Shown: in pieces, positions 1 to 64,000 of the stretch | Layout: every line of letters begins with the position of its first letter | How positions within the stretch are numbered: the first letter of the stretch is position 1 | From: Trichodelitschia bisporula | Lineage: Eukaryota | Length of the DNA stretch: 64,000 bases | NCBI GenBank assembly: GCA_010356995.1 | Contig: ML996688.1 | Span: 1,710,579-1,774,578 of the forward strand | Direction of reading: 5' to 3' | Position numbers and translations under genes: made by a program | Notes under the pieces: model-generated | Told to the model about the DNA's origin: nothing | Database searches by the model: none | The model's input: the letters and a program-made list of their open reading frames with translations, nothing else

Positions 1-2013
1 TGACGAGCACTTGCGCGTTATCGATGCGTGGCTCGCTCAGGTTAGTCACGCGCATTATCTACACGGATGGTCCTCACTCTCGTAGTTGATAGATGAAGTC
101 AAGGTTGCTGTGGGCAAGACTGAGGACTCCACCAAAGGTTTGATCCCGGTCCATGCGGTATGCTCTAGCTAATGCACCGGCAGATATCCTCCCTTCTGCG
201 CTCTACACCGCCGATGGTATCAACTTCCGTGAGCGTCTGTCCGCTGTCTCTGAGGAGGTTAAGGCCGTCATCGCCGCCCTGTACTCTAATCTGCCCGATG
301 CGCCTCCAGAAACGGTTCAGCTCCAGAAACGCGTGAACGAACTGCTTGCGGCCGAGAAGGGTCATATCGCGGAACTGAAGCGCATGACTGTTGAGAGACA
401 CAATTTGGACGAGCGCCTTGAACTTGCATCATTCAGATACCTGCGCGCTGAGCGGACACTGGACCGCAACAGGAGCAAAGCCGTCTCAAGTGTTGAGATG
501 CAAGGCCACCATCAGTCATCTGTCTCTCAGTCGGAGAATAAGCCGGAAACTACAAACGGGGTCCACGAAGTCTTGAGCGAGGATGCGCTGCGTGAGCACT
601 CAGAGGCGGTTGCGACAGCTGCAAAGGTCAAGGAGCAGCTCGCCGCCCTGGAAGCGGACAACACCAAGTTATCCAAGGAGGTCACAATACACAAGGCCAA
701 GCTGGAGAGCCTCTCGGACGAAGACTTCGCCCAAACGGAACTTTTCAAGGTCATGAAGGCACAGTTGGAGGACAGCTTCAACAAGCTCAACGACCTGGAG
801 GCTACCCATATCCAGCTCCGGGAGGAGGCCAAGAAACTTCATTCCGAGCGCACGGCGTACCGAATGCAGGTTGATGAGGAGTGTCGGGTTGCCGTTGCGC
901 GCGCGGACGAGCAGGCAGTTAAAGCCGATACTGACCTCCAGCGCATCCGGGCTACCCGTGATGAGCTGGCAGCCACCAACGACGTGCTCAGGCAGTCCTT
1001 AACCAAGTACGAAGAGCCTCTCAAACTGCAGGAGGACCTGAACAAGGGCAGCCAGCATCGCATCGAGGCACTTGAGGCCGAGGTCGAGCGGTTGAAGGTG
1101 CAGGCGGGCGAGGTTCAACCAGAAGAGGGCGAAATCGCCAAGTACGAGAAGCTCGGATTCGAAGCCGTCTGCGCCGAACTTGTGAATCTGAAGAAGTCAT
1201 ACTCGCTTCTGAACACCGAGCTTCAGTCGATGGAGCAGGCGTACAAGAAGGCGCAAACCCTGGCTTTTGGAAAGATTAAGGAGTTCATCGAAAGCGAAAC
1301 AAAAGCAGCCAAGGCGGCTGCTGATAAGGCAAAAGCGGACCAGAAGTACTTTGCAACAATGAAAGTCAAGGAGGCATATGAGATGGAACTTCGGGCGCTC
1401 AGGAAGCACAACAAGCAGAGCTCCGGTCTCATCGCCGCCATCAAAGACAGGGAGGCGAAGCGTCTCGAACAATGTGCACAACTTGAGAGGCAGGTGGCGG
1501 AGCTTCGCGATGCGATAGGCGTCATGACTCGGGAGCATCAGGCGCTGGAGCGCAAGGGAACGGATGCTACGACACTTTCGGAGGGCCTCTCGACACAAGT
1601 CAAGAAGCTGCGCGAGTCGCTGGAGGAGAAGGATGCTGCGTTGCGTGCCGTTGAGACCGCGAAGCGTGAGGTGGATGCGGATATTGAGGGTCTCAAGTCC
1701 AAGGTCGATTCGTTGAAGAAGAAGGCAGAGGAATGGCGCAATCGTGCGAGGAGCAACCCTACCGAGGAGGTTGAAATGCTCCGGGTAAGTTCCAAGCCAT
1801 CCGTTCTGATATTTCGTATTTCTAACTGCTATGAAGCGCGTTGCCTACTGCGGCACCTGCCAGCGCAACCTTAAGGACACCATCCTCCGGACATGCAACC
1901 ACCTTCTCTGCAAAGAGTGCGTCCAGGAGCGCATCAGCAACCGCATGCGCAAGTGTCCGATCTGCATGAAGCCCTTCGGAATCAACGACCACGCGACCGT
2001 CCACCTAGTGTAG
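1..2013 (+). CDS. BRE1: E3 ubiquitin ligase Bre1 (H2B monoubiquitination), 5'-truncated by the window edge, spliced
   Basis: Long coiled-coil ORF with KADQKYFATMK motif. Intron 1785-1836 (GTAAGT..CTAAC..AAG) joins it to a C-terminal RING (CGTC..CNHLLCKEC..RMRKCPIC). Further introns at about 41-86 and 139-183. Confidence 0.93.
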
Positions 2014-2502
2014 CCCCTCTGCTCCGCTCCGCCTCCGCCTCCTCCTCCCTGGATCTTCACATCTCCATAGACACACGGTTTGGTTAATGGACACCATTCG
2101 GCTATGTTATTTAATTCCATTGTTGACGCCGTGATCGGGCTCTGTGATCTCTATGTTTTTTTCTTTGCGTTTGTGTTATTATACCTTCTGCTTTACTCTG
2201 AGACCGAGCGGCGCTGAGGTCGGAGTTGGGGAGCGGTGTTTGAGACTCGGGGCGCCGGGGGGGCATGTTTGACGGTCCTTGGGGGCATGGGATGGGTCTT
2301 TGCGTGTGTGGGGAAGCGGCGACTGGCTTTAGGGCGTTTTTCTACGGCATGAGGGCTGGGGGACGCGTGGGGAAATGCGGAGATGGAGCGCAGGTGCTGG
2401 ACGGAGGGATCATGAACCTGTTGGCAGACGGGCTGCTAGCTGGGGCTGGATGGGCGACGCGCTGTCTTTCAGCGTAGAGATGAACCGCGATGAAGGGGTT
2501 GT

Positions 2503-3243
2503 ATGTTCCTCAAGCGACCTTTCCTCAGGGAGGAAGCGCTCCTCCCGGTCGAACTGACGATGAAGACATGGTCGACGTTACCATGGGACAAGCCGATGAC
2601 AACGGTGGAAGAAGTGTTGGGATACAGTGCCAAATTATTCGGAAGCCGGGACGAGTTAATTGAAGAAGCAGTAGCAAGGCGTCAAAGACTAAGGGAGGAG
2701 GCTGCGGAAGAGAAGCAGCAGCGCCAGTGTTCCTTCTGCCAGGGGTATCAGTCTCAGCGCCCTCCCTTAGTCTTTGACGCCTTGTTACTACTTCGTCGTC
2801 CTGCCTTTCAAACAATTTTGCCCTGTATCCAACAACTCCGCGGTTGTTATCTCCCGGTCCCACGGTAATGTCGGCCAGGTCTTCTTCAATTCGATCGGGT
2901 GGACCGCTTCCTCCCTAAAGAGGAAGTAGTATAGGGTCAATCCCGTCATCGGCTCAATAGTTGTGCGGTCGGCCCATCCCACCGCTGTAAAATACTTTTT
3001 CCAAGATTCTTTCCCACCGCCCGTTAACTCCGTCAGCACTGCGATGAACGCCTTATGCCCCACCTCGACGTGCCCCTTTCCCTGCGAAGTTGTAGGGAGG
3101 TATCTTGATACCCGGGTATAGCACTGAGAGAACGTCCGTCCTTGCGTATGTGTCTGCCATATCTCCAGTATTAGAACTACAGTATGCCCGCACTCTTGAA
3201 CTGCGTTCATTAATACGAAGTAAGCGACTTTGTAGTCCGGCAA
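2503..3243. mobile_element. Degenerate Ty3/Gypsy-type integrase remnants, two diverged copies in inverted orientation
   Basis: Minus-strand translation GHVEVGHKAFIAVLTELTGG..W..AVGWADRTT..TG..EEAVHPIELKKTWPTLPW..TTAELL resembles the integrase core end and downstream region of fungal Gypsy pol. It is frameshifted. A second copy lies on the plus strand (EEALLPVELTMKTWSTLPW..). Confidence 0.7.
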
Positions 3244-3526
3244 TATTTATCTCCCCAAGCCGATCCACCACCCGGGCTCCACTTCGGCCCGAGTCCGAGC
3301 GCTCCCCGCCACACGAGCCGCGCCACGCGAGGCGACGGCGCGCGATCTGAATCTGCTCATCAAGACGGCGCATCAGACTGCGACCACACACACCACTCCA
3401 CCACCTCCGCAGCACCTCTCCGCTGCTTCAATCGCATTTCATATCGCTACTCATACCGTACACCCGCTTTCGCAATCGTCTCATCCCCTCCACCTTCCAC
3501 CGCGCTCCCCCCCGCCCACCACAAAA

Positions 3527-4471
3527 ATGGCCAAAGACAAAAAACGCAAGCAACAACACCGCTCCGCAACCCGGCATCCACCGAAGTTCAAAGCAACAGG
3601 CAAGCCAGCGCACAAGCCGACGATGCGCCATCCCAAAGCGCCCCAGCGCCCCGCCTCCACCTCCTCTACCACCAAAGCCACCAAAGCTGCCCGCCCCAGC
3701 GCCGCCCCCAGCGCGCAACAACATCCCCCTCCGGATCCGTATGGGGTGCATGATAATATTTTGTTGGTGGGGGAGGGGGATTTGAGTTTTGCTCTTTCGC
3801 TGGTGGAGGGGGTGGGGTGTGTGAGTGTGTTGCCGACGACGTTGGATGGTGAGGGGGAGTTACGGGGGAAATACCCGCACATCCAGCCCACGCTGGAGGC
3901 CCTACGGACCGCGGACTGCGCTGCGGTGCACGAAGTGTCCGCAACAGCGCTGTCGAAGAGCAAGGTGGTCCGAGCAAAGGCACCGTTCGACGTCATAGCC
4001 TTCAACTTCCCGCACATCGGCGGCAAATCGACGGACGTAAACCGCCAGGTCCGGGCCAACCAAGCGCTCGTCGTAGGGTACATGAGGGAGGCGATGGGGG
4101 TGTTGAAGAAAGATGGGAAGGTCCTGGTGACGCTGTTCGAGGGCGAGCCGTACACGCTTTGGAATATACGGGATCTGGGGAGGAGTGTAGGCCTTGCTGT
4201 GAGGCGGAGCTGGAGGTTTGAGAGTGCGCAGTTTGAGGGGTATAGGCATGCACGGACGGCGGGGGTTATACGGAAGGGTGGGGGGAGGAGGAAAGATGGG
4301 GGGGAGGGGGGTGAGGAGGAGGAGGCAGAGGTATCGAGTACGGCGTGGAAGGGGGAGAATAGGCCGGCGAGGACGTATGAGTTTGGGTTCAAGGCTGCGG
4401 TGGAGGAGGAGCAGGAGCAGGCTATGAGCCAGAAGAAGGCGGCGGAGAGCTCGGATGAGGACAGCGATTGA
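3527..4471 (+). CDS. BMT5: 25S rRNA uridine-N3 methyltransferase Bmt5-like (DUF2431)
   Basis: ILLVGEGDLSFA and FDVIAFNFPHIGGKSTDVNRQVRANQ motifs, TLFEGEPYTLWNIRDL, and a basic N-terminus. Confidence 0.9.
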   Translation: MAKDKKRKQQHRSATRHPPKFKATGKPAHKPTMRHPKAPQRPASTSSTTKATKAARPSAAPSAQQHPPPDPYGVHDNILLVGEGDLSFALSLVEGVGCVSVLPTTLDGEGELRGKYPHIQPTLEALRTADCAAVHEVSATALSKSKVVRAKAPFDVIAFNFPHIGGKSTDVNRQVRANQALVVGYMREAMGVLKKDGKVLVTLFEGEPYTLWNIRDLGRSVGLAVRRSWRFESAQFEGYRHARTAGVIRKGGGRRKDGGEGGEEEEAEVSSTAWKGENRPARTYEFGFKAAVEEEQEQAMSQKKAAESSDEDSD

Positions 4472-4563
4472 TATACACAATCCATGCTACGAACGCTGTG
4501 CCAAAACGCCTACAATAGGGACAACCTCATTCCGTTGCTAAACACACAAACTCCCTCACCCAC

Positions 4564-6078
4564 TCAAGAAATATACACCTTCCTCACCTCATCCCAACTA
4601 TACTCACTCATATCCAACGGATCCCTCACCCTCCCCGCCTTCGTCCCAAACTTCTCATTCAACTTCTCCAGCCTCTGCTTCCCGTATATCCGGTTATTGG
4701 GCAGCACCACGGGGTCCGTTTCCACATTGCTCACGCTGTGATGCGCGTACGGCACGCCCCGCGCCATCTTGTTCAGCTCCGTGCTGCAGATAGGGCACAC
4801 GCTTGTTGTTAGCGACGTCGTGCCTACCATGTTCTGCGCGTCGACTAGGTAGTCCAGATCGTTCCAGGCTGGGGACTGCGGGCCCTCGGGACCAGGCGTG
4901 TGGTGCACGCCGCTGCTGGGGGACGCAAACCGGCTATGGCACGCCGGGGTCTTGAGTGCCGAGAGCCCCGCGCCGAGCGCGATGTGCAGCAGCGGCCGTG
5001 ACGGGACGGAGTACAGCGCGTGATGCGTCGTGACAAACATATCCGCGAGGTCCGACCAGCGGTGCTGGGAGTACCAGCTCTGTGCCACAACAACATCAGC
5101 ATCATATCTATATGAAGGAAGCCGCCCATGCGCACCCTATACGGCTCAACATCCAGCCCCGGCGAAAACGCAAGTAATCCCGAGCGCCTAATCGCCCACT
5201 GCGGATCCGGATGCTGCGCGAAATACCGCTTCGCGTGCGCGACGGCCTGCACGCGCTGCGCTAGGTCGCCGGACCGGCATAGTTCGACGGCCTGCTGGAA
5301 GCGTAGCTCGAACTCGAAGTTGTGCGCCTGGGGCGGTTAGCACGGCTGGCCTTTACCAGGTCGCATCGCACCGCCCACGGCAGACTTACCATTTTCTTGA
5401 GCGCGGCTCGATTCTCGGCGCACCAGGCCAGTGCGGGCTCGACGCGTTTCTCGCTGCGCAGGGTGTGGGTTATATCCCGCACTGCCCGGAACTCGGACAC
5501 GTCGACTAGGTCGCTGATGCCTTTTTCTTCGGCGAGTTGGGTGGCGCTGGAGATGTACCCCGCGCGCAGCATGTAGTCCACCAGGAGACGGTCCAGTCGG
5601 ACTGCGCTCCAGCGCTCGTATTTTACATCGGCGAGGCTGGGGATTGAGTACAGCTCGTCGAGATGCGTGATGCGGGCCTGCGCTTGCTGGGTTAGGGCGG
5701 CGCTGTTGGCGTTTAGATCTTGCAAGCGGGACTTGAGCTTTTCGAGGCGGGCGACTGCGGTGTTGAGCGCGGATGTTGCGGCGGCGGCGGCGCGGGCGGG
5801 GTCGTGCCCTGCGCCCGGGGCGGCGGCGGATTTAAGGCCGGAGGCGATGGTATCGAGTGTCTGTTTCTGGGTCTGATCGATGTGGCGCTGCGCTGCGCGG
5901 AAGTTTTTCTTCGTGAGTTCGTAGGGGAGGCGGAGGAGGGGTTGGTCCTGGGGGGTTAGTTCCCAGGGGACGGGGAGAGAGGGCGGGGGGAGGAAGAGGG
6001 CGATGAGGGCGGCGGGGAGAGACATACGAGAAGGAGGTGGGCGTCGGGGTTGAGTTTTGTGGATTCGTATTCTGCCAT
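4564..6078 (-). CDS. FYV10: GID/CTLH complex subunit Fyv10/Gid9 (MAEA homolog), spliced
   Basis: ATG at 6078 (MAEYESTKLNPDAHLLL, intron, DQPLLRLPYEL). LisH (RLDRLLVDYMLRAGY), CTLH (ALAWCAENR..LEFELRFQQ) and C-terminal LSALKTPAC..CPICSTELN..VPYAHH. Confidence 0.92.
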
Positions 6079-6793
6079 TTTTCGTCGCGATGGGAGGGGG
6101 GGATTGGGGGTGAGTGAGTGTCGGAGGGCCGGTGGTTTGGGGGTGCGGCGGTTGCGGAGGTGAGGTCGAGTGACGCGGGGACCTTGGCGGGTGCGGGAGA
6201 CGGCAAGGCAAGGCTTGGCGTGAGCCTTGTTTGGACTTCACTTGTTTGATGGGGGCTTCACCATGCGGGATGGTGAACGATGGACGAGTGGTTTATGTGA
6301 ATGATGTGGAAACGGATAAGGTGACTCCGGGCCACATATTCCCTTTCTGAGGACCTGTTGCGCCCGAACTACGGTTAAGGTAGCGTCAAGCTGCGCATAA
6401 CCCCTCCTTCACGAAGTCAAGATGGTGAGTGTCGCCTTCATCTAATGAACCCAATAGCTTATCGCCGTGACAGCCCAAGATCATACGTCCCATGGCCAGC
6501 ACATGGCCCAGCCTGACGGGCTTTTCGTCTTAAACGTGTGCCGTGATACTTTATCACGAGTCGGCCCAATATGGTCAACTCCTCTACATTACCCAGCAGG
6601 GTAGACGATTGCACTCAAGACGTCACTGGGGCGCCCTCCCCAGCTCAATATAACCATATTGCCCCCCCGCTTCAACATCCTCAAGCACCCACCTACCTCA
6701 ACCTCCCCAAGTGCACTCAGTCCATTCTCTGGTACCGCGCAATCCTTCGCCTCGATTAAACCGGAGAACTGCCCGGGGAACCATGAGCCGGCC

Positions 6794-8018
6794 ATGCATT
6801 CCGATCCTACGCCAGCCTTCCAAGGCTGTCCCGCAAACCAGATCTCATGCACGAACACATCTCTTTCTCCGCTGAGCCCATTCTGCATCACCGCCGCATC
6901 CTTTGCTTGCGACCTCTACACCTCTTGTTCCTGCCCACCCCTCCGCGCAGAACCCGGTTACGCAGGCATACACGTACACGCCCCGCTCCCTCTATTAACC
7001 CAACCCTAACCCACAGGTTCTCATCGCCTTCACCCTCTCCGCGGGCCTCACTCTTCTCGCCTCAACCGCCTACCTCGCCCTCCACCGCGCCCACAACCCG
7101 AGCACCAACCCCCTCGACGCAGCTCTCAGCACGCTCCTCTCCCCCATCCAGTCCCTACTCACCCCACAGCACGCAAGCCACCTCACCACTCTCCTCCACA
7201 CCCTAATCATCTCCCTAAGCGACACCCAACTAATAACCGGCCTTGGCGCCATAACCGCCGCCCTCCTCTCCCCCACCATCTCAATCTACCACTTCACCAT
7301 CGCCACCGACCTCGCCTGGTTCAGCAGCAACACGCATCTGCTCGCGCTGCTCGTCTTCCGCTCCGCCCCGTCTCCCACCCTCCTTCCCCCCACTCGCACA
7401 CTCCGCATAGCCCTCATGCTCGCCCTTGCGGCCCTGCTCCTCCATGCCGTCTGGCTCTCCGCTGCTGCGACTTGGTACGACGATGTAGCGTGTCCGGCCG
7501 CGTGTGCGACCAGCAGCCCGCGGGGTAGTCTGCCGCTGCGCTGGGCGGTGCTGAACACCGTGCTCATCGCGCAGGCGTACCCACCGGGCGTGATACAGGC
7601 ACTGCCACTACTACGGGACGCATGGTCACGCAGCGTAGGACGCCGAATAGCGGGACTAGACGCGCGGCTTCGAGCATGGGTGTCGGGGTCGCGGGTCGGG
7701 AAGGGGATATACGCAGCCGGGAGGGGAGCAATGCGCTGTTTGTGGGTATTCTTTGCATCGGAGACGGAGGCGGTGTTGGAGATGGTGGTTTGGTTCGGCC
7801 TGGGCTTGTACTGGACGAATGTAGATCGGGCGGCGGGGAGGGCGCTTATGCCGGCTGAGGAGATGGCGAGGGAGGATCGAACGGGGTTCGGGCAGCTGGT
7901 TTTGTTGCTGCTACTTGCGTTGCCGGTTATTACTGTTCTAGAGGAGCATTTTGGGGAGGGGGCGGGGCGGGGTGCGATGGAGGGAGGGGAGCATGGAGAG
8001 GAAGCAAGCATGAAATAG
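6794..8018 (+). CDS. Uncharacterised multi-pass membrane protein (fungal family)
   Basis: Exon 1 ends ..AEPGYAGIH, then an intron at about 6974-7017 (GTACAC..CTAAC..CAG), then hydrophobic segments with LSDTQLITG, ISIYHF..DLAWFSSNTHL and GFGQLVLLLLLALP. These motifs are typical of a widespread fungal hypothetical membrane family. Start codon uncertain. Confidence 0.65.
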
Positions 8019-8489
8019 ATCTATATACTTGGATGCTAGATCTGTGCTGAAAGATCCGGCTCGCGGTTGATGGAAGCAAAGCTCTAACGCATACCACAGC
8101 AACTGTGTAAACTGAAGATTGCAGTAGAAGACCGAGAGGAAAAGAGGAAGAGACTGTCGAGACTTAAATATACGATGCCAAGTATCCTCCTTTGCTCCTT
8201 TCTTCTATCATGCGCTCATTACATCATGACCCTTAGTATGCACCATTCTGTCATATCAATCCCCCTTCCATGTCCACATCAACGTTCACATGCACCATGA
8301 TCGAAAAAGTCCATTCAAACTTTACATTATGCAATCTCCATTTTGGTGCTCACCCGCTATCTGGTACTCGCACTTAGCCCATCCCCAAAACAACGTACAA
8401 GAAACTACATGCCGAAACCCAAATGCCTTACGCCAGAGCAAAATACCAGCTTCGCAGCACAACTAACCATTCGCAACAAGTCTCTCAGA

Positions 8490-11400
8490 TTACTCAAACA
8501 CATCATTACGATCAACCCAAATGTCCTCCAGCTCAGCAAAGTTCTGGAAGTGCAACGGCCGGTGCTGATCGTCATAGAAGCGCAGCGGCGTATCAATCTT
8601 GACGTAGATCGGCTTCTTCTCCACACTGCCAAAGTTGCTCCCCATGAAGCTGTAGTTCCACACATTGCTCTCCGGCACCAGGAAGAACCCGCGCACCTTG
8701 TCGCTCAGAAGCAACTGACACTTCTCGCCAAAGGCCGTCGAAAAGCCCGCCGGCTGGTCCGACGTCAAGTCACGGTTGTCGGCACCCCACTTGTAGCCAG
8801 CGGGGGTCAGTGCCCAGGCCGCCAACGACACGGACCCAGGCGTGAACGACACAGTCATCGTCACTGTCTTCTTATCCCAGCTCGAGTGAGCGTTCATCAA
8901 GCGAGCGTGCTGGGTCACGTCCATGGCGGTCATGTAGCGCGGCTCGTTGCCCGACACGGTGTGGATAATACCAAGTGGCTCCAGCTTGTCGAGATACTCG
9001 TGCTGCGGCAGCTGGTGCGGAAGCTGCACGTCGCGCGTGTTGCCAACCTGGGGAATCATCACAATGGTGTGGATCTCCTTGACCTGGTCGTTGTCCGGCG
9101 GCGACGAGCCGTACAAGTAGCCGGCGACTTGGACGCGTAGATCTGCGATGGTGACGAAGCGCTTCAGTACATTCTTTGGCATGATGTATGTGTAGTGTTC
9201 ATCCTCGTTGATGTCCTCCGATGAAATGTAGATATTGTTGGCCCGAGTCCGCAGGTTCGAGGTGGCGATGGCACGCGTCCGCCACTCAGTCTTCGAGGCG
9301 AAGGTCTGCTGCTCGTACTGCGATGTCGTGGTGACAATGATCTCTTCACCGTGGGCGTTCATGGTCTTAGTCGTCACAGCGGTGAGCTGCTGCTGCTCTT
9401 GCTGCTGCTTTTCGATCTCGGCTGCCTGCTGGCGCTGCAAGGACGGAGCGCTGATTTCCATACCGAGGATGATGTCACGCACCTCGCTGCTCGTCAAGCT
9501 GGACGTGTTCACATTGTTCTTCTTCCCGTAGTCATTCAGGATGAGATCGCGCAACTGGACTTCAACCTTGATCCAATCTTCGTCCGACAGCGTCGGCCAG
9601 ATATGATGCTCCTGCGTTATGACCGTCTTGTCCGGACGCAAAATCAGCTTGGTCTTGTCGATATTAACATGCAGCGCGCGCAGGATGAGAATCAAGCGCG
9701 AGAAGGCAGTGTACGACGAGATTGTCTTCAACCACTCGTCATACAGGTTGAAGAGCACCATCTGCGGCTCCGTGGCGCGGAGGATCAAGTCACCAAGCTT
9801 CTCCACCTTCATCGCCGCTTGGAATGGAAGCTGGAGCTCAGAAGCACGGATCGAGATGTTGGGGAAGTCGAGCAAATGGACCTCCAAGGGATCGAGGAGA
9901 CCCTTGCGAGTGACGATGAGCTGCTTCGGCTGCTCTTCCACGGGCAACGACCGAATGAGAGCTGCCACTTCTTCTGCCGTCTTCCATTTGGCCAGCTGCC
10001 CAAGACGCTTCTGGCCAGCCCACACACTGGTGTGGATGATCTTAAGGAACAGCTGCCCAGTGCGCGGGTTGAAGATAAAAATGGCACCGTTGATGGGCTT
10101 TGTTGTGAGATTGCCTTCGAACGTCTTGTGAATGGTGACCCGGTACACATTGGTGTCGTCGATGAAGAGCTGGATCTGGTTGCTGAAGAGTTCAGAGTAG
10201 TTCTGGGAGTTTAGGAACTCCTGGTTGCTCTCCGAGGCATACAGCTGCAGACCCTTCCGGATGCGCTCGCGCAAGACGTAAAGTGCCGGATTGGCCTTCA
10301 TAATCTTGGCCATTGCTTGCTGGATAAGCTGCTTCAGACCGGGGAAGTACATGCCATATGCAGAGTACAGATTGTACGCGAGATCGATACCAATCATTAA
10401 ACCAGTACCCGAGGGATAGATGCTCATGCTGTCAGTGGTGTAGTCCATGTACTTCGCGCGAATGTAGCGTTCAATGTCGTGGGAATCGTAATCGCCGTAC
10501 CGAAGCTGAACATCAATCCAGAACTTGTTGGTCGTCGTGGAGCTGATAACATCCTTGGTATCGTAGAGCATGGATGGATTGGAGACGCTCCACTTATGGC
10601 TTGCAAACAGAAGAACATCCGCGCAGGAGCTGTTCATCTTGTAGGATTTACGAGGATGAATCGTCTCCTTCTGGACAGTCTCGATGCCAAGTGCTTCGAG
10701 TTCCTGGTCGAAGACCTGACACAAGTCCATCACGACAGACTCGTGAATCTTCTGCCATAAATGGGCGCGGAAGATCTGGATGAGTGAAATCTTCAAGGTT
10801 GGAATCTTGCCATGCAAGAAGATACCCGTCAGATCCAACTGGACCTGGAAACCAACGTAAACATTGGCGCGATTGATGGTCGGCGACCACCAGAGGGTGA
10901 ATCGACGGTTCGGAATCTGGTTGAGACCGGACCGCTGGGCATTAGTGAGCTTCTTGAACTTCATGGATTCCTCAAAGCCACTGGCTTTCTCCCAGAAGAG
11001 GCCTTCCCAAGACGGGAATCCAGTCGCCTTAAACAGGGTATGCTCCAGGATGGTTTCAACACCACCAAGGGCCTGAATCACATCGGTACGGTAGGCATTC
11101 AGGTTCCACAGCTTGCCGTCATGCCGCTGGCTAGTCCACCAGAAAGGATTGCTCTTCATGTGCTGATAGATCTTGAACTCCGTCCGTGCACGGAAGCCCT
11201 TGTCGAAGCTCAAGGTGCTGCGGTCCTTCTGGAAGAGGGTGTTGATACGAGGCAGGCCACGATCCCAGCTGTCTTCCAGGTCCTCAAGTGTCAGGCGGCG
11301 GTTCTGCTGTTGAGCTTCCAGGCGCTTCTGCGAGTACTCCGTCCAGACACGCTGGGAATCAATGAACTCAGACTCCCACGGGATGATGTACCGGAAGATG

Positions 11401-14400
11401 TTGGGAATCAGCGTCTCCTCATCGTGCGTCATACCGGCCCGGTAATGCGTTACGCCGGTATCGGTCTGCTTGGACCAGCGTTTGTCGCTGGCGGGGATAA
11501 GAATATGTGAACCTGAGATCATGCCCAATCCACCCAGCTCCTTAGGTGTATAGAAGACGGCGGGAGGGAAACGGGAAGGCATCTTAGAATTCAACCCAAT
11601 CTTAACGCGCGTCTGGATCTTCGTTTCGCACTTGACAATCGTGTCGAGCAGGTTGACGGTCGACACCGCAGCCTCGCGATAGTATGTGAACAAGGCGATG
11701 AGCGTCGTGTTCCACTTGTTCGCAATCTTGGTGAAGGTCGTCGACCCAGATGACATTAGAATTTGGCGAATCCGGTTGTTGAACGCCTGAATATGCTCTT
11801 CCGTGACTTGCAAGAAGGCATGAGCTGTGCGCTCCTTGGTGGCATTGTCGACGAGTGCCCAAACGCTGTCCTTGGTGGGGAATTCCTCATTCATGTTCCG
11901 GATCTTCGGCAGGATACGCACTTCGAAACCGCACATGGAGAACAGCAGATTCGGGTTGTCGCGGCTATAGACGCTCGAGAAGGTGTCATCCCAATCGATC
12001 GTGGTCACTGAACGCGGCAGCCGGTTCTTCAGGTCCCAGAAGACGGCACGACCAAGATTGACATCGTGCCGCATCAAACGCATCCGAGAGTCGCGAGGCC
12101 AGCACTTCTTGTTGCGATACCCAATGACGTTCTCAAAATTGGGGTCCGGCTGCTCCGTCAGGAACCGCTGAATGAGATCACGAGACTCATCAGCCGTGAA
12201 GCGGAAGAAGACCCAGATGCGATCAATGTACCGAGTGTACAAGCGGATGGGATGCCTCGTCTCGGTGGCCTTGTCGCGGAACTGGAGGAAGTCATTCGGA
12301 CTCTGAGGCGGCCCAGCAATCTCGCTCGCGCGCTGGAGACCAAGCAACAGCAGATCAATGACCAGGCCGTAATACTGGAAGACAAAAGCCGAAAACTGAA
12401 GACCACGAATTAGACCATAGTTGTTGGTATGATTCATGTCTTTGTAGTTGAGTTGGACGTTGTTCTTCGAAGTGATGTAATCGGCCAAATTGTGCTCCAT
12501 GATCAGACGGAGTAAGCGGTTGAGTAAGGTGAGATCGATCTTCTCGTACACCTTCGACAGCTGCGTCTCGATCATGACGTTGCACTCTCCGTCCTCTGTC
12601 TCCCAAACTTGGTCCAAATTGTTGATACCCTGGGCCCACTTGTAGACGAGCAAAGGTGGCACTTCGGAATCGGAAGGCTTGATCCATGCGGGGAAAAGAT
12701 GGCGTTGATCGGCCTGATACCACAAGTACTGATCAAGATAGGCATCAGTAATCTTCTCGATCGGCTCGATGTCGTAGACGGGGTTGATAGTACTATAGTT
12801 GTCGTTCATGTCAATTCCCACTTCCTTGAATGCGCGTTGCGTAAGCAGGAAACGCTTGATCCGGGCCAAGGTCGTACCAGGCGAATCGTATGCCTGCTCA
12901 ATCAAAGCCAGTTCCTCGCGCTGGCTCTGGTTCAATCTGCCCTTAACGGAATACGCCTCGCGGAGGCGCTCAAGCGCGAGGATCAAGATCTTCGTATCGT
13001 GCTTGTAAGACACACTTGGGAATGGGATGGGCTGGAATTTGCGCGACTCGAGCCAGTGGACAGTGGTCGTGTAGATGGCAACAGCCTCTTCTGACGAGAT
13101 GTAAGGACCGTCCTTCATGTAGTTGTGCTGACGCTCCTGTTCAGCCTTGAGCCACAGCCGGGTAAGGCGACCCAAGTTCTTCTTTGCAACCGTCTTATCG
13201 ACCGTAGCGCCACGCCGAATGCGCTCCCGATTGTAGTGGGCAACCGAAATCCACCAATCCGCCTTGCTCTTGACATAACGAAGAATGATGTTCTCGATGG
13301 GCGCAGGCAGACCGGGCACCTTCCACGGAATGTTACTCTTCCAGCAACGCCAGGCCTCAGAGAGATGCTGGAGAACGGTGTTGACCTTGCTTTGCTTGAT
13401 GCCCTCAGGCATCATATCCATCAAGTCCGCCATCACGGAGGCGCGGAGCTCCAAGTCGAAATGCGACTCTACGCGCTGCTTGGTAACCGTCTTCGCAACG
13501 CCCTTGCTATGACGGCCCTCGAACTGCCTGGACAACAGGTTGCCCAGCCAGCGCTCAAGGAGCGGAATGATACCACGCATGAAGAAAAGCCACACACGCC
13601 AGGCCGGCGCCCAGAATCCGCAGCCCGGCCCCTTGCCCACGGGGCCTGAATTGAAACGGTAGTAGATCAAATGCTTCAGGTCCTTGCAGGACCGAATCTG
13701 GTGCATCAGCTTGTACTTGTACCGGTACATTCCAGTGAGCTGGCCGACGTGGTTGAAGGCGTAGAGAATTCCGTCTGCAAGCTGGAAGGCATCAATGTTC
13801 CCAAGGCGATACTGAACCTGAGCATCGACGATGAGCTTCGTAAGCCGAAGGATTTCACGCATGAGATGGAAAGCATTGCCAAATCGCGACTTCTTTCGTT
13901 CCTTCGTAGTCAAAGTCTTGATGGGCTTAAGGTTGAAGTTGTAGTCCAGATGGAGATACGTCAAGTTCTTGCGGTGAATCAACAGGTTCAACATGTTGAA
14001 GCCCTGCCGACAGACCTGAAGACCCGCTTCAACCCAGTCGATAGTAGTCTGTTGGAAGAACTTGGTCGACTTAAGAGAGCGCATTAGGCTCTGCTTGTTT
14101 TGCGCCTTTGGTGGACGCTGGTGCAGCTCATTCAGGACAAAGGTCTTCAGCAGTTTCTGGTAGGACACCCGGACCTTCACTGGCTGCCCTTGAGGAACGT
14201 GCTCCAAGTACCACTGCTTCACAAGAGGCACATCCTGTGCCCGAACCATGCGACCGGAGCGCTTGTCGAACGGATGGGGGGCCCACCAGAGAGTGATGGC
14301 GGATGAAGTCTCGGCGTTGTACAACTCTTCCTCGGCAAGGAACGGCTCAGCATTGGGTGGCAGCTCGAACTCATCGTCTTCGTCGTTGCCAGGCCCAAAA

Positions 14401-15560
14401 ATTTCGTCCTCATGGCTGATCGTCAGATTCTTGGGCGCAACCGACCGCGAAGAGATGGGATTAATGACGGGGTCGAAGTAGAAGGCCGGGAGATTGGGAT
14501 CGGTCCGGACGTAGACGACCTGAGGGTAAGAGTACCACGACAGCTTGACCATGCGAGGCAGCGAGTTGTATAGGAAGGGGAATGAAACGCGGTACTCCGT
14601 CCGGATGGGGGCCCGGAAGATGATGCGGTCGATGGCGTTGAATTCGCCGAAATCCTCATCGTTAGGATCGATATCCTTGAAAAGAGGTTCGAACCGGGGA
14701 CCTCCAGGGATTGCAACATTCAGGGCTTTCGCCGTGAAGAAGCTGTTGAGGTCGAACATGTGGAAATAATTCTTGTCGACGACATCGCTGAGCAGTTGCT
14801 CGCTAAGACGATACAGAGCCGCCATCTGCGGCAGCGTCAGATTCCAGGTCTTGTAGCTGGGCCCGTTGACGTGGGGTGTGTCCAAAAGAGGCCGGTGTTC
14901 GTAGAACCACTCGAAGACAGGCCCATCTTCATCTTCGTCGAGTTCCATTTGAATCGGCTCAAGGGGGTCCACATCTTCAATGTTCTCCGACCAGGAAAGC
15001 GGAGGCTCTTCATCGTCAAAGGGCGGGAAACGCATGCGCTTGAAGTGACGACGGTCGCTCTTCTCACGTCGCATAACCACCCACATCGTGGCCCACTGTG
15101 CGTGGAAGACAGGCTCGATGACGCGAGGGATCTCGTTGACAAGTGTAAGGCAGCCGTTGACGTGGTAGAGCACCTTAACCTCCCTAGTCGACTCCCAAGG
15201 CATCGGCATGTTCTCCAGGAGCTTGAGGACGGCATGCGGCATGAACTTCAAGGCTCCGAGATAGCTGCGCTTGTCGCTGCTGAACTTCTTCTGCGACACG
15301 TCGCCGATGTCCTTGACGATCTTACGCAGATGCTCCGGCGGCATATCGGCCTTCTGTGTCTCCACAAATCCAGCCCTGCGCTTCTCTCCAAAGCGCTGCC
15401 GCTGCGCGCGCAGCCACTCCTTCTTCTTCTGCGCAAACTTCATGATATGTGGGTCGGTCATAGGGCGGAAGCCCGGCGGCGGTGGAGGAGGAGGAGCCAT
15501 ACCAGGTGGAGGCGGAGGGGGGTTCCATCCCGGCGGCGGTGGAGGTTGATGCGACGCCAT
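8490..15560 (-). CDS. PRP8: Pre-mRNA splicing factor Prp8 (U5 snRNP), intronless and intein-less
   Basis: 2356-aa ORF with the canonical Prp8 sequence throughout ([45 protein letters not shown]-terminal MPN domain). Confidence 0.99.
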
Positions 15561-15979
15561 ATCGATGATGACAGAGGACGAGGCTCAAGTTGTCGCAGAA
15601 ACGCGCGTCAGGCGCGACTGAGGATGTGAGAACTCGCGATGCTCAATGCAGCGTTCCCCGAACGCAGGACGATAGCTTGGAGGGACCGTCGAGAAAGGAG
15701 TGAATGAGACAATACGATAATCCACAGCTTCACCAGTATTGAGGTGGATAAGTGATGGATGTCGCGTGTGGCAATGGGCGGACGTGAGTAGCTCGTCACG
15801 GCCTTGAGGTTTTCCCAGAAGGAGCGTGCACAGGCCATCCACTAAGGAAGGAGGAGGCGGCCGGAGGGCGGGTTTTACCGAAGGGCTTGGCAAGATTCGG
15901 CTCCCGCAGTCGGGCACAAGCACTTCCAAAATTGCATCGCGAACCTCCTCCGAACTAACCAACAGCACAACCGTTAACG

Positions 15980-16605
15980 ATGCCGGATACTCGCCTTACC
16001 TACGTACGTTTTTCGGTCGCTAGGTCGATTATGCGCCCTTTGCTAATGATTTTTTCTTCAGCGCCGGCGCCAGCCGTACAACACCAAGAGCAACAAAGTC
16101 CGCATCATCAAGACCCCGGGCGGCAAGTTGCGCTATCTTCACATCAAGAAGAAGGGCACTGCTCCTAAGTGTACGCGTCTGACGCTTTATTGGAAATGTG
16201 GATCGTGCTGACAGATGTAGGCGGTGACTGCGGCATCAAGCTCCCCGGTGTATGTTCCATTCCCCTTCCACAACCTCGAAATTCGCACAATCGCAATGGC
16301 GGCGGCTGGCACATCCAGGTCTACCTTCGGATACGTCACTGTACCTGAATGGTATTCCCGCATCCCATGCCAGCCGCCGCTCTCATACAGTTCGCACCCT
16401 GGATCAAACTGACAATTGCCAGGTTCCGGCTCTCCGTCCCCGCGAGTACGCCACCATCTCGCGCCCCAAGAAGAACGTCCAGCGCGCATATGGCGGTTCC
16501 CGCTGCAGCAACTGCGTCAAGGACCGCATTGTCCGCGCCTTCCTGATCGAGGAACAGAAGATCGTCAAGAAGGTCCTCAAGGAGTCGCTTAAGGCCAAGC
16601 GGTGA
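15980..16605 (+). CDS. RPL34: 60S ribosomal protein L34 (eL34), 3 introns
   Basis: Spliced product [80 protein letters not shown]. Confidence 0.97.
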
Positions 16606-17066
16606 AGTGCGTCAGGGCAACGGCAGTAGGGTGTTGGGTTGTGCATTCGGGAAAACGGTTCCGGAGGGAATTATGAACTGAAATCAAGGCTCATTTTCTC
16701 CTTCGCCATGGGCGTGTGAAAGACATCGGATCCCCGTGTTTCTCTGCTTGACTGCTAAACGGACACTCGGCGTGTGGGCTTTTCGGGAACTAGGTACTTA
16801 ACGAGAATGTAGGCATCTCGGTGCCTGGAGTCACTTCATCGTGTACAGCACCAATGCCATGGCTCTGCTTTGATATGATTTGTGTGGTGGGACTTAAACC
16901 TGCTCCAGATCCAGTTCCATTGCTATGGAATGGCCCCACACGCAGCTGATCTGCCTTAGACCGACCTCCACAACACTCTAGAGAGGAGCAAAACCACATG
17001 CGGATTGGAAGCGAAACAATCAACAGTGGATAGGAATGGCAGATTCACATTGACGACTGTTCCTTA

Positions 17067-18350
17067 CTACTCAGGCATCAATGCTACGCGCACTCCCCAT
17101 ACCCAGTCAAGCGACACAAGTAATGGGACCAAAATAGCGTGTTCCGGCGGAACCTGATCGTAACCATGATACCATGGCAAGAATTCGAAGGGTTCCGCCG
17201 CTTCATTCCGGAAACCATAAAGCGAGCTGAGGATATCTTGGGGAATGCGTATGCGTTCCATAGTTAACAGCCAGTACCTCATGAACTGCCACTTCTGGTC
17301 GGTGGGATTTTCACTGATCCGCTGCCCAAACATATCCCAAAAGTCTGAAAGATCGTGATCGCGAAGGATGCCAAAACGTAGGTCTAGAACCCGAAAGCCA
17401 ACGATTAGCTCGCAAATGACGCTAGAATCCCAGACCGAGTCATTCATGGCGTAGTTCACATCTTCAAGGGTGACACTGCAGTTGATGCGTGGTAATCTCA
17501 ATATCCGAATGACCAGCGGAGCGCGGTCTCTGATGGCGTCCCTGATCCCCTGAGAGACAGCATCCGACATGGCGGAGAGGTAATCATAATCAAACTTCCA
17601 GAGATAGGCAAACCAGAGAAATTTCTGCTTTCCCTCGCTCCAGGGGCCACGCAGAAGTTTCCGAGGGTACGGTATATGCCACTTGAGCCCGAAGTAGGGA
17701 ATGTCTAACCAGTCGCAATCCACATCGAGCTTGGACCGAAGATACTCAGGAGGGATCAGATCAAACAAGAACTCGCCATCCTCCCTGTAGTTCTCAGGTT
17801 GAATCTGCTTGGATCCGCCGCGGGCCTCCGGGTGTCCATCGGTGGCCTTGAGCCAGCGCTTTCGCAAGTCCACGATGAGATCAAGGAAGTACTCCCAAGT
17901 GAAGAATCGACATTCAATCAGTCGTGATTGCTCCAAGGGAGTAGCTTCTTCATGCGTGAGATACAGCATCTGAACGGCCATCTCCCGATGGAGGAAGGAA
18001 CTTGAGAGCCGCTGACAGAGGCACCGTGAGCACTTGAAGAGATCGATATTGTGCGACATGAGAAAGACGTTTTGGAGAATCTCGGTTGGGAGTCGCTCAA
18101 GCGGATTCAGTTGCGCTTCAGGTACGTCCATCTTCGTGTGTTTTCGAGAATGACGCAGCGTAAACTGAAAAGAAGGATGGGCTTGTGGGTGGCGCTGTGG
18201 AGATGGCGAAGAATGGTGTCGTTTTTGAGTGACCTTTGTAGACTGGAAAAGCTGTGCTTTTACAGGACGGCCGCGTGGTTTTGACGACTTGTCAATCATG
18301 CCGTGGTGGCCCTTCCTTTTGCCGCGGATTCTAATGGGGGTGAGATCCAT
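17067..18350 (-). CDS. Hypothetical protein with F-box-like motif
   Basis: Long ORF. The likely start is MDLTPIRIRGKRK (18350). LERLPTEILQNVFLMSHN is an F-box-like motif. Confidence 0.7.
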   Translation of the reverse strand: MDLTPIRIRGKRKGHHGMIDKSSKPRGRPVKAQLFQSTKVTQKRHHSSPSPQRHPQAHPSFQFTLRHSRKHTKMDVPEAQLNPLERLPTEILQNVFLMSHNIDLFKCSRCLCQRLSSSFLHREMAVQMLYLTHEEATPLEQSRLIECRFFTWEYFLDLIVDLRKRWLKATDGHPEARGGSKQIQPENYREDGEFLFDLIPPEYLRSKLDVDCDWLDIPYFGLKWHIPYPRKLLRGPWSEGKQKFLWFAYLWKFDYDYLSAMSDAVSQGIRDAIRDRAPLVIRILRLPRINCSVTLEDVNYAMNDSVWDSSVICELIVGFRVLDLRFGILRDHDLSDFWDMFGQRISENPTDQKWQFMRYWLLTMERIRIPQDILSSLYGFRNEAAEPFEFLPWYHGYDQVPPEHAILVPLLVSLDWVWGVRVALMPE

Positions 18351-19985
18351 CGTGTTGCGAGCTAAGAACGTCAGTCCTTCAGGAAGTAGCGGAATAGCGA
18401 TTGGGTTCACTTGCTTGCGCGTGGCGAGGAGGTGCGCCCCCAAATATGCTGTAGCACAGCGATGCGATCCTTCTATTCTTAGGGGACGATTCCCTTGTCC
18501 GAAGCAGAGGTTCGTTATGGCGGTAGTGACTTTTAGAAAGGGTAAGACGATTTCGCTTGCTCTTATATTCACGTGAACGCTCATGCGTCACAGGGAACCT
18601 AGTTCTAAGACTAGGACGGCGTGCCCGGCTGGTTCTCAACGGCAGAGACAAAAAGTAACTGCCTGCTGGAGTTCTACTAGTGGCCGTCACCCAATTCTTT
18701 GATCACCACTGTCGCAACCTGAAAGTTGTGGCCGCGTACGTTAGCAAAGGCGCTCTGCTAGGGGTTATGACTTTCCTGACGACCCTTGCGATAAGTGGTG
18801 GTGACTGAACAAAGATTTGGGTGCGGACCACAGTAGTCTCAGAATCAACTCCGCATACGAAGCAGATAGCTCATACCAGTAGTAAAGGCAAAGGACGATG
18901 ACTTTTCTTGTAGAAGAGTCTACTGTTTTGTAACTCTCTATGCTGTATAGCGTGTTCTGGTCTCTTCGGTTTTCGTCATGGAAGCATGGCATGGGCAATC
19001 ACTTTTCGGAGAGCATACTCGTACTCGTGCCGTCGACATGAGTAACTTTCAGCCTTACGCCTGCACAGTTTCAATCAACTTCCGTTTCGGCACCTCTAAG
19101 TCTATGCACATGTGCTAGCTTTTCTAGCAGGTGAACTCAATATAGAAAAACAGTCAATAGGCTGGAACACACTGCATGCAGAGAAAAATTCAGGAAGGGA
19201 GAGTTCTCAAGCCAGGCTCCGAAGCCCAATCGCGGGGTGTGGTGCGGGTGAATGGTTTTGTAGAAGGACCGTATACGGTAGCGTCCAGCCTTAACAGGAA
19301 ATGTGAATCATCAAGAGCTTGAGAAAGGATATCGGCGGTACGATGTGTTCAGTTTCTAAGTACGCTTCAACCCTGCCACTCAGTCCACCTAATGGCCTAG
19401 ACGGAGAATACGATTCTCCAGGGTTTCGAGACATACGCAAAGTATGAATATTCCTCCATCTGCATGCAGAAGTCGTAGCTAGCTAGCAGGCGAACTAGCT
19501 GCGAAAGAACATGTCGCAGGCTGAATAACCCTCCGTGGTGGGAAAGGTTCATCAATCGATAGTTTCTGGTCAGGACCTGGATCACATTCAGATGGTGTTG
19601 TGGCTGTACGCTGTATGCTATTGCTTTGGCGATCCGAACTTGACGACAGGACCCATAAGATCAGTGGTTCGCCCTATGATGTTGCTTTATCGTTCCAAAT
19701 ATCATTGCAGGACCCATAAGTGGTACGGCGTACGTTGCTGCTTTAGCGCTCCAAACTTCATGATAGGACCCAGCAGATGAAGGGTATATATCTCTGCGAG
19801 ACTCCCTCCACCAGTCCTCCTCTCCAACTCCAACTCAAAGCACCACAACAGCAACCAACACGATTCCGAATTCAGACTATCCTAAGGTCTCTTAGCCCTT
19901 ATGAACGTTCTTACCCATCTCGACACGACCTTGCCTCGCACATCCGCAAAGGACACGATTGCGGGGACACCTGCTGGTCCAAGAC

Positions 19986-20837
19986 ATGAGCGCGGTAAGT
20001 AAAGATAAGTTGGGAGTGAAGATGTACTAACATGTTTTCTCAAAGGTCTGTAAGCGCCTCGGAAGAGTATACCAGAAGTGGCCAGCAAAGACATTTCGCC
20101 TCAGTTCAGCGAACGAGGAAAAGCTCATTGAGTTCTTCAATGAGCACGAGGACCTTCCGGTGCACATGAACACCCTCGGGGAGGTGTTCGTCATCAATGT
20201 GGCTGAAGACGATATCTCCGGGTACTTGTTCGGTTTATGTGACCGAGAGACTCTTGCGGTGACATGCTTCTTTGTCACGGCCACAGAGGAGTGGGACCAT
20301 GTGTTCATGAACCTGCACCTTCATGTGGATGAATACCCCGAGAAGCTGGTTACCAAGTCACTAGAGCCTTTGCTTATGGACGCGGCTGCGAGATGCGCAC
20401 GCCGCCTTTGGACAGGAGGAGTGCCGGGGTCGAGCTTCGGGCGGACATGGACAGAATGGTGTCGATTTCTGCCCCGACAGAATCGCTATTCGGCTGATTG
20501 GCATGTCTGCGCGTCAATGTGTCGCTGTGGCGACCCGTTTTGGCAGCCTTTCATGTTTGACGACCCTATGACTTCCTGGCATAGGTTCTACAAGAGCCCA
20601 ACGCCTGGCCAGGTGTCATCCGGGACTTGGACCAGTCCACCACTCCGGCCCCAGCTAACGCAACGTGGCTGGATTTTACCCAGGCCCCCGCGCACCAAGT
20701 CCGTCCATTTGCCTGGCCTCGGGGCTACTTTCCAGTCTACGCCCTCGGCTGGTGCCGGAATGGGCAAGTGGACTCAAGCGACCTCTCATCAGACGCGGGG
20801 TTTCCCCTGTCAGGCTCCAGTGTGTCGCCGTCTCTAA
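19986..20837 (+). CDS. Hypothetical protein (possibly degenerate)
   Basis: ATG AGC GCG, a phase-0 intron 19995-20045 (GTAAGT..CTAAC..AAG), then an open frame to 20837. No recognisable domain. The 3' end is uncertain because of a possible frame switch near 20630. Confidence 0.4.
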
Positions 20838-21103
20838 CGGCCCAGCGAAAGCAACGAGAGCTTGATGGAATCCGGCGAGGGCCCGCGGGAGCAAAATGAC
20901 GGGCTGCTGACCTCGGATGAAGACTTGCCGACCTCGCATCAAGCACCGCCAGTGCGAATGGAGTTGCTTCCACTACAGACAGGACATGTCGACAGGTTGG
21001 GGTGACTGGCCATGGGCATTCCCGTGTCAGAGTTAGAAGTTGGGAGGAACAGGTCAGAGGTTGGAAGGAGCGAAAATGGAGCAGGATACACTGTAAGGTT
21101 TTT

Positions 21104-21208
21104 GAAACAAGATGGATTTGGACATGATGGATTTGGAAACATGATGGACTTGGAAACATAATAGACTTAGAAATGTAATAGACTTAAAAACATGATGGGC
21201 TTGGAAAC
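21104..21208. repeat. Minisatellite, about 6 copies of a 17-bp unit GAAACATGATGGA(C/T)TTG
   Basis: Tandem units are directly visible, and two copies are AT-shifted. Confidence 0.85.
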
Positions 21209-21251
21209 GTAGGGTTCAATCAATTTCAATGGTCATGCTTGATAGTGCAGA

Positions 21252-21884
21252 CTAAGCAGTGATACCCCTAGCCGTGAGATATGCTTTCCGGTGCTCGTTC
21301 GTGTCGGTCTCAGTTCCCCGGTTGAGGGGAGTCCATTTCGGGTCATCCTGGAACAGCCGCATGGCCTTCGTATACTAGGGAAATGTTTAGCTTGTGCTAA
21401 CACATATCAAGAGGACGCACATTTTTCTCATCAGTAGTGAACCGATGGTAGATGCCAGCAGGCATGATCATCAGATCGTGCTTCTCTAACCTTATCCGCA
21501 CCCAGTCATCCCCCTTGTCCCGCACGTCAAAGTATCCGCTGCCATCCACAATATATCGGATCTCCTCGTCCTCATGGATGTGCTCGTGGAAGAAGGTCTT
21601 GACTTTGTCTTCGTAGACGGGGCCCAGGGCGTCCGGGGATATAGTGATCACGTCTCGGTTCTTGTACCCGCGATCCTTCGCCAGGCTGTCTACATCTTCG
21701 ACGGAGGGGTAGTTGAAGTGAACGATGCCGAGCTCTGCGAGATACTCTGGACTCACTTCACGGCCAGAATCGTGGGCTTCGCGCTGGTCGCCCTATTGGA
21801 GGTGGATCAGCAAAGTCTTGCAATGCGATGCAGCTGCAGCGCGCCTTGACGTACCGGCAGGTTATCATACCAATATGCCTTCAT
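21252..21884 (-). CDS. ADI1: Acireductone dioxygenase (methionine salvage), 2 introns
   Basis: [77 protein letters not shown]. Confidence 0.96.
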
Positions 21885-23141
21885 TCTGCTGCTGCTATCA
21901 GGGGAATAGAATCTATGTGAAGGGAAGATGTGATGACGACAGGGCACAAATGTCAGCAAATTCGAGCGGGGAAGGGCCGGTTCGCGGGGATTACGAGCGA
22001 TTGCGAATTCTTCACGCCGATCGGCTTCCCGGCCAGGCAAAGGTCTCGGGTAACCCAATTACAACAGCACTTGGCTTACGCTCTCTAGCGTATGCGATGA
22101 TTCTAATTGAGTCCTGTCTAGTGTTCATCATACAGCAAGCGAACTTGCTCTTTCCCGTCCCTTCAGTCGTCGTACAGAGGCACAGACCAAGGCTCATCCC
22201 GAAGAAATTGTAGCCGTCCTTCTTAGGCTTTTTAGCGGACAGGGGTACTAGGATCTTTTCGGTGGGGCTTTGGACGTCAGAGTACATCACATAATATGAC
22301 CCCACCTATTGCGACTCTCACGCGTCTGCTTTCCCTTTCTGCAACCTCCCAACGTCGTCTGTAGACGCCTATCCTCCACTGCCTGCTTCATGCCATCGTT
22401 GCATCATGACCGCCGAGCTGCTCTTAGGTAAGGTTACAAGCGTCGACTGCGCAGCTCTAGGGATCGCGCAATCTCGGCTTCTGCTTACGCCCAAAACCGA
22501 CATCCCTCCGAGTTGACGGCGTACATGGCTCGTATATGGCAAACGGCGTCCGGAAGGCACAGTGACGGTGGTGACATGTCTCATTTATGAGGCCCAAGGC
22601 GTATTTCCCGCTATGAAGTCATCCTTTGGACTATTTAACACCACGTGCTGATTCCCTTCGCAGGCTCCCTTCCTACCGGTAAACCTGTCAGCCGCACCCA
22701 GGCCACTATGATGAAGGTTACTGTTATCCCGGGAGTCTGTGCCGGTGGGAGATGTACTGAAGGACACAGTCGCGCAGTGATTCGTTCACGATGCTGGTGA
22801 AGTCTGGGGTTATGCTTAGAGGCATCCAATGAGCGCCAGTGTTGCGACCTCGTGTAGGTCCAACGTGGAGCGGCGCCATCCTGCGCATTACAACATCAGG
22901 CATGGTGGAGAAGGCAGTTCGCTGCGCCATTTCGATTGCCGCAATGGCTTGCAGTTCTGTCTGCAATGGCTTTAGAGTCTTACTGTGGATGCTCGCCGCG
23001 CCACTACGGAATGTCGTCTCTTCGTGTCCAAGCCGAGGGCGTGGAGATGCGTCCCATATATATTCCCCGCCATAGGATTCTAGTTGGTCTCCCGGGTAAG
23101 ACAAAACGTTCTCCATAGTCTATCGCTGGTTTCTCTGCACA

Positions 23142-24837
23142 ATGCCTTCCTTCGTTCATGTTGTTGCGGTGGTTGCCGCCTTTTCAGTTTCGTTCTCGAA
23201 TGCGGTACCAACACAGCCGAATGAGACTGTCTCAAAGCCGGCCTTCGAGACGACATGTGGTGGTAAAAACTACGTCTACGATGGACTTGCAGGATACGGG
23301 TTTGTACCTCCCTCAAATGTGGACAAGTACGGCGACACAATTGGCGGATTCGGATCGTCCATTGCCATTAGCGGGTGGAAGAAGTCCGGCAAATCCTACA
23401 AGGGTACACTGTACGGCCTACCGGACCGGGGCTGGAACACCAATGGCTCTATCAACTTCATCCCTCGCGTACACAAGTTCGCCCTGACCTTCACTCCCAA
23501 TCCCGCCGCGTCCATCAGCAAGCCGGGCTCTCCCAACATCGACCTGAAGTACCAGGACACCATCTTGCTCAAGGGCCCAGATGGCACCCCTGCCACCGGC
23601 TTGGACGCCGACGTCGGAGGCGCGCTGAAGTACCCCGGCTTTCCGGACCTACCCGTCGCGACGTATACGGGCGACGGCTTCGGCGGTGCCGGTCCCGGCG
23701 GCAAGGCTATTCCGATCGACTCGGAAGGCATTGTCCTAACTTCCGACGGCGGGTTCTGGATCAGCGACGAGTATGGCCCGTATGTGTACAAATTCGATGC
23801 CTCGGGCAAGATGACCAAGGCCATCCGTCCGCCCAATGCGATCCTGCCGCTGCGCAATGGCACGGTCAGCTTCAATGCCAATACCGCGCCGCGCTCGGAT
23901 CCGAAGCGCAAGACTATCCCGGCGAACCCCACGCAGGGCCGCCAGAACAACCAGGGCTTTGAGGGGTTGACTACTGCTCCCAAGGGCGAGACGCTTTATG
24001 TTTTGCTCCAGTCTGCCGCTTTCCAGGAAGGTCCGTGAAATCGATTATCAAAAGTGGATCATGCTGATATTGGTCCAGGCGGTGCCAATGCTTCGACGCG
24101 TTTCAACACCCGCTTCCTCAAGTACTCCATCAAGGACAGTAAGAAGGACCCGGAGTTGCAGGCCGAGTATGTCGTCCAGCTTCCCATCTTCAAGGACGCC
24201 TCGAATGCGACCAAGGTCGCTGCTCAGTCGGAAGTGCACTACATCTCCGACACGCAATTCCTGATCTTGGCTCGAGATTCCGGTAACGGTCACGGGCAGT
24301 CCGGTTCCAAGTCCCTGTACCGTCACGCAGATATCTTTGATATCACCAAGGCGACCAACATCAAGGGCACCTACGATGCGTTCAATCAGTCGATTGCCAG
24401 CATCAATGGCGCGTTGAAGACGGGCATCACGCCCGCAACTTACTGCTCGTTCCTCGACTTCAACCTCAACTCCGAGCTGAACAAGTTCGGCGTGCATAAC
24501 GGCGGGGCGCAGGATGCGGGCCTTCTGAATGAGAAGTGGGAGGGTTTAGCGCTGCTTCCCGTCATTGGTGAGGACAAGCAGGGCAAGCGGGACGGGAAGG
24601 GCAAGGACAAGGAGGATGGTGATGAGTACTACCTGTTCTCGCTCTCCGATAATGACTTCATCACTCAGAATGGTATGTAATGAGAGTGTTTTGGAGGTGG
24701 ACGCAGCTAACGGTTCCGTAGGCAAGATTGATGGAGGCAAGATCTCGTACGCCGATGCCAGCGGCTTCAGTCTTGACAACCAGGCGCTGGTTTTCAAGGT
24801 AACTATTCCGAAGGGCTCGAAGCCTCTGAAGTCCTAG
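23142..24837 (+). CDS. Secreted phytase-like esterase (esterase-like activity of phytase domain), 2 introns
   Basis: Signal peptide and motifs GLPDRGWN, DSEGI..FWISDEYGPYVY, NNQGFEGLT, EKWEGLAL and LSDNDF. Introns at about 24032-24078 and 24674-24721. Confidence 0.88.
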
Positions 24838-25431
24838 GGCTGTGTTGCTTCATTTGGAGGGTCTAAATGTCCGGTATGAGCGGTTCTGTTGGATAGCACT
24901 TTAGTAATGTGGTAATGTTTGACTCCGAAGGCTCAGCCAATTCACCAAGGCTGATATCTAAGATGCTCCTGTGGATAAGTCCATTCAGCAAAGCCTTACA
25001 TAAAAACCCCTCTCGCGAGCAAGTCCAGCAGCAAAGCTACGGGTACCTATTCCACATTCCATTTGCAGGCTGCAACACGTGGACATCCAGTACGGGTACG
25101 GTAAAACCCGTCCCATTTCCGCGCCCCCGCGGATCGACACCCAATCCCCCGAACCACCAATCGGCACCTCCGAACCCCTCCCATGCGCCCGGGCCGTGCA
25201 TGCGACCGTCTAACCCAGCTTCCCGTCTGGATCATAGCCCGAAGCCGCACCCCTGTTGGTGTTCCATCGGCTCAGCTGCGGGGGACCAATCAGCGCCCAG
25301 CACAGCCATCTGGCAGCAAGGCGCGGCTGAAGACACTCAGCCTACGATCAACGCGGTACATAACCCGGCGGACCTCACATCTCCGCAATAGCACAAGGCC
25401 AAGTCCCTCGTTTCTTTACCCCACGAGCACA

Positions 25432-26390
25432 ATGCGCCCCACTCTCCTGCTCGCTGCGCTCGGCCCCCTCCCCACAGCCCTAGCCTGGGGCGCGCTGGGG
25501 CACTCCACCGTCGCACTCATCGCGCAAGCACTCATCAAGCCGGAAACACAGACCTGGGCGCAAGGCGTACTGGCCAACAAGAACAGCACCTACCTCGCCG
25601 ACGTCGCGAACTGGGCCGATTCATACCGGTCCACCTCAGCGGGCGCATTCTCGAGTCCTTACCACTACATCGACGCAGAAGATTCACCGCCGCATAACTG
25701 CAGCGTGGATTTTGAGCGGGATTGCGGGCCGGGGGGGTGTGTCGTTGCTGCTATTGCGAATTACGTGAGTTGGCTCTCGAAGGCGGCGGGGCAAGGCTGA
25801 TAGGGTCAGACGACGCGCGTGCAAGACTCGACACTCCCCAGCATCGAGCGCGACCACGCCCTGCGCTTCGTCGTGCACTTCGTCGGGGACATCCACCAGC
25901 CGCTGCACTGCGAAGCGCTTGAGAAGGGCGGCAACGGGATCAAAGTGACCTTCAACGGGTCCTCCACGAACCTGCACCACGTGTGGGACAGCAACATCGC
26001 CGAGAAACTGATCGGAGGGTTTAATACCACTTATGCTGCTAAATGGATGGCGCAGTTGGTGCCTGCACTGCAGACTGGGGTGTATGCTGCGCAGACGAAG
26101 GGTTGGACGAAGGGGTTGAGTGTGGGGAAGGCGAAGGAGGCGGCGCTGTTGTGGGCGGGGGAGGCGAATGGGGAGGTTTGTACGGCGGTTATGCCGCAGG
26201 GTGTTGATGCGGTGGAGACGGGCGATTTGGCGGGGAAGTATTATACGGGGACGGCGCCGGTGGTGCAGGAGCAGATTGCGAAGGGTGAGTTTGGAGCGTT
26301 GGTTTTTCTGGATGCGGGCTAATTCGTGCAGCGGGGTATCGGCTTGCGGCGTGGTTGGATTTGATTGCGACGGGATGTACGGCATTGTAG
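25432..26390 (+). CDS. Secreted S1/P1 nuclease, 2 introns
   Basis: Signal peptide followed by mature N-terminal WGALGH. Motifs ANWADSYR, HYIDA, HFVGDIHQPLH, NLHHVWD and AGYRLAAWLD. Confidence 0.95.
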
Positions 26391-27438
26391 AGGGGCGGGT
26401 ATTAGGAGTGGGTTTTGGTCGGGTAATCGGATGGGGCCGCGATAAGGGACGAGGCCGGGTTGTACATGCGAGGACGATATTCCGGCTCATCGGGCTATTC
26501 TGGGGAAACATTGGATATCCGAGTAAACGCGGGCCTTCAAGCCCGAGATGCTGTCGAAGCTACAATATGCTAAGCTTCCTTGCCGGGGAATCATGTGCGC
26601 TTCTTGATATTGCGGTACGCAAAATTGATGTTGCTAATTCCGTATTCCGTGGACCTAGATTAACGATCAGCATCCGCTCCAGTTCCTGGCGCCCGGAACA
26701 GTCCAGACGTCGCTCCTTGCCGGGCCGGAAGAGTCGAGCAATATATACACGATAAAGTGGAGATGCAAAGTCGTCGAGAGTGTGGAGTCTTAGTTCTGGA
26801 CTCGAAAAATAGCCACAAAGCCAAGCGCCACTCGAAACGGCGCGGCCCGCATCGACGCCCCACGCCTCAACACCAACGTCGCGCCATCATGGCAACCCGG
26901 CATACAACTCATGATGCCCGCGCTGCTCAGTCTGCGAACACAGCCTTTTCCTGTGCGAAACAACCCTCCGAGTAGAGCCTCTAGCAATAACCCCCGCCCC
27001 AGATCGCCATTTCCAACGCCAAATACTCGTCAATCCAACCACCAAGCCCGTCAATCCAACCCCAAAACCCCATAAACATCTCTCCCGTTTCAACGTCGCC
27101 AATCCTTCCCATTTCCCATAATATGTCCTACTCATATGCCTAGCTGTTACTACTCACTTTCCCCAGATCCCGCAGCAATATACGTGACGCACGGGCATCC
27201 AACCACTCAAAATACCTGTCAAATTTGATCTTGATTCATGCGTACTGCGCCCAGGGTGCACACTATATCTACACCACGAGCGCCAGACGCTAAAATAACG
27301 ACATCAACAATCACAGTTCCATTCTTTAGTTCAGCCTCACCGTTCTCAGCAGCCTCATTTGTTCCCGCAAGACTTCGTCTGTTTCTTCTTCAAACCTACA
27401 CACTTTTTCCATCCACCAGTCCCCGCCAAATAACCACC

Positions 27439-27807
27439 ATGCGCTTCATCGCCATTCTCGCTCTCCTTCCCCTCATGGCTTACGCCCTCCCCAACGTCCG
27501 TCCCCTCCCTCCCCTCCAAACCCCCATAAAACTAACACGCCCCCAGCCCACTCAAACCCCCCAAATCGGCGCCGCCTTCGCCTGCACCACGCACTCCGAC
27601 TGCGCCGTCAAAAACCGTCCCAACTGCTGCGGCCATCAAGACGTATGCGCGCACCAGTCCGCCGTTTTCAGCGAGAACCCGAACTGCGCGGGCAGGATGT
27701 CTGTGTGCGGTTTCGTGAAGATCGCGGCGTGTGAATGCCGGAATGGGGCGTGTGCGGCGGCAAGGCCGGTGATGGGGAGTGCGGGAGGGAGTGAGAGTCC
27801 AGTGTAG
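27439..27807 (+). CDS. Small secreted cysteine-rich protein (10 Cys), 1 intron
   Basis: MRFIAILALLPLMAYALP signal peptide, a 51-nt intron 27496-27546 (GTCCGT..CTAAC..CAG), then CTTHSDCAVKNRPNCCGHQDVC..C..SVCGF..CECRNGAC. Confidence 0.85.
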   Translation: MRFIAILALLPLMAYALPNVRPLPPLQTPIKLTRPQPTQTPQIGAAFACTTHSDCAVKNRPNCCGHQDVCAHQSAVFSENPNCAGRMSVCGFVKIAACECRNGACAAARPVMGSAGGSESPV

Positions 27808-28077
27808 GGGGGATTATGGCGAGATATTGAGGTTCGACGGCGTGGCTGAGGGGGGAGATATACTGTAGGATCATCGCATTTTTGCTAGCTGAACGGCATG
27901 ACGTGCCTTTTTCCATACCAGTCCCCGTCCGCACGAACCTGGACAGCCACAGCTACCGCTACGCCTGGACGCTCGCCCCTTCCCTCCTCCACTGTCTCCG
28001 GTTTGCCCCTTCCCCCCTTACAAGCCCACACTCTCACCTCTCTATATGCCGGCCGCTTTCATCTCCTTCCATCAAGC

Positions 28078-28149
28078 AGCCGGATGGCGCAACAGAGGCT
28101 CGCCGCGCTCACTCCTCGGAGGTCGTTGGATCAACACCAACTTCGGCTA
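28078..28149 (+). tRNA. Initiator-tRNA-derived gene, copy 1, anticodon CAC (probably a pseudogene)
   Basis: 72-nt cloverleaf: acceptor AGCCGGA/TTCGGCT, anticodon arm CCGCG-CTCACTC-CTCGG, T arm GTTGG-ATCAACA-CCAAC, followed by a T6 terminator. The D loop and B box are degraded. Confidence 0.7.
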
Positions 28150-28408
28150 TATTTTTTGGCCCTTTTTGGGCTTTTCGGGCCTTTTCTTTGGGCACCGAGG
28201 ATACTGGAAGTTGGGACGGGCAGACGATAGATGAGATCGGGGGAGGTAGTGTAGAATCGCTTTTCGTGCTGCTGAGCAGCGACATGTGTGATGCTATGTC
28301 GGTCGCCGTCCACACCTGCACGTACCCGAGCAGCCACGCCCACAGCCACACCGCCTCCCCCTTTCGAAACTCCGCAGTTTGCCCTTCGTTCAATTCCCTC
28401 CTATCAAT

Positions 28409-28481
28409 AGTTGTTGTGGCGTAGCGGAAGCGTAGCGGGTTCATAACCCGGGGGACGGTGGATCAAAACCACCTTCAGCCC
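28409..28481 (+). tRNA. Initiator tRNA-Met(CAT)-like gene, copy 2, acceptor stem disrupted (pseudogene-like)
   Basis: TGGCGTAGCGGAAGCG D arm, CGGG-TTCATAA-CCCG anticodon arm with the initiator GGG/CCC pairs, GGTGG-ATCAAAA-CCACC T arm and a T5 terminator. Confidence 0.75.
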
Positions 28482-28756
28482 TTTTTGGAGTCTTTTAGAC
28501 TTTTCTTTGGAGTGTCGAGAATGTTTTGGGCTGGAATGGACGGGCGGTAGGCTGGACTGGAGGGGGCGTACTGAAGGATACCGCTTTTTTGACAGTTGAA
28601 GGGCGTGATGTGCCGGTTTTTATGCCAGTCTTCCACACCCGCCACTCATTCCTTCCCCCGTTCTTCCCTCCTTCCCGCCAGCACTCCCCCGCCACCCCCA
28701 CAAGGCCACACTCTCGGTCTTTACACACCGACGGCTTCAATCACTCCCCATCAAGC

Positions 28757-28828
28757 AGCTGAATTGTGCAGCGGAAGCGCGCCCAGCTCACACCTGGGAG
28801 GACGGTGGATCGAAACCACCTTTGGCTA
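28757..28828 (+). tRNA. Initiator-tRNA-derived gene, copy 3, intact cloverleaf with CAC anticodon
   Basis: AGCTGAA/TTTGGCT acceptor (A1:U72), GTGC-AGCGGAA-GCGC D arm, CCCAG-CTCACAC-CTGGG anticodon arm, GGTGG-ATCGAAA-CCACC initiator-type T arm, discriminator A and a T6 terminator. Confidence 0.85.
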
Positions 28829-29099
28829 GCTTTTTTGGAGACTTTCGGGGTTTTCTTTGAGTGCGGAGGCTGTTTGGAGTTGGAATGGGTGTAGATGGGG
28901 CTGGGCTGTGTCGGAGAGCGATGGGTGGTGGAGGAATTGCGTGGGAGGGTGGGTTAAGGGTGGACTAGGATGCAGGGTCAGAGGTGGAAGAATATTTACA
29001 GTCCCTGACAATACGGTGCCTTGACGATATGCACGGCCGTATCTCAGGAAACCTTAATCCCATCAGCAAAGCCAGCAAGACCATCGAATCACTCACCCG

Positions 29100-30011
29100 C
29101 TAAACAACCCACACCCCCCTCGCCTTAACACAAACCGTCCCATCCAACCTCTCCGCCGCCCCCTCGACAACATACTCCCTCCCCCCCTTAACCACCTCCT
29201 CCGCCTTCCCGCCCCAAAACCAACCAAACCAGCCCCGTCCCACCTTCTCCGTAAGATCCTTCTCCCTCTCCAACCCCAGGTCCACGCTCCCCTTCCCGTT
29301 CTCCCCTCCCTCCCCGGGCGGCAGGACCTTAAACCGCAACGCATAAAAATCCCTCGCATTCTTCGGCTTCACATACGTAAGCCCCAGATGCTTCGGTTCC
29401 GGCGGCGTGTCCCCAAGGAACGTCTCCGCTTCCCTCCCTTCCTTACGGCCCTGAACCCACTGCACCCCCCTGCCCATCCCCTCCACCAAAACCGTCGCAA
29501 CGCCCCCGCCATGCGCAAGGCCAGGCCACCCGCTCATCCCCCCGCCCACCCAAAACACCACAACGCCCTCCCCGCGCTCCCCAGACCAGAATACCCGTCG
29601 CTCGCCCAACCCCGCGACACCGGCTAGCGTCTCGCCGACTAAGCGTCCCGCGCTGCTCCAGGGCACGGTGAGCTCTTCCCATCGGCCTTCGGCCTCTTCG
29701 GCACGCAGGCGCTGGACGAAGGGCAGGCTGTCGAGGCGCGTGTGCAGCTCTGCGAGGTCGGCTAGGTGTTGTGGTGTGCCAGGCAGAGCGAGAGGCGAGG
29801 GGCGGATGATGCGCGAGGCGATGGTCCCAGATGTCCAGCCTAGGCTGAGGAAGAGGGCTGCGTAGGCGAGGGGGCGGAGGAGGGAGCGGCGGGGTTTGGG
29901 TGGAGGGGAAATCGGTGCGGTGGCTGAGGTTGAGGTCGGGCGGTGGAGACGCGGGTGAGATTTGAGAGGGCGGAGGAGGGTGGGAGTGTGGGGACGTAGT
30001 CGTGGTGGCAT
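29100..30011 (-). CDS. Mitochondrial hotdog-fold thioesterase family protein (Fmp10-like)
   Basis: Arg-rich presequence MPPRLRP.., one TM segment, LVGETLAG and the PaaI-type motif SGWPGLAHGGGVATVL. Confidence 0.75.
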   Translation of the reverse strand: MPPRLRPHTPTLLRPLKSHPRLHRPTSTSATAPISPPPKPRRSLLRPLAYAALFLSLGWTSGTIASRIIRPSPLALPGTPQHLADLAELHTRLDSLPFVQRLRAEEAEGRWEELTVPWSSAGRLVGETLAGVAGLGERRVFWSGERGEGVVVFWVGGGMSGWPGLAHGGGVATVLVEGMGRGVQWVQGRKEGREAETFLGDTPPEPKHLGLTYVKPKNARDFYALRFKVLPPGEGGENGKGSVDLGLEREKDLTEKVGRGWFGWFWGGKAEEVVKGGREYVVEGAAERLDGTVCVKARGVWVV

Positions 30012-31252
30012 TGTGGTGGTTATGGTTGTGGTTGTGGTTTGGATTGTGATGCCGAGGGCCGTCAATGTCGTGAAGTCGTCGAGAGAGTGGTGAGGCAACA
30101 AGGCTGCAGTGCCAAGATATATAATCACGTGACAGAAAGGTTGGAAATGTAGCTACTTGCTTAATTGACTTCCATTGTCTTCACCTTAACATCCTGAATC
30201 TCATTCCTGCTCTCCATACTTGCCATGGACGAGAAGATTGAGTTCAGAACGGTGTGGCTGGACTAAAGTTTAGGTGTGGCCCCGCTTCCGTTGGGCGGCG
30301 GCGGTTAGCGTAAGCGCCATTAGCCTTGGCTATGACGTCGATTAAAATGAGAGTGAGGGGTTTGAAACAAAGAGCGACTTGGGGGAAATTGTTTTGGATA
30401 GAAGGAGCTATGAGAAGTGCCAGTTCATTCCAGAAAGGAAGGCCTTGCGTCGATCGTGACTGCTTTTGGGCGCGGCCTAATTCGCGTGTGACTACTTTGG
30501 GGATGCTCATGTGGCAGGATGAGGTTGCTTTGGGCACGAGTTCTCATGCGGGTTGGGAGGGGCTGGTGCTGAGAGAGAGGGTCCGGAAAAACGGCGCGGA
30601 ATCAAGCTTTTCGCACCAAGTGGGTGGGATGCGTTGTTTTCGACGATACGTCCAGTTGCCCCTCACTCACCGTCCGAATTTGGCGATGCATGTCTGAAGT
30701 TCCAACTTCAGGGATCACAGAAAGGGTAATGCGTGGCTGAGTTCCAACTTCGAAATCCAAGCGGCGCGATGCATGTCTCAGTTCCAACTTCAGGTTCCTG
30801 GAAGTCGGTGAATTCCCACAAACTAGGCCAATGGCCGGTGCTGAGCCACAAGTCTCAATCCCAGAAGGCGATGGACCCTCATGAACCAGACCGCAGACCG
30901 CTGTCGACGAACCACGCATCTCAATCCCTCCGCAGTGGAGAGATATCGCAAGCCGTGCAACTGACCCACCGGTCCGGTCCGTCCAATCCATAGACAGGAA
31001 GAAGTAAACATCGAAACATGGTCAAATCACAGTGCAAAAGCTTCAGCAGGTCATTCATCCATTCTCTAGACACATCTAGGACGCGCTCCCTCCTCCACCA
31101 TGATTAACCCATCGCATCGCAAAACACCGCACGACAGGCAGAAAAACGCAGCAGGCATCATCCACAACAAAACAAGGGTATCGAATAGCACCACCTCTCT
31201 CATCCCTTCGTCTCCTCAATCAAACGCCTATCGCTACACCCGTCTCATCAGC

Positions 31253-31538
31253 CTATATGACACTACGGTGGGTGGTAGAATGGTGCGTGCCATGGCGGGC
31301 GCGAGTGCGGCGACGACCGCTCCGACCGCAGGTCAGGCAGCTGATGATGATGTCGAAGACGGACACGAAGGCGTTGACGATGGCGTGCAGGACCGCGCCG
31401 ATGGCGTTGACGATGGCCATGAGGCAGTTGCCGATGGCGCGGAAGACGCCCTTGATCTGTGGCGGGGGTTAGCAGATGCTCAATTTATTAACAGTAGAAA
31501 GTAGAAGGCCGACGTACGCAAGAAACGACGGCGCCCAT
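31253..31538 (-). CDS. 74-aa small amphipathic protein with MG-x4-C N-terminus (absent from the ORF track), 1 intron
   Basis: ATGGGCGCCGTCGTTTCTTGC|GTACGT..CTAAC..CAG|ATCAAG.. gives MGAVVSC IKGVFRAIGNCLMAIVNAIGAVLHAIVNAFVSVFDIIISCLTCGRSGRRRTRARHGTHHSTTHRSVI. Confidence 0.85.
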
Positions 31539-33239
31539 AATGTCTGTAGTGTAGAGTTGCGGTGTATGTGGAGATTGAAGAAGCGTTCGAGGAAGATTGG
31601 TTGTAGCGTGGAAGTTCTGGTTGTGAAGTCGGAGGTGTGATTGTTTTGCAGCAGAGTGACAAGAACCACCGCGCTTTATGAACTCCCAGCCCGCCCCTCC
31701 CCGCCCCCGGGGCCAAGCAAGCTCCTTCCCTGCTTTTCACCAGTGAGCAGCCCTAGTCGCGCCCTAGCCTCATAAAGCACAGGCCGCCTACGTCATGCCT
31801 CGTCCCGGAGGGCTGGTTGCGGCTAGTGCATTGCGCTGGGTGTGGCACAGCTGGCGCTCGATGCAGCGGGTGCGGAAGAGGGCTGGAGCGGGGTGGGGCC
31901 AATGCGGTGCCTGGAGGGGGATGGGCCTAACAACGAAATGAAGGTGGGGCGCGTCGCGGACTTCGGTGAGGGGAGTGAGAATCGACGTGTTTCTCGCCTC
32001 GCAGTCGAGATTAAACGGCGCATGGCTCGTGGTACCCGCGGAGAGAAGGAAGCCAAATGCCGTTTTCGTGAAGCAAACGCCCTCGCTCACTCCCTCCCAC
32101 GCCCCCATCCTCATCACCGTGAACGCTCATCGCTGTGTCTGCAATGCACCAGCCCCACGTCACCAGCCACACCTCCTCAAGCTCAAACACCCGATACCCG
32201 CCCAGCGCGCCCATCATACCCGAAACCAAGGCCCCCCCGCATGCCACGCGCTGCGCAGATCCATACGTGCCACCTTAGCTGACGTCAGTGGCGCAGTGTG
32301 TGGCGCTTCACGGATTGTGGCGAGTGCTCCCGCTGCGGAGTGATGTCATGGTGTCACAGGGGTGGTGGGCTGGTGCACGGAATGCGGGATTGATGCGGTA
32401 GGAGTTGCGTTACGGAGATTGAATCGCTGATGAGGTACGTAGTAGGCTGGAAATGACCGCTCTGTGGGGCTGGATTCGCCGAGGCATGAAGTACGGTACA
32501 TACCGTCGGAAGAGCGGAGGACGGTGCGTGAAGGCGCCTACCCCCGTTGGCATCCAAATCGACGATTATCGTGACATCTCCTAATTGGAGCTTCTAACTT
32601 GAGCACTCTAGACTCCTATCATCTTGCTCAATGTCGCCATTTGGCTCGTCTGCTCTGGACGTTGATCTACGGACTCGATTTGAGGTTCGTGAGACCCACT
32701 AAGAGCCTGGTAACGATGAAGAGCACACTTCGCCGGCTCGCTCCAGATACGGACGTCAAATTGAGGTCCTTATCCCCACCGCACACCCGCTCCCCTCACC
32801 CGCCGTACCATTCTCCGGTCCGTCACGGCTCCAACCGCGGGAAGCTCCTACCGTACTCTCGCCCCTACCACTCGGCCCCATTCTCCGTCCTCCCCCAAAG
32901 GGTCCACCGTCAGGCTGTAGCCCAACACAAGGCTGGCCTCACCACCAGGCCATCACCATCGTGACACTCAATGCAATTCATCTATATATCCCCAAACCCG
33001 CCACCATATACCAAAAATGCAACCCGTTTCCGCCGCACTCCACGCTATGCAATGCCCATGTGCCCGATATACCGCGTCCGCGTAAAAATCCGCACCCTGC
33101 GTCAGCGCCTTTACGCGCTCATCACTCCCTCATGAAAAGCTATCCCTCTCCCCCCCCTTCACCTTCACCTTCCCCTCTTCAATCTTCTGTTCTCGCGCCG
33201 CCGCCGTCCCCGCACTTTCACGCAGAGCCCTCAGCCCTC

Positions 33240-36093
33240 TCAACCCCCCCCCAACACCAAAGGCCCCAGCCCCGGGCGCCCTCCCTCTCCCCCCACACCC
33301 TCCACAGGCACCCCCCCATCAACCCTCGAAATAACCGGACTCAAACTCGCGCCCCACTTCCCCTCTCCCCCACCGGGAGCAAGCCCGTGCACCCCCCCCG
33401 CGCTCTTCGGCCTCCCAACACCAGGGCCACCAAACCCACCCGCACTCACACTCCGCCCGTGCCCGCGCCCCTCCCATCCAACCGGGCTAGCAACGTCCCG
33501 GGACCAACTCCCCCTCGCCAGGACCGCGGCCGCAGGGAGGGAGCTCACGGAGCGCGTACTCGCGACGGAGAACGCGCGACTGACACGCTTGTTGACCACG
33601 GGCCGAACCCTACCCTCCGCTCCCTCGCCAACACCCATCCCGCCCACTCCGTCCTCAACCACAAGATCCTCGACAGCGCGCGGATCCCTCCCGATCTCCT
33701 CTTGAAAAACCTCGTCCTCGTCCTCGATCTTAGGCGCGCGGCGCACGCTCCCGACTTTGAAATACGGCGTCCGGTCGCCCCAATCCACGCTCTCCGCGCG
33801 CTCAATCACCTCTTTCTTTTCCCTCCACGTGAACGCCGTCTCCCCAGCCAGATACGCCAGATATCTCTTCCGCACGCCGGCCAGGCGCTTTGGCCCCACC
33901 TCCTCCCTCCGCCGGGTGACACTCCACACGCTCGTCCACGCGCCCACCAGCACCGCCACCATCGTGGCGATTATCAGCACCCCCTGCACCACAATGATAA
34001 CAACCCCAACAACCGTCGTCACAATCCGCCCCAGTCCCCAACGTACATCAAACGCCGCGCTCAGCGCCGTGCTCACCACCCTACTCCCCCCGAGGCCATA
34101 CACCACAAGCCCATTCAACCTCTTGCCCTGGAACGGCTTCGCAGCCACGAGCCCGAAGAAAGCGAGTACTTCAACCACGAGTAGACCGAAGACTTGCACC
34201 CTTGGACTCCCACTCGCCCCCGCGTAGAAGCCCGCGCGCACGAATTCGTAACAAGCCCAGGGCGCGAAGAACCACCACCTCTCCGCCCTGAACCGCGCCG
34301 CCAGCCACGCGAACCGCGCCATCCACCCTTCCCCATCGGCAGTCGGTTTCTGCTCCTCGCCTCCGCGGGGCCCGGCAGAGGGGGTGTGCGCCAGGCGCCA
34401 CCATGGCAAGCTCGCCAGACGCTTACGCCCATGCCCTTCGGACAGCGAGCTTTGCCGCCTGATGCCGATCCAGGGGATTATGCGGAGGACGCGCCGCGGC
34501 ACGAGCAGCAGGCGATCCGGCTCGCTCACCCACGCCCCGCCGTGGAGACGGGTATACAGCGCCCATGCCGCGAGCGCGCCCACACCGCCGAAGACGAGGA
34601 TGAACACGATCGCAGCAACAGCTACGACGGGCGCGGAGCCGGTATACGCGAATTGAAACAGGGACAGGAAGAGCAGTGGAAAAAAGGCAGCCAGGAGGGT
34701 GCGGCCACAGGCGTGCCCCGCGTATACAAGCCAGCTCCTGCGAAAACCATCCAGGCGCGTAGTCTTGAGCATCTTGACCCGGGCGAGGATTTCGAGTGCA
34801 GCCTTGAAGAGCGCGATGCACCCGAGTATGACGAGCAGGGCGATTAAAACCCAGATCAGGCCCGTGAGGAAGGCGTGGCTGGCTGGGATCCCGACTTCGT
34901 ACAGCGTCCCCGCGAAGCCGGAATAATTCCCCGGGAGCGGCAGACCTTCTCTGACCAAGTCGCCGTAGAAGCGGAAGCCGGTGGTTGAGTTCGCGAGGGT
35001 GCGTTTCGCGAGCTCAGACACGGGCACGGGGTCCGCGTCGGCGTAGATGCGCTCACCCTTGCCTAGGTATACGTCCGCCATCCGTTTGTAGATCTTGTGG
35101 ATGTCGTATCCGCCGCCTACGTCGCCAGCGTCGGTGCCCGCGCCCGCGGCGCCGAGTTGGGTGGTGTTACCCCTGTGGGTGCCTACGGCCTTCGCGATGG
35201 CGGACTGCATGCTGTTCGTGTAGATCATCCCCGACGCCCAGGCGAAGTTGGACCAAAAGGCAACGAGCACAGAGGGCCAATTAACCGACAGCGCACCGGT
35301 AAAAAACGCGCTCTGCAGGACCGCAAACACAACCAGCACAGACAGCGAATGCGCGTAGTGCGTCCTCGTCTGCGCATCATCATCGCCATACACCGTGGTT
35401 GCGAAACTCGCGGCCAGGGCGAGCGCGACGAAGACCCCGACTATGCTGCCGACGGCTTTGGGGTGTGAGAAGGAGGCGCCGTTGGTGACTACCGCCGTGT
35501 AGCAGGCTATTTCGGCTTGTGTGCTGTTGGCAAACATGCGCAGGACGGCTTGGCCTTCGAAATCAGGGATGGAGAGGGCGATGGAGGGGATGTTAGCTAT
35601 GTCGGCGGGGGAGAGCGGGATGAGGCCGCCTGTTTCGATGGACACATTGGCCTGCATAGGGCACAGGCTGTAGGGCGGGGGGTGGTTAGCTCACATTCCA
35701 TTCCACAACACGGGGACCGCCTGCAGCTCACCTGTCTATATTGGCCTTGCACGGATCGAAGGCGAGCTCGAATCTGCTCTCGCCGTAGGCGTACACGCCG
35801 ATGAATATCATGATTGATTCTTTGACTAGCTGTGTGTTGCCGGCGATGTGGAAGGCCACCGTCATGTTGTCCTGGTAGAATGAGGCATCAAAGCGGGTGA
35901 CATTGACGGCGCTGGGCCCGAGGCAGTCGCCGAAGTTGCCGGTGTAGAGTGCTGGAGCTCGATTATCGGCCAGAGTGATGACTTCACCATCGGGGGTGGT
36001 GTAGGAGAAGGTGCTTTGCGCTGTGGCTAGCGGGAGGAGGAGGAGCAGCAGCAGCAGCGCTGAGCGCAGCGTATGGAGAAGTCGTGCTGCCAT
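33240..36093 (-). CDS. FLC/Pkd2 family TRP-like membrane protein (ML-like domain + TRP domain), 1 intron
   Basis: Signal peptide and PALYTGNFGDC..VTRFDASFYQDN..YAYGESRF..DPC|SLCP. Also IPDFEGQA, SVNWPSVLVAFWSNFAW, multiple TM helices and VRRAPKIEDEDE. Confidence 0.9.
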
Positions 36094-39065
36094 TTTAGAG
36101 GAGGAGAGGAGGTCGTGGCCGTGGGAAGGCCGTTATCTGCAAATCTGAAGATCTGAGGCCGGCCGCATTCGGCGAGAGGATGAGGCTGTAGACCGAGATC
36201 GTTTGCGCTGGTATGTAGATGCAAGGCCCCGTCACCCGTCGCCGTATCCGTCTTCGTCTCTCCAGCACCTTCTACTCGCGCGAGTCGTACAGCAGCAGCG
36301 AGAGGAATCCAATATATCTCTTCCCCACCCAAACTCGTGGGCAGACAGCTTACACAACAAGCTCGGCAGACCCCAACCGTAGCAGTCGATCAATCAACAA
36401 TCACCAGGGTCCAAGTCCAGGGCCGTCTCCGCTCGTCTCCACTCCCATAACCCACGAAAATCCGCAAAGAAATATGAACAAAGCGAAAGAAAAAAACCTC
36501 AGCCTTCCTCGTAAAGAGGGGGCGGCAGCCGGGGCATCCGGTGGTACATAAGTGGTGACGCCCGTGGCTCACACACACCGACGCGCTTGACTTACCTGGA
36601 CCTTGGAAAGCAGAGCTAGGGAGAGCTCCGTGACCTGGTTCCGCCCGGTCTACGAGAGCGTTTCTGCGGTGGAGTACGTACAGCCGAAGCTAGCATCCCA
36701 GTCGCCGTTCAGAGTCTCGTCCACTCGCGGATTAGAAGTCAAAAGTATGGCTTGGTGCCATTGTCTGGCGCGGCGTTTCGCGGGATGGGCGCATGCAGGA
36801 CATGACCAGGGCTGGGGGGTTGGGAGGAAGCGCCTCGTACTCAGCACATTGGCTGGACAAGTACATAATATTGGCATCTTCAGACGAGCATGAGGGCACC
36901 ATTGGGTATTGGGCGGCCGACGAAATGGCCCGCTGTTTTTGTGGAGTAGCACACGCGACGTAGCTCCTATGAAGTGACGCGGGGAGCCTGTAGCAGTACA
37001 CAGTACATGCAGAAACAGGTCTTCCTCACATCGTCAAGAGACGCAAGACTCAAGACCGCACAAGAGCCCCGTTAACGCCGTACGGATGACGGATCACAAA
37101 GGACCGAGCCCGCGACCCACCTTTTCTATCGTCAATACTCTACGCGCGCGGCGGTCTAAAGGCTATCCCCTAAGTACCCAGCGCCCACAGTCATCGTAGA
37201 ACTAGACCCTCCATCCCCTCCACCATCGACTTCACACTTCATCGCTGACGTCGATCCGCCAAGCACCCTTCCCACCGTCGGCATTCGTGCCTGGCATGTC
37301 GGCATCCCGCATGCATCCATCGCCGCCTCCTCATCAGCAAATCCCCAAAGCAAGTAATCCGTCCAATACCTCCCGGCCCGGCTGGATTCCGCGCAGCGAA
37401 TTCACATCCGCGTGGGCAGCAGCTCGCGTAAATTCACCAGCCCAGCCATCATCGCCCGCCCCCCACGATCAAGCAGCTTCCCACAAATCGGACCCTCGTC
37501 ATCGAAGCCGGGGTGAACCAAGATCTCCCACGATCGGCCCAGATGTCAAGCGCGTCAAGCCATCCATCAAGTTAACCATCAAGCCAGCGTCCATTTGCGC
37601 TCGCTTAAATCCAGCGAACGAAGTAGGTTAGATACGAGTATTTGCCACGGTGTCGCGACCGCTGCATCTTGTCTCAATTCATGACGATGCCCGCGTCCCG
37701 GCCCCCACACCAGTTGCGTGCCGCCGTCAGCAGCCGGGTCGGAATGCCAGGTTCCGGAGCGGGCATTTGTCAGTGTAGACATGAGTACTGTACCGGTGGG
37801 AGTCTGGAATTGGATTCCTTCGTCGTATGTACCCGCAGCCGCGTCCTCGTACTTCGTATGTGCCCCCCACATTCCGCCAGCGTGAGATTCAGCTCCAGGC
37901 GTGGGATGAGGGCGATTGGTGAACGACGGATGTTGTTGCTAACGCGGTTGCGTGGCGCGGGGTACGGGCGGGTGAGACAGTGAGGCGCAGGGAGAGTGTT
38001 TCGTTTGGAAGTTTCGGAGTGTTTGGTTGAGATGCAGCGGCTCGTGGGGTTTAAGCCTTTTACTCCGTAGAACGGTGAGATGTATGACGGGTACGGTAGT
38101 TGAAGCAGGCGATTTACTAGAGGGAGAGAGGGAGAGCGATCGACATTTGTTCGGTCGTGCGTGCAAGGTGAAACATGAAGCTCAAAGCTTGTTCTAACCG
38201 AACTCCAAAACGATTTCGTCAAACATCGACCACCGCACTATCCGTCGTCAGAAGTAGGCTCCCTGCATCTCATATCTCCGTTGTCAATTTGCAAAGAGTT
38301 CTAGGAGGCTAAATAGCCGATTCATTCCAGAGCCAATTTATCACAGCCGAAAGTGACTGGTGCTTGCGGGATTTGATATGGCTGAACGGTTCGAAAAATC
38401 GTCTGTCACGATCTTTGAGGTTCAAATCCAAAAGGCAACGGGAATTCAACCAAATAGCTCTGAATAAACTACCGGGTCTTGGACTCTTCGGATCACTCCG
38501 GCTCTTAGAACTAATTCGCTTGAATATGGCGATGCTACTTGTTACCGATAGCGCATCTCGAGGTTGAGCACTGGAGCTCAATGGAATCGAGTCAATATTC
38601 AACTTGTGAGACGTCATCAAATGCAAGTATAATGTCTATTGGGCTATCATATTAGACGCTCAATTGCTATGTACCGAGTCTGGAGATGTACGGTGTACGT
38701 CGGTTGAAGAGATGCCGTCGTGATGCACCCGAAGTGCATACGGTAGCTTGTCATCGGCCAACCCAACCTCCGAAATAACCGAGCATAGCGCCGTGTCAAT
38801 GGTCACTTCAGCTATTACCCAGATCATAGCTTCCCTCGAGTATTCAACTTTCTGTGGCCCCGAATAATGGATGGAATCAAAGCTTCCAAGTTGAGTGAGA
38901 GTGGACCGACTATCAGAGCGGGCTCAGACTGGGACGCATCACCGAAAAGTTTGCGGTTATGACACTCACTCCACATGCAGCACATAGGCGCGAAAGTCTA
39001 TCTATTGCACATGAGATCGGAGCCTATAGAACATGGTATTTTGGAGAGCAAGGACGGCCACCCGA

Positions 39066-39810
39066 TTACAACACCGACAGATCGCCAAACTTCTCCTGCT
39101 CAAGGTTAGCGACATCCTCATTAAAACTCCTAGAGAACTTGCCTTGTAGCCGGGAACGTCCCAGCGGCCCTTGGAAACGAGCTGTTCGGTGCGCTGGTCA
39201 ATATCGGGCCGGGCAGCAGCAACCTCGTCCTACGCAGCATTAGCCCAAATCCATCCAAACACGACACAAACTACGCACCACAGTGAGATCCTCAAACGGC
39301 CTCGCCTCCTCAATATTCTTCAGCGTCTTCTGCAAGTCGCTAAGCTCACGATCCACCACACTCTTCGTCTCCTCCGCCCCCTTAACCGCCTGCGCCTCAA
39401 ACGCCTCAATGGCCTTGACCTGGCGCTCGACGTCGTAGGTCTGGGGCTTGAAAGCCGAGAACTGGCGCTCGATCTCGTCGACCACGGCCGTGTTCTTCAG
39501 CACGCTGCGGTAGTGCGCGAAGTCGACGTTCTGCGGTAGCTCTTGCAGCATCTGCAGCTTGCGCCGCGCGTCGTCGTTGCGCTTCTTGAAGGTGACCAGC
39601 GAGTTGGCCGTGCTGCCACGCAGCCCGAGCTGCGAGGCCAGCTTCGTCCAGTCGAGTTTGAGGGCGGCGCTACGCTGTGCAAAGGTTAGCCGTGGGCTCC
39701 GGTGTGCCGAGGGTGTGCTGGGAAAGCAAGGGCATGCGGGCGATGCCAGTGGGTTTACTGCACGGGAGTGTGTTGCTTCATAAGGGGAATTGACTTACTC
39801 CGACGGCCAT
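39066..39810 (-). CDS. ATP7: Mitochondrial ATP synthase subunit d, 3 introns (the last is GC-AG)
   Basis: [82 protein letters not shown]. Confidence 0.96.
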
Positions 39811-40166
39811 TTCGATGGTTGGAGATGTGTAATGGGTGGTGATGCTTCGCAAAGGTGCGCTGTCGTGAAGCGGGCGAGAGAATCCGACGCTTGGCACCGG
39901 GGTCTTCCGATCACGTTTTGCGGCCCGATATATGAGGCATCAATATCCAGCAAGAGTTGAGCCGAGCACAAGTCGACGGCGGTCAGTGGCACTTGATTAA
40001 AGACGCAGAGCTTCGATGATGGGTACGGTAGCAGTGCAGACTTAGAGTTTCATAATGCAGTTCAAAGAGTCGATTTCATGGTGCCATGCTCAGGTTGATA
40101 TGGGAATTGGACTACGGTACAGCACAACGACTCCACCCGACCTCCAAACCCTCACACCGAAATGAC

Positions 40167-40884
40167 CTATGAGCTGAGAGCCATGATCGAGTTGACAATG
40201 TCGTTGTCATTCTCCTTGAGTGCCTTGACAGCCTTTTTGCGAGACACGCCCGCTTGCTGCATGACGAGCTCGATGTCCTTGCCCTCGAGACCCTCCTCAT
40301 CAACTTCCTCGCCGTCGTCCTCCTCTTCCTCCTTCTTCTCATCGCCATGGTCGACAGCCTTGCCCTTGCCGTGGGAGTGACCAGCGTGATCGTGGCCGGC
40401 GTGGTCGCCAGCAGCCTCTTGGGCAATCTGCTGAGCAGCGGACGCCTGAGCCTGGGAGTTGAGGTCCTCGATCTTGGCCTCGCCAAAGATGCTACTGGAG
40501 TCAGACAAAAGCTCGCACACAGAGCGAACTACTTACATGTAGGTATTACTTGAAGGCGACTTGTAGACATCGGGGTTGTTGATCACGAACAAGATCTAAC
40601 CCGCATTAGAATTCGTCTGAAATGCACAAAAAGCCCAGACTTACGTTCTTGGGCCGCCGAAGCGTCACCCGCGTGATGCCCTCGATGTGCTTCAGGCCGA
40701 GCTTCGCGATGGCCTTGCGAGCCTTCTTCTCGTTGCGGGAATGGACCGCCACAGACGAGCCTGCGGGGATCACGGCCTCACCCTCGCCCTCGACCTCGGA
40801 GTCGTCGTCGGAGCTTGCGTCTTCAACCTCGACATTCTTCTTCTCCGGCTCGTCGGGGAGCTCTTCAATGCGGGGGTTCGACAT
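40167..40884 (-). CDS. EGD2: Nascent polypeptide-associated complex alpha subunit, 2 introns
   Basis: [55 protein letters not shown], with a C-terminal UBA domain ([22 protein letters not shown]). Confidence 0.97.
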
Positions 40885-41332
40885 TTTGGCGTTGTGTAGT
40901 GTTTGGAAATCGAGGGGTCCCTCGGGGTGCAAATGATGGTGGGCGGAAGCACGGACATAATTTGCAGTGACCAATCATAGGCCCGATTCCCGAAGCGAGG
41001 ATCACCGGCCGCGCGTAACCCCACCAGGGCACCAACATCAGACATCACCGAGAAGCAGGTTTGGAGAATAGTTGGAATGGATTAACTACAGGCTGGACGT
41101 TCACGGCTTCTTCTACGGCTTTGAAAAATCGCACACCTCAACTCGTGCCGTTTCATTTGATCGCTGAACCACAAAAGACACGAAGTGCAGATTTACAAGG
41201 CCGAAGACGCCGGAAGCCCTGCCCATTGGGACTTTCATTGGTTATGCCGAAATCGAGAGTTGTTCCCTAAGCAGCAGAGCCCATGCAAATCCCCAAGTTT
41301 CACCCCATCTCGCCCCAATGTGCGCTCGACGT

Positions 41333-41962
41333 CTATGCCGAAGCCCGAATCTTGGCCAGAGCCTTCTTCTCCTCAAAGCGCACCTAGACAGTTAGCGATT
41401 GCCATGTGAACGCCGTCAACATGACTAACCTGCTTCCGCAACCGCATCACCTTGAACCGCTCGAAGTCGTTGAGGGATCTCCGCTTCGCGCTCTGAGCAC
41501 GGCGCTGGGCGAAGACGCCGCTCTCCCACTTCTTCTCGACCTCGGCAGCCTTCCACGCGGACTTCAGCGCACCGTTGCCGATAGCGCGCGGGAGCTTCTC
41601 GATGACGATGGGAGTAAGAGCGACGTTGGCCAGGGCGGCAGCATGGCGGGGAACAGCCTTGTCCTCATCGTCCGAGGGACCATCAACCAGGACCTGATCC
41701 ATGAGCTATGGTCGTATAGAGTGTGGGGAAACATACACGCTTGTGATCGATGATCTCAACAATCGTCGCGATCCTATTGCAATCAGCTCTGCACTTTCTT
41801 TGGGCTCACAAACTCCTCACCTTCCCACGTACGGGCTGGGAGCCGAGAACAGGACCACGCGGCCGACCTCGACTAAGCGCCAGCTGTGCAATGTGAGCAA
41901 GCGCGATCTCGAGCATTGTGGTGAAGCACTGACCGGCTAGCTGTGATATCTGCGTCGCCCAT
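41333..41962 (-). CDS. RPL14: 60S ribosomal protein L14 (eL14), 4 introns
   Basis: MGDADITASR|WRLVEVGRVV..IVEIIDHKR|VLVDGP..LNDFERFKVMRLRKQ|VRFEEKKALAKIRASA. Confidence 0.96.
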
Positions 41963-42264
41963 TTCGTACGGTTTGCTGTGTTCTGTTAGTGGTGCGTTGC
42001 AGATGGTTGCTGTGGCGGCGTACTCAAGGAAAGGAAGACGGGTTGAAGTGGTTGTCGGTGATGTGTGGTTGCAGTCAAAAATGTGTGGGCTCGGCGTCTC
42101 GGCGACCGCATGCTCGCTCGATGCAGCCTCAGGCAATGTTTGTGCGCCAAGCCATAAGCGAGGGGCGGACCGCGCCGCCGAAATTCACCCGGCATTCGAA
42201 ATCTCCAAAATCCTTCAACCGCCGCGACAACTTCATAACGGTCAACTAACAACAGCATCTCACA

Positions 42265-42954
42265 ATGGCGCCGAAGGTTGACGCTAAGAAGGGTAAGTTG
42301 ACGAGCAGTATCTCACTCCCTTGCGGCACGACTAACATCTCGCAGGCAAGAGCACCACCAAGCCCACCTCCAAGTCGGGCAAGGCCAATGCTGCGGCAAA
42401 GGCTGCGCTCAAGGGCGTAAGATGATTCCCTCCAGAGGCGTTCAGCACAATTGCTGAGGCCTAGTTATAGGTCAACTCGCACAAAGTGAGGAAGGAGCGC
42501 TTCTCGACGACCTTCCGGCGCCCCAAGACTCTGTCGCTGGCTCGCGCCCCCAAGTACCCGCGCAAGTCGGTCAACGTGAGTAAACACTATCCGAATCGAG
42601 ACGGCACTGACCCGCCATAGCACGAGCCGCGCCTCGATGCTGGCAGCATCCTGCTCTACCCGCTGAACACGGAGAGCGCGATGAAGAAGATTGAGGAGAA
42701 CAACACGCTCGTCTTCATCGTCAACATCAAGTACGTCACGTCTACAGGTCGGACCTTGAAATTTCAGGCCTGGTGCTAATATGCGCAGGGCCAATAAGCG
42801 CCAGATCAAGGCTGCGCTCAAGACGATGTACGATGTCGACACAGTCAAGATCAACACCCTCATTCGTCCGGACGGCACCAAGAAGGCGTATGCCCGGTTA
42901 ACCCCGGATGTGGACGCCCTGGACATTGCGGCGACCAAGCTTTCGATCGTCTAA
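42265..42954 (+). CDS. RPL25: 60S ribosomal protein L25 (uL23), 4 introns
   Basis: [96 protein letters not shown]. Confidence 0.97.
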
Positions 42955-43248
42955 AATGGGATATTGGGACGGCTTATGGCGTTTTGACGGGTTTTCTGAT
43001 AGCAAAGAGCAGCTAGCGTGAATACCACATTGTGCCATTTGCCAACTCATAGATGGCAACTGCAATGACCTTGTGACCTTGATTGAATGGTGATGCCTAG
43101 TTTAACAGCCCATACATGTACATGACCGTGAACTCCGTAATGCAGCCGGACCGTAGTCCGTTCCGTGTCCCAGTAGATCTCCAGTTAGATCCCCAGTGCC
43201 CCTCAAATAGGCGCAGCAGATGAGTATGACTTCTAAGTGGCAAACGCT

Positions 43249-43582
43249 CTATCCTGTCCTCATCGACTCGAGCTGCTTCAGAATTGAGTTGTTCGCATCC
43301 ATGAAGCGGTCTACGCAGTTGCGCATGCACGGTTCCTCGGTCTTGTCCAGCGTGCCCGACGAGATCTTGCCAGTGATGCACTTGCGAAAGCACACGTCCG
43401 TAAGGGAGTGGATGGCTGCGAAGCAGTTAGCCTGGTTCGGTTTTGGAAGGCACGAGCAGACCTTGCTGGATGGTGCTCTTTTGGGTCTCGTTCTTGAGGA
43501 ACTGCTGGAGCTCCGCCTTGTCCCGGTCGGGGAGCGACTGAAGGTCCGCCGCATTCAGGTTGATGTTGCTAAGCGCGTCCAT
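43249..43582 (-). CDS. TIM8: Mitochondrial small Tim chaperone Tim8, 1 intron
   Basis: Twin CX3C (CFRKC..CMRNCVDRFMD), with N-terminal DLQSLPDRDKAELQQFLKNETQKSTIQQ. Confidence 0.9.
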
Positions 43583-44523
43583 GATGGCAATTGGGCGGTG
43601 TGAGTTGGTCGTGACGTCGTGGATCGTGGGTCGCGGATGCGTGTTCTTGCGAACTTTTTTGTCCGTTGTTCAAGTTCTGGATTTCGAGCGGAGATGGTCC
43701 GTGCGCGGCATGTCCGGAGCTTGGAGGCATAAAACGACCCCTCGTTGCCGCCCACGGATTTATGAGCACGAAGTTGCATCTCTTATCACTTGCTGCAGTT
43801 GTTGCGATGGAACCTCAACCTCGTATATGCGGTCACAACGGACTCAGTTATCCCCAACCGAGGCTGAGGAGGGAATCCCGAGAGCATTATACAAATTTGG
43901 TATGCAGCAAGCGACGAAGCCGGACAGCGGAGTAAGCGTCCACGCCAGCTTCGGGAACCCGCAAAGCCGAAGACGCCCTCTACTAAGACCCGAGACGAAT
44001 GAATACCGATATTTCTCCGGGCGTCCCTATCCGAACTCGCCAAACGGGGAGGGTTATAAATTCGACCGGGTTTTGGGAGTAAGCAGATGCGAAACGGCCA
44101 ATGGGCGCCCTCTCTCTTGAGTACCTAAGCTTCCTCCACCGTGCTGACTGGACTGCTTCATGACTATGATGCCCTTCTCGAAAGCTGAACTTTTACCACG
44201 GGCGCAGCCTCTCTTACTGTCTCAGGTGTTCAACCGAGGCGTCATGTCCAGATTTCTAAGAATAGGGAACGTCGTTGGGCGTTGTTCTGATGTTGACGAC
44301 TGCAGCGTGAAGGGTGACTTTGTGCTGTTGGTGCAGGAGGCAGATGCAAACAGGTTCGGACGCAAACCCTCGTCTGTCGGGCAGATGGTCGTGACGTCGA
44401 TGGCTTCCACATGACTTTAACATCTATGTCCGTCATCCATCAAAAGGGTCGGCGAATATCTGACAGGACGACAATGCGGCAGTTAAATTTTGTCCTCGCA
44501 GTATGAAGCGATCGTTCGGAGAG

Positions 44524-46805
44524 ATGAGCGCACCTGTTGACGAAACGCCGCCGGAGATGGCCAAAAACGGCGTAGGAGCTTCGAGGGTCCACCAACCCCA
44601 GATATCGAGGAAGATCCGAGCCTGTAAGTGCTTTAAGATCGTTAGGTGATGGCTTGATCCCTACTCAATTGAGTGGAGTTTACTCCGACGTGGCGTTCCA
44701 TTCGAAGTGAATTGAGCAGACCACTCTTGAGCGACTAGTAATCGTCAAAGGAGTCTCGGAGCATCATGTTGCATCAAAGTCGCCTATGCTTCCCCTCTTC
44801 ATTCTGTGATCATAATTTTTGCCAATAGGGTCGAGAGTTTAAGGCTGATGGTCTCCAGGTCAAGAATGCCAAAGCAGAAAGATCAAATGCGGAATTGAGC
44901 CCGGAGAGCGAGCTTGTGCTCGATGTATTCGGCTCAAGCTCCACTGCGTTGTCAACAAGAGCTTGCAGACTCTGCTGGAAGACGAGTCAGAGTGGAAAAC
45001 GGCTATGGAGCAAAAGACGCACCAACTGCAAGTCGCCGTCTCTGAGATTCTGCGGCACATGAACATACCAGCCATCGAGCACCTCAGCCCGAGTTCGCAT
45101 GCCAAAGTCAGCGAATCGGGATATGCCGACCATCACAATGGAGAATCCGAGTATGCATCGCCGCGAAGCCGTCATCGACCAGCAACGCTCTCTATGACTA
45201 GAGAGCCATCGCAGGAGCCTGCTCAAGGCGAAGGAGACGGAGACAGCACCATTTCCGATCCAATGGCGAGTCTCTATGAAGTCACGAAACTGTCTGCTTT
45301 GCGCAGCAATCCACAGTCGACTCCCAGAGGCGAAGTACGAACTGGACTCAAGGACGATTTTATTGCGCAGGGAAGGGTTAGCCTGAGCGACGCAGAGGAG
45401 CTGTTCCACGCGTTTGACACAACACTCCACCAGTATCTCTGGGGAGGATCGCCTTTGGTGCACGACATCCTGGCATCAGCTCGGGAATCGTCGTCGCTTC
45501 TGGTGGCGGCTATTCTTGCGGTGACTGCGCTCCACGTCCAAGACAAGGAGCACATCTTTGATATGGCGTATACGGAGTTTCTGTCCCTCGTCAGCGATTC
45601 TATGTTTCACCGCTACCACAACTTGGATGACATTAGAGGATTTTGTATAGGAGCATTTTGGCTGTCCGAAGTGAGCTGTGAGTAAATCAGTAATCATAAA
45701 ACGACCACATACTGAGCAGTGCTAGGGAAGCTTTCTGGTCACGCAGTTCGCATCGCCACAGAACTCGGTCTACACCAAAGCTTTTCCAAGGCTCTACGCG
45801 GACAAAGTGACCATATCGAAGGGGCGAGGCTTTGGTTTCTCCTGTACGTCTGCGACCACAACTTCAGCATCGCCTATGGAAGGCCGCCCGTTATTCATGA
45901 TGACGCCACAATCCCGCTCCATGAGGCATTCCTGCAAATGCCCGGAGTAACCCAAGCCGACTACCGACTGCATAGCCAAGTAGCCATCTTCCGTATTCTC
46001 AGCCAAGTATACTTTTATTTCGGACCGGACCCCGAAAAGTCAATCTCGGAAACGGACCTTGATAGCATCCAAACGTTCAACGCCGACATAGACGCCTGGA
46101 GAGCAAAGTGGCAGCCTCTGCTCGGTCAGTCCCGTAGTATTGCTCCGTGCTCAGCTAACAAGCTTAGGACCGAACAAATACCTCGCTGGCTATCCCGCAA
46201 GAGGAATAATCATGAACTGGAACTTCGCCAAACTGCAAGTCAACGCGTACGCCCTCCGCGGAATGTCCCCGTGCTCAACACAAATGCTCTCTGACAAGCG
46301 CCATCATTTCGCCCAACTTGCCGTTGATAACGCCCTTGCAACCCTAGAGTTCGTCCTCAAGGACCCGTCCATTCGCGCCGCAACCGTTGGCATGCCTCTT
46401 TATCTACACACGATGATAACCTACGCCGCTGCTTTTCTACTTAAAGTTCTGCTGCGCTGGCGCGCGTACAGCCTCGCCCTGGATGACTACACTGTGATCC
46501 ATCTGATCGAGAGTTGCGCGGATCTTCTCAGCAATGCAAAGACGAGCAAGCGGCATCTGGCGCCATACATGGCCCACGGCCTGCGTGGCATGATAGCGAA
46601 ATTTAAGGCTGAGAGGTTGGAGCCGGAACCTCTTCCGCTGACGATTGCAGACCTTGAACGAGGACTCGCGGGGTCGAGTGGTCCAGATTGGAGCAGCTTT
46701 GGAGTAGGTATAATGTCTGGAGATGACGTTGGGCTCTATGGGATTGAGCAACAGTACCTCCCGCTGGGGATGTTCGATGGCATGGCTGCAGGGATGCCGG
46801 GCTGA
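44524..46805 (+). CDS. Zn(II)2Cys6 fungal transcription factor, 3 introns
   Basis: Splicing intron 44624-44858 restores RKIRAC-QECQSRKIKC..ACARCIRLKLHC. The fungal TF middle-homology region (SGHAVRIATELGLH..RLWFLLYVCDH..YGRPP) follows. Confidence 0.9.
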
Positions 46806-47272
46806 AGATACGGCGATGACGTGGATTTCACCCTCAACACTTCGCGGGGCCGGGTCGATGCACGAGGGTATGACGGTATCACATTACACCGCGCCTGTCC
46901 CCAGCGGAATCGTGGTCCACGGATATCTCGGCCACCGAGACAGCAGTTCGGCAAATTCCGAATGGTCGAGTTATTCCCTTAAGAGGCAATGATCTCCCTT
47001 GGCAACGTCTTTCATTACCCGATCCAGACGATCGATTGATGCCCCACCATTCAAATCGGACGGGTGAGGCCGTGGCGGTCTCGCAAAGTATGAGTATGGT
47101 AAAAGCCGGACGTCGTAGAATGGAGGACGAGGGGACAGCTTGCCGAGAGGTTGGTTTCCATTGGTTGACGGTCTCTTTTCGAATGATCCCACACTGTCGA
47201 GTGCTCCAGTACAAAAGGTCTGACAGAGCTCGCATATATAGACAATAGTAATAGCCTTCACCTCTCACCACC

Positions 47273-48777
47273 ATGGCACCGGAAAAGCCCAATGACGGTA
47301 CGAAAGGAAGCGAACTGTTCGACAGTCCCGTGGCCCTCGAGGCCGCCCTCGAACATTATGAACCAGACACACCCACTGAGCGCGCCCTGGTGCGCAAAAT
47401 CGACCTACGCCTAATGCCAATGCTCTGCCTGATGTTCATTCTCAACTTTCTCGACCGAACCAACATTGTACGGCGATCCTCCCTTCAACCTCTCCCCCCC
47501 TCTCACCTCCCCTAACCCCCCCAGGGCAACGCCAAAATCGCCGGCATGGCCGCCGACCTCTCCCTCTCGGAATCCCGCTACGCCTGGGCCCTCTCCATCT
47601 TCTTCTTCGGCTACATCCTCTTCGAAGTCCCCTCCAACCTCGCCCTCACCCGTGCCCGCCCTAGCATCTACCTCCCCGGGCTAATGATAACATGGGGTGC
47701 GCTCTGCGCGGGCATGGCCAGCGTCCGGTCTTACGAAGGGCTACTGGCGTACCGCGCTGCGCTCGGTGCCGTCGAGGCGGGGTTCTTCCCTGGCATTCTC
47801 TACCTGCTGAGCAGCTGGTACAAGCCTGATGAAATCGGTACGGCCGCCTGACCCTTGCCCCCATTAACCTTTCCCACTCAATCCGTCTCTTACCCACCCC
47901 AGGCAAACGCATCGCCCTAATCTTCACCTCCGCACTCCTCAGCGGCGCCTTCGGCGGCCTCCTCGCCGGCTCCATAATCCCCTCCCTCCACGGTCACGCC
48001 GGGCTGTCCGGATGGCGCTGGCTCTTCCTAATCGAAGGACTGGCTACCATCGTCGTCGCGCTGGCCGCCATTCCCATCCTGCTCGACTTCCCCTCCTCCC
48101 CGCGGCACCTCACGCCGACCGAGCGGGCGCTCGCACACGTCCGCCTCGCACACACTCGCGCAGCCTCCTCACTTACGCTTCCTCCACTCGCGGCGGTGAA
48201 GTCCGCGCTCGCGGACCGAAGAACGTATGTGTTTACGGCGCTGTATGCGCTGGTAATGGGGCCGGCAACGGTCACGTACTTCGTCCCACAGCTTGTGCGT
48301 CCGCTTGCTCGCAACGCTGCACAGGCGCAGTATCTGACTATCCCGATTTACATCCTCGCTGCGCTGAGCCTGACCCTAACATCCCTGTCCTCAGATGCCC
48401 GCGGCGAGCGGCGCGCGCACATCGCCTGCGCGCTCGGGATTGCGGCCGCGGCGGCGCTGGCAGCCGTGTTTGTGACAGCGCTGGGCGGGGCGTATTCGTT
48501 GCTGGCGGTGATGGCGGCGGGGATGTTCTCGGCGGCGCCGCTGGTGTTGGCTTGGATGGGTGATGTGCTGCGGGATGGGGCGGCGGAGAAGAGGGCCGTG
48601 GGGTTGGCGGTGGCGAATGCGGTGGGGCATGCGGTGCAGGTTGGGGCGACGAGGGGGTGGCATCGTGGGAATGTCGGGTGGGGGTTTGCGGCTGCGTGCC
48701 TGGGGGCGGGGGCTTTGGTTGCGGGGTGCGGGAGGGGGATGGGGGAACGAAGGGTGAGGGGGAGAGAGGGAGATTAG
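47273..48777 (+). CDS. MFS transporter, anion:cation symporter (Dal5/Tna1-like) family, 2 introns
   Basis: LVRKIDLRLMP..FLDRTNI|GNAKIAG..FEVPSN..EAGFFPG..SSWYK..GWRWLFLIEG. Confidence 0.9.
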
Positions 48778-48817
48778 AGATGATATCCATTACGCGCCTA
48801 TGTAAGATCTTTCCGTC

Positions 48818-50823
48818 CTACGCCTTCTTGTCGAACTTCTCGTGCTCCGGAATCGTGGGTGAGTCCTTCACCTCACCGCCACCGTGCGCCGCAGCCGGAT
48901 TCTCCTCCTCCTCGTACGTCATGAACGTATCGTCATTCATCCACCTATACCGCCAATGGAAAACGATAGTAACAACGAACAGCGCCATCGCCGGCGCAGC
49001 CCACACCCACTCCAACCACGGGTCCTCAATCGCAGGGGTCAGAACCTGCGCCAGCGCACTGCTCAACGCGTTCATGAATAGGAAAATGGACATTACGAGC
49101 GCGCGCATGTTCTTCGGGCTCCGCGCGTAGGCGATTTCGTATGCGGTGACCTGGCAGAAACACTCGCTCATCGCGCCGAGGATGACGACGGGCATCTGTA
49201 CCCAGACGGAGATGGGGGAGACGCGGGCTCCGACCTTGCACCCCGTGGCGTGTTTACCGCAGGGAGAGGTCTTGTAAATGTACCACTGGATGAGAGTCCC
49301 GACAATGCCGCTGATCCACGCGAGGGTGAAGCCGAAGGTGATGCGCGTGGTGCGACCGGGCATCATGTTACGCTTCTGGAGCTGCGGGTAGATGACGTGG
49401 GTGAGCAGCGGGACGAAGAGGATGATGGTTAGCGGGTTGAAGTTGTTGATTAGATCGTTGGGGGCGCCCTTTGTTGTCATGCTTGCGGCTTGGGAGGACA
49501 TGACGCTGCCGATGCCGCCGTTGTTGACTGTGGGTGTTAGAATGGGGGGGAAGAGGGGGGTGAGAGGGGGAACTTACGGTACCAGATGGGGAAGTACAGG
49601 AACATCATGCATGCGGAGAGCGTGCGGCGCACATCATCAACGAAGTGGTCCGTCCAGGGGATGGGCTTGCCCTTGTACGTGGTTATGCCCTTAGCAGCGA
49701 GGGCGGACGGCTTCGCGCCCTCAATGCGCCAGAAGCGACCTTTCTCCGCTTTAAAGGCGATGGCGAGGATCTGGAAGAATTTCTCCACCTCAGAGCCATT
49801 GGGCTTTACTCTTTTCGTTTTCTTGTACGTGAGGAGTAGGCCGAGTGGGAGGAGGAAGTAGATGATGCCCGGCAGGAGGAAGGCGAGCCAGAATCCGATT
49901 CGCTTTTCGGCGTAGACGACGCCGATGGGGAAGAAGCCGCCGATGTTGACGAAGCAGTAGAAGATTAGGCTGATGCGGTTGATGGTCATCTCCGGGTCGA
50001 TGATGACGCGCTCGCCGGTCTTCAGCTCCGTGACGTAGTCGTGCTGCTGCTCGTACTGATCCAGCACCGTCGGGAGGATATTCGGCTTGAAAATCCCAGC
50101 CCCGATAGCGAGGATAAACAAGCTGATGATGAACGGCGGGAGCCCATGACCCTTCTGCAGCACCGACGGCAGCGCCCCGAAGATCTGGATTATATGCGCC
50201 ACGCCGCAGATCAGCACGCCGATGAGAATAGCCGGATACCGCCCGATCCTAGTGTCCGCAATCCAGGCGCCGTAAATAGGCAGCGTATACGCCAGGAACT
50301 TGAACAGCAGGACAAAGGCATTGCTGAACTTCAAGCCTTTATCCAGCGCACCAGCCGGCTGCTCCGAACCACGCGGAGGCGCCCCAGCACCATTACCACC
50401 TGCACACATCAGCCTCTTCCCCTAGCTCACACAGGGCAAACCCACCATCCGGCAGCGGAAACTGCATAAAGTTATTAAACACCTGGCTGGCACCATAATA
50501 CGACGCGCGCTCCGCAAACTCGACAACGCAGAGGAGGTAGGCCATCCAAGGAATGGATCCGGGAACACGGCGCAGCGTGGCCTTCTCCTCCTCCGTCGGG
50601 CGCGGGAACGCAGGATCATCGTAGAACTGCTCGCGCCCGGAGCCAGTCTCATCCGCGGTCTCGAGCGCGAATTGCTTCTCCGAGATGACGGCCGAGGCGC
50701 GCGAGGCTGCCGCCACCGCGCTGGCGGGCGGTTGCGATGCGACCGCGTCGGTGAAGACGGCGTTGGTAGTCGCTGACATTGTTAGCTGTGTCAATGGCAC
50801 CTGTAATTCAAGCACTCACACAT
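48818..50823 (-). CDS. PTR2: POT/PTR family di/tripeptide transporter, 3 introns
   Basis: VEFAERASYYG (ExxERxxYYG), GAWIADTRIGRY, GIFKPNI, FYCFVNIGG and AYEIAYARSPKNM. Confidence 0.94.
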
Positions 50824-52510
50824 TGTTGCAGTGGGACGTTGGGAGACGACGTCTGCTTGTAACACGGACCGATGCTATATTATACCCCAATGCCCACTCC
50901 CGCAACCCGGTCGCACGCCATCTCCGTCCGCCATGCCGTCCCCAGCCTAGATCCCTTATCACCTCCCTTTCCGTGCACAAATTACGCCGCGAATAGCACG
51001 AATCTTAGAGTAATCGCATTGAGTGCCGCGTGCTTGGCAGCCCCGATCGTTCGGAGGGAAGGGGAGGACGGTATCTGCAAGAAGAAACCGTAGGATGCGG
51101 GCACACGCTCTCCCGGCTCCAGCGCTGCATCTGGCCGGCGGCACGGGTACCGTTTCGGAAAGATAACGTGCGGCGTGGTGATGCGGTGGGATAAGAAGGG
51201 CAGGTGGTAGGGCAAATGGTAGGGCACCCATGCCTCGGCTGGCCGGCGCGTGGATTAATATAGTGGGGTCCCCGGGATTCGCTTCATGCGGCATTGCGGA
51301 TTTTGGGCTGCGATCGCTGCGTGGAGTCGGTAAGAGGCCGATTGATGAGGTCGATGGATTTTGGGGGGGGGGGGGGGTGGGGGCACCATCCAGAAGGCTC
51401 TGAGGAGACTTGGAATGGCTGAACTGGGAGGTGATGTTGGACTGGTCAAACTTGGCAGCCTTGTGGTTTCGTCGCGTCGACGCCTATTTGTCGAGGTCAA
51501 CCCGTTGAGGAGACGCGCAACGGCTTTGCAGTAGCTGCGGGTAACTAGGGCGTTCGCCCGATGATGCACAGCCGTTTCTTTGTTCACCGATAAACCAATT
51601 GAGCTGGCTGCCCGTCGTAGCACAAGTCTAATTCCCGTTGAACCACTTCCGCATGGGCATGAGTCGCGGATCGCCAGCAGATAATGGCGAATAGTTGAAA
51701 AGTATGGCGTCGAGACTGGGATCGCGCCGTTCCCCTCTCCGCATCCTGTCCCCGGCCTGCTGAAATGGGCAAGTGTTCCCGGGATACGGCCTCGGGCAGC
51801 CTTCTGGATCGGGCAGCTTTCGTGGGGTCAGTAGGTATCGGTGCAGACTGCGGACTCGCCTGCTGAATGTGGAATCTTTGTTCAGTCCCAAAATACAACA
51901 ACTATCGTGAGCAACCTCATGAGGTTTGCCGAGCGGGACCTGCTACTTTGGACACATTGAGTTCTTGTAATGGATGGGCCCGGCGAAGGGAAGGTAACGT
52001 TACCGTCCCTTAGCGAATAACAAAAGGTGGGGGATTCACATCCGGCACCCTCGGTTCGAGAAGCTCGAACCGTGACCCAGGTCCCGGGAAACGCAGCCCA
52101 TGAGCTCTGATATTAAGAAGATCTTGCTTTGAATAGAAGGCTTCTTCTCCGCATGATCGCCGAACCAGCTAATGGAGTCGATGCAGTACGGTGCTATGCG
52201 TCGTAAGATGATGTCCAGGGTCCGAGAGAGCCTGTAGATTCTAGTAAATGTAGACATGCTACCAAGCTTGAAGCAAGTCTGAGTACACAGCAATGCTGCA
52301 CATAAGCTCCACCTGCACTATGAGAAGAGCGAGTAGTAACGGAGCAGGACTCCTGACCTTTTGCCGTAACCGCCCGTATGTCATTCTCAACAAAGCGACT
52401 GGCCGTCCTACGCCTGAAAACTCCCATACCATTTTCGAATCCCTCTTGCGACCATGACCCCAAGCGCCCTCATGCCGTAAACCACAAAAACAGGGTATCA
52501 TTTGAACCGC

Positions 52511-53047
52511 TCAATCGCTCGAAGAGCATCCCCGGCACCCGCAGCTGACGCACTCGATCGTCTGTTCGTCCTTCATCTGATCGCGCGGCACCCGGCATAT
52601 GCACGTGCTGTTGAAGTTTGTCTCCTTAGTCTGAATGCAGCGGAGGCAGCAAAGCTACACACGTTAGCCAGAGTCCCACATATCCCCAAACGGACGCACC
52701 TTTTCATAGCCTTGCTTCTTCCACTTGGCGATCAGGTTCGCATCTGCATAGCCGTTCTTCAGCAGCCAGTCGTAAAGCTTCTTCGAGATCGCCTCCTTCT
52801 CATAATACATATCGTAGATGTACCGTGATCCTGTACGTGTTAGCTTCGCCCCATATCTGTGCAAGAATCACATACGCTGATGTGTGATCTGGAAGATCGG
52901 CCACACGGTCTCATACCGCTTCTTCCCCTCATGGGTCGCATTCTCTGCATCCTTCATTTTATTCTGGAACTCCAGCAGCGTATCCTCGATGTCTTCGAAC
53001 CCGTCTGGTGGGGGCTTGCGGTTGCGCGCGGTGCGAATAGGCGGCAT
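52511..53047 (-). CDS. BUD31: Splicing factor Bud31/Cwc14 (G10 family), 2 introns
   Basis: [80 protein letters not shown]. Confidence 0.97.
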
Positions 53048-53314
53048 GGCGGCAGCGGAGAGGGAGTGACAGCGAGGATCAGATAGATATAAGTGTAGAG
53101 GACGTGAAGCAAAAGCCCTGCAGACTTGGTCGCGATGATATGCTGTTGCAAATTCAACTGTGACGATGCTGCGCGCGGGCAACTTGAAGCTTGGCACCGC
53201 CACACCGCCACCACCTTTCCGTCATCAAGCGCGCGCGAATCTACTCAATAGCCGCGACGACCTCCCCTCACCACTAACAGCTGCACATCGCCAATTCGCC
53301 CGCCCGAGCCCAGC

Positions 53315-53859
53315 ATGATCAACCCGACGTACCTGGCGCAGCGCACGCGCACCTGTAAGGCCCAATCCCCAGCTCAGAGACTTCGCTAACCCGCCGTAGC
53401 GGCCAGCTGGGCCGATGCGAAGTCGCGAGTGATCAAATCGTACCGGGACTGGCTGCGGGCTGTGAGTTGCGTCCGAGGGGGGATTGGCGGATGGCTGATG
53501 GAACGCAGGCTCCGGAGATTCAGTCGATGTACACGATGAATATGCCTGTGCCGCGGATACGCACGAAGATCCGGCAGGAGTTTGAGAAGAACCGCATGGT
53601 CAAGCACTTGCCGACGGTTGATGTGTTGATCACGCATTCGCATACTGAGTTCCAAGTGCGTTGGACTCGGGAATAGGGGCTATGCTAATGGGCTAGGAAA
53701 CCATGAACTTCTGGAAGCAGCTGAATCACGTCATGAAGTACTTCCGTACGGAAGAGGAACCCACGGCTCGCCTGCCGCCGAATTTCATCACTGGTTTCTT
53801 GGAGGTAGGAGTTCTCCATGTTGCTAGGACTCCGCTGACTTCTATAGGGTCGCAACTAG
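53315..53859 (+). CDS. NADH:ubiquinone oxidoreductase 14.8 kDa LYR subunit (NDUFA6/NB4M), 4 introns
   Basis: MINPTYLAQRTR..WADAKSRVIKSYRDWLRA|APEIQSMY..IRQEFEKNR..EFQ|ETMNFWKQLNHVMKYFR..FLE|GRN. Confidence 0.94.
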
Positions 53860-54134
53860 AATGCATGTCGGGTAGATGTACATAGTCTCTGCAACCTGAA
53901 TCATTCACCCGAGATGTCCTTCCACTGCTACTTCTCTGCCCAAAATTCCCTAACGCGATGGGACCCGCAAGATGTCGTTAGCCCTGTGTAATAAAGACAA
54001 CCGACTGCTCAAGCTATAAGTGCGTTGTGTACCTCAATCGTGCGCCGTCCATCCTAGATCAGCCTAGCCGTCCTGCGCCGAACCCACCGTAACCCAATGC
54101 TACGAAACCGCCCTCATGTCGTACGAAAGCGCTT

Positions 54135-54655
54135 TCATGTTGCAGACGCACTCAGAAACTCCTCGCGAGCAGTCGTGAACTTCTCGACAACCACATCACA
54201 CATATCCTGCAAGTCGTTCAAGCCCTTCTCGAGAACATCGTGCACATTGACGCCATCTGCCAATCAGCATCTTTCCTTGACATCCGAGATGCACTAACCG
54301 TATGTCTGTATTCTCAGGTGCATCTTCGCCTCTGCCGGATGAGGGATCGAGTAGCCGCAGAACTCGACGTCAGGGCTAAACCGTCAGCGTGGGTACTGAG
54401 ACGCAGCGACGAACCCACTTCTTCATGATGATATGCCGCAACGCATTCCCGAGTGTATGGTCCTCCTCAATGAACTCGAATGACGCTGCTGTGTCCGTTG
54501 CACCGGGAAGCTATGTTCGTTAGCAATACGCGCAAAGTGTCGGAACGACGTACCACGCGCAAGAGACGCTCGCCCTCGCCATCGCTCTCCTCTTCCTCCT
54601 GCTGCGCCGTGCCGTTCTCGGCAACGACATCCTCCATTTCTTGATCTTGCGACAT
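54135..54655 (-). CDS. RPC19: RNA polymerase I/III shared subunit AC19, 3 introns
   Basis: LPGATDTAASFEFIEEDHTLGNALRHIIMK|..VEFCGYSIPHPAEAKMHLRIQT..LEKGLNDLQDMCDVV. Confidence 0.95.
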
Positions 54656-54983
54656 GTTGAGTGTATGTAATGGAATAGTGTGACAGTGGAAATGTTGTGC
54701 TTCTGCTGTGGGAGATGTAACCTGTGGCGTAGGCAACAAAAATCAAGATCTTATCTTATCGCCATCTCCGCCATTGGCCGCAGAAAAATTCACCCCGCGT
54801 TCGCTTTGCCTGTGGCGGGGCTAGGGTACTTAGCGGCGAATATGAGGGGCGGCTTTTGTTGTAGACGACTCGAGATACAAAAACAATTCACCTTCACGCT
54901 CAACATCCCTCATCTCGCCTTGTCGATTTTCTACGTATAACCTCAATTCCATCCCCTACATTCCACCTTTCATCCCGCCCACC

Positions 54984-55652
54984 ATGGCCGCCCCCCGCCG
55001 CACCACAACGCTCAACCGCGACACCAACGAGACCAAAATCCAACTGGCTCTCAGCCTGGACGGCGGTGCCCTCGAAGCCGAGTCCTCCTCCGAAACCCCC
55101 AAGGAGTGCCACGCAGCGCAGGTGTCCAAGTCGCAAACCATCGACATCGACACCGGGATCGGCTTCCTAGACCACATGCTGCACGCCCTGTCCAAGCACG
55201 CAGGTTGGTCTCTACGCCTGCGCTGCCGCGGCGACCTGCACATCGACGACCACCACACAGCGGAAGATGTATGCATCGCGCTCGGCATGGCATTCAAGAC
55301 CGCGCTCGGGTCGTCGACCGGGCTCGCGCGGTTCGGTTACGCGTATGCGCCGCTCGATGAGGCGCTGGCGCGGGCGGTGGTGGATCTGTCGAACCGCCCG
55401 TACTCGGTGATTGATCTGGGCTTGAAAAGGGAGAAGATTGGCGATTTGAGCACGGAGATGCTGCCACATTGTTTGCAGAGCTGGGCGCAGGGCGCGGGGG
55501 TTACGCTGCATGTTGATGTGTTGCGCGGGGAGAATGATCATCATCGGGCTGAGAGTGCGTTTAAGGCGCTTGCTGTGGCGGTAAGAATGGCGACGAGTCC
55601 GGTTGCGGGGCGGGAGGGTGAGGTCATGAGCACGAAGGGTGTTTTGTACTAG
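54984..55652 (+). CDS. HIS3: Imidazoleglycerol-phosphate dehydratase
   Basis: [50 protein letters not shown] and STKGVL. Confidence 0.98.
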
Positions 55653-55741
55653 TCATATACCCGAAGCAAAAGCGCGCTTAGATTATCAATGGCAGGCTAG
55701 AGGCTTGGTCTAGTTGATATGTACAGGCGATCTTGACACCC

Positions 55742-56489
55742 TTATTCCCTCGGCTTCGCCACCGGCGTCCACGCGTGGTACTTGGGCTTCGTGCTGGACG
55801 TGTAAGCCGTGGTTTTGCGGACGGAAGGCGATGCTTACGTGCTGTACGGCTTGTATGCGGACCGAGAAGCCGTCATGTTGGGCCGATGGGTCGGGGGCTC
55901 CCAGACACGGATGCCCGGCTGGAGAATGGGGTCAGAGGGCGGAGCCTTGTCAACCATATACGACATCCAAGCGTGCCTGTGCTGTCAGCATCGCCAGCAA
56001 TACGGACAGGCACCTTACCATCCGGGCTCAATCTGCGAACTACGATCATTAGCACGAGTTCAACACCAACACGCCGCCACTTACGGATCTTCACGATAGT
56101 CCTTGTAGTCCACCCAGCGCGTTCTCACTGCCGCCGTTAGCGGTGCCGCGTCCCCGGTGCGCAGTACGTACGCGGCAGCTCCTCCTCCAGATTCTCAAAG
56201 AACTTGTTTCCGAAGCGGTCGACGCCGATCAGTGTGCCCGCCTTGGTGTCACCTATCCATGTCAACCCCACCCTCATCCTCAATCGCAGCGATGTCGCAT
56301 ACCAATGTGCTAACGCGCAGAAGCAGTCGTGGTTAGCCCGCAGCCCGCGAAAAGGGCGTACGCCGTACCTGCAGCTGGTGGCCATATTCCTGCTCCCTGT
56401 CAGCTTGTGGCGCCTCAATGCAGCGCGCAGATACATACCTTCAGCCCTATCCGGCGCAGGTTCCGCAGCGTCCTCAGAATCGTAGACAT
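55742..56489 (-). CDS. NADH:ubiquinone oxidoreductase subunit NDUFA12/B17.2 (N7BM), about 7 introns including a 7-nt microexon
   Basis: MSTILRTLRNLRRIGLK|EYGHQLQ|HIG|DTKAGTLIGVDRFGNKFFE..LRTRWVDY..SQIEPGW|HAWMSY. Confidence 0.93.
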
Positions 56490-56663
56490 GGCGGCGGTGG
56501 GAGAGCTGTGATGCGGTTGGTGACGAGTTGTGAGGTTGACGTCGGGGATGGCTCGGCCCGAACCCGAACGATCAGGCGCTAAGGCTTGGGCTTGGCGGAC
56601 ATATCGAAGTCACGACTTCGCGAGGGGCGGAAGAGTATCTCGAGTGCTTTGCAGATCGTTGAT

Positions 56664-58409
56664 ATGATTGTTCGAAGCTTTGCGCGGTGTGTGAGGTCGA
56701 AGGCGCCGTCGTTTTCGCGGCCTCAATTTCAGCGCGCGCGTGTTTCGAGGGCGTATTCTACGTCTACCCAGCCTCCGCCGTCGAATCAGCCATCGTCGAT
56801 TTCCGCATTAGGAGGATTGACAGCTGAATTGGACAAATTATCGCCGCGGTTTGAGATTGACGCTTCTCAGATTGAGATCCTCAAGACGCCTTCTGAGTTT
56901 TATGAAGTTCTTAAAGTTAGTTCTGCCGGGTTTTCTGTCTACAGTCCAATCGATCTCTTATCCTCCATATGCTTTGATATGATGTTTACAAAAGCAGTTC
57001 AAAATCTCCCATGCTAAACGCCGCATCTTCCTCTCGACTCTCTACATCGGCAAAACCGAACATGAACTTGTACGTTGATCAACCCATCGCGGACCCAGCC
57101 AACGACGTAGATCTCTACCCTCCATGCCGCCCTCAAGCGCAACCCCGACCTCAAACTCTCGATCCTAACCGACGCCCTGCGCGGGACTCGCGAATCGCCC
57201 AACCCATCATGCGCCTCGCTTCTAGCACCATTGATATCCGAGTTCGGGCCCCGCGTCGAAATCCGCATGTTCCACACGCCCAATCTAACCGGCATCCGCA
57301 AGGCGCTGGTACCAAAGCGCATCAACGAGGGATGGGGCCTGCAGCACATGAAGCTGTACGGCATTGACGACGAACTCATCATGTCGGGGTATACCTCCCC
57401 CGCTCCTCACGCCCCACATCAGACTAACCCCTGCAGCGCAAATCTCTCCGACGACTACTTCACCAACCGCCAGGACCGATACCACGTCTTCTCCTCCGCC
57501 GCCGTAACCGCCTACTTCGCCCGCGTCCACCACGCCGTCTCCTCGCTCTCCTTCCAAGTCCATCCCTCCCCCACCGAAGCAGGCTACACCCTAACCTGGC
57601 CCTCAACCAACCCCTCCCCCTCCCCCCTCTCCAACCCACACGCCTTCCGCACAGCAGCAACGCACGAGCTAACCCCCCTCCTCCACCCCCCAGCCCCACC
57701 CACCGCCTCAAAGTCCCAAACCCTCCTCTACCCCCTCCTGCAATTCACCCCCGTCCTCACCCCTGACTCCTCCACCGAACTCCCCGCCCTAACCGCGCTG
57801 CTCACCTCCCTCCGCGCGCCCCCCTTCGGCCCCTCCTCGCGCTGGACCTTCACGGCAGGGTATTTCAACATGACGCCGAGCTTCCGCGACATGCTCCTCT
57901 CATCCCGACCGGGCCGCGCGACCGTCATCGCCGCCGCGCCAGAAGCGAACGGGTTCTTCAACAGCGGCGGCGTGTCCGGCCTGCTCCCAGCCGCATACAC
58001 GCACCTTAGCCGGAAGTTCGTCGAAGCGGCATCGGCCGCCGGGCTCGCATCCAACATCACGCTCAAGGAGTGGCGGCGCGGCACGGTCGGCACGCCTGGC
58101 GGGTGGACGTACCACGCGAAAGGCATTTGGGCGTGGTTACCCGGCGAAGCCGGGGATGCGGGGCCGAGCGTGAGTGTGGTTGGGAGTTCGAATTTTACGG
58201 CCCGGAGTTATGGGTTGGATCTTGAGGCGGGGGTGTGCGTTGTTACGGCGGATGAGGGGTTGAGGAAGAGGTTGGCGGGGGAGGTGGAGCATTTGGAGAG
58301 TTGGGCGGAGCCGGTTGGGGAGTTTGAGTTTGAGAGGGTGGAACGGAGGGTGGGACCGCATGTTCGTTTGGCGATGTGGATTGTTAAGGTGCTTGGGGGG
58401 GCGTTGTAG
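56664..58409 (+). CDS. PGS1: Phosphatidylglycerophosphate synthase (PLD superfamily), 3 introns
   Basis: Mitochondrial presequence, RIFLSTLYIG, DALRGTR, EGWGLQHMKLYG, ANLSDDYFTNRQDRY and WTYHAKG..VGSSNFTARS. Confidence 0.95.
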
Positions 58410-59287
58410 GGGTGGAGACGAGCGTTCGGCTGTCGGGAGGCTTGTTGGCGGGCGTCGATGTCAATGGCCTGGTTTGTCTATAGGGAGCATCGCAGATGGT
58501 CTAGCCGTGGCCAGTTTTTAGATACATATAGCTACAGTAGTAGCGAACAGTCAGCCGCTCTGCCTGGAATGGTTACAATCAGATTCATCCCAATCTCCAA
58601 TGCTTGCCGCTTCAAGTAATGTTGCCGACATCGGCCGTCGTCCCTTCGTTTGATAGTGGTAACCCGACGTCATTGTGAATCCCGTGAGGTCGTACCTTCC
58701 TCCGGCCCCAACGACCCCGCATCACCAGCAGCATGTCGTCCCAGCTTTCATCTCACCAAGCAGCAACTCCCAACTCCTCAACAACCAAACTTCACATGGA
58801 GTCACAGCAGAAGAAACCCCATCGGGAGAGCAAAAGACTTGATTCCGTTTAGGTACTACAACCCAACCAGCAATTACCCGCTTACGAAAAGACAGATACA
58901 AGGAAACAGAGATTCCATCCACCAGATCGCTAAAAGACAAGGAAACCCACAGCCGTAAAGGCCACAAATACGCCGAATCCCACAATCGCACCCAGGAATC
59001 AGCAGCGCGCGAGCACACAAGGGGTATATCGTCAATCGTGCCATCAGACCCCCAACCCCGCCGCCATCGCGCCCGTCAACTCCCACCTCCGACCATATCA
59101 TGGGGTATCGTAACATCATCGCAGGTCATCAAGAACCAAGGAAATCGTTCCGTCGTCGGCCGGCGTCAGCGCCAAACCAAGTGGAGGAAAGGCCGCATTG
59201 GAGCCCTCCGTTGTCGTTTAAAACAGGCCACTGTTGAGACCTTTGAGGTGAGAATCCCGCCGAAAGACAAACAGACAACCGCGCACC

Positions 59288-61498
59288 CTAAAACAAATGC
59301 GAAGCGCTCCTCTTCAACGCCTCCCGTCCTCCGGGCCTCCCTGGAGAACCCGTAGACATACTCTGACTAAACCGGCGGCTGCCACTCTGCCACCCCTTGA
59401 TCGTGCGGTTGATGGCCGGTTGAGCCGGTGCCGACGCCGCTGCGCCAATCGACTGGAACCCCTGCGTGATATCGCAGCCCGGTTCCGAATCATCACTCGG
59501 AATGTCGAGGTACTCGTCGACCTGCGCCGAGCCGCCTTTCGTAGGCGACATGCGCATGGGGCTGCGCAGCAGCGCGCCGGCCTTGACGGGTTCGCGAGCC
59601 GGTGTTTCCTCGGGCAGATTGAAGGTGGGGATATCGGCGCGCATCAAGTTGGCCAAATTCTCCGACGAAGCGAGGCGGACGCGCTTCGCGGGCCGTGGGG
59701 AGATCCGATCGAATTTAGGGGGAGACGTTACACGCGAGGGCGTCGTGTTAATGAAACTGTCGAAATCGAAATCGCCGTCGTGGCTGAGCGTGTTCCACGG
59801 CATGGGGCTGTACTCCAGTACACCGAGGCTCTTGTCTGGCGACGGGAGCATCTCTTTGATCTGGCTGCGGTGATACCGCAGCATTTCACCGGGGGAGCGC
59901 CAGGACGGCGGCTTCGGCTTCTTGAATGCCATGGACGGGGTCAAGGGTTGAAGTTTTGCGGGCCGCATCGGGGACGATGCAGGTGCGGACGTCGGCATCG
60001 CACGACCTTTGGAAGGACTATCGTACGACGATCCTCGGATCCGAGCAATTTCCGCTTCAGCACGGCCGCTGGGCAAGGGCCGATCGAGGTCTGCTTCTGA
60101 GGTGAGCATGTGCCGAGGACCGTGACGAGTCACCGAGGAGTCAATGGACGAAAAGTCGATGGACGAGTAGTAACCCGAGTCGGCACCAAGAAATTTGCGC
60201 TTCTGAGTCGAGAACTTACTGCTTGCTGTGAAACGGCGCGTTCGGGGCGGTGTGTGCTGGCGAGGTGCAACAACCGGCGGCGGAGAGGAACGCAAATCGA
60301 CTGGAGGAGGCGATGAGCGCGGCGGCGGACCCATGGAAGCAGACAGGTTCGGGTTGATACCCTCGTGGATGGCTGGATCGGACGCCGGGATCGTTGCATC
60401 CGACGACGGCTCGTTGTCCTCGGGAAACTTGCTGGAATCTACGGCCTTGGGAAGCGGCTGGCTACTAGCCGGAGGGAGCACAGGCGATGGAACCGAGACC
60501 ACTGCGGGTACAGACGGTGCAGTCGACGGACGAGCCATATCTTGGGCCGACGTGAGGATAAAGGGGGATGCATCCGTATTGGTGTGGCGCCGAGGCTTCT
60601 CCTTAAGGTACTGCGCTTCCATGCCTGGCGTGATGCACCAGTAATGGCCCTTACCCGGATCGTCCTTGGGCCGCTCCTGCTTCATGAAGGCCTTGTTCAG
60701 ACTCAAGTTGTGCCGGATGCTGTTCTGCCATCCGACACCGGACCCGGCCTTGTAGTACTTGAAGTTGTTCTGGATCCACAGGTAGATGGAGTTGAGCGTC
60801 AGCCGACGCGCCGGAGCTCGCAGGATGGCAAAGGCGATGAGCTGCGCATAGCTAAAGTTGGGCTTCGCGCCGTCGTCTTCGAGTTCCGGCATCTCGCTCG
60901 GGTCGGGAAGAACGATGGAGTTGCCGGTATCCTCGCTAGGCTGATGGCTACTTGATGGACGAGAGTGGGTCTTGGGCCGAGCCGATTTTGGCATCGACTT
61001 GCTGGATTCGCGCTTCCGTTTCGAAAGGTTGACCGACCGCTCGCTGAGCGGTGGCGCCGAGGTTGCAGCGGGTACATGCGAAGGCGGAGCGATGCTCGAA
61101 GGAGCGGTCTCGGCAGGCATCCAGGGGGGGAACTGCTCGACTTTTCCGAGCGCGTTATCGACGAAGTACGGTCCGGTCTGGTTCTCTTTGCCCGGAGAGT
61201 AGGCGCTCATACCGGTGTAGTGCTGCTTCGCGGGCGAGTCGGTTACGAACTGATGCTCCTGCGGAGGGGCCATGGTGTACATGTTGATGGCCTGCTGGTG
61301 GCCGGTCACGGGAGTGGTGTAAGCGGGCATGGGCGGCATGTCCAGGCTGTAGCTGTACATGCCGTCATCGAAGTGCGACTGGGAGACGTTCGTGAGGTTG
61401 GCATCGAAGGCCGGGTAGGGGTGGGAGACTGCGTGTTTGACGTCTGGTGGATCTTCGTACACGGATACGGGAGCGAGTTGGCGACGAGGAGCCGCCAT
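59288..61498 (-). CDS. Forkhead transcription factor, Sep1/Hcm1-like (no FHA domain)
   Basis: [63 protein letters not shown], with many S/T-P sites in the C-terminus. Confidence 0.93.
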
Positions 61499-63135
61499 TG
61501 TGATTGTCGACCGACGAAAGTATCGTCTCTCAACTGGAGCAGTAATCGCAGAAGAGGAAACGCGTAAAAGCGCGTTCGTGGGTGAGTAGTGCGGTCCTTC
61601 TGAGCGGAGGTGGAGCGGGTTGCTTAGCGCTGGGCAATTTCGGTCGGGTGGGGGGGGTTAGAAGGTGTGGGGGAGTGGGTAAGGTGACGATGGAAGACTG
61701 AAGCGATGGAAGGTCGATTGAAGATATGGTCAGTACACCGATGCTCTTGGATATGGGTGGCCAAGGGGCTCTTTGGCAGGTGGTGATGTTCAGGCGAGGA
61801 GGTTGTGGGGAGTTGGAGTTGGAGCGGCTGACTCTCGCTCACCAGTTGGAGGGCTGGAGAGAGGAGAAGAGAGGGCGGGAGGGCGGCAGAGGAACTTGGA
61901 ACCGCGGCCTGAGGCACCCGCGCGCGCCCGGGCGCGTCAAAGGACCTGGCTTGGCGCCTTTGCGCTGGGGGGGGAGTCCCTGCACTATGCGCGCCTCTCA
62001 CACGCTTCCTTTGGACAGGATGAAAAGAATGCCAGTCATTAATGGCGAAGCGTTAATTCTCGCGCCATTTGTAGTCTTCAATGGCTCCTACGGTCTTGCG
62101 GTAGAGCAGGATGAGGGGAAGGAGGAAGAAGTTGGAATTCGGTGACGACGTTTCCTTGGTGCGAGGTGGGCGAAGCCTTCGAGCTAACGAGCGTGGGACG
62201 TAGCGCGGCCGTCCCGTTCGCAGCGAACTGAGAGGTCCGTGACAGACACGGCGTAAGGCAATCCTCAGTCCGCAAAAGGTCTCATTGGAATGAGCATCTC
62301 CCACGGAGAATAGGAACATTCATCGACATCCTCCCCCCTTCGTTCCACATCCAATTCCTCCTCCCTTCCCTCATTCTGCACCGCGAGCCAAATCCGGGCC
62401 CGCAGGTATCCTAATGCAAGGGTCGGAAGTGCAAGATGTTCCTTGGACAAGAGGGGGATGAGTGGGCAGTACGGGGCAGGGCCGCCGGCACCTCCCTGTC
62501 TGCGGGAACGCGCCCATTGGCTCGCGAAGCAAGGGCGGGAGTGCGAAGCCCAGGCGCGCTCACGATCCGATCGCCCTCCTTGCCCAAGCCGAGTGGAGTA
62601 GGGGTGTGTGCTGGCGCAGCTGTGGGCAGCGGGCGCGCCTGGCGCGCGTTCTCGAAGTCCGCTTTCACGTCTTAATTTGCGCATCTGCGCGCTCGATTTT
62701 TCAACTCGTTGTTCGCGAGGTTTCGCGCCTACGGATGTACACTACTACTACAAATTAAACACCATATAATCCCATCATATCGCCCGCCTGCGTGGCACCA
62801 CCCAGTCCCCCCTCCTCTCCTCAACCTCCTGGGCTCACAGCGCCGATTGGTACCGCCGTCGCGCGCAGCTGGGATACTTTATCCCGCGACCCCGCGCGCC
62901 ACGCTGATAGGCTCGTGGGGGCCAGCAGGTTAAGGCTCGGCAGGCGAGGACTGGCGCTGAGCTTACCGTACTGCACAATGCCCTCTTCGCATCAAGCAAG
63001 AAGTGCTGCTCAAACGCATGAATCCCCGCAGTCCGTTTTGCCCTGTTGCCCTGCGGAGCGCGATGAGTGGCTGCTGTGCTATCGTGAGTGAGAGCGCGTC
63101 GCGTCAGTGGCAACGGGAAACGGCGCGGGGAGGGG

Positions 63136-63169
63136 ACGCGTGCGCGACGCGTGCCGACGCGTGACGCGC
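63136..63169. promoter_or_regulatory. Cluster of MCB-like elements (ACGCGT x3 plus ACGCGC)
   Basis: ACGCGT at 63136, 63147 and 63157, in the long intergenic region upstream of the forkhead gene. Confidence 0.55.
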
Positions 63170-64000
63170 GAGTCGGGGGCGTTTCAGCTGCCCGTGGGCT
63201 GCGCCACGGTGGGACGCGGGGTCGGTGGGCGCGTTGAGCTGGGGCTTTTATCGGCCGAGGGCGGATGTCGCTGTGTGGGCCAGAAGAACGCCTTGTGAAG
63301 ATGTCGAACTGTTGAACTACTGAACTTACGCTAAGTTTGGGGGCAGGTTAAGGTAGGGCGAGGGCAGTGTCGGGCTCGCGAACGCGGATCGACTTTCCGG
63401 GCCAGGTTGGTTGGAGAGCGCGGGACGAGCACGACGAGTCATCGTTGGCGGGCCTAGGGCTACTGGAAAAGTCGTTGCTGCCTTTCTTGGGTGTCGTTGT
63501 GGATGGGGCGGCTATGACCTTTTACGGGACCCTGGGGTATATCAAACGGCTTGGCGGGACGACGTCGTGCAGCTTGACTTAAGTGAACTTAGAGGATTCT
63601 GCATATGCGCAGACGGGAAGGCGCCGTTTCAGCATGCTCATAGTGCATCGCTGATACAGAGGCATTTGCGGGGCTGGCGGGTAAGCTCGCCGGCGGACGA
63701 AGTCGGCGAGGCTGTGGGGCGGAGTGCATGTTGGCAGCTGAGTATATGGCGCCATATTAAGTGTACGAGCTGCTTGCTCGTTTATATGAGGCAGGCCTTG
63801 GATGGAGATGTTGGACGATGTCAAAAAGCGGTGTGAGGGGACGCGATGTTGTGTTTTTGTGCGCGGTGGTTGCTGGGCAGGCGATATGAATAGTGAGAGG
63901 AGATATAACCGGGTTTGCCTGCTGCTGTGCCTACCGTACGAGCGTACGCGAGAGTGGCACGAGTGGGGGGGATGGGAATGCGTGGGTCACGTGCTATGGG

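Follow-up and report, generated by a model that had tools for sequence, protein, structure and literature searches.

In Trichodelitschia bisporula, the space between two convergent genes is filled by a tandem array of three diverged units, each built around a sequence derived from an initiator tRNA-Met gene. One of these sequences (copy 3) has a sound tRNA shape that is statistically non-random, and its anticodon loop carries the bases of a valine tRNA. The best reading of the evidence is that an initiator gene was recruited to valine. The array lies on contig ML996688.1 within the window, i.e., the whole stretch of 64,000 nucleotides that was analyzed, and its features are given in Table 1. 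An earlier sequence-only reading had offered tRNA neofunctionalization, a source of tRNA fragments, or a chromatin boundary as explanations; the first of these fits best, specifically as a valine switch through U36C plus A38C.

Table 1. Coordinates of the array, its three copies, and the flanking genes (positions in the window)
Feature	Position	Strand	Remarks
Tandem array, about 3 diverged units of 330-350 bp	27820..28910	+	Ends approximate; from spacer alignments
Copy 1, initiator-derived, anticodon CAC, C38	28078..28149	+	Probably a decayed gene
T6 run, Pol III terminator-like, 3' of copy 1	28152..28157	+	
Copy 2, initiator-derived, anticodon CAT, acceptor stem broken	28410..28481	+	Pseudogene
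T5 run 3' of copy 2	28482..28486	+	
Copy 3, full cloverleaf, initiator body and valine loop	28757..28828	+	From ARAGORN, Rfam, and register with an initiator gene
Anticodon CAC, A37, and C38 of copy 3	28789..28793	+	Five bases identical to the genome's Val(CAC) genes
T6 run, Pol III terminator-like, 3' of copy 3	28831..28836	+	
Left neighbor, small cysteine-rich protein	27439..27807	+	Hydrophobic N terminus, probably secreted
Right neighbor ORF	29100..30011	-	Database form labeled thioesterase-domain by one source

The anticodons CAC, CAT, and CAC, as first read from the sequence, were confirmed at 28110-28112, 28442-28444, and 28789-28791, respectively. The starts given for copies 1 and 3 were right, but in the initiator register copy 2 begins at 28410 and not at 28409, which places the units 332 and 347 nt apart. 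Homology of the flanks had also been proposed and proved to be real and longer than claimed: pairwise spacer alignments (uncertain in this low-complexity DNA) scored z values of 3.8, 10.6, and 6.0 against shuffles keeping local composition, and homology ran from ∼27820 to ∼28910. The whole spacer belongs to the duplicated unit, and the long upstream flanks common to the copies are as expected of tandem duplication at the DNA level. The upstream flank motif singled out previously is present, but a CATCAA-type motif is general near tRNA genes of this genome, with ATC[AC]A found within 16 nt upstream in 17 of 30 tRNA genes checked; the upstream CATCAA is partly generic. Tandem Repeats Finder left the array undetected. 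An assembly error is disfavored by two DNA sequencing runs that showed zero differences from the assembly in the window, though these runs may be the assembly's own source.

Four sequencing runs, all from T. bisporula, cover the region. Two of them behave as RNA, since they are spliced at GT-AG introns; both represent one sample, and their contigs carry no information on strand, transcript ends, or expression level. In these contigs the intron of the left neighbor (27496-27546) is spliced. The right neighbor has an intron in its 3' untranslated region (29051-29094, minus strand), a few bases past the stop codon, and its mRNA therefore heads toward the array. No Pfam match was obtained for the unspliced frame of the left neighbor or for the right neighbor, and a neighbor-protein search returned solely T. 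bisporula's own model. Coverage of the RNA runs has a gap at 26636-26802, and one contig shows a single A>C at 28637. Farther to the left (23142-26320), Pfam matches identify phytase-like esterase and S1/P1 nuclease genes, which make up a secreted-protein block.

Copy 3 forms 21 of 21 pairs without a mismatch, and none of its 15 invariant positions is altered. It carries 10 changes from a normal initiator with C65, which is a mere proxy for the ancestor in this and the following change counts, and differs at 11 of 72 positions from each of the genome's normal initiators L002 and L008. Like eukaryotic initiator tRNA-Met (yeast IMT; here L002 and L008 to L012), it has a 72-nt body that lacks position 17, and it retains A1-U72, C3-G70, G31-C39, A54, and A60; positions 42-67 are identical to those of L002. 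It departs from that tRNA in the anticodon (CAC in place of CAT), in C38 and U9, and in two of the three G-C pairs that lie in a row in the anticodon stem (29-41, 30-40, and 31-39), which read C-G, A-U, and G-C. Both replaced pairs, C29-G41 and A30-U40, are compensated Watson-Crick pairs. Judged by its sequence, copy 3 has the makings of a Pol III tRNA gene, with a full cloverleaf, invariant bases, an unchanged B box, and a T6 run downstream.

Some of its features are weaker. Metazoan tRNAs other than tRNA-His have a purine at position 9 (PMC9023262), and so do all 92 distinct viral CAT initiator bodies among the matches listed. New G.U pairs are found at 4-69, 5-68, and 11-24 (U4.G69, G5.U68, and U11.G24), the first two adjacent to each other in the acceptor stem; E. 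coli tRNA-Val is reported to be impaired when its third or fourth pair is G.U (PMC9976931). The cloverleaf energy of copy 3 was -22.8 kcal/mol, compared to -27.7 and -30.2 kcal/mol for initiator genes. ARAGORN called copy 3 alone among the three copies, and Rfam scored it at 46.9 bits, versus 62.8 to 66.2 bits for normal genes; part of copy 2 scored 27.7 bits, and copy 1 was unlisted.

When the changes of copy 3 were placed at random with transition shares of 0.33 to 0.9, its pairing alone had a P of 8.5e-5 to 3.2e-3, and pairing plus invariant bases had a P of ≤3.1e-4. In a five-row alignment, five pairs were changed on both sides, a number reached by 0 of 500 shuffles (kinship among the rows inflates this control). 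Shuffling of single bodies was uninformative (z = -0.60, -0.18, and -0.44). Statistically, these results suggest that the cloverleaf of copy 3 was kept under selection.

Copies 1 and 2 differ from the initiator by 17 and 16 changes, respectively. Covariation in the T stem, noted earlier, is borne out by U50-A64 in copy 1 versus G50-C64 in copies 2 and 3, and the acceptor stem of copy 1 does differ from that of copy 3, each pairing at 7 of 7 positions (G.U counted). Copy 1 has compensated pairs at 4-69 and 50-64, both of which are variable among initiators. It also contains the mismatches C11.U24 and C30.U40 and has lost invariant bases through G15A, G18A, and A21G; in the yeast initiator, a mismatch of two purines or two pyrimidines at 29:41 or 30:40 is in most cases lethal (PMC3950347). 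In copy 2, four of seven acceptor pairs are mismatched, a fifth mismatch is G27.G43, position 73 is C, and no cloverleaf is formed (-7.9 kcal/mol), while the D-loop, T-arm, A and B boxes, and CAT are still there. With random placement of changes, the pairing pattern had a P of 0.001 to 0.05 for copy 1 and 0.11 to 0.50 for copy 2. Neither copy combines the paired stems and invariant tertiary bases of a functional tRNA. Copy 2 is a pseudogene, and copy 1 is probably a decayed gene. The proposed family of maintained tRNA-like RNAs thus could not be upheld, as copy 2 lacks an acceptor stem and copy 1 core tertiary bases. Selection on structure after duplication is retained as a claim for copy 3, in weaker form and for the past only for copy 1, and not at all for copy 2.

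Copies 1 and 3 share the changes U36C, A38C, C40U, and A69G, and most simply they therefore had one common ancestor. That two copies have the CAT-to-CAC change is correct at the sequence level, and it is most simply explained by one inherited event, not two. Between these copies, bodies were 75% and flanks 60% identical (Fisher P = 0.033), the flanks differing at 86 of 217 aligned columns. Body and flank identities were equal in the other pairs (60 versus 61%, P = 0.89, for copies 1 and 2; 64 versus 60%, P = 0.68, for copies 2 and 3), and the idea that structure was maintained while the flanks diverged holds for copies 1 and 3, i.e., one lineage, and fails for the other two comparisons. Private changes numbered 6 in copy 3 and 13 in copy 1, which is no significant difference (P = 0.17). 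The ancestry of the units is mosaic, with downstream flanks joining copies 2 and 3 and bodies joining copies 1 and 3.

Through U36C and A38C, positions 34-38 of copies 1 and 3 read CACAC, which matches the Val(CAC) genes of the genome. Copy 3 possesses the full valine set of A35, C36, C38, and A73. A review lists A73 and A35 as determinants of eukaryal tRNA-Val and states that wheat germ valyl-tRNA synthetase (ValRS) depends strongly on A35, C36, and C38 in the tRNA-like structure of TYMV (PMC9976931); this structure and the Val(CAC) genes (L003 to L005) have A35, C36, A37, C38, and A73 in common with copy 3. C38 was present in 3 of 3 Val(CAC) genes and in the Val(TAC) gene fetched from the genome. 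Position 38 was A in 116 of 116 viral CAT bodies (92 of 92 distinct ones; 126 motif matches at 120 viral loci) among the matches listed. The chance of obtaining C36 plus C38 was 0.001 to 0.004, a post hoc figure. A change of anticodon accompanied by a covarying identity base on a paralogous body, here U36C with A38C, is the signature of an alloacceptor shift.

The body of copy 3 does not derive from the valine family: it differs from Val(CAC) L003, its stems, D-loop, and T-loop are unrelated to those of the genome's Val genes, and a search of the genome with the unit matched only initiators. A search for a tRNA that could have donated its anticodon arm yielded only two-mismatch matches, five against three for a control pattern; three of the five matches that could pair were inspected. 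In an inventory with 63 of 695 tRNA candidates scored, the genome, which comprises 25.8 Mb in 44 contigs, contains six normal initiator genes (five identical and one variant; L002 and L008 to L012), at least three Val(CAC) genes, and one Val(TAC) gene. The search for ValRS gave one full-length match in the genome, and a special synthetase was rejected on that ground. Among the fetched loci, the Val(CAC) gene in L003:1501-1759 has, 105 nt downstream on its own strand, a Thr(CGT) gene that contains an intron.

These observations suggest the following course of events. The first step, directly evident from the array, was the tandem duplication of an initiator tRNA-Met gene along with its flanks. 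One descendant would then have switched identity via U36C and A38C; the substitutions themselves are seen in the sequence, and charging with valine is predicted from them. This valine-type descendant presumably duplicated again to give rise to copies 1 and 3, as their four shared changes suggest. Copy 3 appears to have stayed under selection for its cloverleaf, as the statistics indicate, while copies 1 and 2 decayed. Pol III most likely continues to transcribe copy 3 from the A and B boxes within the gene, and the single ValRS would charge it as a low-level extra reader of GUG in elongation. The loss of the initiator pairs G29-C41 and G30-C40 would represent drift from the initiator role.

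A comparable switch was found in unrelated DNA. Scanning metagenome DNA for NAC anticodons on an initiator-type body, leaving base 38 free, gave three loci (L070, L071, and L072), all with C38 and all with flanks unlike those in the window. L070:11-467 and L071:79-728 are related AT-rich contigs, counted here as one lineage, with tandem initiator-derived genes that have TAC, AAC, or CAT anticodons. Compared to the CAT copy of L070, the TAC copies show U36C, A38C, and replacement of G30-C40 by U-A, with G31-C39 kept. This switch is independent of that in T. bisporula. From their likeness to GVMAG contigs, L070 and L071 are probably giant-virus DNA; the ORF of L070 gave no Pfam match. Loops are odd and lack the standard C38 in the AAC copies, of which L071 has two and L193 one. 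L072, with G1, may have another origin than an initiator; in its segment 762-1938, a Val(CAC) gene with an initiator-type T loop lies in a tRNA cluster with Phe, Arg, and two Met genes, and a 156-bp direct repeat is found upstream. Scans of a viral collection detected no NAC anticodons on initiator bodies, from which we infer that the event is rare, and a phage BLAST search gave only two partial tRNA-Ile matches. On a giant-virus MAG contig (L193:1802-2301), three CAT initiators are accompanied by an initiator-type body with an enlarged loop, called Val(AAC) by ARAGORN. A viral contig (L189:150-620) carries three CAT genes and an initiator body with GAT (Ile), A38, and all three G-C pairs kept, which indicates that initiators have not shifted to valine only. 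Among the viral initiator-type tRNAs listed (L073 to L192), pair 29-41 was G-C in 61 of 92 distinct bodies, as opposed to the three G-C pairs of the textbook initiator.

Several readings of the present role of copy 3 were weighed. We tentatively favor a minor valine tRNA that supplements the reading of GUG during elongation, a role that is possible on the sequence evidence and against which several points can be raised. U9 replaces the purine seen in all listed viral initiator bodies, the G.U pairs at 4-69 and 5-68 are adjacent, and the Rfam score is below that of normal genes. At least three ordinary Val(CAC) genes make the need for another not evident, and a single genome is at issue. In addition, a T-arm region identical to that of L002, together with a Rit1 gene, could bar elongation, given that Rit1 does so in fungi by modifying position 64 (PMC11301382). 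Position 64 is C in copy 3 and in the genome's normal initiators (L002 and L008 to L012), not the purine modified by yeast Rit1; the Rit1 gene is present (L198 to L200). A rather unlikely account holds that copy 3 was long a working valine-type tRNA that recently stopped, so that all copies are now dead. U9, U11.G24, G5.U68, and U4.G69, each of which weakens copy 3, would then be the first signs of decay, in line with the weaker cloverleaf energy, the redundancy of the Val(CAC) genes, and the history of its sister copy 1, where compensation was followed by decay. The clean state of copy 3 is compatible with a recent death, the probability that neutral changes leave it clean being 0.35, 0.13, and 0.05 for one, two, and three changes. 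It falls to 0.017 for four and 0.002 for six and so allows a short neutral spell only, as against flanks that differ at more than a third of their aligned columns, and both the B box and the T6 run are intact. Copy 3 might instead be a natural second nuclear initiator in a eukaryote, an initiator body that receives valine from ValRS (or, weakly, methionine), is brought in through eIF2 or eIF2D, and starts at GUG with valine, which we regard as improbable. The retained A1-U72, C3-G70, G31-C39, A54, A60, and whole T-arm fit such a role, as does the presence of Rit1. Yeast growth is barely affected when pair 29:41 or 30:40 is swapped for another Watson-Crick pair, while such swaps at 31:39 cut accuracy most (PMC3950347); in mammalian cells, initiators with a mutated anticodon start translation at GUC (Drabkin and RajBhandary 1998, cited in PMC11744186); and eIF2D can initiate at GUG with Val-tRNA in vitro (PMC5666671). 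However, the methionine moiety sits in a pocket of eIF2 (PMC5393177), and valine should therefore bind eIF2 less well. General use of GUG starts would presumably create upstream starts throughout the transcriptome, at a cost, and pair 30-40, which is G-C or G.U in 91 of the 92 viral initiator bodies listed, has been replaced in copy 3 as well as in L070/L071.

The remaining explanations deny copy 3 a role in translation. It is distinctly unlikely that the array acts as DNA or small RNA, i.e., through TFIIIC boxes between convergent genes, tRNA fragments, or double-stranded RNA formed where transcripts overlap. In each of the three copies, the T stem is still fully paired, a B-box-like sequence remains, and a run of 5 to 6 T follows, but in copies 1 and 2 the boxes that remain cover few bases and may have survived by chance. 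RNA contigs spliced at the intron of either neighbor also cover the array: one joins exons of the left neighbor and crosses the array to 29026, and another, with the minus-strand intron 29051-29094, extends to 27989. Giving neither strand nor single transcripts, these contigs fit overlapping 3' ends of the neighbors and are silent on mature tRNA. The compensated acceptor and anticodon stems and the valine loop would be left unexplained, and the fold of the whole unit is ordinary (z = +1.11), a value on which a long hairpin or milRNA-like fold was rejected. Very improbable is that the copies were neutral pseudogenes from the start, partly converted by the six normal initiators, or members of a tRNA-derived SINE. 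This would agree with body identity equaling flank identity in two of three pairs and with the mosaic ancestry of the units; moreover, with a present-day initiator as proxy and pairs 4-69 and 50-64 variable, the compensations of copy 1 may be ancestral. Conversion by CAT genes could have preserved the T-arm but cannot have produced C36, C38, C29-G41, and A30-U40, no other tRNA donor for that anticodon arm was found among the matches inspected, and the random-placement simulation already makes neutrality unlikely. A genome-wide search with the unit, proposed earlier for separating a local array from a dispersed SINE, matched only the array and normal initiator genes and points to a local array; the many dispersed copies of a tRNA-derived SINE did not turn up. 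Genome DNA and pattern searches likewise revealed no dispersed unit copies (counts are lower bounds, and very decayed copies may be missed). The T-loop motif occurred at 52 sites, of which the array, the six initiators, L050, and 12 unexplained sites were examined; none of these 12 matched the model, and the 12th adjoins an Ala tRNA. Repeat-induced point mutation was rejected as well, with dinucleotide indices of 0.76 and 1.18 close to those of the window (0.63 and 1.20).

Anticodon shifts and chimeric tRNAs are already known; the initiator-to-valine case, from one genome and with a putative function, appears to be new. Alloacceptor shifts (Rogers and Griffiths-Jones 2014, PMC3923123) likewise involve a duplicated tRNA gene, a new anticodon, and a covarying identity base. 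In that survey of 36 eukaryotes, none of the filtered shifts are reported to involve initiator tRNAs and Val is absent from the main text; its supplement holds 233 unfiltered sets that may bear on initiator shifts. In chimeric tRNAs from tRNAscan-SE 2.0, such as human Val-AAC-6-1 on an Ala body (PMC4987944), anticodon and body isotypes are likewise discordant. Copy 3 differs from them in having an initiator body and a loop that gained a second valine determinant, which makes mere recoding less likely than a true switch. Engineered initiators (Drabkin and RajBhandary 1998, cited in PMC11744186) also combine an initiator body with a valine anticodon; those are laboratory constructs with GUC, whereas copy 3 occurs naturally in a nuclear genome and has CAC and compensated stems. 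The L070, L071, L193, and L189 arrays resemble ours in their tandem initiator bodies with changed anticodons, and the U36C, A38C, and compensated 30-40 changes recur in their TAC copies; they differ in being AT-rich and probably of giant-virus origin, in having TAC, AAC, or GAT, and in AAC copies that lack C38. We found no published report of tandem initiator-derived arrays like these four. A natural initiator-derived valine tRNA was not reported in the literature searched, with most subscription papers and supplements outside the search.

The initiator tRNA has been treated as a closed lineage, and the survey of eukaryotic anticodon shifts found none involving it (PMC3923123). Here, in a natural case with a parallel in unrelated DNA, the anticodon, a second synthetase determinant, and initiator stem pairs have all changed, which provides a ready test of the distinction between initiator and elongator and of the ability of a eukaryote to maintain an initiator other than a methionine one. 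Should copy 3 be dead, it would still record an initiator-to-valine switch that was selected for a time and would be of moderate interest. If it did initiate at GUG, the independent conversion in the giant-virus-like arrays would mean that this way of gaining an alternative start codon is a recurrent one.

Two further repeated features were noted. L018:1501-2996 contains three Ala(AGC) genes within 1.5 kb, in both orientations, with one intron call and one variant D-loop. In the window, a 15-nt motif occurs three times, ∼40 nt apart, at 30698-30794, in intergenic-looking DNA upstream of the thioesterase-labeled ORF.

Follow-up and report, generated by a model that had tools for sequence, protein, structure and literature searches.

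An initiator-type tRNA gene with the valine anticodon CAC in a tandem triplet of Trichodelitschia bisporula: a possible alloacceptor shift from methionine to valine

The window analyzed here is a 64,000-nucleotide stretch of the Trichodelitschia bisporula assembly GCA_010356995.1 (contig ML996688.1, positions 1,710,579 to 1,774,578 of the forward strand); all coordinates below count from its first nucleotide. It encodes Prp8, a Bre1-type ligase, a forkhead protein, and a TRP-domain membrane protein; Prp8 occupies one uninterrupted 2364-codon frame (8490–15584, minus strand). The TRP-domain protein has its best match in Trichodelitschia bisporula (Dothideomycetes; 97% identity), and its next relatives beyond that species are ~50% identical; the fungus is without a close sequenced relative. 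The locus described here is located between two convergent genes. The gene on the plus strand (27439–27807) encodes a small cysteine-rich protein with a predicted signal-peptide-like start and contains a 51-nt GT..AG intron (27496–27546). The gene on the minus strand (29051–30152) contains an ORF (29100–30152) that has no Pfam match and a 44-nt intron (29051–29094; CT..AC on the plus strand); this intron is downstream of the in-frame stop codon (29100–29102) and may be in the 3′ UTR.

We compared four sequencing runs of the same organism (X1–X4, representing at most two samples) over positions 26500–31000; X1 and X2 are DNA, and we take X3 and X4, whose contigs lack the introns, to be RNA. One RNA contig (X4, record 24) extends from 26861 to 29026 and skips 27496–27546, and a second (X3, record 18) extends from 27989 to 30522 and skips 29051–29094; both cross the three tRNA-like units described below. 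Contigs of both neighboring genes therefore span the triplet, that is, the units are located in transcribed 3′ regions. Across the triplet, ~1 kb (27989–29026) is common to the RNA contigs of both convergent genes. An A>C difference at 28637 in one X4 contig is the sole variant in these 4.5 kb across the four runs.

In the window ARAGORN identifies a single tRNA gene, a tRNA-Val with the anticodon CAC (28757–28828, plus strand; unit 3). The Rfam tRNA model RF00005 matches this interval over its entire length (model positions 1–71 of 71) with 46.9 bits (gathering score, 29; E for the whole window, 7.1e-07). The 72-nt tRNA has an initiator-type body in which 21 of 21 stem pairs are formed, three of them as G·U (4:69, 5:68, and 11:24). 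The acceptor stem is AGCTGAA/TTTGGCT with discriminator A, the D stem (GTGC/GCGC) closes a 7-nt D loop (AGCGGAA), the anticodon stem (CCCAG/CTGGG) closes the loop CTCACAC (anticodon, 28789–28791), and the variable region AGGAC precedes a T stem (GGTGG/CCACC) with the T loop ATCGAAA. The gene has a 9-nt leader, CCATCAAGC (28748–28756), and a trailer that consists of GC and a T6 run resembling a Pol III terminator (28829–28836; TTTTTT at 28831–28836). These results agree with a preliminary description of this DNA, which proposed a 72-nt cloverleaf with all stems paired and a T6 terminator; its near-consensus A box stands in part, because T9 and T11, in what we take to be the A-box region, depart from the G9 and C11 of both sister units. 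The acceptor stem is weak, with two G·U and three A:U pairs among seven. The cloverleaf (−22.8 kcal/mol) nearly coincides with the minimum-energy fold (−22.9 kcal/mol), and this energy is not beyond chance (z = −0.44; 65 of 200 shuffled sequences fold as well or better); the tRNA status of unit 3 is therefore based on the covariance model and on the paralogues described below, not on folding energy.

Unit 3 combines features of different tRNA classes. Like a working initiator, it has A1:U72, C3:G70, A54, and A60, and G31:C39 and A73 are also kept; however, its anticodon is CAC instead of CAU, and the three successive G:C pairs of the initiator anticodon stem (29:41, 30:40, and 31:39) are C:G, A:T, and G:C, that is, C29:G41 and A30:U40 stand in place of G:C pairs. 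The loop CTCACAC and the discriminator A provide the anticodon and identity residues of a tRNA-Val(CAC), that is, CAC together with A35, C36, C38, and A73; a canonical elongator tRNA-Val, however, has T54 and a Val-type body, and unit 3 has A54/A60 and the initiator body. The broken stems, lost invariant bases, and sub-threshold scores that characterize tRNA pseudogenes are found in units 1 and 2 and not in unit 3. A body and an anticodon from different acceptor families within an intact structure, as found in unit 3, are the mark of a remoulded tRNA, that is, of an alloacceptor anticodon shift.

Unit 3 is the last of three initiator-derived units that form a tandem triplet on the plus strand (28012–28889), an arrangement that was not part of the preliminary description. 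Each unit consists of a ~65-nt leader, a tRNA, and a ~60-nt trailer, and the tRNA starts are spaced by ~331 and 348 bp. The region of unit 3 (28692–28889) is 69% identical to 28012–28220 (over 209 positions) and 71% identical to 28389–28539 (over 155 positions). In the flanks, the identities are 68% (units 1 and 3), 61% (units 2 and 3), and 57% (units 1 and 2); with flanks that are only 57–68% identical, the array is old. Unit 1 (28078–28149, plus strand) is a decayed sister with CAC and C38 in which two of 21 pairs are broken (11:24 and 30:40); it has A18 for G18, T37 for A37, and the T loop ATCAACA, together with C4:G69 and a two-sided change of its own at 50:64 (to T:A), and it has no Rfam match at E ≤ 10. 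Unit 2 (28409–28481, plus strand) is a decayed initiator pseudogene that has kept CAT and the GGG/CCC anticodon-stem strands; its 5′ acceptor strand contains a 1-nt insertion, three or more of its 21 pairs are broken, its T loop is ATCAAAA, and its discriminator is C; its Rfam match is confined to the core (28417–28473; 27.7 bits, under the cutoff of 29). C36, C38, T40, and G69 are common to units 1 and 3, against unit 2 and the CAT genes described next; the anticodon shift therefore predates the (old) duplication that separated units 1 and 3. A short GC hairpin with a T run (of the type GGCNTGANGTGCC TTTT) occurs three times around the units (27895–27911, 28169–28185, and 28602–28618), and the copy at 28602 is flagged as terminator-like; a bacterial promoter/terminator scan is irrelevant for a Pol III gene.

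The contigs from the sequencing runs also provide a view of the relatives of unit 3 elsewhere in the genome. Single-copy contigs of the DNA runs cover the locus without a single other letter, and the unit 3 tRNA is identical letter for letter across all four runs. Short unitigs of high depth also match the tRNA, with depths of 2746 (X1, record 7; single-copy depth 387) and of 1594 and 1617 (X2, records 13 and 14; single-copy depth 186); the ratio of unitig depth to single-copy depth corresponds to an initiator-body family of ~7–9 copies with a CAT anticodon. These unitigs differ from unit 3 by four letters in 28757–28790 and by six in 28773–28819. Past 28790 they run on as TAACCCGGAGGA, that is, with CAT, A37, A38, and the 3′ stem strand CCCGG; past 28819 they run on as TTTCAGCTA, that is, with an acceptor 3′ strand that is fully Watson–Crick to AGCTGAA and with discriminator A. 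The tRNA is also entered, from either side, by longer contigs whose flanks are unrelated; their matches start at 28748 and extend to 28836. Because the unitigs combine the same body with CAT, unit 3 is a diverged paralogue of a multi-copy initiator-type tRNA-Met gene of this genome, and the initiator-derived body proposed in the preliminary description thus has its source in the organism's own genes. Among the contig records listed, no other spans the CAC anticodon arm (28784–28796).

The nonamer CCATCAAGC is found both at 28748–28756 and at 28069–28077, that is, it is identical upstream of units 3 and 1. The contigs of the other initiator copies match from 28748, and their flanks differ further out; the nonamer could be a start or leader motif that the initiator genes of this fungus conserve. 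We also considered whether the unit might be the head of a SINE or other dispersed repeat; this candidate was rejected, because a BLAST comparison of the unit with the window reveals the two tandem siblings only and because the high-depth unitigs carry the CAT loop, that is, they are ordinary initiator genes.

The CAT-family sequence was reconstructed from contig tables, in which positions 36–41 and 65–69 come from loose contig ends and positions 29 and 30 from contigs clipped exactly there together with pairing; the differences at positions 9 and 11 were assigned by parsimony with units 1 and 2. With this reconstruction, unit 3 differs from the CAT family at ~11 of 72 positions (9, 11, 29, 30, 36, 38, 40, 41, 65, 68, and 69), or at 10 if some family members have C65, as one RNA contig hints. 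All eight of the changes in stems preserve pairing. Four of them form two two-sided replacements in the anticodon stem (29:41, G:C to C:G; 30:40, G:C to A:T), in accord with the proposal in the preliminary description that both strands of this stem had changed together; the others are single changes (C11 to T, giving T·G; T65 to C, giving G:C; C68 to T, giving G·T; and A69 to G, giving T·G). None of the 14 bases of the D and T loops has changed. In simulations (200,000 trials for each kappa), 11 random substitutions keep 21 of 21 pairs in 0.11%, 0.32%, 0.88%, and 1.9% of the trials for kappa values of 1, 2, 4, and 8, respectively; the observed changes are seven transitions and four transversions. 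Intact pairing in 0.1–1.9% of trials by chance supports the view, also advanced in that description, that unit 3 is not the product of random decay.

The sibling units are a local picture of decay, that is, a built-in neutral control: the Rfam scores of units 1, 2, and 3 are none, 27.7 bits, and 46.9 bits, respectively. When sites are polarised with unit 2, changes specific to unit 3 are found at six of 72 positions in the tRNA and at 12 of ~138 in the flanks; thus, the constraint on unit 3 is visible in the pattern of change, not in its rate. The two-sided change at 50:64 and the pair C4:G69 of unit 1 imply that the CAC lineage was under structural constraint before unit 1 died. The states in the anticodon arm can also be ordered: positions 36, 38, and 40 changed first (shared with unit 1), and positions 29, 41, and 30 followed, in unit 3 alone; these stepwise states argue against a single conversion patch. 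A swap of the whole anticodon arm from a Val gene is likewise unlikely, because unit 1 is an intermediate in which 36, 38, and 40 are changed and 29 and 41 are not. RIP-type mutation was rejected as the cause of the differences, the transition:transversion counts between units being just 33:29, 41:31, and 52:29 in a region with 60% GC. Taken together, the pattern of change in unit 3 points to structural selection.

Starting from what is directly observed (initiator descent, a tandem triplet, the CAC anticodon common to units 1 and 3, and change that preserves structure), our preferred reading is that unit 3 represents an alloacceptor shift from initiator tRNA-Met to tRNA-Val(CAC), is structurally selected, and is probably an ordinary decoder of GUG; we assign this reading a probability of roughly 45%. 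In this reading, a copy of the organism's own initiator tRNA-Met gene would have acquired the anticodon CAC in place of CAU, along with C38 in place of A38 and U40 in place of C40, the CAC copy would then have been duplicated in tandem, and one descendant (unit 3) would have been held to a working cloverleaf as its siblings decayed. MetRS and ValRS are expected to read mainly the anticodon, with A73 common to the tRNAs of both; a one-letter change in the anticodon should thus switch codon reading from AUG to GUG and charging from Met to Val together. With this joint switch the genetic code would not be violated, and unit 3 would serve as an extra GUG-decoding tRNA-Val. The drift, with compensation, of two of the three initiator G:C anticodon-stem pairs suggests release from an initiator-specific constraint. 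In four long frames of the window, valine is encoded 290 times, 96 of them (33%) by GUG; a GUG-reading tRNA would therefore be in demand.

What is reported about valine identity makes charging of unit 3 with valine plausible. In eukaryotes, valine identity depends strongly on A35 and A73; these two are the elements used by the yeast enzyme, and ValRS from wheat germ relies on A35, C36, and C38 (PMC9976931). The preliminary description had listed A35, C36, C38, and A73 as elements for yeast ValRS; all four are published, but C36 and C38 come from the wheat-germ enzyme. In Escherichia coli, the Met and Val anticodons suffice to separate the two identities (PMC9976931), and an initiator tRNA with a valine anticodon receives valine (bioRxiv 10.1101/2021.05.25.445580). 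Because unit 3 has A35, C36, C38, and A73, valine charging and GUG reading would be naturally expected.

Several features count against this assignment. A G·U at the third or fourth acceptor pair impairs E. coli ValRS (PMC9976931), and unit 3 has U4·G69; C29:G41, which unit 3 also carries, is a reported negative element for the same enzyme (bioRxiv 10.1101/2021.05.25.445580). The sister CAC copy (unit 1) was left to decay, the acceptor stem and the T9/T11 of the A-box region are weak points of the gene, and A1:U72, A54, and A60, which disfavor elongation in other systems, are all kept; the D and T arms of unit 3 could also have been refreshed by gene conversion from the initiator family, without selection. 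In fungi, the block to eEF1A is reported to be the ribose modification of position 64 by Rit1 (PMC11301382, PMC7954030). Position 64 is C in unit 3 and, as reconstructed from the contigs, in the CAT family; the Rit1 rule does not carry over simply to unit 3. From the drift of the two anticodon-stem pairs, we favor an elongator role for unit 3 over a role in initiation.

The serious rival to this reading, with a substantial chance of being correct, is that unit 3 is a foldable relic, as non-functional as units 1 and 2, in which CAC is merely one mutation and conversion has perhaps helped to maintain the fold. Two of the three units in the array are clearly dead, the substitution rate of unit 3 resembles that of its flanks, its A-box region is altered at 9 and 11, its acceptor stem is weak, and RNA contigs pass straight through it within longer transcripts; in addition, unit 3 was singled out from a very large scan because it is foldable, so ascertainment bias would favor such a relic. 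A relic does not, however, readily account for eight paired stem changes in eight, with two of the pairs changed on both sides, at chance frequencies of 0.1–1.9%, or for conserved loop bases that are all untouched. Conversion would have to involve two tracts that spare the anticodon arm, and the compensated pairs in that arm would be left unexplained; the stepwise path, in which the changes at 36, 38, and 40 shared with unit 1 preceded those at 29, 41, and 30, also argues against a single accident. A non-decoding role, in which the unit would be a tRNA-like element that provides an RNase P/Z processing signal or a source of small RNAs in the overlapping convergent 3′ ends, is improbable. It would fit the spliced RNA contigs of both neighbors that cross all three units, and also the presence of three tRNA-like units in sense orientation downstream of the gene for the small cysteine-rich protein; however, the contigs are silent on strand, level, ends, cleavage, and mature tRNA, units 1 and 2 were not kept, and such an element has no need of a Val-type loop, yet positions 36 and 38 moved toward Val and position 37 stayed A.

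We consider it very improbable that unit 3 is a valine-charged initiator that eIF2 would take to the P site, with some proteins then starting at GUG with valine. Unit 3 does keep A1:U72, C3:G70, G31:C39, A54, and A60, which are tied to the function of eIF2 and the pre-initiation complex (Dong et al. 2014, PMC3950347); the same source reports that yeast survives Watson–Crick replacements at 29:41 and 30:40, whose effects are weak, and in bacteria, initiators engineered to carry valine anticodons begin proteins with valine (bioRxiv 10.1101/2021.05.25.445580). Nevertheless, of the three G:C pairs that the CAT family conserves, unit 3 has lost two, which fits release from the constraint on initiators. 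In addition, eIF2 is reported to recognize the methionine moiety.

Orthologues of the shifted gene were sought with sequence patterns. The strict pattern (initiator D arm, CTCAC, and initiator T arm) has no match in metagenome contigs, and a relaxed pattern has no match in viral contigs; both collections contain little fungal DNA. In the metagenome contigs, the relaxed pattern has one match, a tRNA-Val(CAC) with G1·U72 in a five-tRNA array (contig L001, 1980 nt), which is not an orthologue. The array is tight (1481–1938), with the order Met, Phe, Met, Arg, and Val(CAC); both Met genes are initiator-like, with A1:U72 and GGG/CCC anticodon stems, and in the Val(CAC) gene, an initiator-like D arm and the T loop ATCGAAA are combined with G1·U72. 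Beside this array is an ORF that, from its translation, is predicted to be RpiB-like and to contain a duplicated acidic repeat. In the literature searched, neither an initiator-to-Val shift in fungi nor this gene under its species name is described.

What is new here, as read from the sequences, is the paralogy of unit 3 with the CAT family, the tandem triplet, and the structure-preserving changes in the stems. Few RNAs are known to be as constrained as initiator tRNAs. If the shift is real, an initiator copy held by compensated changes in a fungus would be a natural experiment that bears on which initiator features block elongation and on how far tRNA genes can move from one family to another when identity is driven by the anticodon, as for Met and Val; it would possibly also bear on non-methionine initiation. 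If unit 3 were instead a valine-charged initiator, the fungus would start some proteins at GUG with valine and without methionine.

Unit 3 can be compared with several known systems. The main survey of anticodon shifts in nuclear genomes (Rogers and Griffiths-Jones 2014, PMC3923123) reports none with initiator tRNAs and includes no Pezizomycotina. Like the shifts in that survey, unit 3 is a duplicate gene with an anticodon substitution and, in our preferred reading, an identity switch by way of an anticodon-reading synthetase, sometimes accompanied in the surveyed cases by co-varying changes; unlike them, unit 3 is known from one organism. The only later case of an initiator shift that we found is in Drosophila simulans, where a shifted gene was re-annotated as an initiator gene with CAU changed to CGU, a single base (bioRxiv 10.1101/2020.07.24.220558). 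Both that gene and unit 3 are members of a nuclear initiator family with a non-Met anticodon. The D. simulans gene, however, is a single anticodon base away from its paralogues, whereas unit 3 has ~10 further changes, including two compensated pairs; the shift in unit 3 leads to Val, and it is old enough for two tandem copies with only 68% flank identity to have it in common.

With the eukaryotic initiator tRNA-Met (PMC3950347), unit 3 shares A1:U72, C3:G70, G31:C39, A54, A60, and the 7-nt D loop, as well as its paralogy with CAT genes; it differs in having CAC instead of CAU, C38, C:G for G29:C41, and A:U for G30:C40. The engineered E. coli initiator i-tRNA(AAC) likewise combines an initiator body with A35 and C36 (bioRxiv 10.1101/2021.05.25.445580; PMC11744186). 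The engineered initiators are bacterial, man-made molecules in which the three G:C pairs of the anticodon stem are retained; unit 3, in contrast, is natural and eukaryotic, and its anticodon stem has been remodelled.
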